42,600 nucleotides of DNA from an uncultured archaeon (GTDB lineage: Archaea; Iainarchaeota; Iainarchaeia; Iainarchaeales; 1-14-0-10-31-34). Below, in pieces: positions 1 to 42,600 of this stretch (position 1 is the stretch's first letter; each line of letters begins with the position of its first letter). A program made the translations under genes and the position numbers. The notes beneath the pieces are model-generated. The model was not told the DNA's origin, made no database searches, and saw only the letters and a program-made list of their open reading frames with translations. The stretch is taken from contig CAYTYC010000011.1 in assembly GCA_964442255.1 (NCBI GenBank), positions 1-42,600 on the forward strand, given 5' to 3'.

Positions 1-13
1 TCTCACACAGGGT

Positions 14-32
14 CAGGGGCTTTCAGCCCCTG
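14..32. repeat. Short GC-rich hairpin CAGGGGC-TTTCA-GCCCCTG
   Basis: Perfect 7-bp stem with a 5-nt loop. It resembles REP or IS200/IS605 end hairpins. Confidence 0.45.
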
Positions 33-55
33 TCACGCAGCGGGTGAGATTCGAA

Positions 56-126
56 GAAACTTTTCAAAAAAGTTTGGCCAAAAAACTGCCTTCGGCAAGT
101 GGCTTACGCCATGCGGCTTCGCCGTT
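56..126 (+). repeat. Palindromic dispersed element, copy A
   Basis: AAACTTTT-CAA-AAAAGTTT palindrome at 57-75, then GGCCAAAAAA, then three mini-hairpins: TGCC-TTC-GGCA, TGGC-TTAC-GCCA and CGGC-TTC-GCCG. The same architecture occurs at 26977-27016 (minus) and 33188-33272. Confidence 0.6.
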
Positions 127-136
127 GACGGAAAAA

Positions 137-190
137 GACATCCTCAACGAATTCAGGGAAACCCATTGCTTTAGCCGTGGAAGGATGTCA
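137..190 (+). mobile_element. IS200/IS605 right-end-like remnant (non-autonomous)
   Basis: GAAACCCATTGCTTTAGCCGTGGAAGGATGTCA resembles the IS605/TnpB right-end motif. GACATCCT (137-144) is the reverse complement of AGGATGTC (182-189). No transposase gene is present in the window. Confidence 0.5.
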
Positions 191-204
191 TAGGAACCAG
201 GCGT

Positions 205-840
205 TCACTTTATTTCAAATGTTTTGTCGCAGAACTGGCTTAATGCGTCCTTTATCCCGGAATGCTGGTCTGACTTCACCATCAAAAAGACGCCTTTGGT
301 TCTTGTTTCCCTCACCCGTCCGATTATTGAGTGAATGAATTTTTCAACTGCTTCCCGGTTGTTGTATATCAGAAGGGTTGAAACAGAGTCAAACACAAGG
401 AACCCCACCGAATTTTTTCCCAGCTTTTTCACCGCGTTGTCCACCTCAACACTTATCCCCACCAAATCGTTGGGGCTTTCAATGTAAACGCAGTTTTCGC
501 TTTTTGTTTCCGTTCTTCCCGTGCCCCGGGTGATTGCGTCAATGAAAAAGATTTTTCCCGAGTCCATTTTCTCGTTTTTCATTACCTCATTCAAATGCGA
601 GAAAGACTTGTTTAAGGTGATGTAAATCCCCGGGCTTTTTGCCTTTTTCAGGAGATACTTTATCAGCTGCACGTTTACCCGGGAGTAAGAAGTCGGCTCA
701 AGGAGGAGGAGGGTCGTGAAGTGTTGGGGCATTTCCTCCAGTTCCTTCATTATCTTCAGGTCAATGCTTCTTGTCGGGCTTAAGAGTTCGGTTATTTCTT
801 TGTCTTCCTCTTGCCTGTTTTCTTTCTTTTTTTTTGCCAT
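205..840 (-). CDS. Degenerate RecA/KaiC-fold protein (DUF7504-like), KaiC partner
   Basis: Motifs IYITLNK, FFIDAIT, LVFDSVSTLLIYN and FCDKTFEI are typical of inactivated KaiC-like domains. There is no Walker A motif. It lies 12 bp downstream of the KaiC-like ATPase. Confidence 0.7.
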   Translation of the reverse strand: MAKKKKENRQEEDKEITELLSPTRSIDLKIMKELEEMPQHFTTLLLLEPTSYSRVNVQLIKYLLKKAKSPGIYITLNKSFSHLNEVMKNEKMDSGKIFFIDAITRGTGRTETKSENCVYIESPNDLVGISVEVDNAVKKLGKNSVGFLVFDSVSTLLIYNNREAVEKFIHSIIGRVRETRTKGVFLMVKSDQHSGIKDALSQFCDKTFEIK

Positions 841-852
841 TCCTTTTTCACT

Positions 853-1629
853 TTAAAACTCGTCGAACAATTCCTGTTTTGCCAGCACCACAATCCCGTT
901 TTCCGTTATTTTTACTGGATGCAGTTTTTCCGATATCTTGGTGCCGCGCATTTTAAGTATTCCCACGCTTCTTATAAACCGGTTCTCTATTTTGGAGTGG
1001 TAAAGCAGTATTACCCCGTCTGCGACGTATTCCTCCAGCCCGAACAAACTCCTGGTTTTGTCCAAAGTGATTTCGTTTGTGATGATGGTTGTGCAGCCGA
1101 TTTTTTTCAGCATTTTTCCAAGCGAAAGGATTCTTTTCCTTGCGTCCAGTTCCCGGTCAAAGTACAGCCGGAACACAACTCCGGGGTCGATTACCACCCT
1201 TTTCGCCTTTAAAACCGAAATCAAGTCTTCAATCAAATTCTTTAGCTTGTCGAAATCATAGAGTTCCACTGAAGTTACGCTGATTTTGTTTTGCCCTATG
1301 AGCGTGTCAAAGTCCCATCCCCATTGCCTTGCAATCCTTAAAATGTCTGACTCGGTTTCCTCCAGGCTGATGTATATCCCGGGTTCATTGTATTTTGTTG
1401 CCCCTTCGTACAGGTACTCCAGGCAAAAGCAGGTTTTCCCTGAACCCGGGTCTCCGGCCAATACAACCAGGTTTCCTTTTGGTATTCCTCCGTCCAGGAG
1501 TTCATCCATTCCCGGCACACCGGTTTTTGTTCTTTCCATTTCAGGCCCATTTATTAAGTGTTTTCCTTTTTTTAAACCTGTTTCGGTTTCCCTTGTTTCT
1601 TCCCGTTTGTCCAGGCTTATTACTTGCAT
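853..1629 (-). CDS. Single-domain KaiC/RAD55-family ATPase (alternative start at 1539)
   Basis: KTGVPGMDELLDGGIP, Walker A GDPGSGKT, YISLEE, Walker B RVVID, EYVADGVI, ILKMRGT. Confidence 0.93.
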   Translation of the reverse strand: MQVISLDKREETRETETGLKKGKHLINGPEMERTKTGVPGMDELLDGGIPKGNLVVLAGDPGSGKTCFCLEYLYEGATKYNEPGIYISLEETESDILRIARQWGWDFDTLIGQNKISVTSVELYDFDKLKNLIEDLISVLKAKRVVIDPGVVFRLYFDRELDARKRILSLGKMLKKIGCTTIITNEITLDKTRSLFGLEEYVADGVILLYHSKIENRFIRSVGILKMRGTKISEKLHPVKITENGIVVLAKQELFDEF

Positions 1630-1944
1630 TTTTCCCCTTTCCCTGCTTTTTTTTCCCTTTTTTTTGTTCCTTTTATTTGGGTTTGCTTCATTTAATTAAC
1701 TTATTGTTCCGCGTTGCCTTGGTTTTTTTTTCATTCAGAAGAATCAGGCGAATTTTTTGCAGTGGAAGAAGAAACGGTGTTGATGTGAACGTTGAGTTAA
1801 GGTTCCTCGAACCCTTTCTCATTCCCCCACCAACACCATACTTATTTCTGCCTTTTTCCTTTTTAAAGCTTTTTCTTTTGCCTTCCAAACCCGGGTGAAA
1901 GGTTTTTTTCGCTTTCTTAAGCCTTTTTTTTTCCCTTACTTTTT

Positions 1945-1960
1945 CCAAAAGCTTTAAATA
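1945..1960 (+). promoter_or_regulatory. Putative archaeal BRE/TATA promoter of the major pilin
   Basis: CCAAAAG followed by TTTAAATA (1953-1960). A GGAGG ribosome-binding site lies at 2021-2025, ahead of the ATG at 2035. Confidence 0.55.
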
Positions 1961-2034
1961 CTACTATTGGATTAATCTATGGTAATTTGATGTTTTTGTA
2001 GTTTTTTAATCAATTGAAAAGGAGGAATGATGAA

Positions 2035-2511
2035 ATGCAAAACAAAGGACAATCTGCCCTTGAATACCTGATGACATACGGCTGGGCACTGGTTGTAATT
2101 GTGATAGTGATCGCGGTCTTGGTGTTTTTAATTAACCCGAGCCAGATTGGGGCAAATAACTGCACGGGCTTCGATAAACTTCCAATCACAGACCACACAA
2201 TAGCAACCACGACGTCTGATGGCGACACAATACAGCTTGTTTTGACCAACGAAACAGGAAGACAGATTAGTGTTTCAGAGGTATTAATGTCCGGAACACT
2301 CGGAGGATCGAACATCACGGACACCAATGCAGACGATTCGGGGGTCACAGGGACATTTGCGGTCAATGATAGTGAAACATGGGGCATAAACATTGCACCT
2401 GCGCTAACGGACAACCAGCAATACGATCTCTCTTTCACTATGACATACATAACGCCAGATGGTCTCAGCAAAAACGCTTCAGCGTCATGCAAGGGCACTT
2501 ACAAAGCGTAA
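2035..2511 (+). CDS. Archaeal type IV pilin (probable major pilin) with class III signal peptide
   Basis: MQNKG|QSALEYLMTYGWALVVIVIVIAVL is a canonical class III signal. The gene has a strong ribosome-binding site and its own promoter. Confidence 0.92.
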   Translation: MQNKGQSALEYLMTYGWALVVIVIVIAVLVFLINPSQIGANNCTGFDKLPITDHTIATTTSDGDTIQLVLTNETGRQISVSEVLMSGTLGGSNITDTNADDSGVTGTFAVNDSETWGINIAPALTDNQQYDLSFTMTYITPDGLSKNASASCKGTYKA

Positions 2512-2518
2512 GCAAGCC

Positions 2519-2542
2519 CTTCCTTTTTTCTATTTTTTTTTT
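2519..2542 (+). terminator. Oligo-T archaeal terminator after the pilin gene
   Basis: A pyrimidine/T tract begins just after the stop codon at 2511. Confidence 0.5.
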
Positions 2543-2675
2543 AGAAACCCCTTCCGGGAATCCCGCCTGTTTTAACGGGCGAATGAATTGTTTCCGTCAG
2601 GCCGTTTACGGGAAAAAAAAATCCGGGGGGCTTTAACCCGCCGTAGTTTAAACGTTTAGCTTAATTCCTGCTGGT

Positions 2676-3665
2676 TTAAAGAAGGTCTGCAAAGAAAGTG
2701 GTCAAACCAAACCTTACCGCAAAAAACAAGGCAAAAGAAATCAGCAGCAACAAGGGAAGGTACTTCAAACCGTTTTTTTCTTTTCCCGTGTTGATTGTCC
2801 CCATTGTCATTGACGCAAACACGGCGCCCACCAATATAAGGATTGATGAAAAGAACACAATGAATTCAACCGAAAGGCTTTCCTGGTCTCCCACGGCAAC
2901 AAACTGCCCCGCCGAGCCGGCTGACTGGAAGCCGCTTAAATCCTCCGGGTCAATGATTGAGCTCTGCGACCCCAGTATTTCCACTATAAAGGAGCTTATC
3001 CCCAAAAGCATTGGCGCCCCAATCGCTGAAGCAAAGAATATAAGCAAAACATACATGGAAACATTTGCTTTCACTTCCTCCTGAATGGACCTCTGCTCCC
3101 GTAAATCGTCGCTTAACTTCATCAATAAATCCGCTATCTGCCCCCCGGATTGTATTCCCTTTGAAATAAGCCACACGGTTCTCTCCAAAACCTTTGAGCG
3201 GATTCTTGTGGGCAGTTCAAGCAAAGCAATGTCAATTCTTTTTCCTGCAAGTATTTCCTTGCTTGCAAGCTTTAACTCTTTTTCTAATGGCCCAAACTCC
3301 GGGCGCGCGGAAACAAACAGCGCCCTTTCGGTTGTAAGCCCTGACTTAATGTTTGACGCAATCAGCTGCAGCGCGTCCGGAAGAATTTTTTCCACAAATT
3401 TTCCCTTGCTTTCGGATGCAATGCTAAGCCAAACGTAAACTCCTGCAAGAAATAAAACAAACACAACCGGAATGCTTATAAAAACAGGGAAACCCAGAAA
3501 AAAGAACAAATTAAGTGAAACCCCTGTGCTTATCCCCAGCCCGAACAGCACCAAAAACCCGAGAAAGCTTCTTTCGCTTACATCTATCCCCAAATACTCC
3601 AGTTCTTTCCTGAAGCTTTCAACCAACGGCCTTGGAAGTATTGCCCCGACCCTTTCATATTTCAT
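2676..3665 (-). CDS. Type II secretion system F family platform protein (TadC/ArlJ-like)
   Basis: EKILPDALQLIASNIKSGLTTERAL...EFGPL motif, several transmembrane segments, and position downstream of the TadA ATPase. Confidence 0.92.
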   Translation of the reverse strand: MKYERVGAILPRPLVESFRKELEYLGIDVSERSFLGFLVLFGLGISTGVSLNLFFFLGFPVFISIPVVFVLFLAGVYVWLSIASESKGKFVEKILPDALQLIASNIKSGLTTERALFVSARPEFGPLEKELKLASKEILAGKRIDIALLELPTRIRSKVLERTVWLISKGIQSGGQIADLLMKLSDDLREQRSIQEEVKANVSMYVLLIFFASAIGAPMLLGISSFIVEILGSQSSIIDPEDLSGFQSAGSAGQFVAVGDQESLSVEFIVFFSSILILVGAVFASMTMGTINTGKEKNGLKYLPLLLLISFALFFAVRFGLTTFFADLL

Positions 3666-3902
3666 TTTCAGCTCTCCATTAAGGTTTGTTCATGCGCCAG
3701 CACAGTGCCAGCTCCAGCCTTCACCTTTTCATATTTCATTTTCAGCTCTCCATTAAGGTTTGTTCATGCGCCAGCACAGTGCCAGCTCCAGCCTTCACCT
3801 TTTCATATTTCATTTTCAGCTCTCCATTGGAAAGAATTTTTGAAAACATTGGGGAACGCCATCCTAATTCACCTTTTCATATTTCATTTTCAGCTCTCCA
3901 TT
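3649..3902. repeat. CRISPR-like array with a 74-bp period: 35-bp repeat and three 39-bp spacers, derived from the tadB/tadC junction
   Basis: TTCACCTTTTCATATTTCATTTTCAGCTCTCCATT at 3720-3754, 3794-3828 and 3868-3902, plus a degenerate copy ending at 3680. Spacers 3681-3719 and 3755-3793 are identical. Spacer 3829-3867 is unrelated but the same length. Confidence 0.9.
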
Positions 3903-4789
3903 AATGTTGGCCTCTTGGATTTAATTATCCCCAAAAACATGAACTGCCCCACTGAAACCCCTGCAAGCAGAACCCAGAAAAGGAAGCCAGGCAGTGAAAT
4001 CTGCGGAAAGGAAGCAATCACGATGAAAAAAGTTATTCCCAGCGCAGGAATAATGACTCCAATCATCATGTACATTAGGCTTAACAGCTTTAACTCCGCG
4101 CCGTATCTTCGGATTGAAATCCCTTCCTCTTTAATCATTGTCCCCACAAGCTCGTTCATCACATCCGTTACGTCCGCGCCTGCCTTCATTCCGTTCACCA
4201 TCTGCCAGATGCTTCTCCTGAAGAAAGGCGAAGGGTTGTTCATCGCCATTTTTTGGAGTGCCTGTTCCTCTATTGCCCCCGTGCTTATTTCCTCTATGGC
4301 TTTGCTGAATTCCTTGCTTACCGCGCCGTATTTGCCTTCCGCAACCATTGTCATCGCGTCAAACAAGCTTACCCCTGACTGCAGCTGCACCAGCATTGTC
4401 CTTAAAGCGTAAATAAGGTTTCCCTCTAAATCCCTTACCTTTCTTTTGATTAAAATTTTTGGGTACATGCTTACCTGGATAAGAATAAGGAATGCAAGTA
4501 TTGCCCCCGCAGTTGGGGCAAGGAAGAGCGCCTGTTCCGGTGCAATCTTCAAGGCAATCACATAGAATATGAAGCTAAGCAGAAGAAAGTAGATCAGTGT
4601 CAGGCTGAAGCCGATTGCACCGTACTCTTCCGGCTCAAAGTCCATTTGCGCCTGCTTCAGCTCTATTTTCAGGTAGGGAAAGGCGTTTGCGAGCTTTGCC
4701 CCTATTCCAATGAACCTTGCGGAAATGGCTTCCATTAGGGGAGGCGGAAGGAAACTGAAGGGAATTGTTTTCTTTTTTCTTTCAGCCAT
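3890..4789 (-). CDS. Type II secretion system F family platform protein (TadB-like)
   Basis: LIYALRTMLVQLQSGVSLFDAM...YGAVSKEF motif and transmembrane segments. The ATG at 4789 overlaps the end of the ATPase gene. Confidence 0.9.
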   Translation of the reverse strand: MAERKKKTIPFSFLPPPLMEAISARFIGIGAKLANAFPYLKIELKQAQMDFEPEEYGAIGFSLTLIYFLLLSFIFYVIALKIAPEQALFLAPTAGAILAFLILIQVSMYPKILIKRKVRDLEGNLIYALRTMLVQLQSGVSLFDAMTMVAEGKYGAVSKEFSKAIEEISTGAIEEQALQKMAMNNPSPFFRRSIWQMVNGMKAGADVTDVMNELVGTMIKEEGISIRRYGAELKLLSLMYMMIGVIIPALGITFFIVIASFPQISLPGFLFWVLLAGVSVGQFMFLGIIKSKRPTLMES

Positions 4790-6317
4790 CCGCTTCCCCT
4801 TTTTTTTCCAGCAAAAAGTCCGGCAAGGCGTGTTTTTCCATCGGCTCAATTATTCTTTCCGGTTCCCTGTAATAGTTTGCGATTACCCGTCCCACGTCGT
4901 TTATTTTCCTGATGTTTTTTTCAACCATCCATTCCAGTATGCTTTGCTTTACTTTCAGATCGCTTTTTATTTCGCTCATGCTTAACCCCGTGTGCAGTCC
5001 CAGTTCATCGTAAAGCCGGATGCTTTCCGCGTGCTTTGTTATTTCGTCTGTTGCGCCTTTCCACCTGTACAAAACATTGGGCTTAATTACTTCGTCCCCT
5101 GACCCCCGTTTTTCCGGAATGAATTCCGCCACCTGCAGCACCCTTCTTGCCCCTATCCTCCTGTTCCTGAACATGACCACATTCAAATGAACCGCGTCCA
5201 GCATTGTTGTTGGAATTGAAATCGGCGGGTTAACCAGCCTCCTGATTGTTTCTTCCGCAGTGTTTGCGTGCACTGTCGTGTAAGCGCTGTGCCCGGTGTG
5301 CATTCCTTCAAACAATACTTCAGCCTCTTTTTGCCTCCTGATTTCCCCCACAATTATCCTGTCCGGCCTCATCCTCAAGGAGTTCACAAGCAAATCCAGC
5401 ATGGAAATTCCGCCTTTTCCTTCAGGATTCGGCTCCCTTGTTGTTAATGGAACCCAGTGCAGAAATGGCGGAAGCATTAGTTCGCGGGTGTCTTCAATTG
5501 AAATAACCCGGTGGTTTGGCTGCAGGAAAGGCATTAAAACGTTCAGGAAACTGGTCTTCCCCGATGCAGTGCCTCCGCTCATGAGGACGTTGATTTCATA
5601 CTGCAATGCCATCCAGAGCAGCGCCATTACTTCAGGGTTTGATGTGTTGTTTTTAATGAAGTCTGTGACTGTCCACGGCTCTCTCCTGAATCTCCTGATT
5701 GTTAAGGTGTTTCCTTTGCTTGAAATGGGGTAAAGGGTTGCGTTTGCCCTGTCACCTGTCACCAGGTGGGCGTCAAGCAGCGGATGCAGGGTGGTGATTT
5801 GCTTTCCAACCCTTCTTGCAATGATTGCCGCATAGTTTTGGATTTCTTCTTCCGGCTCAATGTAAATGTTTGTTTTCAGCCACCCGAATTCCTTGTGGTA
5901 AACCCATACGGGGTCTTTTGCCGCGTTTACCACTATTTCCTCCAAATTGTGGTCTGATAAGAGGAACTCTATTCTCCCCAGCCCAAGCATTTCCTGCAAC
6001 AGGATTCCGATCAGGGTTTTCTTTGTTTTTTCTTCCATGTCAGGGAGTTCCCTTGCGAGGGTGGATTCCGCCCTGAAAGCAAATTTTTCTTTCAGTGATT
6101 CAATGAATTTTGCGTCCAGCATTTTTTCCGCGTCAATTGAAATATCGGTTATGATTGAGTTTTTCAGGTTCTGGAGAAGCGCTTTTGTTCCCGGCCCGTA
6201 TTCCGGGAAATTCAGGTAGTATATGCTTACAAATGAGGCGGACTTTTCAATTATTTCAACGTCCACTTCCACATTGTCTACTTCCAGCCTGTAAGTTTTC
6301 AGCACTTTTTCCTTCAT
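4782..6317 (-). CDS. Type II/IV secretion ATPase (VirB11/TadA/ArlI family)
   Basis: Walker A GGTASGKT, SIEDTREL, LRMRPDRIIVGEIR and His box HTGH...TVHA. Confidence 0.96.
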   Translation of the reverse strand: MKEKVLKTYRLEVDNVEVDVEIIEKSASFVSIYYLNFPEYGPGTKALLQNLKNSIITDISIDAEKMLDAKFIESLKEKFAFRAESTLARELPDMEEKTKKTLIGILLQEMLGLGRIEFLLSDHNLEEIVVNAAKDPVWVYHKEFGWLKTNIYIEPEEEIQNYAAIIARRVGKQITTLHPLLDAHLVTGDRANATLYPISSKGNTLTIRRFRREPWTVTDFIKNNTSNPEVMALLWMALQYEINVLMSGGTASGKTSFLNVLMPFLQPNHRVISIEDTRELMLPPFLHWVPLTTREPNPEGKGGISMLDLLVNSLRMRPDRIIVGEIRRQKEAEVLFEGMHTGHSAYTTVHANTAEETIRRLVNPPISIPTTMLDAVHLNVVMFRNRRIGARRVLQVAEFIPEKRGSGDEVIKPNVLYRWKGATDEITKHAESIRLYDELGLHTGLSMSEIKSDLKVKQSILEWMVEKNIRKINDVGRVIANYYREPERIIEPMEKHALPDFLLEKKGEADG

Positions 6318-6353
6318 TCCTTTTTCCCTTCCTTTTTTTTTGGCAAAACGCCC

Positions 6354-8114
6354 CTAAAATCTTTTTTTCTTTTTTTCCTGCTTTTTCTTTACTTTTTGGA
6401 TTGCTTCAATTAAGTCTATTTTTGTGTCCACTATTTTGATGTCCCCTACCGCGGGATACTTTATTTTTATTAACCCGCTGTCTTCCAGGATGTCGCAGCA
6501 TTCCTTCAGCCTTTTGTTGTCCATTTTCAGCTCTTTTTGCGCCTGCCTGAAGCTCACGGTTTCGCGCTCTTTTATCAGTGTAAGCAGTTTGTCAAAGCCG
6601 GTCACGATTTTTGGGGTTTCAATTTCCTTGAATATTTCCTTTACTTCCGGCTTTTTTTTCTTTGGAATTCCTGTCGGAACCTCGAATGCCTTTGCATCCG
6701 CTGCCTTTTTTTCTGTCCCTTGTTTTGATTCAATAAGGCTTATCAGTTTGTCAAAGTCGCTTACAAGCTTTGATGCCCCCACTTGCTTGATGTTTGCCTG
6801 CATTTCCCCCCTTGAAAGGTTGTACCGGTTCATGAGTGTTTCAACCTTGTTTTCCAGTTCCTTTATTTTTCCTGTGCCCACTCCCTGCATTTCTTTTTCT
6901 TCCGCCAGCCCGACGTTTTCCGTTGGAGAGGGCGCAATTTCCCCGGCCGGCCGGTATTTCTCCATTATTTTTTGAATTGCCTCCCTTTTTTTGTCTGGAC
7001 TTTCTTTTTCCACTTTTTTTCCAGCCATTGGCTCCCTGTATCCTTTCAGTATTTCTTCAACTGTTTTTTTCCTTTTCTTTTCGGGTTCTTCTGTTTTCTT
7101 TGGGGCGGGCTGCGGGGCGTCTTTGCTTTCAGCCCCGGTTTGGGGTTTGCTTGTTTCAATTTCCGGTTCTTTCAGTGCATCTTCCGTTTCCTTTTTTCCT
7201 GCGCTGCGCCATTGCTTTTTTTCCCCCGTTTTGGGAGCCTTTTTTGCCGTTTTTTCTTTTTTTGCCTTTAATTCCAGCAGCCTTTTTTTTTCGCTGTAAT
7301 CGTACATTTTTTCCCTGAACTCTTTTTCGGTTACCTGTCTTCTGAAATAGGATTTCCTCAAGTGCTTTATTTTTTCCTCCATTTCCTCCAGTTCTTCTTC
7401 TGCTGTTTTTTTTTCCGGAGCCTGTTCCGTTGCAACCGGTTTTTCGGCTGCAGCCTGCGCGGGCGGCGCATAGCTTTTCCCGGGAAATTGTATTCCTGGA
7501 CGGATTATCCGGATTCCGCCTTCTGCCTTGATTATTGTTTGCGCGCCATTTTTCTTTTTCTTTGTTGTTTTCTTTTTTGGTTTTTTTTCTTTTTTTTCCC
7601 CTTTTTTTTGGTATTTTTTGAGTATTTCCGATATTTTTTCTTTTTTTCTTTTTTTTCCCCTTTTTTTTGGCGCCTTTTTTTCTTTTGCCTTTGCTTTTGT
7701 TTTTCTCCTGCTTTTTCTTTTTTTCTTTTTTTCCAGGATTTTTCTTTTCTTTGCTTCTTCCGCCGTTTCCGGTATTCCGGAAATTTTTTTCCCAAGTGTT
7801 TCTTTTGTTTTCCTCAAAACCTCCAAATGCATCAGCGCCCTTTCCACTTCAACGGCCATTCTTTCCTCCTGCCTTATAAGCGTCATTACATTTTCTTGCT
7901 GTCTTTTTTTCCAGTCCCTGTCTTTTTTTCTTCCAAGTATTCTTCCAAAAAGCCACAGCCTGTGCCCGCCTTTTTTTCGGAGCTTTTTTTCTTCGCCTTT
8001 CCTTTTTTTCCTTATTTTGTCCAGGTTTTCCCCCAGCTTTTGAAGCTCTTTTTCAGCGTTTTCCCCGATTGCCCGGAATTTTTCCTTTATTTCGCTCATT
8101 TTTTTTGTCCCCAT
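6354..8114 (-). CDS. Lys/Glu-rich low-complexity protein with a C-terminal winged-helix-like domain
   Basis: 586-aa ORF co-oriented with the pilus genes. The C-terminal FDKLLTLIKERETVSFRQAQKELKM...CDILEDSGLIKIKYP fits a wHTH pattern. Confidence 0.7.
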   Translation of the reverse strand: MGTKKMSEIKEKFRAIGENAEKELQKLGENLDKIRKKRKGEEKKLRKKGGHRLWLFGRILGRKKDRDWKKRQQENVMTLIRQEERMAVEVERALMHLEVLRKTKETLGKKISGIPETAEEAKKRKILEKKKKRKSRRKTKAKAKEKKAPKKRGKKRKKEKISEILKKYQKKGEKKEKKPKKKTTKKKKNGAQTIIKAEGGIRIIRPGIQFPGKSYAPPAQAAAEKPVATEQAPEKKTAEEELEEMEEKIKHLRKSYFRRQVTEKEFREKMYDYSEKKRLLELKAKKEKTAKKAPKTGEKKQWRSAGKKETEDALKEPEIETSKPQTGAESKDAPQPAPKKTEEPEKKRKKTVEEILKGYREPMAGKKVEKESPDKKREAIQKIMEKYRPAGEIAPSPTENVGLAEEKEMQGVGTGKIKELENKVETLMNRYNLSRGEMQANIKQVGASKLVSDFDKLISLIESKQGTEKKAADAKAFEVPTGIPKKKKPEVKEIFKEIETPKIVTGFDKLLTLIKERETVSFRQAQKELKMDNKRLKECCDILEDSGLIKIKYPAVGDIKIVDTKIDLIEAIQKVKKKQEKKKKRF

Positions 8115-8122
8115 AATTGTTG

Positions 8123-8163
8123 CTGTTTAACTATTTATTACTGTTTAACTATTTATTACTGTT
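8123..8163. repeat. 18-bp tandem repeat (2.3 copies) in the promoter region
   Basis: CTGTTTAACTATTTATTA at 8123-8140 and 8141-8158, followed by CTGTT. Confidence 0.85.
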
Positions 8164-8173
8164 CCTCCGGGTT

Positions 8174-9301
8174 TCATTCCACAACCACTGAAACAGCTTC
8201 ACTGTACCCGGATTCGTTCCCGAATGCGTCCACTGCTTTCAGGGTAAAGTAGTGTTTTCCTTTTTCCAGCCCTTTAACCATGGTTTCCGTTTTTCCCTCA
8301 ACTTCCGCGTAAAGCGCGTAAGGGATGTGTGTTGGCAGAACTTGAGTGCTCTTGTATACTGCGTATTTCCATAAGTCGTTTTCCGGGTTTTTTAACCAGC
8401 TTAATTTAACTGCCCCGTTAATTGCGCGTGCATTCACCCCGATCGGGGCGGCCGGGGCAATGGAATCTGAATCCACCCGGATAAAGTTTTCCTCACGCAC
8501 GTCATCCATTATTTTCCCGTTTTTTGTTAGTGCTGCGCTCAAGCTGTAAGCGCATTTTTCCTTTAGCCCCTCTTCCACTTCAATTCCTGTTTCAGTCTGT
8601 TCAAGCGGCAAAATTTTTTCTGGAAAGGCAAATTCTTTTTCGTAGACTTTTTTTTCCTCTCCGCACCCGAATTCCAGCTTTAAACCGAATTTTTCCCCCG
8701 CAAAAATTGTTTCAATGCCTGTGTTGGCAACCGAGAGGTTGACCGTGAATTTTTTTCCTTTTCCAACCAGTTCCCTGTCGGGGAAAATCCTTTCAATCCT
8801 GATTTCGCTTAACTCTTCACTGCATTCCCCTCCCCCCAGACACGCCCCAGCCATGCACCCGCATTCCCCGCACCTTTCAACTAGTTCCCCGTTTTCGCAG
8901 TAATTGGGTTTTATTGCGCTGCACTCCCCTTCCGGCGTTCCGTCCGTGCATTTTTTTCGCTTATCCACAACGTAAACCACTTTTGATTTTTCCAGTTTTT
9001 TCCCCCCTTCCAGCAAAACATTTAATTCAACCTTGTATGCCCCGGGCGAAGGGAACCTCAGCTTAACGCTTTTCCCGCAGTCCTCCGCATTTCCGCATTC
9101 AATAACCTTGCCGTGCACCGGCGAAAGGACTTTGACTTCTTTCACTTTTTCAGTTCCCCGGATGGCAAAGCTTACAGTCACTTCTTCCCCTGCCCCCGCT
9201 TCTTCCGGCAAAACGTTGAAGGATTTTATTGTACTCAATTCTTCTTCCGCACACCCCATCAGCGCAATGCAGGCCACTGCCGCCAAAAACATTGATTTCA
9301 T
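8174..9301 (-). CDS. Lipoprotein with Ig-like, Cys-rich and C-terminal FN3 domains
   Basis: Lipobox ALMGC, Cys-rich segment CTDGTPEGECS..KPNYCENG, and FN3 signature PAAP..VKLSW..YFTLKAVDAFGNESGYS. Confidence 0.8.
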   Translation of the reverse strand: MKSMFLAAVACIALMGCAEEELSTIKSFNVLPEEAGAGEEVTVSFAIRGTEKVKEVKVLSPVHGKVIECGNAEDCGKSVKLRFPSPGAYKVELNVLLEGGKKLEKSKVVYVVDKRKKCTDGTPEGECSAIKPNYCENGELVERCGECGCMAGACLGGGECSEELSEIRIERIFPDRELVGKGKKFTVNLSVANTGIETIFAGEKFGLKLEFGCGEEKKVYEKEFAFPEKILPLEQTETGIEVEEGLKEKCAYSLSAALTKNGKIMDDVREENFIRVDSDSIAPAAPIGVNARAINGAVKLSWLKNPENDLWKYAVYKSTQVLPTHIPYALYAEVEGKTETMVKGLEKGKHYFTLKAVDAFGNESGYSEAVSVVVE

Positions 9302-10297
9302 TCAGCCACCCGGGAAATTTCTTGCGCTTACATTGAAGTCTTCCATCTTAACTGAAACATTTACGTCCGCGATGTAAAATTTTTTTATTTTTGAAGTGAA
9401 AACCGTTTTGCTTCTCACTTCAATTTTGTCTGTTCCCGCAAACCGCACATCCACGTTTTCCCCGGCATATACGGTAATGTCTTCTTCGGAAGTACACGGT
9501 GAAGTTCCGCCCTGCACGCACGAAATTTTGATGCTGTTGGCTGCCCCTGAATCAAAGTGCCCTTTAATTACCTTTTCTCCTGCAGGAATCGCGCACCTTA
9601 AACAGTTTTCATCCAGAATGTTTACTTCCAGGTACGGCCTTGAATCCAGTGCATTGAAATCCCCTGAAGGGCAGGCGGGGGAGCCCCCAAAACTGCAGCT
9701 CACTGAATTGAAGTCTGCTATCGCCTGCGGTATGGCCACATTCACGTCAAATTCTTTCACCGTATTTACGTCAAACACTCCTTCGCATTCCCCTGAATTC
9801 CAGCCCTCCGCCAAAAACCTGTTTACGTCCCCGTATTTAACCGAAAAGCATTGCGGCCCTAACGCAAAGAAAATGTTTTCATCCAGGCCATGCCAGCCCG
9901 CGTTCTTTGGGGCATTTAAATCCACCGTAATTCCTTCAAAGGTTTTTTCATGGTTTGAATCTGTGATAAAAATCCGGTAAGCGTTAAGGAAATCAAATGC
10001 CGCATCCATTTTTGCCTGCCTTAACGGAAGCTCCTGGATTATTGTAATAGAGTTCCCGTCCAGCAGGTATTCAAACGGCAGGCTTCTTTCAAGCACGGTT
10101 CTTGCGCTTCCTTCTTTATCCAGGTCCACGGCATCCTGTAAAATATTCTTGAATTTTCCTTCCGCCCTAACCAGCGCTTCTGTTTCACTGAAGCCTGCAC
10201 TTTTTTTCACCTTCCCTGCTTCCATTACCGCGGTCAGTGAAATGAACGCTAAAACCATTATGATTACAATCGCATTCATTATCACTCCCTTATTCAT
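9302..10297 (-). CDS. Pilin-like or secreted pilus-associated protein
   Basis: Start MNKG|VIMNAIVIIMVLAFISL is class III-like. The ATG overlaps the upstream stop as ATGA at 10294-10297. Confidence 0.7.
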   Translation of the reverse strand: MNKGVIMNAIVIIMVLAFISLTAVMEAGKVKKSAGFSETEALVRAEGKFKNILQDAVDLDKEGSARTVLERSLPFEYLLDGNSITIIQELPLRQAKMDAAFDFLNAYRIFITDSNHEKTFEGITVDLNAPKNAGWHGLDENIFFALGPQCFSVKYGDVNRFLAEGWNSGECEGVFDVNTVKEFDVNVAIPQAIADFNSVSCSFGGSPACPSGDFNALDSRPYLEVNILDENCLRCAIPAGEKVIKGHFDSGAANSIKISCVQGGTSPCTSEEDITVYAGENVDVRFAGTDKIEVRSKTVFTSKIKKFYIADVNVSVKMEDFNVSARNFPGG

Positions 10298-12540
10298 TTC
10301 CACCACATCCGGTAATCCAGTGAATAAAACCTTATCCCCGGGCTTCCGTAACAGTTTATCAGCGCTTTGTTGTTTCCCGGGCATTCCGGTATGCTGCTGT
10401 CATAGTTTATCACCGCATACAGCTCTCCTTCAACCCCGACGTCCTCTTCAAAAACGTAAAAGGAAACCACGCAGGAAGGGTTTTTTATTCCGCACAATTC
10501 TGAAACGTTTCTGCTTCCCAAAAGCGTTCCCCCTGCATCCGGGTCTCCGAGGTAAAAATCGACTTCTGTTGCATTTGAGTCCAGATGCCCGATGTTTGCC
10601 GCATTCACATCCAAATAAATTTTTCCTTCGCTTATTATTTCCCCGCCCAAAAAAATCACTGTCAGGTCCCTGTACTTGTAGTCTATTATCGCCTGCTCTG
10701 TCCATTCAATTGTGTGCGTTCCGGTTGTGTCCGTGTAAGTGAAGGTTGTCCCTTCCCCGGGAAAGCCTATTGCGTCCATGTCGCAGTTGTTTGAGTTGTC
10801 GCACGGGAACATTATTGTGTAGGTTACACTCCACGGCTCTCCCGGGCCGATGCTTCCCGCATCAAACACCAAATTCCCGTCCACCACCGCTCCATCCGCG
10901 TCGTCCAGAATAACTTCCCCCGGAAGGATTGGAACGCTTACGTTTGAGTCGTTTGCTGTCTGCTCTATTTCCTGCGCAATTAGGGTGAAAACCTCTTCCA
11001 GTGCACCCGGGTCTTCCGCTGCATAGTATTCCCCTCCGGTTATGTCCGCGATGTTTTGCAGTTCCCCTTCGTCCGCATCAGTCCCAAACCCCACGGTGTA
11101 AATGATTATTCCTTCGTTTGCCGCGTTCTGCGCTGCTGTGGATGAGTTTATTCCCGTGTTTGTCTGCCCGTCTGATAGCAGCACCTGAAACTTTAATGCA
11201 TCCGGGTTTGCCCTGGCTGAAGTCAGTTCATCCGTGGCTTCCTGTATTCCTTCTCCGGTGGCAGTTGAGCCGCCTGCACTCAACTGGCTTATTTCATTTT
11301 TAACTGCATTCCTGTTTGTTGTAAGCTGTTCATCTAATGTGGCGGAGCTTGAATATGACACCAGGCCAAGCTGGTCTTCTTCAGCCCACCCGTTGAAGTC
11401 CACAAAACCTGTTCCCGCGTCCTTTGCTGCATTCATTTTTGTCGGCGGCTCTTTCACGTAAACATTTACATCAATTGCAGGATAATCATTCCAGCCGTAA
11501 ACCTTCCATGTGCCTGCTTCAGAGCTTCCTGCCGGCACCTTAATGTAATTGTAGGTTGTTTGGCTTGTGTATTCCCCGCCCGGGGGGGTTCCCCTGCCAT
11601 ACCCGTATTCATTTCCCGCCGGGCTTTCAATGTACAGCTCCGGGCATCCTCCTCCGCAGTCATCATCCCACTGCATTTTAACGTCAAATGCTGTCGCTGC
11701 ACTCATGTCGAATGTCATAATCTGTTCCCAGTTTGTTTTTTCATAATCCGGCCATCCTGTGTCAGTGCCCCCGTCCAAGGAAAACCCTTCAACTTCCGTG
11801 ATTCCCTGCGCGAATTCGTTCATGCTTCCGCTTCTGTCCATCACAAGCATTACGTCAACAGGCTTTCTCACGTCTTCATCCACGCTTGCGATGAGGGTAA
11901 TGTAAACATTTTGGTCGCAGTGGATTTCATCCGGGGGCATGACTTCCACCTGGAATGAGATGTTCACGTCCCCCTGTAAAAGGATTTTTTCAGGCCCCTT
12001 AAAGTAAAGCATCCCGTTTTCTTCTGCCCACGGGTTTTCGCCTTTTAATTCTATTTCCCCCACTTCACATTCTGAATTCGGCTGCTTTCTTGCAAAGAAA
12101 AACCTTCTGTGCACTATTTCCCGGCCTTCCGGAATCTCTTCCCCTGTCGTCAGCCCGGAAATGTTTGCATCCGGAAAGCAGTCCTCAAAAACCGGGTTTA
12201 CCCGGCAGTCTTCCAGAAAGGCCGTGTATTCCTTCAGGCTCAAATTGAAGTCCACGTTTGCGGGGAGTGCAGATTCAACCCTTTCCAGTAAATTGGCCAT
12301 CGTGGTTGAGCTGAAGCCGTTTGCATCCAGTTCGCTTAAGAGGAACCCCTCTTTTTTCATTATGTAGAAGCTGTCGTCCGCTATTCTCGCCAACTGCATT
12401 TTTGGGTAGGGGTCGGAAGATTCCCCGTACAAAAGCGAGTGCACTGAAAAAAACATTGCAATAACTATGAGCGCCGCAAGCACGGCATCCAAACTGAACG
12501 CAAAGCCTTTACTCGATTTTGTATAGCAGTAGTTCCACAT
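10294..12540 (-). CDS. vWA-domain minor pilin / adhesin (start codon uncertain)
   Basis: KG|FAFSLDAVLAA class III-like signal, MIDAS motif DRSGS, STATGEGI, LLSDGQ and IYTVGFG. An insert lies within the vWA domain and a CARDB-like domain follows it. Confidence 0.88.
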   Translation of the reverse strand: MWNYCYTKSSKGFAFSLDAVLAALIVIAMFFSVHSLLYGESSDPYPKMQLARIADDSFYIMKKEGFLLSELDANGFSSTTMANLLERVESALPANVDFNLSLKEYTAFLEDCRVNPVFEDCFPDANISGLTTGEEIPEGREIVHRRFFFARKQPNSECEVGEIELKGENPWAEENGMLYFKGPEKILLQGDVNISFQVEVMPPDEIHCDQNVYITLIASVDEDVRKPVDVMLVMDRSGSMNEFAQGITEVEGFSLDGGTDTGWPDYEKTNWEQIMTFDMSAATAFDVKMQWDDDCGGGCPELYIESPAGNEYGYGRGTPPGGEYTSQTTYNYIKVPAGSSEAGTWKVYGWNDYPAIDVNVYVKEPPTKMNAAKDAGTGFVDFNGWAEEDQLGLVSYSSSATLDEQLTTNRNAVKNEISQLSAGGSTATGEGIQEATDELTSARANPDALKFQVLLSDGQTNTGINSSTAAQNAANEGIIIYTVGFGTDADEGELQNIADITGGEYYAAEDPGALEEVFTLIAQEIEQTANDSNVSVPILPGEVILDDADGAVVDGNLVFDAGSIGPGEPWSVTYTIMFPCDNSNNCDMDAIGFPGEGTTFTYTDTTGTHTIEWTEQAIIDYKYRDLTVIFLGGEIISEGKIYLDVNAANIGHLDSNATEVDFYLGDPDAGGTLLGSRNVSELCGIKNPSCVVSFYVFEEDVGVEGELYAVINYDSSIPECPGNNKALINCYGSPGIRFYSLDYRMWWK

Positions 12541-13003
12541 TTGCCTCGCTTCCTTTATACTGTGCAACCCTCCGCACCTTAAATGTCACTGCCTCTCCCA
12601 CAGGCATTAATCCCACATTCACGTCCTCTTTCCCGTCCACCTTAAAAAAGAATTCAAATGCCCCTGTCCTCAAGAGCTCTTTTGCATTGCCGTAGTCCGC
12701 GCCCAAAGCCTCAAATGCCGCAAGCTTGTTTTCATCTATAACCAAATATTCTTCAGCCAGACCAACCTTGTTTACGTCCCCTGGCGCAAGCGCTTCCCAG
12801 TTTGTTGGTGAGCCGGGGCTTGATAAAAGGTATTCCATTAAACTGAAGCCGGTGAATTCCATTGAATCAAAGTATTTTTGCCTGTTCATGTCTTTCAGCT
12901 GCTTGTTCCATGCGGAGGTTATTGCACTGAAAATAACCAGAAAAATCATTAGCGCGGCAATCAGATCCACAAAGGTTACCTGCCCCTTAAATGTTTTCAA
13001 CAC
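12509..13003 (-). CDS. Minor pilin-like protein with class III signal
   Basis: FKG|QVTFVDLIAALMIFL signal and a SPGSPTNWE motif. Overlaps both neighbours. Confidence 0.8.
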   Translation of the reverse strand: MLKTFKGQVTFVDLIAALMIFLVIFSAITSAWNKQLKDMNRQKYFDSMEFTGFSLMEYLLSSPGSPTNWEALAPGDVNKVGLAEEYLVIDENKLAAFEALGADYGNAKELLRTGAFEFFFKVDGKEDVNVGLMPVGEAVTFKVRRVAQYKGSEANVELLLYKIE

Positions 13004-13349
13004 TCACTTCACCTGACTCTTTCTTTATTGCCACGTAGCCTTTCTGAAGCTGCGTTTCGTTAACGTCTGCCCGCAAATCGCAGTAAAAATCCCCGATCGT
13101 CACTTCTCCCCTGCCTGCATTGAAATCATATTCAACCAGTAGAGTTATTTCCGCGTTTTCCTCTGCTTTTTCAATCAAGTTAATTATTGAGGCAATCCTT
13201 TCGCATTCTGTTTCCTTTGAAAGCTCTTCTTTTATTAGCTCGGTGTGAACATTTTTGTTCCCGAACTCCAGGTACACGAGAATAAACACAAACAGCAGGA
13301 AAATCACCGCCACAACCAGTTCCACAGTTGCCTGCCCTTTTGACTCCAC
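12987..13349 (-). CDS. Minor pilin-like protein with class III signal
   Basis: MESKG|QATVELVVAVIFLL. Confidence 0.82.
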   Translation of the reverse strand: MESKGQATVELVVAVIFLLFVFILVYLEFGNKNVHTELIKEELSKETECERIASIINLIEKAEENAEITLLVEYDFNAGRGEVTIGDFYCDLRADVNETQLQKGYVAIKKESGEVSVENI

Positions 13350-13362
13350 AAAAACCCTTCAT

Positions 13363-13767
13363 TCAGCTTAATTCAGTGAACACGACGTTTGAGTCCACTG
13401 TTTCAACCCTGATTTTTTTTCTTCCCTGTCCAGGGTCAATCGTTCCCGGCGTAAGGTTTCCCCTGCTCCACGCGGGAACATCTGTTGTCCCCGCCAGGGT
13501 AACCATCCTCAAATTAACGTGCCTGCCGTAATATTCAATTGACTGCACTCCCTGCGGAACATCTATTTCCACGTAAACCACGTTTCCCGGCCCCAACGCG
13601 TACACCTGGTCTGCACTTTGAGCCAGCAATTCAACTGCGGTGTCTGCCTTGCTTCTTTTCATGCTTTCATTGAAGTTAATGAATGCATAAGCAAACATTA
13701 TTCCCACAATAACCAGCAGGAACCCGTAGGTCGTGACATACTCCAGCGCTATCTGCCCTTTTCCCAT
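13363..13767 (-). CDS. Minor pilin-like protein with class III signal
   Basis: MGKG|QIALEYVTTYGFLLVIV signal and an ADQVYALGPG motif. Confidence 0.85.
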   Translation of the reverse strand: MGKGQIALEYVTTYGFLLVIVGIMFAYAFINFNESMKRSKADTAVELLAQSADQVYALGPGNVVYVEIDVPQGVQSIEYYGRHVNLRMVTLAGTTDVPAWSRGNLTPGTIDPGQGRKKIRVETVDSNVVFTELS

Positions 13768-13784
13768 CGCTTAATAATACGGTG

Positions 13785-15311
13785 TTACACAATAAAAACA
13801 TACCCCACAAGCGCGGCATACGCCAAATACAGCCCGATCACCGCATTCTCATTGAATTTCTTTAAAACCAGAAAAAAGCCCGCGAACCCGAATAAAATGC
13901 CCGGAATAAGCAGGATTTCTTTTCCAAGCATGAAAGATGAAAGCAGATATGAAGCCAGAATCAGCACGGCAATTATTTTTCTTCCCTTTTCTTTCCCAAA
14001 AAGCACAGGGATTGTTTTCACTCCCCCTGCTTTATCCCCTTCAAAGTCCTTCAAATCCTTTACATTAAATGAAATAACCACATAAATTAGGATAAATAAA
14101 GGAAAATTAACCGGCACTTCCAAAAAACTTTCCCCTCCCTGCACAAAGTAACCCGAAAAAAACGCGTTAACCGAAATCAGTGCAAGCAATAAATTTCCGC
14201 TTAAAAAAAACTTCCTCAGCCTTAAAGGCGGAAGCGAGTAAGCAGCCGCAACCCCAAAACTCGCAAGGAAAAGGATTGCCGGAACAATTCCGGCAATGAC
14301 AGTCCCATATAATGCAATCAAAAACCAGACAACAATTAATGCTTTGTATTCTTCCCCATTTAAACCATTGGCTAAAACCCTTCCCGTATTTGAAATCCTG
14401 TCAATCTTTTTATCGGCAAAATCATTTATTCCCCGTGCTGCCTGAAAACCAAAAAACCCCGCAACGCAAAGCACGGCCAGTTCTGTTCCCCTCACCTCCC
14501 CCGCATGCAGGGAAAGCCCAACAATTGCCCCAAACAAAACCATCAAAAGGTAGTGCAGGGCTTTCAGGGGAAGAAGGCTTTTAAGGACTAACCGGAATTT
14601 TTCTTTTTCGCAAATCCAGAAAAGGGCGGCAAGCTCTGCAATTATCAGAAAGAAAAAAAGCACCGTGAGCGCGTCACCAACCCAAAAAAAAGTTTCAGGA
14701 TAGTGCCTTATATTCAAGCCCGGATTCAAAAACAAAGCCATTACAAGGACAGAGGGCATTGCCGAAAAAACAAAGGTTATGGCATAAATCAAAAAGCCGC
14801 CCAAAACCCCTTTCCAGTACTTCCCTGTTTTATTCGCCACATAAAGAAAACCCAGCAGCATTCCAGTCGCGATTTCCAGTCTTTGCCCGGGAGTTACGCC
14901 AAAGCCCCTGAATTCCCCAAAAAAGGAGAAAAAATATTTCATTAATGCTTCAAGGTTTCCATACACATAGGTTAAACCATACCCCTGTCCCCCGGAAATC
15001 ATGAAATCAAGTACCGGCGCGACCAGCACAATGAGCCAAACCGCCACAAGCACTTTTCCGATTTTCTGGATTCTTTCCTTGGCGAGAAATATTAAAACCA
15101 GTGCATAAGCCAGAACAAGGCTTATTCCCGCCAGGGGATAGTGCACAAAAAACCATTCAAACCGAATTAATTCGTGCGGCTGCTCAAGAAAGCTTTCCAA
15201 AATGTTTCTTGCAAAAGTTATCCCAAAAAAAGCCCCGACCCACAAAACAAACGGCGCCCTGATTCCTTCAATTCTCCTGACTGTTTTCCCGAAAAAACCG
15301 AATTCCTTCAT
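13785..15311 (-). CDS. UbiA-family prenyltransferase with an extra N-terminal membrane domain
   Basis: Asp-rich motifs NDFADKKIDRIS and KDLKDFEGDK..GVKTIPV, plus AYSLPPLRLR. The N-terminal half is polytopic. Confidence 0.85.
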   Translation of the reverse strand: MKEFGFFGKTVRRIEGIRAPFVLWVGAFFGITFARNILESFLEQPHELIRFEWFFVHYPLAGISLVLAYALVLIFLAKERIQKIGKVLVAVWLIVLVAPVLDFMISGGQGYGLTYVYGNLEALMKYFFSFFGEFRGFGVTPGQRLEIATGMLLGFLYVANKTGKYWKGVLGGFLIYAITFVFSAMPSVLVMALFLNPGLNIRHYPETFFWVGDALTVLFFFLIIAELAALFWICEKEKFRLVLKSLLPLKALHYLLMVLFGAIVGLSLHAGEVRGTELAVLCVAGFFGFQAARGINDFADKKIDRISNTGRVLANGLNGEEYKALIVVWFLIALYGTVIAGIVPAILFLASFGVAAAYSLPPLRLRKFFLSGNLLLALISVNAFFSGYFVQGGESFLEVPVNFPLFILIYVVISFNVKDLKDFEGDKAGGVKTIPVLFGKEKGRKIIAVLILASYLLSSFMLGKEILLIPGILFGFAGFFLVLKKFNENAVIGLYLAYAALVGYVFIV

Positions 15312-15396
15312 TCTCTCACATGAAAGAAGATTAAATTAATATATAAAACCGCACAAAAGTATTAATACCTGAAAGAGGCTTTTGATAGTGGTAAAA

Positions 15397-18300
15397 ATGG
15401 CTTCCTCCGAACTTTACACAATTCCCCTCCTCCTGTTCGCCGTGGCTGTGGCCGCAGCCGCGGTCTACACTCCCGCCTTTCCCAACGCCCCCACCGGGCA
15501 GGCGGGGGAAATCCTGTTCTCCGCAGGAAATTTGGCGGAGAATGCTTCCCTTGAAACAGACACCGGGGCGGACTACTTTCCTTCATGGAGTGAAGACGAC
15601 TCAACCCCGTCCAACAGCATTCCCGACGGATGGGTTTTCCAGCAGTTAAGCGCGGAAGGCTTAACAGACTATGAGCTGGATTCAACGGAAGCATTTGCTG
15701 ACTCAAAATCCTTTAAAATGTCTTTCACTGAACCAACGTCCTCCCAACTCTCCCAGGATGTGCAAATAGATGCCGGCACCTACAAGGTTGTCGGAATGGT
15801 TAAAACAAACCTGACTGAAGGCTTTGCAACAATTGCAACAGAATGCCATTACGGCGACAACCATGCGGTTGTTCCGGGTGAATGCGATTTTTCCATTGCC
15901 CCCGAGGATTCCCCGCAAAAGCTTTCCGGACAGGCAGACTGGCAAAAAGTCGTTTTAAAGGCAGGCTTTGCCCCTGAAGGCTCTGCGGACAAATTCATCA
16001 GAGTGAAGTGTGCCGCGGTTGACGCCGTGGGTGAAATATGGTGCGACGGCTTTAAGGTTGAGCAGTTTTCCACCACAACAACCTACCCTGCTCCCGCAAT
16101 TCCCTCCGGATTTAAAGCCGAAAGCGTTTCCGCCACTGCCGCAAAACTAACGTGGAACCCGAATTCAGAGGAAGATTTTTGGCACTATAATCTTACAATA
16201 AATGAGGACAACTTCAAGATTTACTCCGGAACCGAATACGTAACGGAAAACCTTGAAATCGGGAAAAGTTATGTGGCTTACCTCCGTGCGGTAAACGAGT
16301 ACGGCGGGGAGTCCGCCGCGGCAAACACCTCTTTCACGTCCTCCAAAAACCTTGGGCTTTACGTTGGCGACTCTGATGGGGGGATTTCCGCTTCCTCTTC
16401 GCAGGAAGAATTTCCCCCTAAAGGTGCGTTTGATGGAGTGCATTCAACGGAAACGGCGGAAAACTCATGGGTTGCGTCCGGGGAAACGGTTGGCGCATGG
16501 GTGCAGAGGGATTTTCCCCGTTTCTTTGAAGTTGACAAGATTTACATTCACCCCCGAAACAATTTCCACATAACAGACTGTGAGAGGCCTAAAAGCGTGA
16601 AGCTTTATTTTTTGGACGGAACGGAAACAATTTCTTTAACCAAGAACCTTGAATTCCAGGAATTCGTTTACGGAAGGGAACTCTCCAAGCTCCACAACAC
16701 TGACTTCATTAAATTCGAGGTTCTTTCAACCCAAACGACTTCCTGCCTTCCCCCCACTTCCTCGGAGGGAGCGGGCTTTTCTGAAATAAGGGTTTTCGGC
16801 TTCCCGGGAACAAACCTTGATTTGGCTCCTCCCACAAACATTAAATCCAGCGCAAACGACGGCCTGGTGAAAGTAACCTGGGCCGCTGCAGCAAACGCGG
16901 AATGGTATGAAATAAGCTACGGGCGCTCAGAACAGTACATGAGCGGCTGGCTGAACACAGGCTCTGACACAGGGTATTCCTTTAACTACGCATACGAGGT
17001 TTTGGTTAAGCTGCGTTCCTGCAACTCCCTTGGCTGCTCCGGGGAATCCGCCCTGAAAACCATTCCCCCAAAAAATTATGACTCCGAGAAAACGGTTTGC
17101 GACTCCCTTTTGGGGAACTCCTGTGCAGGGGAAACATGCTTCAGCGAGCACATTGGAACCTATTACACTCCCTCCGATTACTCAATTCCTTTCGGGGACT
17201 ATGAAAGCGACAAAACCCTTTACAGCCCTTTCTGTTGCGGGGACGATTCCAACGAATTTTTTACGGACGAATTTGAAACAGGCTGCTGCTCTTCTCCCTC
17301 CCGGGTTTTTTTTGAGGCCGACCGCTATTCCTCGGGCAGCACTTACCCGCAAAAAGTTTTTTCCTGTGTTTCAGTTTTTCCCCAAAATTTTTCAGCTGAA
17401 GCAACCGAAAACAGCAAGGTTTTTCTTTCCTGGGATTCTTTGGAGCCCGCCCCCAGCCATTACCGCCTTTCCCGGGTTTCCCCTGAACCCAGCCCCTCAA
17501 ACCCGTACACTGCCCCCCAAAAATGGAGTTTAACTGAAAACTCTTTCACCGATTCTTTGGTTAGTGCGGGGGAAACCTATGTTTACTCCGTGGCTTCCGT
17601 GGACAAAATTTATTCAAGCTATTTTGTGGGGCCGGAGTCAGAGGAAATCAAACTCACTCTTGGCGCTTCCCTTTCCTGTGGCGACGGAACAGTGCAAATG
17701 GATTTGGGGGAACAATGCGAGCCGCCTGACGGGGAACCAAATGAAAGCCGTTGCCCCGGCGAATTCGAATCCAAATACAAGTGCGACACCCAAAACAACC
17801 GCATTGGGCTTCCACTTGAAGCGGGCGTATGCAATGAAAACTGTGTCTGCTCTTACCCTGAAAGGGTTTGGGACACTAACACTTCGCAGGGCTCTTTGTA
17901 CTGCACCAAATGCTTTAACACCTGCGGCGACAGCCAATGCAATTGCGGGGAAACAATGGATTCCTGTGTTACAGACTGCGGAATAATGAGCTTTGATGAA
18001 CGCTTAACGGGTTTGGAGGCCTTTCCCGGGGACGGCGAAGTTAGCCTGGAATGGAACCCTGTTTCTGTCCCAGATTTTTCTTACGGCGGAAAGCAGTACA
18101 GTTTTGACCGCTATGAGGTCTTTTACATTGACTCTGACAATTACGGAATCTCCATGCTGTTTAAGGAGCCGGATGAACCGGTTGACGCAAAGCACATTGA
18201 GTCCCTTAAAACTTACGGCGTGCTGGTTGAATCCCCTGACCCAAGGAAAACTGTTTCCGGCTGCCCTTCCAGTTTTTTGGATTGTGAACCGGAATGGGGT

Positions 18301-19068
18301 GAGGAAGACTGTGCGGAGGTAGACAGAGGAATTTGCATTGAGAACGGCACAGAATACATTTTTTCCGTGCGCGGAGTTTACACTGCCCCCGCGGAAAGCG
18401 GAGGGACAATTGATGCCGGAAACAGTGAACTCCCGTTTTACACCCATTTTTCTGATCCCGGGTATGCAATGCCGGAATACATTTATGTTCCTCCCTCCCA
18501 TGAAACCGACTGCGATGACGGAATAGACAATGACGAGGACGGTTTGGTGGATGCGGATGACCCTGACTGCTGGGGAACTGAAGTATGTGATGATGGGATT
18601 GACAACGACGGGGATGGTTTGGTTGACTTTGAGGACCCGGACTGCAGGCTTCCCGTGGTAATTGAAGTGAATCCCCCGGAAAATTTAACCGCGGAATTCA
18701 ATGCAGGCACAGTTGAACTTGAATGGAATGAAGCTGACCCTTCACCAGACAGGTACAGGGTTTACAGAAGAGAAGAAGGCGAAGACTTTGAAAGAATCTG
18801 GTCAACGGCTTTAACCTCTTACGATGATGACTCCTTTGAATTTGACTCAACATACTTTTATGCGGTCACCTCTTACATTAAGGGAGAGGAAAGCGGTTAC
18901 TCCAATACAGTGAGCGTTGACATTCCGGGGGAGGAGGAACCGCCCCCTGACTCAAACGATTCAGACGGCCCTTCTCCCGTGCCTTTGGATTTAACCGAAC
19001 TTTACATTGGGTTGGCCATAGTTGCGGCAAGCGTGGGCTTAACGCTTGCTTACATGAGGCTGGTGTAA
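15397..19068 (+). CDS. Large cell-surface protein (CBM-like, discoidin-like, several FN3, Cys-rich and Asp-rich repeats, C-terminal TM)
   Basis: Signal peptide, several FN3 motifs, discoidin-like ASSS..AFDG..W, CGDG..GEQCE, two CDDGIDNDxDGLVD..DPDC repeats and a C-terminal hydrophobic anchor. Confidence 0.85.
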   Translation: MASSELYTIPLLLFAVAVAAAAVYTPAFPNAPTGQAGEILFSAGNLAENASLETDTGADYFPSWSEDDSTPSNSIPDGWVFQQLSAEGLTDYELDSTEAFADSKSFKMSFTEPTSSQLSQDVQIDAGTYKVVGMVKTNLTEGFATIATECHYGDNHAVVPGECDFSIAPEDSPQKLSGQADWQKVVLKAGFAPEGSADKFIRVKCAAVDAVGEIWCDGFKVEQFSTTTTYPAPAIPSGFKAESVSATAAKLTWNPNSEEDFWHYNLTINEDNFKIYSGTEYVTENLEIGKSYVAYLRAVNEYGGESAAANTSFTSSKNLGLYVGDSDGGISASSSQEEFPPKGAFDGVHSTETAENSWVASGETVGAWVQRDFPRFFEVDKIYIHPRNNFHITDCERPKSVKLYFLDGTETISLTKNLEFQEFVYGRELSKLHNTDFIKFEVLSTQTTSCLPPTSSEGAGFSEIRVFGFPGTNLDLAPPTNIKSSANDGLVKVTWAAAANAEWYEISYGRSEQYMSGWLNTGSDTGYSFNYAYEVLVKLRSCNSLGCSGESALKTIPPKNYDSEKTVCDSLLGNSCAGETCFSEHIGTYYTPSDYSIPFGDYESDKTLYSPFCCGDDSNEFFTDEFETGCCSSPSRVFFEADRYSSGSTYPQKVFSCVSVFPQNFSAEATENSKVFLSWDSLEPAPSHYRLSRVSPEPSPSNPYTAPQKWSLTENSFTDSLVSAGETYVYSVASVDKIYSSYFVGPESEEIKLTLGASLSCGDGTVQMDLGEQCEPPDGEPNESRCPGEFESKYKCDTQNNRIGLPLEAGVCNENCVCSYPERVWDTNTSQGSLYCTKCFNTCGDSQCNCGETMDSCVTDCGIMSFDERLTGLEAFPGDGEVSLEWNPVSVPDFSYGGKQYSFDRYEVFYIDSDNYGISMLFKEPDEPVDAKHIESLKTYGVLVESPDPRKTVSGCPSSFLDCEPEWGEEDCAEVDRGICIENGTEYIFSVRGVYTAPAESGGTIDAGNSELPFYTHFSDPGYAMPEYIYVPPSHETDCDDGIDNDEDGLVDADDPDCWGTEVCDDGIDNDGDGLVDFEDPDCRLPVVIEVNPPENLTAEFNAGTVELEWNEADPSPDRYRVYRREEGEDFERIWSTALTSYDDDSFEFDSTYFYAVTSYIKGEESGYSNTVSVDIPGEEEPPPDSNDSDGPSPVPLDLTELYIGLAIVAASVGLTLAYMRLV

Positions 19069-19072
19069 AAAA

Positions 19073-22000
19073 ATGAATTCGGTTTTCACCCTGGTTGCCG
19101 GAATCTCTGTTCTTGTGCTTGTTTTAAGCAGCGCAATGTACCTGAATTCCTTTCCTTCTTCTCCGGTTGGAATGGCTTCACAGTATGCGCCTGTTTTGAC
19201 CGCAACAACAGGCGACGGGGTTGTGGACCTTAAATGGACGGCAATGCCCGGGGCGAAATACTATACCCTTCACCGTGACCATGCTCCCTGCGGAACATCT
19301 TACCCCGGAATTTACTGGCACCACATCTCCGATGACATCTTAAGCTACTCCGATTCCCCTGTTGTGAATTATTCCACTTACTGTTACGGAGTTTCCGTCT
19401 GCTATTCCTCAAGCTGCTATAAAAGCGACACAATTGAGGTTGTCCCGCAGCCTGAAACTCTTTCTGTTTCGGTTTCCCCTTCCTCCGGCTCTGCATTGGT
19501 TGATGAACCAATTGAATTCAATCCAACTGTAGTGGGAGGAACCGACCCCTTAACACATTCCTGGGTTCTTTCAAGCTTTACGGGAACAGGCGGAACGGAT
19601 TCATGTTATTTGGTTGAAGGTGCTGCAGACCCTCCCGACCCCCGGTATTTCCCGGTTAACGTTGTTTGCTCAGAGGAAGGCACTGCAACGGTTTCCCTTA
19701 ATGTTTTTGACGCTGACGGCCGTTCAGGGGGGGAAACAGTTACAGCGGTTTTCACTTCTGAAGGAACCCCCCCTCTTCCCACAAACCTTGTTGCCGTGCC
19801 TGGTGACGAGTTGGTTGCTTTGACTTGGTTGCCTTCTGTTGGCGCTGATCGCCACACCATTGGATGGAACACCAATGGATCCACCTTGTATGACTTGCTC
19901 ACTCAGATCCCCTCTTCTTCTCCACCAGCGTATAGCCATGAAAATTTAACAAACGGAACAAAGTATTACTATGCGCTTAAGGCTTGTAACACGTATGGCT
20001 GCAGCGACTGGAGTGAACAGGTTTCCGCCACCCCTTCTTCCACGCTTTTAGATGACACTGAACCGCCGATTGCGAGGGCTGCCGCAACCCCCACAAACGC
20101 AGATATTGGCGAAACAATCGGATTTGACGGGACAGGCTCAACAGACAATGTCGGGGTTGCATCTTATTCCTGGGACTTTGACGCAGGCAACGGAATTCAG
20201 GTGAATTCCACAAGCCCAACCCCGATGCATTCTTATTCCTCTGAAGGAACCTATATTGTTACCCTTACTGTGGAGGATGCTGCGGGAAACTCTGACACAG
20301 ACACAGTTGAAATAACTGTTTCAGAGTCTTCAAGCCTCCCCGCTGTCCCGAATTCACTGAATGTTTTAAGTAAAGACAGGGAAAACTGGCTTTGGTGGGA
20401 TCCCTTGGATGCGCACCATTACGTAATCGGCTGGAACTTGAATAATTCAACTTCAGTCTACACTGAAATGGATAATGTTCCTGCCATAATTCCGTACGCC
20501 CACACCGGGTTAACTAACGGAACAACTTACTATTACTCAATTAAGGCCTGCAACCCTGACAACGAATGCAGTGCATGGTTTTCCCCTAACCAGTCTGCAG
20601 CGCCTTCAGGCGAGGATGATTTCACCGCCCCCGCACAGGTGGATGATCTGGGTGTTTCAGACAAAAACAGTTCCTGGATTGAGTTGGAGTGGACTGCAGT
20701 AGGGGATGACGGCACAACAGGGGTTGCGGCTGAATATGATTTAAGGTATTCCACTTCCCCGTTAACTGCCTTAACTTTTTCCTCCGCAACCGCCGTAATA
20801 GGCGAAACCCTTCCCTCCGCCCCTGGAACAACTGAAACATTCGGAGTCCACGGGCTTTCCGCCAACACAAAGTATTATTTTGCTTTAAAGGTTTTGGATG
20901 AACAGGGCAATTCTTCCCCCATTTCAAATGTCGTGAGTGAAACCACGGATTCAGGGGGAATAACTTTGCCTGCGCCGGTTTTAACTGCAGAGGCTGGCGA
21001 CGGATTCGTTGAACTTAACTGGGCCTTTAACTCCACTTACCCTGCTGACTTCAATATTTTCAGGAGAGAGGTTTTCCCGGAAACTGTGTGGGGAAGCTTT
21101 GAGTCAATTGATTCAACCCCTGACAAAAATTATCTGGATGAAGCGGTAGTGAATGACACAAACTACCAGTACTATGTTGTTGCGGAGTACACTTCACCTG
21201 ATACAACCCATAAGTCGCCCAACTCAAATACTGTGAACGCAATTCCAGCCGCACAAGAGGATTTAATTGCGCCTGACGCGCCCGATTGGTTGACTGTTTC
21301 AAGCATTGGCGACAGTGAAGTGGAATTGGAGTGGAATGAAAACACTGAGTCAGACTTAAGCCATTACGTTGTCCATTACGGTGAATATTCCGGGGACCCT
21401 GATTTAAAGAAGACAGCGGTTTCCTCCAGGGCAATAATTTCCGGCTTAAATAATGGGATAACTTATTATTTTGCGGTTTTGGCTGTTGATTCAGCCGGAA
21501 ACGAAAGCCCTCTTTCCACTGAAGTTTCGGCTGTTCCGAGGGAGGAAGCGCCGCCTGAATCAGACGAAGTCTTTTCCCCCGAAAACCTGGAAGCAGAATT
21601 GGATGAAGGCAGGCTGGAGGCAACCTTAACCTGGGACGCCCCTTCACACGAACCAGACAGGTACAGGGTTTACAGGAAAGAGGGAAGCGGCAGTTTTGAA
21701 TTGCTTGACTCAACTGCCTTAACTTATTTCACTGACTCTGAGATCGAATTCGGGAAAGACTACTGGTATGCTGTCACCTCTTACCTTGACGGGGAGGAAA
21801 GCCTTTACTCAAACAAGGTGAAGGTTGAGGTTCCGGAGGAAGACAAATGCAATCCCGCTGAAGACACTGTCTGCGACACTGGCTGTGAAAGGGACGAGGA
21901 CCCGGACTGCCTGTGCAATTTTGACGGAAACTGCGAGGCAGAATTTGAGAATTCAGAGAACTGCCCTGAAGACTGCCCTCCCGGGATTTCAGGGGCAATG

Positions 22001-22078
22001 CAGGATTACCTTGTTGCCGCAGGGGTTTTGGTGGCTGCGATTGTTGCGGGCGCAATTTACTTTACTATTCACCAGTGA
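19073..22078 (+). CDS. Large cell-surface protein with FN3 and PKD domains and a C-terminal TM
   Basis: Multiple FN3 repeats, PKD motif FDGTGSTDNVGVASYSWDF..YIVTLTVED, a Cys-rich tail and a TM anchor. Confidence 0.88.
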   Translation: MNSVFTLVAGISVLVLVLSSAMYLNSFPSSPVGMASQYAPVLTATTGDGVVDLKWTAMPGAKYYTLHRDHAPCGTSYPGIYWHHISDDILSYSDSPVVNYSTYCYGVSVCYSSSCYKSDTIEVVPQPETLSVSVSPSSGSALVDEPIEFNPTVVGGTDPLTHSWVLSSFTGTGGTDSCYLVEGAADPPDPRYFPVNVVCSEEGTATVSLNVFDADGRSGGETVTAVFTSEGTPPLPTNLVAVPGDELVALTWLPSVGADRHTIGWNTNGSTLYDLLTQIPSSSPPAYSHENLTNGTKYYYALKACNTYGCSDWSEQVSATPSSTLLDDTEPPIARAAATPTNADIGETIGFDGTGSTDNVGVASYSWDFDAGNGIQVNSTSPTPMHSYSSEGTYIVTLTVEDAAGNSDTDTVEITVSESSSLPAVPNSLNVLSKDRENWLWWDPLDAHHYVIGWNLNNSTSVYTEMDNVPAIIPYAHTGLTNGTTYYYSIKACNPDNECSAWFSPNQSAAPSGEDDFTAPAQVDDLGVSDKNSSWIELEWTAVGDDGTTGVAAEYDLRYSTSPLTALTFSSATAVIGETLPSAPGTTETFGVHGLSANTKYYFALKVLDEQGNSSPISNVVSETTDSGGITLPAPVLTAEAGDGFVELNWAFNSTYPADFNIFRREVFPETVWGSFESIDSTPDKNYLDEAVVNDTNYQYYVVAEYTSPDTTHKSPNSNTVNAIPAAQEDLIAPDAPDWLTVSSIGDSEVELEWNENTESDLSHYVVHYGEYSGDPDLKKTAVSSRAIISGLNNGITYYFAVLAVDSAGNESPLSTEVSAVPREEAPPESDEVFSPENLEAELDEGRLEATLTWDAPSHEPDRYRVYRKEGSGSFELLDSTALTYFTDSEIEFGKDYWYAVTSYLDGEESLYSNKVKVEVPEEDKCNPAEDTVCDTGCERDEDPDCLCNFDGNCEAEFENSENCPEDCPPGISGAMQDYLVAAGVLVAAIVAGAIYFTIHQ

Positions 22079-22099
22079 TTATGTTACGTTAGGTGGTTT

Positions 22100-22184
22100 A
22101 ATGCCCCGCCCGTGAAGGCGATTGTTTAATTGACTTTGCCAAATGAAAAATTAGGTGCCCCGCCTTAGGGCAGGGGAGCAGCCA
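22100..22184 (+). mobile_element. IS200/IS605-end-like miniature remnant
   Basis: TGCCCCGCC occurs at 22102 and 22156. The second copy forms the hairpin CCCCGCC-TTAG-GGCAGGGG, like IS605 subterminal hairpins. Confidence 0.45.
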
Positions 22185-22257
22185 TTTTTTCAGTTAGATA
22201 CTTTTTTTAATCCCTTTAACATATCTTGTATGCTTGAGGGGTTCTTGAGGGATTTTT

Positions 22258-23241
22258 GTGCCAGAAATTATCCGGGCTGAAAACATTAAAAAAAAATTCA
22301 AGGATTTCACCGCGCTTAAGGGAGTCTCTTTTTCCATTAACCGTGGGGAAGTGTTTGGGTTAATCGGCCCCAACGGCGCGGGAAAAAGCACTTTGCTTAA
22401 GTTAATGACTTTTCTTGATTTTCCGTCCTCCGGAAGAATCCATTACCTTTTTGGGGAAGGCTTTCACTCCGGGCAAAAAATCAGGCAGTTTTTTGGATTG
22501 GTGCCGCAGGAGGAAGCCTTTTACAGGGGGTTTTCAGTTGAAGAAAACCTTGCCTTTTTTGGCTCACTTTACGGTTTAACCGGAAAAGAGTTGAAGGACA
22601 GGACAGATTTTTTGCTTGACTGGCTGAAGCTCAAGAAATTCAGGAAAAAAAAGGCGGAAAACCTTTCCGGGGGCTACAGGAGGCTTTTGAATATTGCGGT
22701 TTCCCTTGTGCATGACCCGGAAATAATTTTTTTGGACGAGCCCACTGTCGGATTGGACCCAAAAATGCGTTCAACGTTTTGGGAAAAAATCCTTGAATTA
22801 AAGGCCCGGGGAAAAACAATCTGCCTGACCACGCATTACATGGATGAAGCAGAAGAATTGTGTGACAGGGTCGCGCTTTTGTTTGGCGGCCAAATCCTCT
22901 TGGAAGGAAAACCCGCGGTTTTGGTTAAGGATATCACCGGAGAAGAGTTGTTGGATTTCTGGGTTGAGCGGGCTGTTCCTGTGCGTGCGGTGCAGCTGCT
23001 TCAAGAGCTTTTGACTGATTCGGTTGTTGAGGCAAAGGGAAAAAAGATTTCAATTTTTCTTTCAGGCAAGGATTCCCTTTTCAAGGAGGCAAAGGTCAGG
23101 GCCTTGTTCAAGGAAATCCCAATCAATGTATCAAAGTATGAAAGAAAAAAGCCTGGTTTGGAGGATGTGTTCATTAAGCTGGTTGAAAGGAGGGGGGAGG
23201 CCTTTGAAAAAGATCTTGAATATCGCCTTAAAAGAGCTTAA
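22258..23241 (+). CDS. ABC-2 type transporter ATP-binding subunit
   Basis: Walker A GPNGAGKST, signature LSGG, Walker B IIFLDEPTVGLD and H-loop TTHYMDEAE. Confidence 0.95.
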   Translation: MPEIIRAENIKKKFKDFTALKGVSFSINRGEVFGLIGPNGAGKSTLLKLMTFLDFPSSGRIHYLFGEGFHSGQKIRQFFGLVPQEEAFYRGFSVEENLAFFGSLYGLTGKELKDRTDFLLDWLKLKKFRKKKAENLSGGYRRLLNIAVSLVHDPEIIFLDEPTVGLDPKMRSTFWEKILELKARGKTICLTTHYMDEAEELCDRVALLFGGQILLEGKPAVLVKDITGEELLDFWVERAVPVRAVQLLQELLTDSVVEAKGKKISIFLSGKDSLFKEAKVRALFKEIPINVSKYERKKPGLEDVFIKLVERRGEAFEKDLEYRLKRA

Positions 23242-25009
23242 GCTGATTAAGTCCCAAAGAGTCTCCCTTGCCCTTGTTTTGGCTTACCCTTTTCTGGTGG
23301 TTATTTCCATTGGTTTGGCTTTTGGCTCAACCGCAGACCTTTCAGAGGAAAACATCAAAATTGCGGTCGTGGTTCCTGACAGCGAGTTCTTTGACGCAGA
23401 CCAGTTTGTTGAAAAGCTTTCAGCACAGGGAAAAAACCTCACGCTTTCTTTTTTTGAATCCGAGAAAAGCCTGAGGAAAGGGTTGAAGGGAAAAAATTAT
23501 TTGGTTGGAATTCTGGTTGAGCCTCCTCCTGACAAAAGGGCCAGGCCCCAGGTAAAAATAATTCATGACAACACCTCGCTTTTTGGTTCCCGTGTAATAG
23601 GCTCTTATGTTGCGTCCAATGTAAAGCTCCTTTCCCTTGAAGAATCCGCGGCAATTCTGGATGGAATCTGGAGAAACCTTGACTCAATTTCCGCTTCTTT
23701 CACTTCCTCTGTTGAACAAATAGATGAATTGACTGCCTTGCTTGACTCAACCGAAAAGCAGATGAGTGAACTGGAGAAGGAGTTAACGGAAATTGATGTA
23801 AGCGGTTTTGATGAACGGGTTGAAAATCTTGACGCCCATATTGAACAGCTTCAGGGAAACATTGATTTGGCTTCCTCGGAGGTGGATACGGCAAAAGCAA
23901 AACTCTTATCCTATGGGGGGGCGGTGCAAAGGCAACGGCAGAAAATAGTTGAATATAAAAACAAACTAATCAGGAACATGCAAAAAGTCCAGGGCCTTAA
24001 AGCAATTTCCTCCGGTCCCGTTGCCGCAGAGCTTTCCGGCATTGAATCCGAAATGAATGACACTATCCAGAGCCTTCATAACACTTCCATCCAGCTTGAA
24101 CTCGTTGAACAGGAAATAACTGAATCAGGGCAGAAAATGGATGCCTTTAAGTTAGAGGTAATTGAGGCTGACAGGGCGGCAAATCAGGCCAAGAGTGAAA
24201 TCTTGCAGTTCACTGAATCTGTTTCTCTTTTGAAGGGCGCTGTAACCGGAATGCAGGAAACAATTTCCAGAACCAAGGCGCAGAGGCAGCAGCTTTTAGG
24301 CGATTTAACCATTGTGAAGGAAAATGTTTTGTCTCTTTTAAACCAGTTCGAGAAGCTAAGGGAATACAATCCTGCGACAATTGCCAACCCATTCATTATT
24401 TGGGAGGAACCCTTGTATGATTTGGAATACTTATCTATTATTGCCCCGATGGTTTTGGCTTTGGTTTTGCTTCTTACCTGCGTGCTTTTGTCCAGTGTTA
24501 CCGCTGTTTCAGAGAAAAACCAGGGCGGTTACCTGCGTTTTGTGCTTTCCCCTGCAAGCAAACTGCATTGGCTTGGGGGAAAAATTTTGGGGCAACTTGT
24601 TTTTTCCTGGTTTATTTCCATAGTTATTCTTTTGCTTGCGGTTTTTGGGTTTGGCGTTTGCCTTTCCCCAATGATTCTTGACTTGTTTCTCGCTTTGACA
24701 CTGATTTCTTTTGCATTCATTTCCATGGGCCTGGCTGTGTCTGCCTTCACTGATTCACAGTCCACTGCAGTCCTTTCATCTCTTTTGGTTGTTGTTCCAA
24801 TGCTTTTTCTTTCAGGGCTGATTTTCCCGGTTGACCTGATGCCGGAGGCTGTGCAGTTTTTGAGTTTTTTTCTTCCCTTGACTGTTGCAATTGAGTTTTT
24901 GCTTTCAATTGCCGTAAGGGGAGAGCAGATTTTTTCCCTTTTGTTTCCATCTCTTTACTTGCTTGTGTTTGGTTTTGCTTTGCTTTTTCTTTCAAACATT
25001 AAAAGATAA
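23204..25009 (+). CDS. ABC-2 type permease with a long extracytoplasmic coiled coil (YhgE/Pip-like architecture)
   Basis: TTG start after a GGGGAGG ribosome-binding site, IALKELK N-terminus, heptad-rich central region and C-terminal FLSGLIFPVDLMP...FLPLT. Confidence 0.88.
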   Translation: MKKILNIALKELKLIKSQRVSLALVLAYPFLVVISIGLAFGSTADLSEENIKIAVVVPDSEFFDADQFVEKLSAQGKNLTLSFFESEKSLRKGLKGKNYLVGILVEPPPDKRARPQVKIIHDNTSLFGSRVIGSYVASNVKLLSLEESAAILDGIWRNLDSISASFTSSVEQIDELTALLDSTEKQMSELEKELTEIDVSGFDERVENLDAHIEQLQGNIDLASSEVDTAKAKLLSYGGAVQRQRQKIVEYKNKLIRNMQKVQGLKAISSGPVAAELSGIESEMNDTIQSLHNTSIQLELVEQEITESGQKMDAFKLEVIEADRAANQAKSEILQFTESVSLLKGAVTGMQETISRTKAQRQQLLGDLTIVKENVLSLLNQFEKLREYNPATIANPFIIWEEPLYDLEYLSIIAPMVLALVLLLTCVLLSSVTAVSEKNQGGYLRFVLSPASKLHWLGGKILGQLVFSWFISIVILLLAVFGFGVCLSPMILDLFLALTLISFAFISMGLAVSAFTDSQSTAVLSSLLVVVPMLFLSGLIFPVDLMPEAVQFLSFFLPLTVAIEFLLSIAVRGEQIFSLLFPSLYLLVFGFALLFLSNIKR

Positions 25010-25031
25010 AAGAAAAAGGGTTGAAGAAAAC

Positions 25032-25070
25032 GGGGCGGGGCTTTTTTTGCCCCTGAAACATTTTTTTTCT
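25032..25070. terminator. Hairpin and T tract between convergent genes
   Basis: GGGGC...GCCCC stem followed by a T run, located between the stops at 25009 and 25071. Confidence 0.4.
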
Positions 25071-25784
25071 TTATGCCGGCGTCATGCTTACCCCGACCGG
25101 CTGCTGTAGTCCTCTGTCCACTTCGACTTTCCATCCCATTGTCTGGTAGCCTGGCGCCCTTATTTTGAATTTATAGAAGCCCGGCTTAACCCGGATTTCC
25201 GCGTTTCCGTTGGTGAAACTGTGTGTTTCTGCGTTTGGGAAGGCGCTGCTTGTTATTGCTGACACTCCAAGCGAACTGAATTCGCTTTCAGTGATTGCTT
25301 CTACCATAATTGTTCCTTCAGCCACTAGCTTGTCATTTAATAGGTTGTCTTTTTCGTTGATTGTGAATACCAGCACTGGCCCAGGGGTTAGGTTTACCCC
25401 GACTGGCTGTGTTTCACCGGCTTTTACCTGAACTTTCCATCCGATGTCCATATGCCCCGGCGCTGTCACTTTGAACATATAGTATCCTTCTTTTGTGGTT
25501 ATTTCTGCCCAGCCGTCCCTGAAAGCGTATTTTGGGTCGTACTGGAAATCTGTCTTTGTAATTTTTTCCACTGTTGCCCTGTTGAATGTGTCTTCATCTA
25601 TTTCTTTCAGCCTTATTTCCCCTGAGGCAACTGGTTTGTCGTTTCTTAGGTCGTCTTTTTCGTTTACTGAAAACCTTAAAACCCCTGTTTCTTGGCCCGG
25701 AATCGGGATTGGCGGTATTTCAGTGCATCCAAGCGCAAATACTGATAACGCAAGTATTGCCGCTACGGCTATTTTCATGTGCAT
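25071..25784 (-). CDS. Lipoprotein with two tandem beta-sandwich (PEGA/carboxypeptidase-regulatory-like) repeats
   Basis: Lipobox FALGC, an internal duplication (NEKD..NDK.VA.G.I ... APG...GWKV.V...QPVGV..TP twice) and an AAGGAGG ribosome-binding site upstream. Confidence 0.8.
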   Translation of the reverse strand: MHMKIAVAAILALSVFALGCTEIPPIPIPGQETGVLRFSVNEKDDLRNDKPVASGEIRLKEIDEDTFNRATVEKITKTDFQYDPKYAFRDGWAEITTKEGYYMFKVTAPGHMDIGWKVQVKAGETQPVGVNLTPGPVLVFTINEKDNLLNDKLVAEGTIMVEAITESEFSSLGVSAITSSAFPNAETHSFTNGNAEIRVKPGFYKFKIRAPGYQTMGWKVEVDRGLQQPVGVSMTPA

Positions 25785-25800
25785 ATTTTTTTTCCTCCTT

Positions 25801-25995
25801 TAAAAGTTTCAATAACAGCCTGCTAAAAGTTTCAATAACAGCCTGCTAAAAGTTTCAATAACAGCCTGCTAAAAGTTTNNNNNNNNNNNNNNNNNNNNNN
25901 NNNNNNNNNNNNNNNNNNNNNNNNNNNNNNNNNNNNNNNNNNNNNNNNNNNNNNNNNNNNNNNNNNNNNNNNNNNNNNCAATAACAGCCTGCTAA
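25801..25995. repeat. 23-bp perfect tandem repeat spanning a scaffold gap
   Basis: TAAAAGTTTCAATAACAGCCTGC three times plus a partial copy, then 100 N (25879-25978), then the unit resumes. Confidence 0.92.
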
Positions 25996-26018
25996 TACTA
26001 ACTTATTGAATTTTATGT

Positions 26019-26028
26019 TATTTAAAGC
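26019..26028 (-). promoter_or_regulatory. Putative TATA box for the lipoprotein gene
   Basis: Minus-strand GCTTTAAATA, identical to the pilin promoter box, about 25 nt before the tandem repeat. Confidence 0.45.
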
Positions 26029-26056
26029 TATGGTAAAAGGGCATCTGTTAACCGAG

Positions 26057-26236
26057 TCAAATGAAGCCGCGAGGCAGAGTTCTGCCGCTCTTGAGCGGCT
26101 GGTGAATGCCGTCTCGCGCGGCTTTTAAGGGAAACATTGCAGGAAGCCATAAAGTGCCGGCGTTCCCGGGCGCCAGGAATCTATTTTGTTTAACAACCCA
26201 AAGAAATCCGCTGCCTTCAGGCAGTGGTAACGTAAA
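26057..26236 (+). other. Structured GC-rich intergenic element ending in an IS605 right-end-like hairpin (possible omega-RNA relic)
   Basis: Stem AAGCCGCG/CGCGGCTT encloses the hairpins GGCAG-AGTT-CTGCC and GCCGCT-CTTG-AGCGGC. The 3' end reads GAAATCCGCTGCC-TTCA-GGCAGTGG. Confidence 0.4.
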
Positions 26237-26355
26237 ATGCCAGTAAAAACCCCCTTGTTTGGGCTTTTTTGCGCCGGGGTCACGGCTTTCCCCGTCATTC
26301 AACGAACTTTTCCTTTTCTTTTTCCTTTTTAAATCCTTTAATTCCCCTTATTGTT

Positions 26356-26961
26356 ATGCAGGATTCCTTTGAGCCAAGGAAAGAGCTGCAGTGCAGGCTC
26401 TACAAATTTCTTTTGGAGAAATACTCTGACGCAATAAATGCCGAGGAAAAAAAGACAATCGGCGAGGTTAAATCCCTGATTAGCCCCGATGACCTGACTG
26501 TGCAAACCCTTCTTTCTGACCTGAAGCCTGAGGAATACTCTTTTCCCGGGGATTACCTTCCAACCCTTAAAAAGGTGTTTGAATTTATTGCCTCTGAAAT
26601 CCAGTTTGTTGAATCCGGCCTGGGCCTGAACTTCTGGCTTTCCCCGAAAGAAATTTTTTCCCTTAAGGTTTCCGATGACAGCGATTTGGCTGTTTTGCTT
26701 TGCTCTTTCATGTCCGCGTTGGGGGATGAAAACGCGTTTGTTGTGGCAAGCGAACTTGAAGACCTTTCCACTCATTCTTTTGTGATAACCGAAGTGGAAG
26801 GAAATTTTTTTCTCCTTGACCCAAGCCAAAGGCATTCTTTTGAGGAATTTTCCGGCGACAAAACACGGGTAATGCTGAACTATTCGTTTAAGGGCTCCAA
26901 AATCAGGCGCTTTATTTACAAATTTAATGCCGAAGAGTACGAGCAGTTCGCGCAGGATTAA
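26356..26961 (+). CDS. Transglutaminase-like fold protein, apparently lacking the catalytic Cys
   Basis: FW.SP.E...SDDSDLAVLLCS (in place of GDCxD), THSFV and LLDPS. ATG at 26356. Confidence 0.7.
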   Translation: MQDSFEPRKELQCRLYKFLLEKYSDAINAEEKKTIGEVKSLISPDDLTVQTLLSDLKPEEYSFPGDYLPTLKKVFEFIASEIQFVESGLGLNFWLSPKEIFSLKVSDDSDLAVLLCSFMSALGDENAFVVASELEDLSTHSFVITEVEGNFFLLDPSQRHSFEEFSGDKTRVMLNYSFKGSKIRRFIYKFNAEEYEQFAQD

Positions 26962-26976
26962 TCAGAACCTGCGGTT

Positions 26977-27016
26977 CCGCGAAGCGGGTTTTGATGAAAC
27001 TTTTATCAAAAGTTTC
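26977..27016 (-). repeat. Palindromic dispersed element, copy B
   Basis: Minus strand reads GAAACTTTT-GAT-AAAAGTTTC ATCAAAA C CCGC-TTC-GCGG. Confidence 0.65.
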
Positions 27017-27191
27017 TCCGGTACCTCTCTTAAGGATGAGAACTTTCCTTTTACTTTGGGGTGAACGCGTCATGCGGGCAGTTGTTTGCGTCCTTGTTTG
27101 CCGGAATTTTTTCATTGTTTCTTGAGTAGCCACAAAAGCCTTTTCTTTCCATGTCTCTCCGAAAATGCCGGCACAAAGAGCAGGTCGGCAT

Positions 27192-28910
27192 TCATTTCAC
27201 CTTTGCTTTAAGGGAAAGCCTTTTTTTTCTTGCAAGAATTCCCGCAACAACCAAAACAATTCCCATAACCAAAACAGGGCTTGATTCTGCTGCATTTACT
27301 GTTCTTTGTTGCCCAAGGTAAACCCTTTCTTCCGCGTGGTTGTTTGAAGTGTTTTCCTCCCCTGCAAGAGCTGGAACCATTACTCTAAAGGCGTAGTAAT
27401 CGCGTTCAATGTCCGCAATTGCTGAACTTAAGTCTACGGGGTCAAATGGAATTTGGGTAGTTTGCTGTGCAGGCAACAAGAAACTTGGTTTGGTGCTTGA
27501 ATGTTTTTCCTGGTTGGTTGTTGAATCCATTATTTTCAAGATAATGTCAACTGTTTTGTCTTCATCCGTGTGGTTTGTCACATCCGCGTTTACGTTCACC
27601 GTGCTTTCTGTTCCAACCGTGCCTCCTTGTGAATCCCGTACAACCACGGAATCAACGCTTAAAGCATCCGTGAAAGGGCAGGGCTCCTCGCTTTCGCACA
27701 AAAAATAGACTTCCTGGCTTCCTGGAATTCCTTCGCTCCACACAATGCAGGGCCTGCCCGAACTGTCGCATTGAAGCAATGCGTCCCCCGGCAGTTCTTG
27801 AGTTGAAAATTGTTCTTCTTCTCCCCACTCTCCGCCTGTTTGTGTTTTAAAAAAAACCGTATTTTCATTGTCGCCGTTAGTCCAGGCAGTATAGACCTTG
27901 CCGTTTGGGCAGATGCACATCGCTGTCCTGTCTTTGTCCAGCAGGCTTTCAAGAGCGGATTCATTTATTTGCAGGCCTTGTTCTTCATAGTTTGTCCAGC
28001 TGTTTTCCGTTCCTTCGGATTCTTTTATTATGTGTCCGTCCCCTGAAGCTTTTTGCCTCCAAACAATGTACGGCTTGTCATTTGAATCCAGGCCAAATGA
28101 GAGCAGGAACCCTTTTGTTGAAGCGGGGGCTATGTGCCAGATTTCATTGTCTCCGTCATCCGGTTTTGGTTTCCATTCGCTTCCGTTCCAGTAAACATAA
28201 TGGATGCTCTGCTCTTCTGCAACGCTTCCTTCAGCCCACGCAAGGCGGGGGTAATTTGTTGAATCGTAACCAAGTTTTGGCAGGTAGCTTGTCTTCTCGC
28301 TGCTGGACACCAGTGAGTCTCCTAAAGGAGTCCATTGCCCGCTGGCTGCATCCCAATATTTGTAATAAGTGGATTTGTATGTTTTGGGGCCGATTGTTCC
28401 AATCCATGCAACGCCAATCTTTGTTCCGTCAGCGCTCACGCTGACATCTGGTTCCTTGACTTTTTCGTCGGAAACCACGTTTTTGCACCCTTCTTGTCCG
28501 TCTTCGGGCATCTCCTCCCAACCGGTTTCGCCCCATGTTTTTGCGCAAATTCCTTCGCCTTGGTCGCTGTAAACAACCAACGGCCTTTCCTGCCCCCCTT
28601 CTTCAAAAAAAACAAGGCTTGGCGGATCAACTTCCACGTCATCGTAAATTTCCCCGACAGTGCCTAAGTCCTTCCATTCACTGCCATTCCAATAACCAAA
28701 TCTAACCGCCCAGTCGCCTTCCCCGATTGAATCCAGGTAAGCAACCCCCGGGTTGTTTTCCGAGTCAAATTCAAATGAAGGAAGATTTAATGAACCGGCC
28801 GCAAAGCTGACTGTCTTGTTTTCAAAGCCTTCCTCGATTGTGCACCAATAGCCGGAAACCGTTGAAAAAAGCAGTAAAGCAAGTAAAGCAGTCAGCAGGG
28901 GCTTAAGCAT
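27192..28910 (-). CDS. Secreted beta-propeller-like protein with a CARDB-like domain and C-terminal membrane anchor
   Basis: Signal peptide, repeated DS.N.P.(I/L)(A/V)W and YWNGSEW motifs, EENTSNN, and a TM segment followed by basic RKKR. Confidence 0.78.
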   Translation of the reverse strand: MLKPLLTALLALLLFSTVSGYWCTIEEGFENKTVSFAAGSLNLPSFEFDSENNPGVAYLDSIGEGDWAVRFGYWNGSEWKDLGTVGEIYDDVEVDPPSLVFFEEGGQERPLVVYSDQGEGICAKTWGETGWEEMPEDGQEGCKNVVSDEKVKEPDVSVSADGTKIGVAWIGTIGPKTYKSTYYKYWDAASGQWTPLGDSLVSSSEKTSYLPKLGYDSTNYPRLAWAEGSVAEEQSIHYVYWNGSEWKPKPDDGDNEIWHIAPASTKGFLLSFGLDSNDKPYIVWRQKASGDGHIIKESEGTENSWTNYEEQGLQINESALESLLDKDRTAMCICPNGKVYTAWTNGDNENTVFFKTQTGGEWGEEEQFSTQELPGDALLQCDSSGRPCIVWSEGIPGSQEVYFLCESEEPCPFTDALSVDSVVVRDSQGGTVGTESTVNVNADVTNHTDEDKTVDIILKIMDSTTNQEKHSSTKPSFLLPAQQTTQIPFDPVDLSSAIADIERDYYAFRVMVPALAGEENTSNNHAEERVYLGQQRTVNAAESSPVLVMGIVLVVAGILARKKRLSLKAKVK

Positions 28911-29025
28911 TTTTTTTCACACGTAATCCTATTCTTTTCCCTGAATAAAAACCTTTTCTTTTCCTTTCCGGCTTAACTTATTAAATTCTTTCTTCCTCTT
29001 TTAATCAGCCTTTTTTGGAAACCCT

Positions 29026-29102
29026 GCAAAGCCTTCGGCTTTTGCGGAGCCGCGTGAAGTGTGGCTTCACGTGGAGGCTGGCGAAAAAAAAACGGTTCAG
29101 CC
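29026..29102 (+). promoter_or_regulatory. Three hairpins in the putative 5' leader of the gap operon
   Basis: GCAAAGCC-TTC-GGCTTTTGC, CCGCGTGAAG-TGTGG-CTTCACGTGG and GGCTG..CAGCC, downstream of a TATA-like TTATTAAA at about 28978. Confidence 0.4.
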
Positions 29103-29159
29103 ACATTTTTTTGGAGGAAAAAAAAGGCCGAAAAAAACGGGTTTGGGAGTGAAGAAAAA

Positions 29160-30152
29160 ATGGTGAAAATCGCGATAAACGGATTCGGAAGGATTGGAAG
29201 AATGGTTTACCGCGCCGCGCTAAACCAAACGGATTTGGAAATAGTTGCGGTAAACGACTTGACTGACGCAAAAACTTTGGGGCATTTGCTGAAATATGAT
29301 TCAGTTCACGGAGTTTTAAGGGAAGAGGTGAAGGTGGAAGGAAATTCCCTGAAGGCAGGCGCACAGGAAAGCAGGGTGCTGAAAGAGGCTTCCCCGGAAA
29401 AGCTTCCCTGGAAGGATTTGGGTGTGGAGGTTGTTTTGGAGTCCACAGGGGTTTTCAGGAAAAAAGAGGACGCGGAAAAGCATTTGAAGGCAGGCGCAAA
29501 AAAGGTTGTCCTCTCCGCGCCCGCAAAGAGCCCGGAAATTCCTTTCGTTGTATTGGGGGTGAATGACGAGGCCTTAGAGAAAGAGCCTGAAATTGTTTCA
29601 ATGGCTTCCTGCACAACCAACTGCTTTGCGCCTGTCGCAAAAATTTTGGAGGAAGAATTCAAAATCGTTTCCGGGCTTATGACCACAGTGCATTCCTACA
29701 CAAACGACCAAAGGATTCTGGACCTTCCGCACAAGGATTTGCGGAGGGCGCGTGCAGCCGCCCTTTCAATCATTCCCACGACCACGGGCGCGGCGAAGGC
29801 CGTGGAAAAAGTCATTCCATCCCTGGAAGGAAAACTGAACGGCCTGGCTTTAAGGGTTCCAACCCCGAACGGCTCAATAACTGATTTTGTCTGCGAAACC
29901 GAAAAAAAGCCGGGCGCTGAGGCAGTGAACAACGCGTTAAAGTCCGCCTCTGAAGGAAAGCTTAAGGGAATAATGCAGTACTCCGAGGAACCGCTGGTTT
30001 CAGTGGACATAATCGGAAACCCGCATTCCTGCATTGTGGACGGCTTGAGCACAATGGTTGAAGGCAATCTGGTGAAAACGCTTTCATGGTATGACAATGA
30101 ATGGGCTTATTCACTCAGGCTGACTGAATTAATGAAAAAAGTTTCCGGTTAA
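29160..30152 (+). CDS. gap: Type I (bacterial-type) glyceraldehyde-3-phosphate dehydrogenase
   Basis: INGFGRIGR, ASCTTNC, IIPTTTGAAKAV and WYDNEW. Confidence 0.97.
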   Translation: MVKIAINGFGRIGRMVYRAALNQTDLEIVAVNDLTDAKTLGHLLKYDSVHGVLREEVKVEGNSLKAGAQESRVLKEASPEKLPWKDLGVEVVLESTGVFRKKEDAEKHLKAGAKKVVLSAPAKSPEIPFVVLGVNDEALEKEPEIVSMASCTTNCFAPVAKILEEEFKIVSGLMTTVHSYTNDQRILDLPHKDLRRARAAALSIIPTTTGAAKAVEKVIPSLEGKLNGLALRVPTPNGSITDFVCETEKKPGAEAVNNALKSASEGKLKGIMQYSEEPLVSVDIIGNPHSCIVDGLSTMVEGNLVKTLSWYDNEWAYSLRLTELMKKVSG

Positions 30153-30165
30153 AGAGGAGTGAAAA

Positions 30166-31368
30166 ATGGCTTTGGAACCCCTTCCATTAAACCAGGTCAA
30201 GGGAAAAACCGTTGCCCTCCGCCCTGACATTAATTCCGCGGTCGTGGATGGAAGGCCTTTGGAGTCCCCGCGCATTTCCGCGCACGCGAAAACCCTGGTT
30301 TCCATTTCTTCCGCCGGCGCAAAAACCGTTGTTCTCGCGCACCAGGGAAGAAAGGGGCAGGAGGACTTTGTTTCACTTTCCGGGCATGCTTCCCTTTTGG
30401 AAAGCCTTTCAGGAAAAAAAATTGAATTCATCGCAAAGGAAAAGGAATTGTTTGAAAGAATTCCGTCCCTTAACTGCGGGGAAATTTTGCTTTTCGAGAA
30501 CATGCGTTTTTTTGAATGGGAGGAAAACGAAAAAAGCCCGGAGGAGCACTCCAAAAACCCTTTCATCCAAAGGCTTGCCTCTCTCACGGATTTCTTTGCC
30601 TTGGACGGCTTTTCCGTTGCCCACCGCTCACATGCTTCTGTTGTGGGCTTAATTCCGCTTCTTCCTTCTTTTATGGGCCCGGTTTTTGACTCGGAATTCA
30701 GTTCCCTTTCAGGGCTGTATTCCTCTGAGGGAACCCGCCTTTTAATTCTCGGGGGGGCGAAGCCCAAGGACTCCCTGAAGGTGCTGAAAAACATTCTGGA
30801 AAAGAATTCCGCGGCCAAAGTCCTTTTGGGAGGGCTTTTCGCCGAGCTTTTCCTTAAGGCGCAGGGCTTTTCATTGGGGGCAAAGGAAAAATTTTTTGAG
30901 GAAAAGGGCTTCAACGAATTTGTGGGGCCGGCAAAAAAGCTTTTGGATTCGTTTGCCTCAAAGCTTGAGCTGCCCGTGGATTTGGCTTTTGAGGCAAACA
31001 ATGAGAGAAGGGAATGCAGGGTGGAAGACCTTCCCGGGAATTACATGGTAAAGGACATAGGCTCTTTAACCGCCTCAAAGTTTGAGAAATTTGTTTCACA
31101 GGCTGACTTCATTTTCTGGAACGGCCCTTTGGGCGTGTTTGAGGAAAAAAACTTTTCTTTTGGAACCAAAACCGTTGCCGAAGCCGTTTCCTCCTCCAAG
31201 GCGTTTTCCCTCATAGGCGGAGGCGATACGGCAACTTCCCTGGAAAAGCTCGGCTTTGCTTTTTCAGATTTTTCTTATGTAAGCCTTTCCGGGAAGGCCG
31301 CATTGAAGTTCATTGCGGGGGAAACCCTTCCCGCACTTGAAGCCCTCAGGGAGGCAAAAAATGCATAA
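30166..31368 (+). CDS. pgk: Phosphoglycerate kinase (archaeal type)
   Basis: RPDINS, AHQGR, ENMRF, AHRSHASVVG, GGAK, DIG, NGPLGVFE and GGGDT. Confidence 0.93.
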   Translation: MALEPLPLNQVKGKTVALRPDINSAVVDGRPLESPRISAHAKTLVSISSAGAKTVVLAHQGRKGQEDFVSLSGHASLLESLSGKKIEFIAKEKELFERIPSLNCGEILLFENMRFFEWEENEKSPEEHSKNPFIQRLASLTDFFALDGFSVAHRSHASVVGLIPLLPSFMGPVFDSEFSSLSGLYSSEGTRLLILGGAKPKDSLKVLKNILEKNSAAKVLLGGLFAELFLKAQGFSLGAKEKFFEEKGFNEFVGPAKKLLDSFASKLELPVDLAFEANNERRECRVEDLPGNYMVKDIGSLTASKFEKFVSQADFIFWNGPLGVFEEKNFSFGTKTVAEAVSSSKAFSLIGGGDTATSLEKLGFAFSDFSYVSLSGKAALKFIAGETLPALEALREAKNA

Positions 31369-32368
31369 GCCCCGGATGTTCAGGCTTGCGCGGAAGGATT
31401 TGCCTTCTTACCTCGGCTGGCTCGCAAAAAGGCATGAATTGTTTGTTCCCACAGAGAAACTGAACGGCGGCAGCAGCTTCGAGCCGTTCACCGGCCAGGA
31501 ACCCGGGCTTGACTCGCTTACCAGTTACCCGATTAAAAAGTTTTTTTTGCCCCCAAGGGAACAACTTCTCCAGTTCAGGCGGCAGAGAAAAAATTTTTCA
31601 TCCAAAAGCCTTTCCGAAGCAAAATCAACGGTTTTGTTTGGCGTCAAAAGCTGTGACTTAAGGGATATGCTGAAGCTGGACAACGTTTTCCTTGAACAGA
31701 AACCGGTTGACCCGTATTACGGGGAAAAAAGGGAAAAAACTTTTTTGATTGGCTTGGACTGCCTGGAGGCGGATGAACACTGCTTTTGCACTTCTGTCGG
31801 CGCCCACATTCCCACAGGTTTTGATTTGATGTTCTGGAGGAAGGGAAAGGATTTTTTCATTGAGCTCGGTTCGGAGAAAGGAAAAAGGCTTATCTCCCCG
31901 CACATGAAGAAAACGGCTTACACTAAATTCCACCCGAAACAGGAATGCAAAGTGAAACTGAAGTTGGCGGACCTCACAAACAATTTGCGCTCCAGCTTTG
32001 ACCACCCTTACTGGAAGGAACTGGAGGAAAAGTGCCTTGGCTGCGGAACCTGCACGCAGGTCTGCGGCTGCTGCTACTGTTTTTTCATGGAAGAGCACTC
32101 CCTCCCCAACTCCAAAACCTCGGTCCGGAGACGGGAATGGGATTCCTGCATGCTTGCGCAGTTTTCGGAGGTTGCCGGCAACCACGTGTTCCGTGAATCC
32201 AGGGCTTCGCGCCTGAGGCAGAGGATTTTCCACAAATTTGTGTGGTTTGAGTCAACTTACGGTGAAATTGGCTGCACGGGGTGCGGGAGATGCAGCAGGG
32301 AATGCACTGCCCGCATTTTTATTGAGGACATCCTCAAAAAACTTGGGGAAAAAGGGGGAAAAAAATGA
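31361..32368 (+). CDS. hydB: Group 3b hydrogenase/sulfhydrogenase beta subunit (4Fe-4S dicluster)
   Basis: CFCTSVG, CLGCGTCTQVCGCCYCF, WDSC and GCTGCGRCSREC. The ATG at 31361 overlaps the end of pgk. Confidence 0.9.
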   Translation: MHKPRMFRLARKDLPSYLGWLAKRHELFVPTEKLNGGSSFEPFTGQEPGLDSLTSYPIKKFFLPPREQLLQFRRQRKNFSSKSLSEAKSTVLFGVKSCDLRDMLKLDNVFLEQKPVDPYYGEKREKTFLIGLDCLEADEHCFCTSVGAHIPTGFDLMFWRKGKDFFIELGSEKGKRLISPHMKKTAYTKFHPKQECKVKLKLADLTNNLRSSFDHPYWKELEEKCLGCGTCTQVCGCCYCFFMEEHSLPNSKTSVRRREWDSCMLAQFSEVAGNHVFRESRASRLRQRIFHKFVWFESTYGEIGCTGCGRCSRECTARIFIEDILKKLGEKGGKK

Positions 32369-33189
32369 ACCCGTATGCGCCTGAAAAAGCCAAAATATTG
32401 AAGGTGAAGGAGGAAAACCCTTCCATTAAAACCTTCACCGTGCGTTTTGATTCAGGGAAAAAACAGGAAAATTTTTCCTTTCTTTCCGGCCAGTTCGTTG
32501 AAGTTTCAGTTCCCGGGGCAGGGGAGTTTCCCTGCTCAATTTCTTCTTCTCCTTTCAGGAAAAAATCCTTTGACTTGACTGTTTCACTGCAGGGAAGGGT
32601 GAGCGAAAAAATGCATTCCCTGAAGAAAAATTCGTTCATCGGGGTCCGCGGCCCGTATGGAAACTCTTTTCCCGCCCAAAAACTGAAGGGAAAGCATTTG
32701 AACATTGTTGCCGGCGGACTGGGGCTTGCGCCTTTGCGCTCAGTAATCCAGTATGCGTTGGACGAGAAAAGGGAGTTTTCTTCTTTGAACATTTTCTTCG
32801 GCGCCCGCTCACCAAGGGAACTGATTTTCAGGAATGATTTAAGGCACTGGAAAAGTTTGAAGGACGTGAATGTTGTGGTTACGATAGACAAAAAGGACCC
32901 CGACTGGAAGGGCTGCACCGGGCTGGTGGCAGACGTTTTAACCCCTAAAACCCTTCCAAAACAGAATTCCCTTACCTTGATTTGCGGTCCCCCGCGCATG
33001 ATTGACTGCACAGCCAGGCAGCTCCTCTCCTACGGTTTTTCCGACAGGGAAATGTTTGTTTCCCTTGAAAGGTTAATGCATTGCGGGATTGGAAAATGCA
33101 ACCACTGCGCGGTCGGCGAGCACCGGGTTTGCGTGGAAGGGCCCGTGTTTTCGTTCCATGAAATGAAGAGGTTTCCGCATGAAGAATAA
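32365..33189 (+). CDS. hydG: Group 3b hydrogenase gamma subunit (FAD/NAD(P)-binding, 2Fe-2S)
   Basis: RGPYGNSF, AGGLGLAPLRS, CGPPRM and MHCGIGKCNHC..CVEGPVF. Confidence 0.92.
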   Translation: MNPYAPEKAKILKVKEENPSIKTFTVRFDSGKKQENFSFLSGQFVEVSVPGAGEFPCSISSSPFRKKSFDLTVSLQGRVSEKMHSLKKNSFIGVRGPYGNSFPAQKLKGKHLNIVAGGLGLAPLRSVIQYALDEKREFSSLNIFFGARSPRELIFRNDLRHWKSLKDVNVVVTIDKKDPDWKGCTGLVADVLTPKTLPKQNSLTLICGPPRMIDCTARQLLSYGFSDREMFVSLERLMHCGIGKCNHCAVGEHRVCVEGPVFSFHEMKRFPHEE

Positions 33190-34060
33190 ACTTTTTAAAA
33201 AAAAGTTTAATCAAAAGAACCTTTTTGAGAAAAAGGTTCATCAAAAAGCAGGCGGGAAAGTGCCTTACGGCAATAATAAAAAAAAGAAACTGCGTGCAGG
33301 CTTTTTTTCCTTCACCGGCTGCGAGGGATGCCAGCTCACTGTTCTTGAGGCTTTGCAGGAGCACCCTGAACTGTTAAAGCTTTTCAGTGTTGAATACAAC
33401 AAACTTTTAAAGGACTGCAAACTAAAAGGAACTTATGGCGTGGCTTTTGTGGAGGGCAGCATCTCCAACAAGGAAACATTAAAGAAAGCGCAGGAAGTGA
33501 GGAAAAAATCCCGTTACCTTGTTGCATTGGGCTCCTGCGCAACCAATACCTGCGTGAACGGCTTCCGAATGCGGGTTCCGGCTGAAGTGAGGAAACAGAT
33601 TGAAAGGGAGAGGGGCGGAAAAAAAGATTTCGGGGTTTTTCCACTGAAAAAATTTGTTGAGGTTGACTTTGAGTTAAGGGCCTGCCCGCCGATAAAGGAA
33701 GAGCTCATTGAATTCATTTCAGATTTTTATTCAGGGATTAAGCCAATTGAACGCGACTTTCCTGTGTGCAAGGAATGCAAGGAAAACGAGAATGACTGCG
33801 TTTTCCTGCGCGGAATTCCCTGCCTTGGCCCAATCACCCGCGGAGGATGCAATTCCGTGTGCGTGAATGAGGGCGCCCAGTGTTTTGGCTGCAGGGGATT
33901 AAGCAGGGAAGCCAATCTTCCCCGTTTCAGGGAACTCTTAAAGGAAATCGGGCTCTCTAAAACGGAAGTAAATGAGCTCTTGAATGAGTTCAGCGCTGAA
34001 ATGGGGCTGAAAAAAGGTGAGCGGAACAGGGTTAGGCAGGGCGGAGGAAAAGGGGGCTGA
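33179..34060 (+). CDS. hydD: Group 3b [NiFe] hydrogenase small (delta) subunit
   Basis: CEGC, VEGS, GSCA, CPP and CKEC..CLGPITRGGC..CFGCRG. Confidence 0.92.
   Translation: MKNKLFKKKFNQKNLFEKKVHQKAGGKVPYGNNKKKKLRAGFFSFTGCEGCQLTVLEALQEHPELLKLFSVEYNKLLKDCKLKGTYGVAFVEGSISNKETLKKAQEVRKKSRYLVALGSCATNTCVNGFRMRVPAEVRKQIERERGGKKDFGVFPLKKFVEVDFELRACPPIKEELIEFISDFYSGIKPIERDFPVCKECKENENDCVFLRGIPCLGPITRGGCNSVCVNEGAQCFGCRGLSREANLPRFRELLKEIGLSKTEVNELLNEFSAEMGLKKGERNRVRQGGGKGG
33188..33272 (+). repeat. Palindromic dispersed element, copy C (double palindrome, inside the hydD 5' end)
   Basis: AAACTTTTT-AAA-AAAAAGTTT AATCAAAA, then GAACCTTTTT-GAG-AAAAAGGTTC ATCAAAAA, then TGCC-TTAC-GGCA. Confidence 0.7.
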
Positions 34061-34109
34061 AAAAATGAGCGAAACATGGTTGAGGCAGAGGAAAAAGGGC
34101 TGAAAAAAA
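34003..34109 (+). repeat. Degenerate tandem duplication at the hydD/hydA junction
   Basis: GGGCTGAAAAAA at 34004, 34054 and 34097. The two intervening segments are related (TGAGCG.AACA.GGTT(G)AGGCAG..GAGGAAAA). Confidence 0.7.
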
Positions 34110-35390
34110 ATGCATAACCTTGATTTAAGCATCACCGGTTTAAGCAAGGTGGAAGGGCACGCTTCCCTCACCGTAAAGGTGCGGAACGGAAAGGTTTTGA
34201 AAAGCAGGCTGGAGATAGAGGAGAACAGGAGGTTTTTTGAGCAAATGTCCGTGGGAAAGGACTTTAAAACCTTGCCTGACTTCATGTCCCGAATCTGCGG
34301 AACCTGTTCTCCCGCGCATTTTCTCACAACACTTGAGGCTGTTGAGGACGCATTCAATGTGAAAATCTCGCGCCAAACTTTGGTTTTAAGGCACCTGATT
34401 GAATTCGGAATGTACATCCGCGACCATTCCCTTCACTTGCTTATTTTTTCGCTTCCCGATTACCTTGGCAAAAAATCTATTTTGGATTTTAAGGGTCGGG
34501 AGCACGAGTACCTGCATTTGGCGATGCGCCTCCAGAAGCTTGGCTCCAACTTAAGCAGGCTTGTTGCAGGCCGCGCACTCCACCCAATAAGCGCAAGGAT
34601 TGGAGGGTTCAGGAACTTTCCTTCGGAACAGGAAATTGATGCTGTTCTCAAGGAGCTTTTGAACGGAAGAAAAGACGCCTTGAAACTGATTGACTTGTTT
34701 AGTTCCTTCCATTACGTTTGCCACCAGCCCACCGTTTACTCCGCTTTGGTGAACAAGGATTACACTTTTCTTGAGGGAAAGATTTGCGCGTCCACAGGCC
34801 TGTGCATTAATGAGCGCGATTACCTGAAGCATTTGAAGGAAAAGGTCGTGCCTTACTCGAACGCAAAGCAGTCCGAACTGCAGGGAAAAGAGTTTTTGGT
34901 TGGCGCGCTTTCCAGAATGAACTTGAACCAGAAATCCCTCCACAAGGGCACAGGAAGGGTGATAAAGGAAAAGAAAATCAAATTGGTGTGCTTTTCCCCT
35001 TTTTCCAACAACTTGGCGCAGGCAATTGAAGTCTTGCATTGCCTGGATTGCGCCGTTGAATTGCTTCGCTCCCTGAAAATCCGGCAGGAAAAAATCCCGG
35101 AATTTAGGCCCCGCGCAAAGGAAGGAATAGGCGTAACCGAGGCCCCGCGCGGAACCCTCTATCACGCCTACAAATTCAATGCTTTGGGAAAGGTTTCCGG
35201 CGCAAACATTGTTGTTCCCACCGCACAGAACGCGAAAAACATTGAGAAGGACGTGAAGCTTTACCTCTCTTATTTAACCGGATTAAAGAAGAACAAAACT
35301 GAAATCCGCACCGAATTGGAGAAGTTGATCCGCGCCTATGACCCCTGTTTTTCCTGCTCAACGCACTTTTTGAAGATGAAGTGGGTTTAA
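34110..35390 (+). CDS. hydA: Group 3b [NiFe] hydrogenase large (alpha) subunit
   Basis: KVEGH, L1 motif RICGTC, EAPRGTLYH, VPTAQN, L2 motif DPCFSCSTH and a short C-terminal extension. Confidence 0.95.
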   Translation: MHNLDLSITGLSKVEGHASLTVKVRNGKVLKSRLEIEENRRFFEQMSVGKDFKTLPDFMSRICGTCSPAHFLTTLEAVEDAFNVKISRQTLVLRHLIEFGMYIRDHSLHLLIFSLPDYLGKKSILDFKGREHEYLHLAMRLQKLGSNLSRLVAGRALHPISARIGGFRNFPSEQEIDAVLKELLNGRKDALKLIDLFSSFHYVCHQPTVYSALVNKDYTFLEGKICASTGLCINERDYLKHLKEKVVPYSNAKQSELQGKEFLVGALSRMNLNQKSLHKGTGRVIKEKKIKLVCFSPFSNNLAQAIEVLHCLDCAVELLRSLKIRQEKIPEFRPRAKEGIGVTEAPRGTLYHAYKFNALGKVSGANIVVPTAQNAKNIEKDVKLYLSYLTGLKKNKTEIRTELEKLIRAYDPCFSCSTHFLKMKWV

Positions 35391-35452
35391 TTGATTCCTT
35401 TTGCTTGGCGGGCTTTCGATATATTTAAATTAGATTTATCCAATTTAGATTA

Positions 35453-35653
35453 TTGGGTAATAAACTGGTTTTAGGTGAATGGAAAAAAATCAAAAAGTAT
35501 GCCGGCCAGTGGGTTGCGGTTTGCAGAAATAAAGTTATTGCCCACGGGAAAGACGGCAAAACGGTTTACAGGGAAGCACTCCGTGCCTGCAGTGCTCCTC
35601 GGATTTTCCAAGTGCCTGATGAATCAGACGAAGTGTACCTTTTATGGTTTTAG
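35453..35653 (+). CDS. DUF5678-like small protein
   Basis: KYAGQWVAV....VIAHGKD...VYREA pattern. TTG start about 25 nt after a TTTAAAT box. Confidence 0.72.
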   Translation: MGNKLVLGEWKKIKKYAGQWVAVCRNKVIAHGKDGKTVYREALRACSAPRIFQVPDESDEVYLLWF

Positions 35654-36036
35654 TTTTTGACTACCACCAGATAGGCAAACGGTTTCTTCCAATAATTCCA
35701 GTCAAAATTGGGGGTGGCGGCATTAAGCTGATTGAAACGGAAGCGTATGTTGACTCTGGGGCCGGTTTTTCGGCTTTCCATACTGCCATTGCAGAACTTG
35801 CCGGTATTGATTACAAAAAAGGGGGGCTCGTTTATCCAAAGGTAACAGCCGGGCACATTAAGGCGCATAAAGTGGCTGCTGAGCTTGCCATTGGAAGCAC
35901 TAAATTTAAATGCAGTGTGCTGTTTTCCAAGGGGCTAATGACAAGGTTTAACCTGCTTGGCTTGAAGGGAGTTTTCGACAATTTCAAACTAACGTTTGAC
36001 AACAAAAAGAAGAAACTAACGTTTGAAGAAAACTAA
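35644..36036 (+). CDS. Retropepsin-like aspartic protease
   Basis: PIIPV, catalytic motif AYVDSGA and NLLG..GVFDNF. Overlaps the DUF5678-like gene. Confidence 0.82.
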   Translation: MVLVFDYHQIGKRFLPIIPVKIGGGGIKLIETEAYVDSGAGFSAFHTAIAELAGIDYKKGGLVYPKVTAGHIKAHKVAAELAIGSTKFKCSVLFSKGLMTRFNLLGLKGVFDNFKLTFDNKKKKLTFEEN

Positions 36037-36146
36037 TCAGCTGATCTTTCCCCCAACCCGCTTCACAAAAGCAAATCCAAAAAAAACAGAAAAAGCGGTT
36101 GATTCCTGCAGCGGGAACCAGCCTGATTCAAAAGGCAGTTTTTGCT

Positions 36147-36443
36147 TTACCACCAGGCCATTGGCGCTGTTCCGATGAGTGTTCTCTCAAAGGAAACTTT
36201 TCCCCATGTCAAGTCGTCTTTAAAGCAAACAACCTGTGGCTCCCAATTGTCGCTTCCGCCGCCAAAATTCACTCTTTGCTTGTCTATGAGTGCCCTTGGA
36301 ACAATTTTTTGCTTGTCAATTAAAACCTTTGTTCCGCCGCTTGTTTTTCCCCATATAACGTCGTCAGAGCTGCTGGCATGCAAGCCAACTGCCGCAAAAG
36401 CAAGCACTGCAGCAATTATCCCAATTAAAACCAAGTTCTTCAT
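36147..36443 (-). CDS. Small secreted hypothetical protein
   Basis: Signal peptide, AGGAGG ribosome-binding site upstream and short internal repeats (DD..WGK.S and LIDKQ). Confidence 0.6.
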   Translation of the reverse strand: MKNLVLIGIIAAVLAFAAVGLHASSSDDVIWGKTSGGTKVLIDKQKIVPRALIDKQRVNFGGGSDNWEPQVVCFKDDLTWGKVSFERTLIGTAPMAWW

Positions 36444-36495
36444 GGCCCAAACCTCCTGTAGTATTGAAAGGATTGCTTTAATTAGTGCTTAACCC

Positions 36496-36876
36496 CTAAA
36501 GCTTTTCCAGCGCCTTTTCCACTTCCCCCAGCGCTTTCTTTTTTTTCCACTCCACAGGGACTCCGATTATCTTCAACCCCTTTAATTCCCCCAGCTTTTC
36601 CTTCAGTCCCAAATATAGCCCGAAATCAAAGTCATGCATGGAGGTGCGGTTCAAAAAATCAAAGCCCTTCAAAGAATCAAAAACGCGGACTTCTTTCAAT
36701 CCCTGCACTGCATCCAGTATTACCACTTTCCCCCAGTCCTCCACTTCATCCAGTTCCCGGGGCTCCTGCACTTCCCTTACTTCAAACCCTTTTTTCTCCA
36801 GTTCTTTCCCCAGCTCCAAAGCAATTGAATCCCCTTTAAGCAGGGGATTCCCGAACACAAGCACTTTGCGCTTCAT
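36496..36876 (-). CDS. Hydrogenase maturation protease-like protein (HyaD/HycI fold)
   Basis: VFGNPLLKGD, VILDAV and SMHDF, located near the hydrogenase genes. Confidence 0.8.
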   Translation of the reverse strand: MKRKVLVFGNPLLKGDSIALELGKELEKKGFEVREVQEPRELDEVEDWGKVVILDAVQGLKEVRVFDSLKGFDFLNRTSMHDFDFGLYLGLKEKLGELKGLKIIGVPVEWKKKKALGEVEKALEKL

Positions 36877-36916
36877 CCAAATAATCTTTTAAGGACTTAT
36901 CCATTTTAACTCTTAC

Positions 36917-37819
36917 ATGTCCCACAGGAAAGGCGTTTTCCTTGCATTTCTTGCCGCATTGGTGAGCGGAGCCTCAATTTTCCTGAATTCCTTTGCTGTC
37001 CAGCCTTTTGACCCTTTTTTGTTCACTTCCCTGAAAAACGTTCTGGTTGTCGTTCTTCTCTTTGCAGTCTTCCTTTTCCTGAAAGATTTGAGCTCATTTA
37101 AGCTCCTTAAAAGAAAACACTGGCTCCAGCTCGCGTTAATCGGTTTAATCGGCGGAAGCATTCCCTTCCTTTTATTCTTTTACGCGTTGTCCCTTACGAC
37201 AGTGGTTAACGCCGCCTTCATTCACAAGCTCTTGTTTTTGTTTGTGACAGCCCTTGCGGTTGTGTTTTTGAAGGAAAGGTTCAGCAAAAAAATCTTTTTT
37301 GGGGCGGTTCTCCTGCTTTCCGCAAACATCCTGCTTTTCGGGATAAATGTCGTGCAGTTCACCTTCATTGACCTCTTAATTCTAACAGCCACCGTTTTCT
37401 GGGCGGCTGAAAACGTGATAAGCAAGCGCGTTTTAAAGGAGCTTTCCGGGCTGCAGGTGGCTTTCGGGAGAATGTTTTTCGGTTCGCTTTTCCTTTTTGG
37501 GTTTCTTTTTTTCACCGGAAGAATTGAACTGATTCCTTCACTTTCCCTTTCCCACTTTTTTTGGGTTTTCCTGACCGCGGGCTTCCTCTTCGCTTACGTT
37601 CTTTTCTGGTACTCCGGCCTGAAGCTCATTCCCGCCTCAACCGCGGCCTCAATCCTTTTAATTGGCCTTCCCGTTACCGCAACCCTTAACGCGGTTTTCC
37701 TTGGAAAAAGCATTCTCCCTCTGCAGGCCCTTGCTTTCCTTTTGTTGTTCCTTGGAATAACTTTTTTCCTTTCCCCGCAGAAAAATTTTTCCTCCCTTAA
37801 AACCAAACCCTTTGGTTGA
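36917..37819 (+). CDS. EamA/DMT family transporter
   Basis: About ten TM segments in two EamA-like repeats (LAVVFLKER and AVFLGKS). Confidence 0.88.
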   Translation: MSHRKGVFLAFLAALVSGASIFLNSFAVQPFDPFLFTSLKNVLVVVLLFAVFLFLKDLSSFKLLKRKHWLQLALIGLIGGSIPFLLFFYALSLTTVVNAAFIHKLLFLFVTALAVVFLKERFSKKIFFGAVLLLSANILLFGINVVQFTFIDLLILTATVFWAAENVISKRVLKELSGLQVAFGRMFFGSLFLFGFLFFTGRIELIPSLSLSHFFWVFLTAGFLFAYVLFWYSGLKLIPASTAASILLIGLPVTATLNAVFLGKSILPLQALAFLLLFLGITFFLSPQKNFSSLKTKPFG

Positions 37820-37823
37820 ACCC

Positions 37824-38609
37824 ATGAACGGACTGGAGTTGTTCGGAAAGTTTGCCTTCAGGCCCAACCAATTGAAGTACTGCGGCGAGGAAGGATTTTG
37901 GAAGCATTTCCTCCAGTACCTGAATTCCGGTGAAACTGAAGAAAACCTGCGCTCAAAAATGAAATCCTTTCCTGTTGCCTTCCCTTTTCTTTCCCTTATC
38001 GCAAGAAAAAACTGCGCGGAAGATTTTTTGGATGAAAGGGTTGTGGAGGCCTACTGGATTGGGAACAGCCTTTTGGAGCAGGTTAAGGCAGAGGACATCA
38101 ACAAACTGGTTTTGAATGAGCTTACAAAGAATGAATCCCTGCAGGAAAACATCGCACAGGAAATAGCCAAAAAAATCCCTTTTTCCGCCTTTTCCCACCA
38201 TTCCCTGCACGTTTTTTTGCTCCATGCAGCCTCCGGAACCGAGCCCCGGATGGCTAAGCACCTGGATTCCTGCAGAATTTCCTGGGGCGAGGTTCTGAAG
38301 GTTAAGGGCGAAACCCGGATGGCTAAGCACCTGGATTCCTGCAGAATTTCCTGGGGCGAGGTTCTGAAGGTTAAGGGCGAAAAGGCCACAGTTCTTTTCA
38401 ATCCCATCTCCCGTTCAAACGGAAAATTCCTGCTTTCAGAGCCAAAGGAAAAAGAAATTGCTGTCCCAAAGGAATTCAGCCTTCAATTGGAGAGAGGCGA
38501 TTTTGCTGCCTTTCACTGGAATACTGCGGCGGTAAAGCTTTCCCCAAAGCAATTAGCGAATTTAAAAAAGTACACGGAACACAACCTGAAAGCAGTGAAC
38601 TCATTTTAG
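37824..38609 (+). CDS. DUF6390-like protein with a HypC-like C-terminal part
   Basis: FAFRPNQLKYCG, VVEAYWIGNSLL, HHSLH, CRISWGEV and FHW. Confidence 0.78.
   Translation: MNGLELFGKFAFRPNQLKYCGEEGFWKHFLQYLNSGETEENLRSKMKSFPVAFPFLSLIARKNCAEDFLDERVVEAYWIGNSLLEQVKAEDINKLVLNELTKNESLQENIAQEIAKKIPFSAFSHHSLHVFLLHAASGTEPRMAKHLDSCRISWGEVLKVKGETRMAKHLDSCRISWGEVLKVKGEKATVLFNPISRSNGKFLLSEPKEKEIAVPKEFSLQLERGDFAAFHWNTAAVKLSPKQLANLKKYTEHNLKAVNSF
38245..38382 (+). repeat. Perfect 69-bp in-frame tandem duplication
   Basis: 38245-38313 equals 38314-38382, duplicating RMAKHLDSCRISWGEVLKVKGE. Confidence 0.92.
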
Positions 38610-38822
38610 CGGCTTTTTCTTTTTGAGTGCGTTCAAAACCTTTGCAGTCTGCCTTTCATCCTCTTTGCTTAGCTCTTCAATCACTATCCTGCCTTTGAGC
38701 AAAACAAAGCTTCCCTTCCTCGCGCCAATAAGGTTTTTTGCCTCGATAAGCTGTTCCCCGAACCTTACCAGTGCAATTCCTTCCCTTTCTTCAGCCACTT
38801 TTCCCGGGAGAGTGAGGCACAT
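38601..38822 (-). CDS. hypC: HypC/HybG/HupF family hydrogenase chaperone (divergent)
   Basis: 73-aa protein with an MCLTLPGKV N-terminus and G.FVL. The usual His is absent. Confidence 0.85.
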   Translation of the reverse strand: MCLTLPGKVAEEREGIALVRFGEQLIEAKNLIGARKGSFVLLKGRIVIEELSKEDERQTAKVLNALKKKKPLK

Positions 38823-39278
38823 GCTAAAAGAAAGGCTGAATCAGTTTATAATGTTTATTTATTTTTCAGAACCCTTATTTTTTCCACCCATAAACAAATT
38901 CATCAACCCTTTGGCTTGCATTTTCATTCCCGGTGCCCCAATCGAACGGCTTCAAATCCGGAATACTCCCTTTCTTTTTCTTTTTTCCTTTTTTACGTCT
39001 TCTGCGTATTGTTTTTTTGTTTATCTTCTTGCCCCCATTAAGTGTTTCAGCAGTTTGGCTTAAACCTGTGGGAGGGGGGCGGATTTCCTTTGAAGGCCTG
39101 GGGCGGGGGCGGAGCGCGGTGCGGCCTCTTTTTCCGGGGCGCAGCACAGGCTTTGGTTATGTAGAAGTTGAGGGTGTTTTTTTGCTGTTTTCCTTGCCCT
39201 TTTCCCAAATATTCAATGACTTGCCGCGGGAAAACCCTGTGCTTGCCGACTTAAATTAAGTTTTGGCTATTTAATGGT

Positions 39279-42140
39279 TTACTCCAGCACAATCGCCGGC
39301 TTCAATGGGAAAGCCCCGGAAGCCTTTTTTTCCTTGCTTTTTTCCGCTTTCTCCACTTCCGCTTCGCACCCGAACTCTTTTCCGATGAATTCCGACGCAT
39401 TTTGCAGGAGCCTGAATTCATCCACTTTCTCAAACCCTTCCAGTTCGTTCACTTTCTTCATCACCTGCTGCAAAAAGCCCTGCATTTCTTTCCCTCTTTG
39501 CTTGAACTGCTTTTCCTTCATCAGCTTTCCCATGGCTTCCCTGAACCCCGGTTTTTCTTCCCTTTCCCCCATTTTCTTCACTTTTTCCAATGCCTTCCAC
39601 TTCCATTCCGGCGCAACAATTATTTTTGCCTTTTTGAACTTCTTTCCCTTCAATAATCCCTTAATGTAGTTGACGTCCTCCAAAACCCCTTCAATTAATT
39701 CCTCGCCTTTCTCTATCCCCGGGTTTTCTTTTACATTAAACCCATTCATTTTTTCGGCGGAAACCAGGCTTTTCTTCTTTAAAACCGAATGCCACAATTC
39801 TTCAGCCAAATGCGGGGCAAACGGAGCCAAAGCCTTCACCCATTCCTCCGCCAATTCCCCTGCCAATTTCCTGTTTCCCCCTCCCCTTCTCCTGTACCAG
39901 GCGAAAAATTTGGGGAGGCCGAAGAAAACGATTTCAGCTGAATTCCTTAAATCCATTTCCTCCATTTTTTCCGCAAATTCCTGCAGCCTTTTTTCCGCCT
40001 TATATTTTAACCATTCATCAAGCCCGCTGTCCTTTGGGCCCTTCACCGTGAGGGCGTTCTCCAGCGCGTTGGCAAGCCGCTCCAGAGCCTTCCTGTATTT
40101 TTCCGCCGCAACAGAATCAAATTCTATGTCCGCGAAAGGGCTTCCCGCATGGCAGTAGTACAGCCTTAACGCGTCCACGGAAAACCTTTCCGCCAAGTTG
40201 TGCAGGCTTTCCGCGCCTCCCTTGCTTTTGCTTATCTTTCCGCTTTTTCCCGTAACCCACCAGTTCACGAAAATTCCCTTTGGCCAGTGTTCTTTTCTCA
40301 TCACAGCCACGTGGTTAAACAGGAACACCGGGAAGTGCACGGTTTTGTGCTCTTTTCCCCCAAGGTTGATGTCCAATGGATGCCAGTACTCAAACTCTTT
40401 TTTCACTTCCTCAACCACTTTCCTTTTTGCCTTGCTTTTCTTTACAATGTCCCCGGTTTTCCCTTTCCCCAAAAACACGTAGTCAAAGAATTCCTCAGTC
40501 AAATGCTTTTCCCTTAATTTCCCTGAATTCACGTAATTTGAGAAGGTGTAAGCCAGGGGATACAGTGTTGAGTCCGAAATTGGTTCAATTATCCATTTTT
40601 CGTCGAACGGAAATTTTGTGCCGAGCCAGTTTCCCTGCCTGACGCATGCCCTGTCCTTGAACCAGTCCAATACCCCGGGAAGCTCTTTTTTGTACTGTTC
40701 CGGAAAAATTTTCATTTCTTCCGCGTGCTTTTTTGTTTTTTCCGTTAACTCCTTGTCGCCGTATTTGATGAACCATTGGTCCGGAATGCTTACAATTACC
40801 GCCTCTTTTCCGCACCTGCACACAACCTTTTCGCTGAAGCCCAGAAGCCTTTCCGCTTTTCCCCTTGAAACAAGCATTCCGATGATTTCTTCCTTGACTT
40901 CGCTTATTTTCCTGCCCTTCATTTCCCCGTACAATTCATTTAATGTTCCGGAATGGAATTCTTTTTTGTACGATTCTTCCGTGGCTTTCTCCAGCTCTTC
41001 CCTTTGGCTTAAGGAATTTATTTTCATCTGCCCGCAGATTTCCTTTGCCGGAAGTTTCCCGAATCCGGGAACATCGATTAAGGGAACAGGCTCAATTTTT
41101 CCCAGTTCTTCCGCGTTCACTCCCTGCTTCTCCAGTTCCTTTGCGTTTTCTTTCGCTTCCTTTAACGCAATGAAGTCCCACGGCGCGTGTGCCGGCACGC
41201 CCATCACTATTCCTGTCCCCATGGAAGGCTCAACGAATTCCGAGGGAAGTATGGGAATTTCTTCCCCTGTCACAAGGCTTTTCGCCTTTGCCCCGATTAA
41301 TTCCTTTGCCTCAACTGTTTTCCCCAAATCCCTTAACCCTTTCCACTGGTATTTCAGCTTTTCAAATGATTTCCTTGGCAGAAGCCATTTTTCCCCCCTG
41401 ATTTCCGAAACCACCAGCCCCGCTTTCGGGTTAACCCAAAGGTTTGTCACCCCGTAAACTGTTTCCGCCCTTAAGGTTGCTGCAGGCAGAATGTATTCCC
41501 CTGCCCTGAATTTAAGAGCAACATACTCCAGTGTTTCCGCGGTTCCGCCCTGCTGCAAATCCGTTTCTGCGGCGTCAATTGCAATCGGGCCGCATTGGGG
41601 GCACGCTGGACCAAAATGCGGCTTTTGAACAAGCAAGTCCTTTTCCCTTAATTTTTTGAACTGCCATTCAATGAATTTCCCGTACTCGGGGCCTGTTGTT
41701 GTAATAAGCCTGCTTTCGTCAATCAAATACCCGAATTTCCGGAAAAAATCGTTCACGTAAACTTTGCTGAAAAACTCGACAACCTTTTCCGGCTGCTCCA
41801 ATTCTGAAATCTTTTTTTCGCTTAACCCGTAATCCTTGAGCTGTGCGATTGTGTTTTCCTCTTTTCTCTGCACTTTTCCCGCGTACGCAACTGCAGGCAG
41901 GCCTGAAGCATGGAATCCAACCGGGAAGAGAACATTGAATCCCTGCATGCGCTTGAACCTTGTGATTACATCACTGTAAGTGAAGCCGCGCATGTGCCCC
42001 ACATGCAAAAAGCCTGAAATGCCGGGATAGGCGAATATCAGGAAGAATTTTTTGCCTTTTCCCGGCTTTGCCTCCGCTAACCCCTTTTTTTCCCATTCTT
42101 TCTGCCATTTTGCGGTTATTTTCCCGAAATCCAGTTTCAT
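39279..42140 (-). CDS. leuS: Leucyl-tRNA synthetase (archaeal type)
   Basis: HIGH-like HVGH, KMSKS-like KISKS, CP1 editing motifs ATLRAETVYG and GTGIVMGVPAHAPWD, and C-terminal AFPLKPAI. Confidence 0.96.
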   Translation of the reverse strand: MKLDFGKITAKWQKEWEKKGLAEAKPGKGKKFFLIFAYPGISGFLHVGHMRGFTYSDVITRFKRMQGFNVLFPVGFHASGLPAVAYAGKVQRKEENTIAQLKDYGLSEKKISELEQPEKVVEFFSKVYVNDFFRKFGYLIDESRLITTTGPEYGKFIEWQFKKLREKDLLVQKPHFGPACPQCGPIAIDAAETDLQQGGTAETLEYVALKFRAGEYILPAATLRAETVYGVTNLWVNPKAGLVVSEIRGEKWLLPRKSFEKLKYQWKGLRDLGKTVEAKELIGAKAKSLVTGEEIPILPSEFVEPSMGTGIVMGVPAHAPWDFIALKEAKENAKELEKQGVNAEELGKIEPVPLIDVPGFGKLPAKEICGQMKINSLSQREELEKATEESYKKEFHSGTLNELYGEMKGRKISEVKEEIIGMLVSRGKAERLLGFSEKVVCRCGKEAVIVSIPDQWFIKYGDKELTEKTKKHAEEMKIFPEQYKKELPGVLDWFKDRACVRQGNWLGTKFPFDEKWIIEPISDSTLYPLAYTFSNYVNSGKLREKHLTEEFFDYVFLGKGKTGDIVKKSKAKRKVVEEVKKEFEYWHPLDINLGGKEHKTVHFPVFLFNHVAVMRKEHWPKGIFVNWWVTGKSGKISKSKGGAESLHNLAERFSVDALRLYYCHAGSPFADIEFDSVAAEKYRKALERLANALENALTVKGPKDSGLDEWLKYKAEKRLQEFAEKMEEMDLRNSAEIVFFGLPKFFAWYRRRGGGNRKLAGELAEEWVKALAPFAPHLAEELWHSVLKKKSLVSAEKMNGFNVKENPGIEKGEELIEGVLEDVNYIKGLLKGKKFKKAKIIVAPEWKWKALEKVKKMGEREEKPGFREAMGKLMKEKQFKQRGKEMQGFLQQVMKKVNELEGFEKVDEFRLLQNASEFIGKEFGCEAEVEKAEKSKEKKASGAFPLKPAIVLE

Positions 42141-42335
42141 TTAAGAGTTAAAGCAGATAAACTGCTTTAATTGTTTGGGTTTTTGTGTTTGGCTGACGGC
42201 TTTTAAAGCAGTTTTTTTTTGCGGGTTTTGGAAGGAGTGGGCAGCCAAATGCAGGCAGAACCCGGGTTACGGGCATGGATGGGTTTTATAAGCATTTTTC
42301 AAGCCATTTTTACTTGCGTTTGGCGGTTGTGTTTT

Positions 42336-42600
42336 ATGCTTAAGAGGAAAATTACTAAAAAAAAAGTGATTGAAAAACTGCGGGAAGGCGCGTACATTAA
42401 AGGCGCTGTTTTTGACAATAAAGCTTTCCGTAAGGATCTTAAAGCAATAAGATTTGATTTGCGGGATGCGGTTTTGACTGGTGTTCGGATGGATCGTGCG
42501 GATTTGCGGGATGCGGTTTTGACTGGTGTTCGGATGGATCGTGCGGATTTGCGGGATGCGGTTTTGACTGGTGTTCGGATGGATCGTGCGGATTTGCGGG
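42336..42600 (+). CDS. Pentapeptide-repeat protein (truncated by the window end)
   Basis: Manual translation gives MLKRKITKKKVIEKLREG...DLRD-AVLTG-VRMDR-ADLRD repeats. The frame is open to the window end. Confidence 0.8.
   Translation, partial: MLKRKITKKKVIEKLREGAYIKGAVFDNKAFRKDLKAIRFDLRDAVLTGVRMDRADLRDAVLTGVRMDRADLRDAVLTGVRMDRADLR
42456..42600 (+). repeat. 45-bp perfect tandem repeat (at least 3.2 copies)
   Basis: GATTTGCGGGATGCGGTTTTGACTGGTGTTCGGATGGATCGTGCG at 42456, 42501 and 42546, plus a partial copy at 42591. Confidence 0.92.

Follow-up and report, generated by a model that had tools for sequence, protein, structure and literature searches.

What kind of process put a short repeat array between two pilus genes of an uncultured archaeon: CRISPR-type spacer integration, some other enzyme, or the ordinary duplication of a gene junction? 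The array lies in a stretch of 42,600 nucleotides (the window) that belongs to a 1.28-Mb Iainarchaeota MAG. A sequence-only reading of the window had proposed that the array is nascent and was created by ectopic spacer integration, or by another mechanism of insertion and duplication at fixed lengths.

Structure of the array at the tadB/tadC-like junction

The array extends over positions 3646-3902 of the window. In it a 35-nt repeat (R) recurs every 74 nt without deviation, four times in all, and each of the three gaps between successive copies is filled by a 39-nt insert (Table 1). A repeat search of the window placed the copies at 3646, 3720, 3794 and 3868 (spacing 74, 74 and 74), TRF called a repeat of period 74 with 99% matches at 3649-3828, and direct reading of the sequence agreed with both, so that the four copies and the period described earlier are confirmed. 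Copies 2-4 are identical over 35 nt, and copy 1 (R1') departs from R at four of its first seven bases on the plus strand, which is the tadC-side end. The inserts are arranged as S1, S1 and then S3. S1 and S3 have equal bases at 8 of 39 positions by our own count, about the chance level, which bears out the description of two identical spacers and an unrelated third. On the minus strand R reads ..ATG GAG AGC TGA AA ATG AAA TAT GAA.., namely the stop of the tadB-like gene followed by the start of the tadC-like gene, and the outer copies hold the real stop and the real start, as had been claimed. Because R, S1 and S3 have no second occurrence in the 1.28-Mb genome, where other exact matches run to no more than 13-15 nt, the array is not a product of chance.

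Two identical mini frames each begin at a copied tadC start, cross S1 and end at a copied tadB stop. By our own arithmetic, roughly one 13-codon insert in two would lack a stop in any given frame, and these frames are open by geometry and are not evidence for a gene.

The junction is single in all nine relatives in which it is readable, with one stop and one start 1-16 nt later, and comparison of match coordinates showed that the junction in the window is longer by about 215-224 nt than those of the relatives G002, G003 and G033. Gradual tandem decay, which the sequence-only reading had named as evidence against itself, was not seen in relatives.

CRISPR arrays are recognised by at least three near-identical direct repeats of 23-55 nt with spacers of similar length, and the four 35-nt copies and three 39-nt inserts have this form. 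The spacers are also expected to be all distinct; S1 occurs twice, leaving only two distinct inserts. Furthermore, R is the coding junction of two genes and not a dedicated non-coding repeat of a recognisable family with a leader, and it gave no match to Rfam families.

Table 1 Features of the array and its neighbourhood in the window, and CRISPR arrays in other genomes of the order
Feature	Position	Strand	Remarks
tadC-like pilus platform gene	2676..3665	-	T2SSF, 329 aa; PF00482, E 1.5e-15
GGC beside R1'	3643..3645	-	RGC target motif, common to 12 other scars
R1'	3646..3680	-	repeat copy with real tadC-like start, ATG 3665-3663
Insert S1, first copy	3681..3719	-	39 nt; minus strand begins GGC
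R copy 2	3720..3754	-	exact repeat
Insert S1, second identical copy	3755..3793	-	39 nt
R copy 3	3794..3828	-	exact repeat
Insert S3	3829..3867	-	39 nt; unrelated to S1; minus strand begins TT
R copy 4	3868..3902	-	exact 35-nt repeat; holds real tadB-like stop, TGA 3892-3890
Two identical 23-codon mini frames	3813-3742 and 3739-3668	-	copied tadC start, S1, copied tadB stop
tadB-like pilus platform gene	3890..4849	-	T2SSF, 319 aa; PF00482, E 9e-16
Pilus assembly ATPase	4782..6317	-	T2SSE, upstream in same operon; PF00437, E 8.8e-33
G002 array	L042:655-3100		37-nt repeat, spacers 36-44, one repeat-spacer unit duplicated
G026 array	L033:5285-7140		37-nt repeat, periods 73-79
G075 array	L032:10913-11090		37-nt repeat, periods 74-76
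G034 array			30-nt repeat, periods 65-69

Sister loci, target motif and source of the inserts

The array had been treated as a one-off. When scars were curated as an R of 34-42 nt and an insert of 32-39 nt with a period of 71-76, 22 further loci sharing one build with the tad array were found in the MAG (23 in all), and the tad locus differs from them only by its second, different insert and its duplicated unit. Among 48 direct repeats of at least 24 nt lying 60-90 nt apart, 26 have a distance of 72-74, and every other distance is represented by one to three cases. Four loci (C21:15121, C17:27763, C22:136 and C17:16800) were left out of the 23 though their period is 72-74, because dispersed-repeat, hairpin or tRNA-end contexts blur the distinction between R and insert.

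The insertions are absent from relatives and consist of foreign DNA together with a duplicate of the target, as would be expected of off-target scars. In the CysRS gene the scar is a 25-residue insertion, composed of an R copy and an insert, and it is absent from all five aligned relatives. Removal of one unit joins split frames of 225 and 218 aa into one of 331 aa at C22:23378 and extends a frame from 332 to 431 aa at C4:1709; split frames are likewise joined at C3:55951, C15:14606 and C12:6400.

At 13 of the 23 loci the trinucleotide RGC adjoins one side of R and not the other; 5000 random trials gave 1.47 such loci on average and never more than 6. A motif score that also searches for orientation was 6.57 bits versus 3.5 ± 0.34 for random sets, none of 200 such sets reaching 6.57. 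When the loci are placed in the motif orientation, inserts begin with T in 13/23 and with TT in 9/23, and by our own count YT begins the insert in 10 of the 13 RGC-oriented loci. The motif search set the tad locus in the plus orientation; what speaks for the minus orientation is the flank motif and the order-of-events argument given below. TGAAA is found at R ends in six of 23 loci (0.99 expected), and the best 5-mer reaches six in about 5% of random sets. The idea that R ends mimic a CRISPR-repeat end of the form ..TTGAAAG was dropped for this reason, and TGAAA was kept merely within the wider motif, being marginal after correction. For comparison with the one-sided RGC of the scars, the leader at hand is that of the real array in G002, another organism, which ends in ..GGCAGG.

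Five of the 24 inserts are exact 35-38-nt copies of other sites in the same genome, which is the origin inside the cell that an off-target scar would have; the other 19, including S1 and S3, could not be traced. Mean G+C of the inserts is 0.43 and that of the genome 0.46. The flanks of the five donors are unlike R, and no clear PAM motif was found among them. Contig C3 supplies three of the five donors; the idea that it is a mobile element was rejected, since its content (RadA, RPA, three aaRS and purine genes) is that of ordinary chromosome. S1 and S3 match no local sequence. The search for spacer sources that the sequence-only reading had suggested came back empty for both: they have no match elsewhere in the genome, and exact-match searches gave nothing for S1 in viral or genome contigs, for S3 in viral or metagenome contigs, or for R in metagenome contigs.

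Candidate enzymes and proposed order of events

The best reading of these observations, and one that we hold with moderate confidence, is off-target integration of a CRISPR-type spacer followed by duplication of one unit. The array would then be a set of insertion scars rather than a working CRISPR locus, which we judge to be somewhat probable. A CRISPR-adaptation-type integrase (Cas1-Cas2-like), whose rulers set the target at ~37 bp and the insert at ~36-39 nt, would have made staggered cuts flanking the tadB/tadC junction and joined in the short DNA piece S1, and gap repair would have left the junction duplicated. Recombination or slippage between the repeats may then have doubled the S1 unit, and a second piece, S3, may have entered the repeat upstream of S1, at the tadB end. 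Since S1 starts with GGC on the minus strand, the upstream repeat would regain its preferred flank (R followed by RGC), which would account for the insertion of S3 there. As a stop and a start are restored by every copy of R, neither gene is disrupted and the scar was tolerated. The same enzyme would have struck at least 22 further sites in the genome. We infer this enzyme identity and this order of events, and that they took place in the cell and not in the tube.

Several observations count against this reading. A clean target duplication does not predict the mismatch of R1' at four of seven terminal bases. In addition, the lengths of R and insert are negatively correlated and their sum is tight (own calculation, 23 loci), an anticorrelation that two independent rulers do not require.

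To our knowledge, no integrase other than Cas1-Cas2 duplicates a target of ~37 bp. In a comparison that covers arrays of relatives, the lengths of R and insert match the 37-nt repeats and 36-44-nt spacers found there. The arrays of G002, G026 and G075 have 37-nt repeats and periods of 73-81, and that of G002 also has a duplicated unit; they differ from the scars in being built from dedicated non-coding repeats beside cas1, in 3 to ~30 units, whereas the repeat of a scar is whatever was struck and is different at each locus.

The accessible text of a study of Pyrococcus furiosus describes an archaeal Cas1-Cas2 that in vitro integrates at non-CRISPR sites, in pairs one repeat length apart (PMC6698737). 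Its specificity, by the same text, lies in a short motif across the leader-repeat junction (CCCT|GTTA), with 30-bp spacing and no preferred orientation of the insert. The scars resemble what is described there in their paired sites one repeat length apart and in a motif lying partly outside the duplicated segment (compare RGC), and differ in their ~37-bp spacing, their R|RGC motif and the oriented T-rich start of the insert. Neo-CRISPR arrays were reported by Nivala, Shipman & Church in 2018 for E. coli in which the acquisition genes were artificially turned on (as given in PMC6698737 and bioRxiv 10.1101/148544), and for natural off-target cases the available part of the preprint speaks of 'circumstantial evidence ... 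in two other species' (bioRxiv 10.1101/148544). As far as those sources describe them, neo-CRISPR arrays share with the scars an insert of spacer size flanked by a repeat-length duplicate of ordinary target DNA, inserts derived partly from the own genome, and a second integration into the new 'repeat' that founds an array. Unlike the E. coli case so described, the present one comprises 23 natural scars in a 1.28-Mb archaeal genome, one of them with two different inserts, and no cas gene was found.

Cas1, Cas2, Cas6, RAMP and RT families had no match anywhere in the MAG, which is 93.8% complete; the sequence-only reading had noted no cas genes nearby, and this holds for the whole MAG. The only cas-type match was a weak one (24.5 bits) to a solo Cas4-like nuclease. 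No true CRISPR array was detected in the MAG, and the CRISPR repeats of relatives were not found in it either and are unlike R. Lack of a Cas1-like integrase had been named, together with tandem decay in relatives, as what would tell against ectopic integration, and that half of the clause is what the search for cas1 returned. Within the order Cas1 is present in 10 of 121 genomes, one of them being G002, the closest relative, in which a Cas6-RT-Cas1 module and a CRISPR array are present. A scan of 956,927 bases of G002 gave no scars, and a candidate at its C2:91262 was rejected as a coding protein repeat. Because G002 has Cas1 yet no scars, possession of the system alone does not yield them. 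The earlier proposal stands in part: its alternatives of ectopic integration or another fixed-length mechanism outdo slippage, given the foreign inserts, the single junction in relatives, the 22 sister loci with a shared motif and the CRISPR-like geometry, and it is left with no Cas1-like integrase and with no source for S1 and S3.

The failure to find cas and RT genes in the MAG and the lack of scars in the scanned 957 kb of G002 also suit an insertion and duplication mechanism of fixed geometry that is not Cas1-Cas2, in which an archaeal, viral or plasmid-encoded integrase would cut ~37 bp apart beside RGC and paste ~36 nt. A period tighter than either R or insert singly and a target motif outside the duplicated segment point the same way. 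We regard this as rather unlikely, as the geometry coincides with that of the real CRISPR arrays of the order, CRISPR loci are frequently lost in binning, no candidate for the other enzyme was found, and off-target behaviour of Cas1-Cas2 is on record in the accessible text of PMC6698737. In its boldest form, put forward tentatively as a minority view, a novel integrase (non-Cas1, or from a virus, plasmid or partner cell) would write ~36-nt intracellular pieces into RGC-flanked 37-bp targets throughout the chromosome, and the tad junction would be an array at birth that gained a unit between two mat samples.

Assembly evidence, remaining explanations and significance

The MAG stems from an assembly of ~9x depth for which k=55 seems to have been used, and the possibility that the repeat-insert-repeat structures arose in the library or assembly and are absent from the chromosomes of the cells must be weighed against this background. 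Near-perfect tandem repeats of period at least 20 number 28 in the MAG versus 3 in G002, suggesting something unusual in the organism or the data set. Many arrays have a length of period plus 55, 55-mers are repeated at scaffold gaps, R + insert + R is ~110 nt (2k), and 8 of the 23 loci close a k=55 cycle. A search with the CysRS protein gave the copy of the MAG alone above 65% identity, so there is no near-identical protein from a second assembly for comparison.

For the S1 unit, the assembly gives the lowest number of copies that the k=55 graph permits, to be read as a lower bound. In k=31 contigs (Logan) R exceeds 31 nt, so that the empty site, flank linkage and copy number are not readable from them, insert-flank linkage is not provable, and a chromosomal insertion is inseparable from a separate (S+R)n molecule. 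Within these bounds, the S1 loop in run X1 has 14.2x compared with 8.7x and 8.6x for its flanks, or ~1.6 units per genome, and no S3 branch was found among the X1 contigs. In run X2, whose cover has holes, R-S3-R is a 104-nt contig (3794-3897) at 3.59x; S3 is thus supported by the MAG and one contig at 3.6x, and that it turned up in the assembly of one sample out of two agrees with S3 having been gained last. For the k=55 graph, small circular (S+R) molecules threaded by the assembler were rejected by reasoning, since R is shorter than k.

An artefact appears unlikely to us. From the working of such a graph, a k=55 contig across an R of 35-39 nt should require reads that join flank, R and insert, and the independent k=31 assemblies of the two runs contain S1 and S3 with a depth close to that of the genome. 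The one-sided RGC motif and the oriented T start of the inserts also speak against it, as do exact 35-38-nt inserts from the same genome in numbers far above its likely share of the mat community. We know of no artefact that yields these features.

Ordinary tandem duplication of the junction by slippage, with one unit overwritten later, is very improbable. The identical pair of S1 units, a genome rich in perfect tandem repeats and a likeness of the S1 end to the tadB end at 6/8 bases would suit it, but duplication of contiguous native sequence predicts tadC or tadB sequence between the repeats, and S1 and S3 are neither of these, are unrelated to each other yet equal in length, and have counterparts in single unrelated inserts of like size at 22 other loci. 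The reading is already contradicted by the S1/S3 searches and the CysRS alignment.

Orphan or isolated arrays, reportedly treated by Shmakov et al. in 2020 (a work cited in PMC8616872) as 'arrays away from cas genes', share with the tad array a repeat-spacer structure without adjacent cas genes. They usually retain a recognisable CRISPR repeat family, unlike the tad array, which repeats a gene junction unique to this genome. That the array is a working one of this kind, producing guide RNAs for effectors encoded elsewhere, is scarcely credible in spite of its four repeats, its two different spacers of CRISPR size and its place inside a transcribed operon, since no Cas6, RAMP or other cas gene for it was found, the repeat is coding sequence foreign to Rfam, one spacer is duplicated, and the 22 sister loci have one insert each, some within genes.

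How CRISPR arrays are born is an open question, for which the accessible parts of the sources above give direct evidence only from E. coli with overexpressed acquisition genes. Under off-target integration, if the scars are real, the genome would document two dozen stray integrations that happened in nature, with one site already at three units and two different inserts and seemingly varying between samples. The R|RGC motif and the bias of the insert ends would be testable in vitro, and the location of the enzyme would become a question in itself, the binned genome having none. Such an enzyme would also be seen to have a cost: it splits genes and has lengthened an essential tRNA synthetase by 25 residues. 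For annotators it would be a warning that a 'mini CRISPR array' lacking cas genes may represent scars of this type instead of an array.

Repeats and inserts at the tadB-like/tadC-like junction

A repeat search of window 3646-3902 placed repeat copies at 3646, 3720, 3794 and 3868, a spacing of exactly 74 nt, and TRF called a period of 74 at 3649-3828 with 99% matches. Sequence and TRF thus bear out the sequence-only reading, which had described four copies at a 74-bp period around three 39-bp spacers, two of them identical (S1). The third insert (S3) is indeed of equal length but unrelated; by our own count it shares 8/39 positions with S1, which is the chance level. The repeat, R, is 35 nt long and exact in copies 2-4, whereas the variant first copy, R1', has 4 mismatches within the first 7 bases (+ strand). 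On the minus strand R reads ..ATG GAG AGC TGA AA ATG AAA TAT GAA..; it is therefore the stop/start junction of two T2SSF genes, and the genuine stop and start codons sit in the outermost copies, as had been proposed. Outside this locus R, S1 and S3 do not recur in the genome, the longest other exact matches being 13-15 nt, and Rfam gave no match in the tad-array region. Just upstream of the pilus ATPase, window 6354-8114 (minus) encodes a 586-aa Lys/Glu-rich low-complexity protein, which accounts for the long T-rich + strand runs at 7549-7753.

A DNA search for the tad junction in 41 genomes gave matches in 31. In all nine related loci that were read (L002-L010), just one tadC-like start follows the tadB-like stop, 1-16 nt on, and opens a protein beginning M(x)Y[EQY][KR]I.., so that a single junction without an array was seen in 9/9. 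By match coordinates the window is longer at the junction by about 215-224 nt than the closest relative, G002, and two further relatives (G003, G033), which corresponds to the three additional 74-nt units. R1' is compatible with the TadC consensus of the relatives and, judged from this sequence, looks native.

Coordinates of the tad-locus features, of open frames merged by in-silico removal of one unit, and of traced insert donors
Feature	Position	Strand	Detail
S1, first copy	3681-3719		39 nt
S1, second copy	3755-3793		39 nt, identical to first
S3	3829-3867		39 nt
T2SSE ATPase (pilus ATPase)	4782-6317	minus	PF00437
T2SSF protein (tadB-like)	3890-4849	minus	PF00482; C-terminal end ..TLMES*
Second T2SSF protein (tadC-like)	2676-3665	minus	PF00482; N-terminus MKYERVGAIL
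Merged frame	C22:23378		225 and 218 aa to 331 aa
Merged frame	C4:1709		332 to 431 aa
Merged frame	C3:55951
Merged frame	C15:14606
Merged frame	C12:6400
Insert donor	C3:8668-8702
Insert donor	C27:4708-4742
Insert donor	C3:62838-62872
Insert donor	C3:55055-55092
Insert donor	C4:64396-64430

Repeat-insert-repeat loci across the genome

The window makes up the entire contig C11 of a MAG (1.277 Mb, 51 contigs, 93.8% complete). This MAG contains 48 direct repeats of at least 24 nt lying 60-90 nt apart, 26 of which fall at 72-74 nt (23/48 in a scan variant), with 1-3 at each other distance. Checking for other arrays of similar geometry yielded 22 further loci, and our curated set of 23 repeat-insert-repeat "scars", the tad array included, has R of 34-42 nt, inserts of 32-39 nt and periods of 71-76. 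Four apparently short repeats were 34-38-nt repeats with 1-2 mismatches, the C12:6400 scar (38-34-38) was confirmed in the genome scan, and C21:15121, C17:27763, C22:136 and C17:16800 were left out as ambiguous. At the last of these (C17:16800-16974), 2.4 copies of a 72-nt unit adjoin a tRNA gene, each unit beginning with a degenerate tRNA 3' end; the period equals that of the scars, but R and insert are not separable. Two or more units occur at at least 8 of the 23 loci, three of these at scaffold gaps, and two different inserts at the tad locus only. The stretch C13:2189-2567 (L026) looks like an insertion hot spot, as the scars at 2189 and 2286 have overlapping targets whose repeats share 14 nt, the second lying across a scaffold gap.

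Exact copies elsewhere in the same genome were found for 5/24 inserts, the flanks of these donor sites being dissimilar to R; for the other 19, including S1 and S3, no donor was traced in the genome, and exact searches of viral and genome contigs (S1) and of viral and metagenome contigs (S3) gave no match. The inserts average 0.43 in G+C. Of the five traced donors, three lie on C3, a 71-kb chromosomal contig making up 5.6% of the genome (chance ~0.002 by our own rough calculation), and C3 may be an acquisition hot spot; the contig belongs to the ordinary chromosome and carries RadA, RPA, three aaRS and purine genes. One traced donor is inside a XerA-like tyrosine recombinase gene.

Some scars lie within genes. 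In the single CysRS (P0001, 491 aa), 25 additional residues, encoded by the insert and the second R, stand just before the HIGH motif, and they are missing in 5/5 aligned relatives (463-501 aa). The scar, at C27:6124-6235 (L018), adds 75 nt in frame: 38 nt are the insert, copied from a stretch of the adenylosuccinate synthetase gene on C3, and 37 nt are the duplicated target. The frame stays open. Removing one unit in silico joined split open frames at five loci.

Target and insert ends also hint at an enzyme. RGC adjoins R on exactly one side in 13/23 loci and on both sides in none, whereas random sites averaged 1.47 and never exceeded 6 in 5000 trials. An expectation-maximisation motif search over orientation scored 6.57 bits, a value that none of 200 random sets (3.5 +/- 0.34) reached. 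In motif orientation 13/23 inserts start with T and 9/23 with TT; the first-base bias is partly a product of boundary definition, and the second-base bias is independent of it.

Copy number and proposed order of events at the tad locus

Genome-wide TRF showed many perfect tandem arrays in the MAG whose lengths are the minimum closing a k=55 graph cycle: those with a period <55 (e.g., 47, 33, 27 and 23 nt) measure the period plus 55, and those with a period of 72-74 have 2.4-2.6 copies, which makes the two S1 units a lower bound set by the assembler. Near-perfect tandem repeats with a period of at least 20 number 28 (21.9 per Mb) in this MAG and 3 (3.3 per Mb, 900 kb) in G002, and for several of the former, which end contigs or adjoin N gaps, the copy numbers are assembly values only. 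Within the window, a perfect 23-nt array at 25801-25878, which lies shortly upstream of where a minus-strand gene starts, runs into the N run 25879-25978, its 3.4 copies being the assembled part only; a perfect 69-nt tandem duplication at 38245-38382 is in frame within a 282-codon open frame; and a perfect 45-nt array (3.2 copies) occupies the contig end at 42456-42600, where the assembly probably broke.

Two sequencing runs of one study, X1 and X2, cover the tad region solely as k=31 contigs, some dropped by a filter and all of low depth; because R is longer than 31 nt, they are uninformative on insert-flank linkage, empty site and copy number. With that limit, X1 gave a tadC contig reaching 3682 (8.7x), a third contig from 3875 (8.6x) and between them a 104-nt loop (74+30 nt) at 3653-3756 with 14.2x, which amounts to ~1.6 units of S1 per genome. 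Since this loop is unbroken at the would-be S3 branch point, S3 is either rare in X1 or missing from it. X2 gave contigs at 3300-3749 (5.8x) and, for R-S3-R, at 3794-3897 (104 nt, 3.59x). S1 and S3 thus both exist in independent read assemblies, and the samples seem to differ in the S3 unit.

On the minus strand GGC, an RGC motif, directly follows R1', S3 begins TT, and the repeat downstream of S3 is followed by GGC, the start of S1. This suggests an order in which S1 would have integrated first, its unit would then have been duplicated, and S3 would have come last, entering at the tadB end where S1 had recreated a target; the unit missing from X1 is S3, which agrees with this order. The minus orientation comes solely from the flank motif and this order-of-events argument; the motif search itself placed the locus in + orientation.

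Possible link to CRISPR adaptation and alternative sources

The sequence-only reading had noted no cas genes nearby, and this extends to the whole 93.8%-complete MAG, in which Cas1, Cas2, Cas6, RAMP and RT gave no match. The sole Cas-like match is a weak Cas4-like nuclease (24.5 bits); solo Cas4 genes are common (PMC5704561). Cas1 is present in 10/121 genomes of the order. G002 carries a module of Cas6, an unknown gene, RT and Cas1 (its C5:198-4955, L017), cut by the contig end, and, on a separate 9-kb contig (C6:655-3100, L042), an array of ~30 units with 37-nt repeats and 36-44-nt spacers, including one duplicated repeat-spacer unit. A repeat length of 37 nt recurs in G026 (periods of 73-79) and G075 (74-76); in G034 the repeats have 30 nt. 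Because the arrays of G002, G026 and G075 match the scar sizes, the scars share the geometry of CRISPR arrays native to the lineage. In vitro, P. furiosus Cas1-Cas2 makes paired integrations outside CRISPR loci, at sites separated by one repeat length, guided by a motif across the leader-repeat junction (PMC6698737).

The tad array itself is confirmed, and its interpretation as ectopic integration is partly supported: foreign inserts, many sister scars and lineage CRISPR geometry stand for it, and the failure to find Cas1 in the MAG stands against it. With slightly better than even confidence we favor a CRISPR adaptation integrase that integrated DNA off-target, with duplication of the unit afterwards; the gene for the integrase would lie in the unbinned 6% or on a mobile element, or would since have been lost. 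Against this, G002 bears Cas1 but showed 0 scars in 956,927 bases scanned (its single match is a coding protein repeat), and R1' differs from R at 4/7 terminal bases, which clean duplication does not predict.

An unknown non-Cas integrase, which we consider less likely, would fit the lack of a cas gene among the matches in the MAG and a period tighter than R or insert separately. It is more doubtful still that the scars are an artefact. The assembly is of low coverage, R+S+R is ~2k, and the MAG is unusually rich in perfect tandem repeats (28 vs 3 in G002), but an artefact is at odds with the one-sided RGC motif, the oriented insert ends and the exact self-derived inserts of 35-38 nt, and a k=55 graph requires flank-R-insert reads. 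A working orphan CRISPR array is unlikely, since its repeat consists of coding sequence, neither Cas6 nor an effector was found in the MAG and the 22 sister loci have a single insert. Slippage alone is contradicted by the foreign, mutually unrelated inserts.

According to bioRxiv 10.1101/148544, natural evidence for the E. coli 'neo-CRISPR' phenomenon (Nivala 2018) is circumstantial and comes from two species. Under off-target integration by an adaptation integrase, the scars of this archaeon, whose genome as binned lacks the enzyme, would be a naturally occurring, multi-site variant of a phenomenon known from the laboratory.
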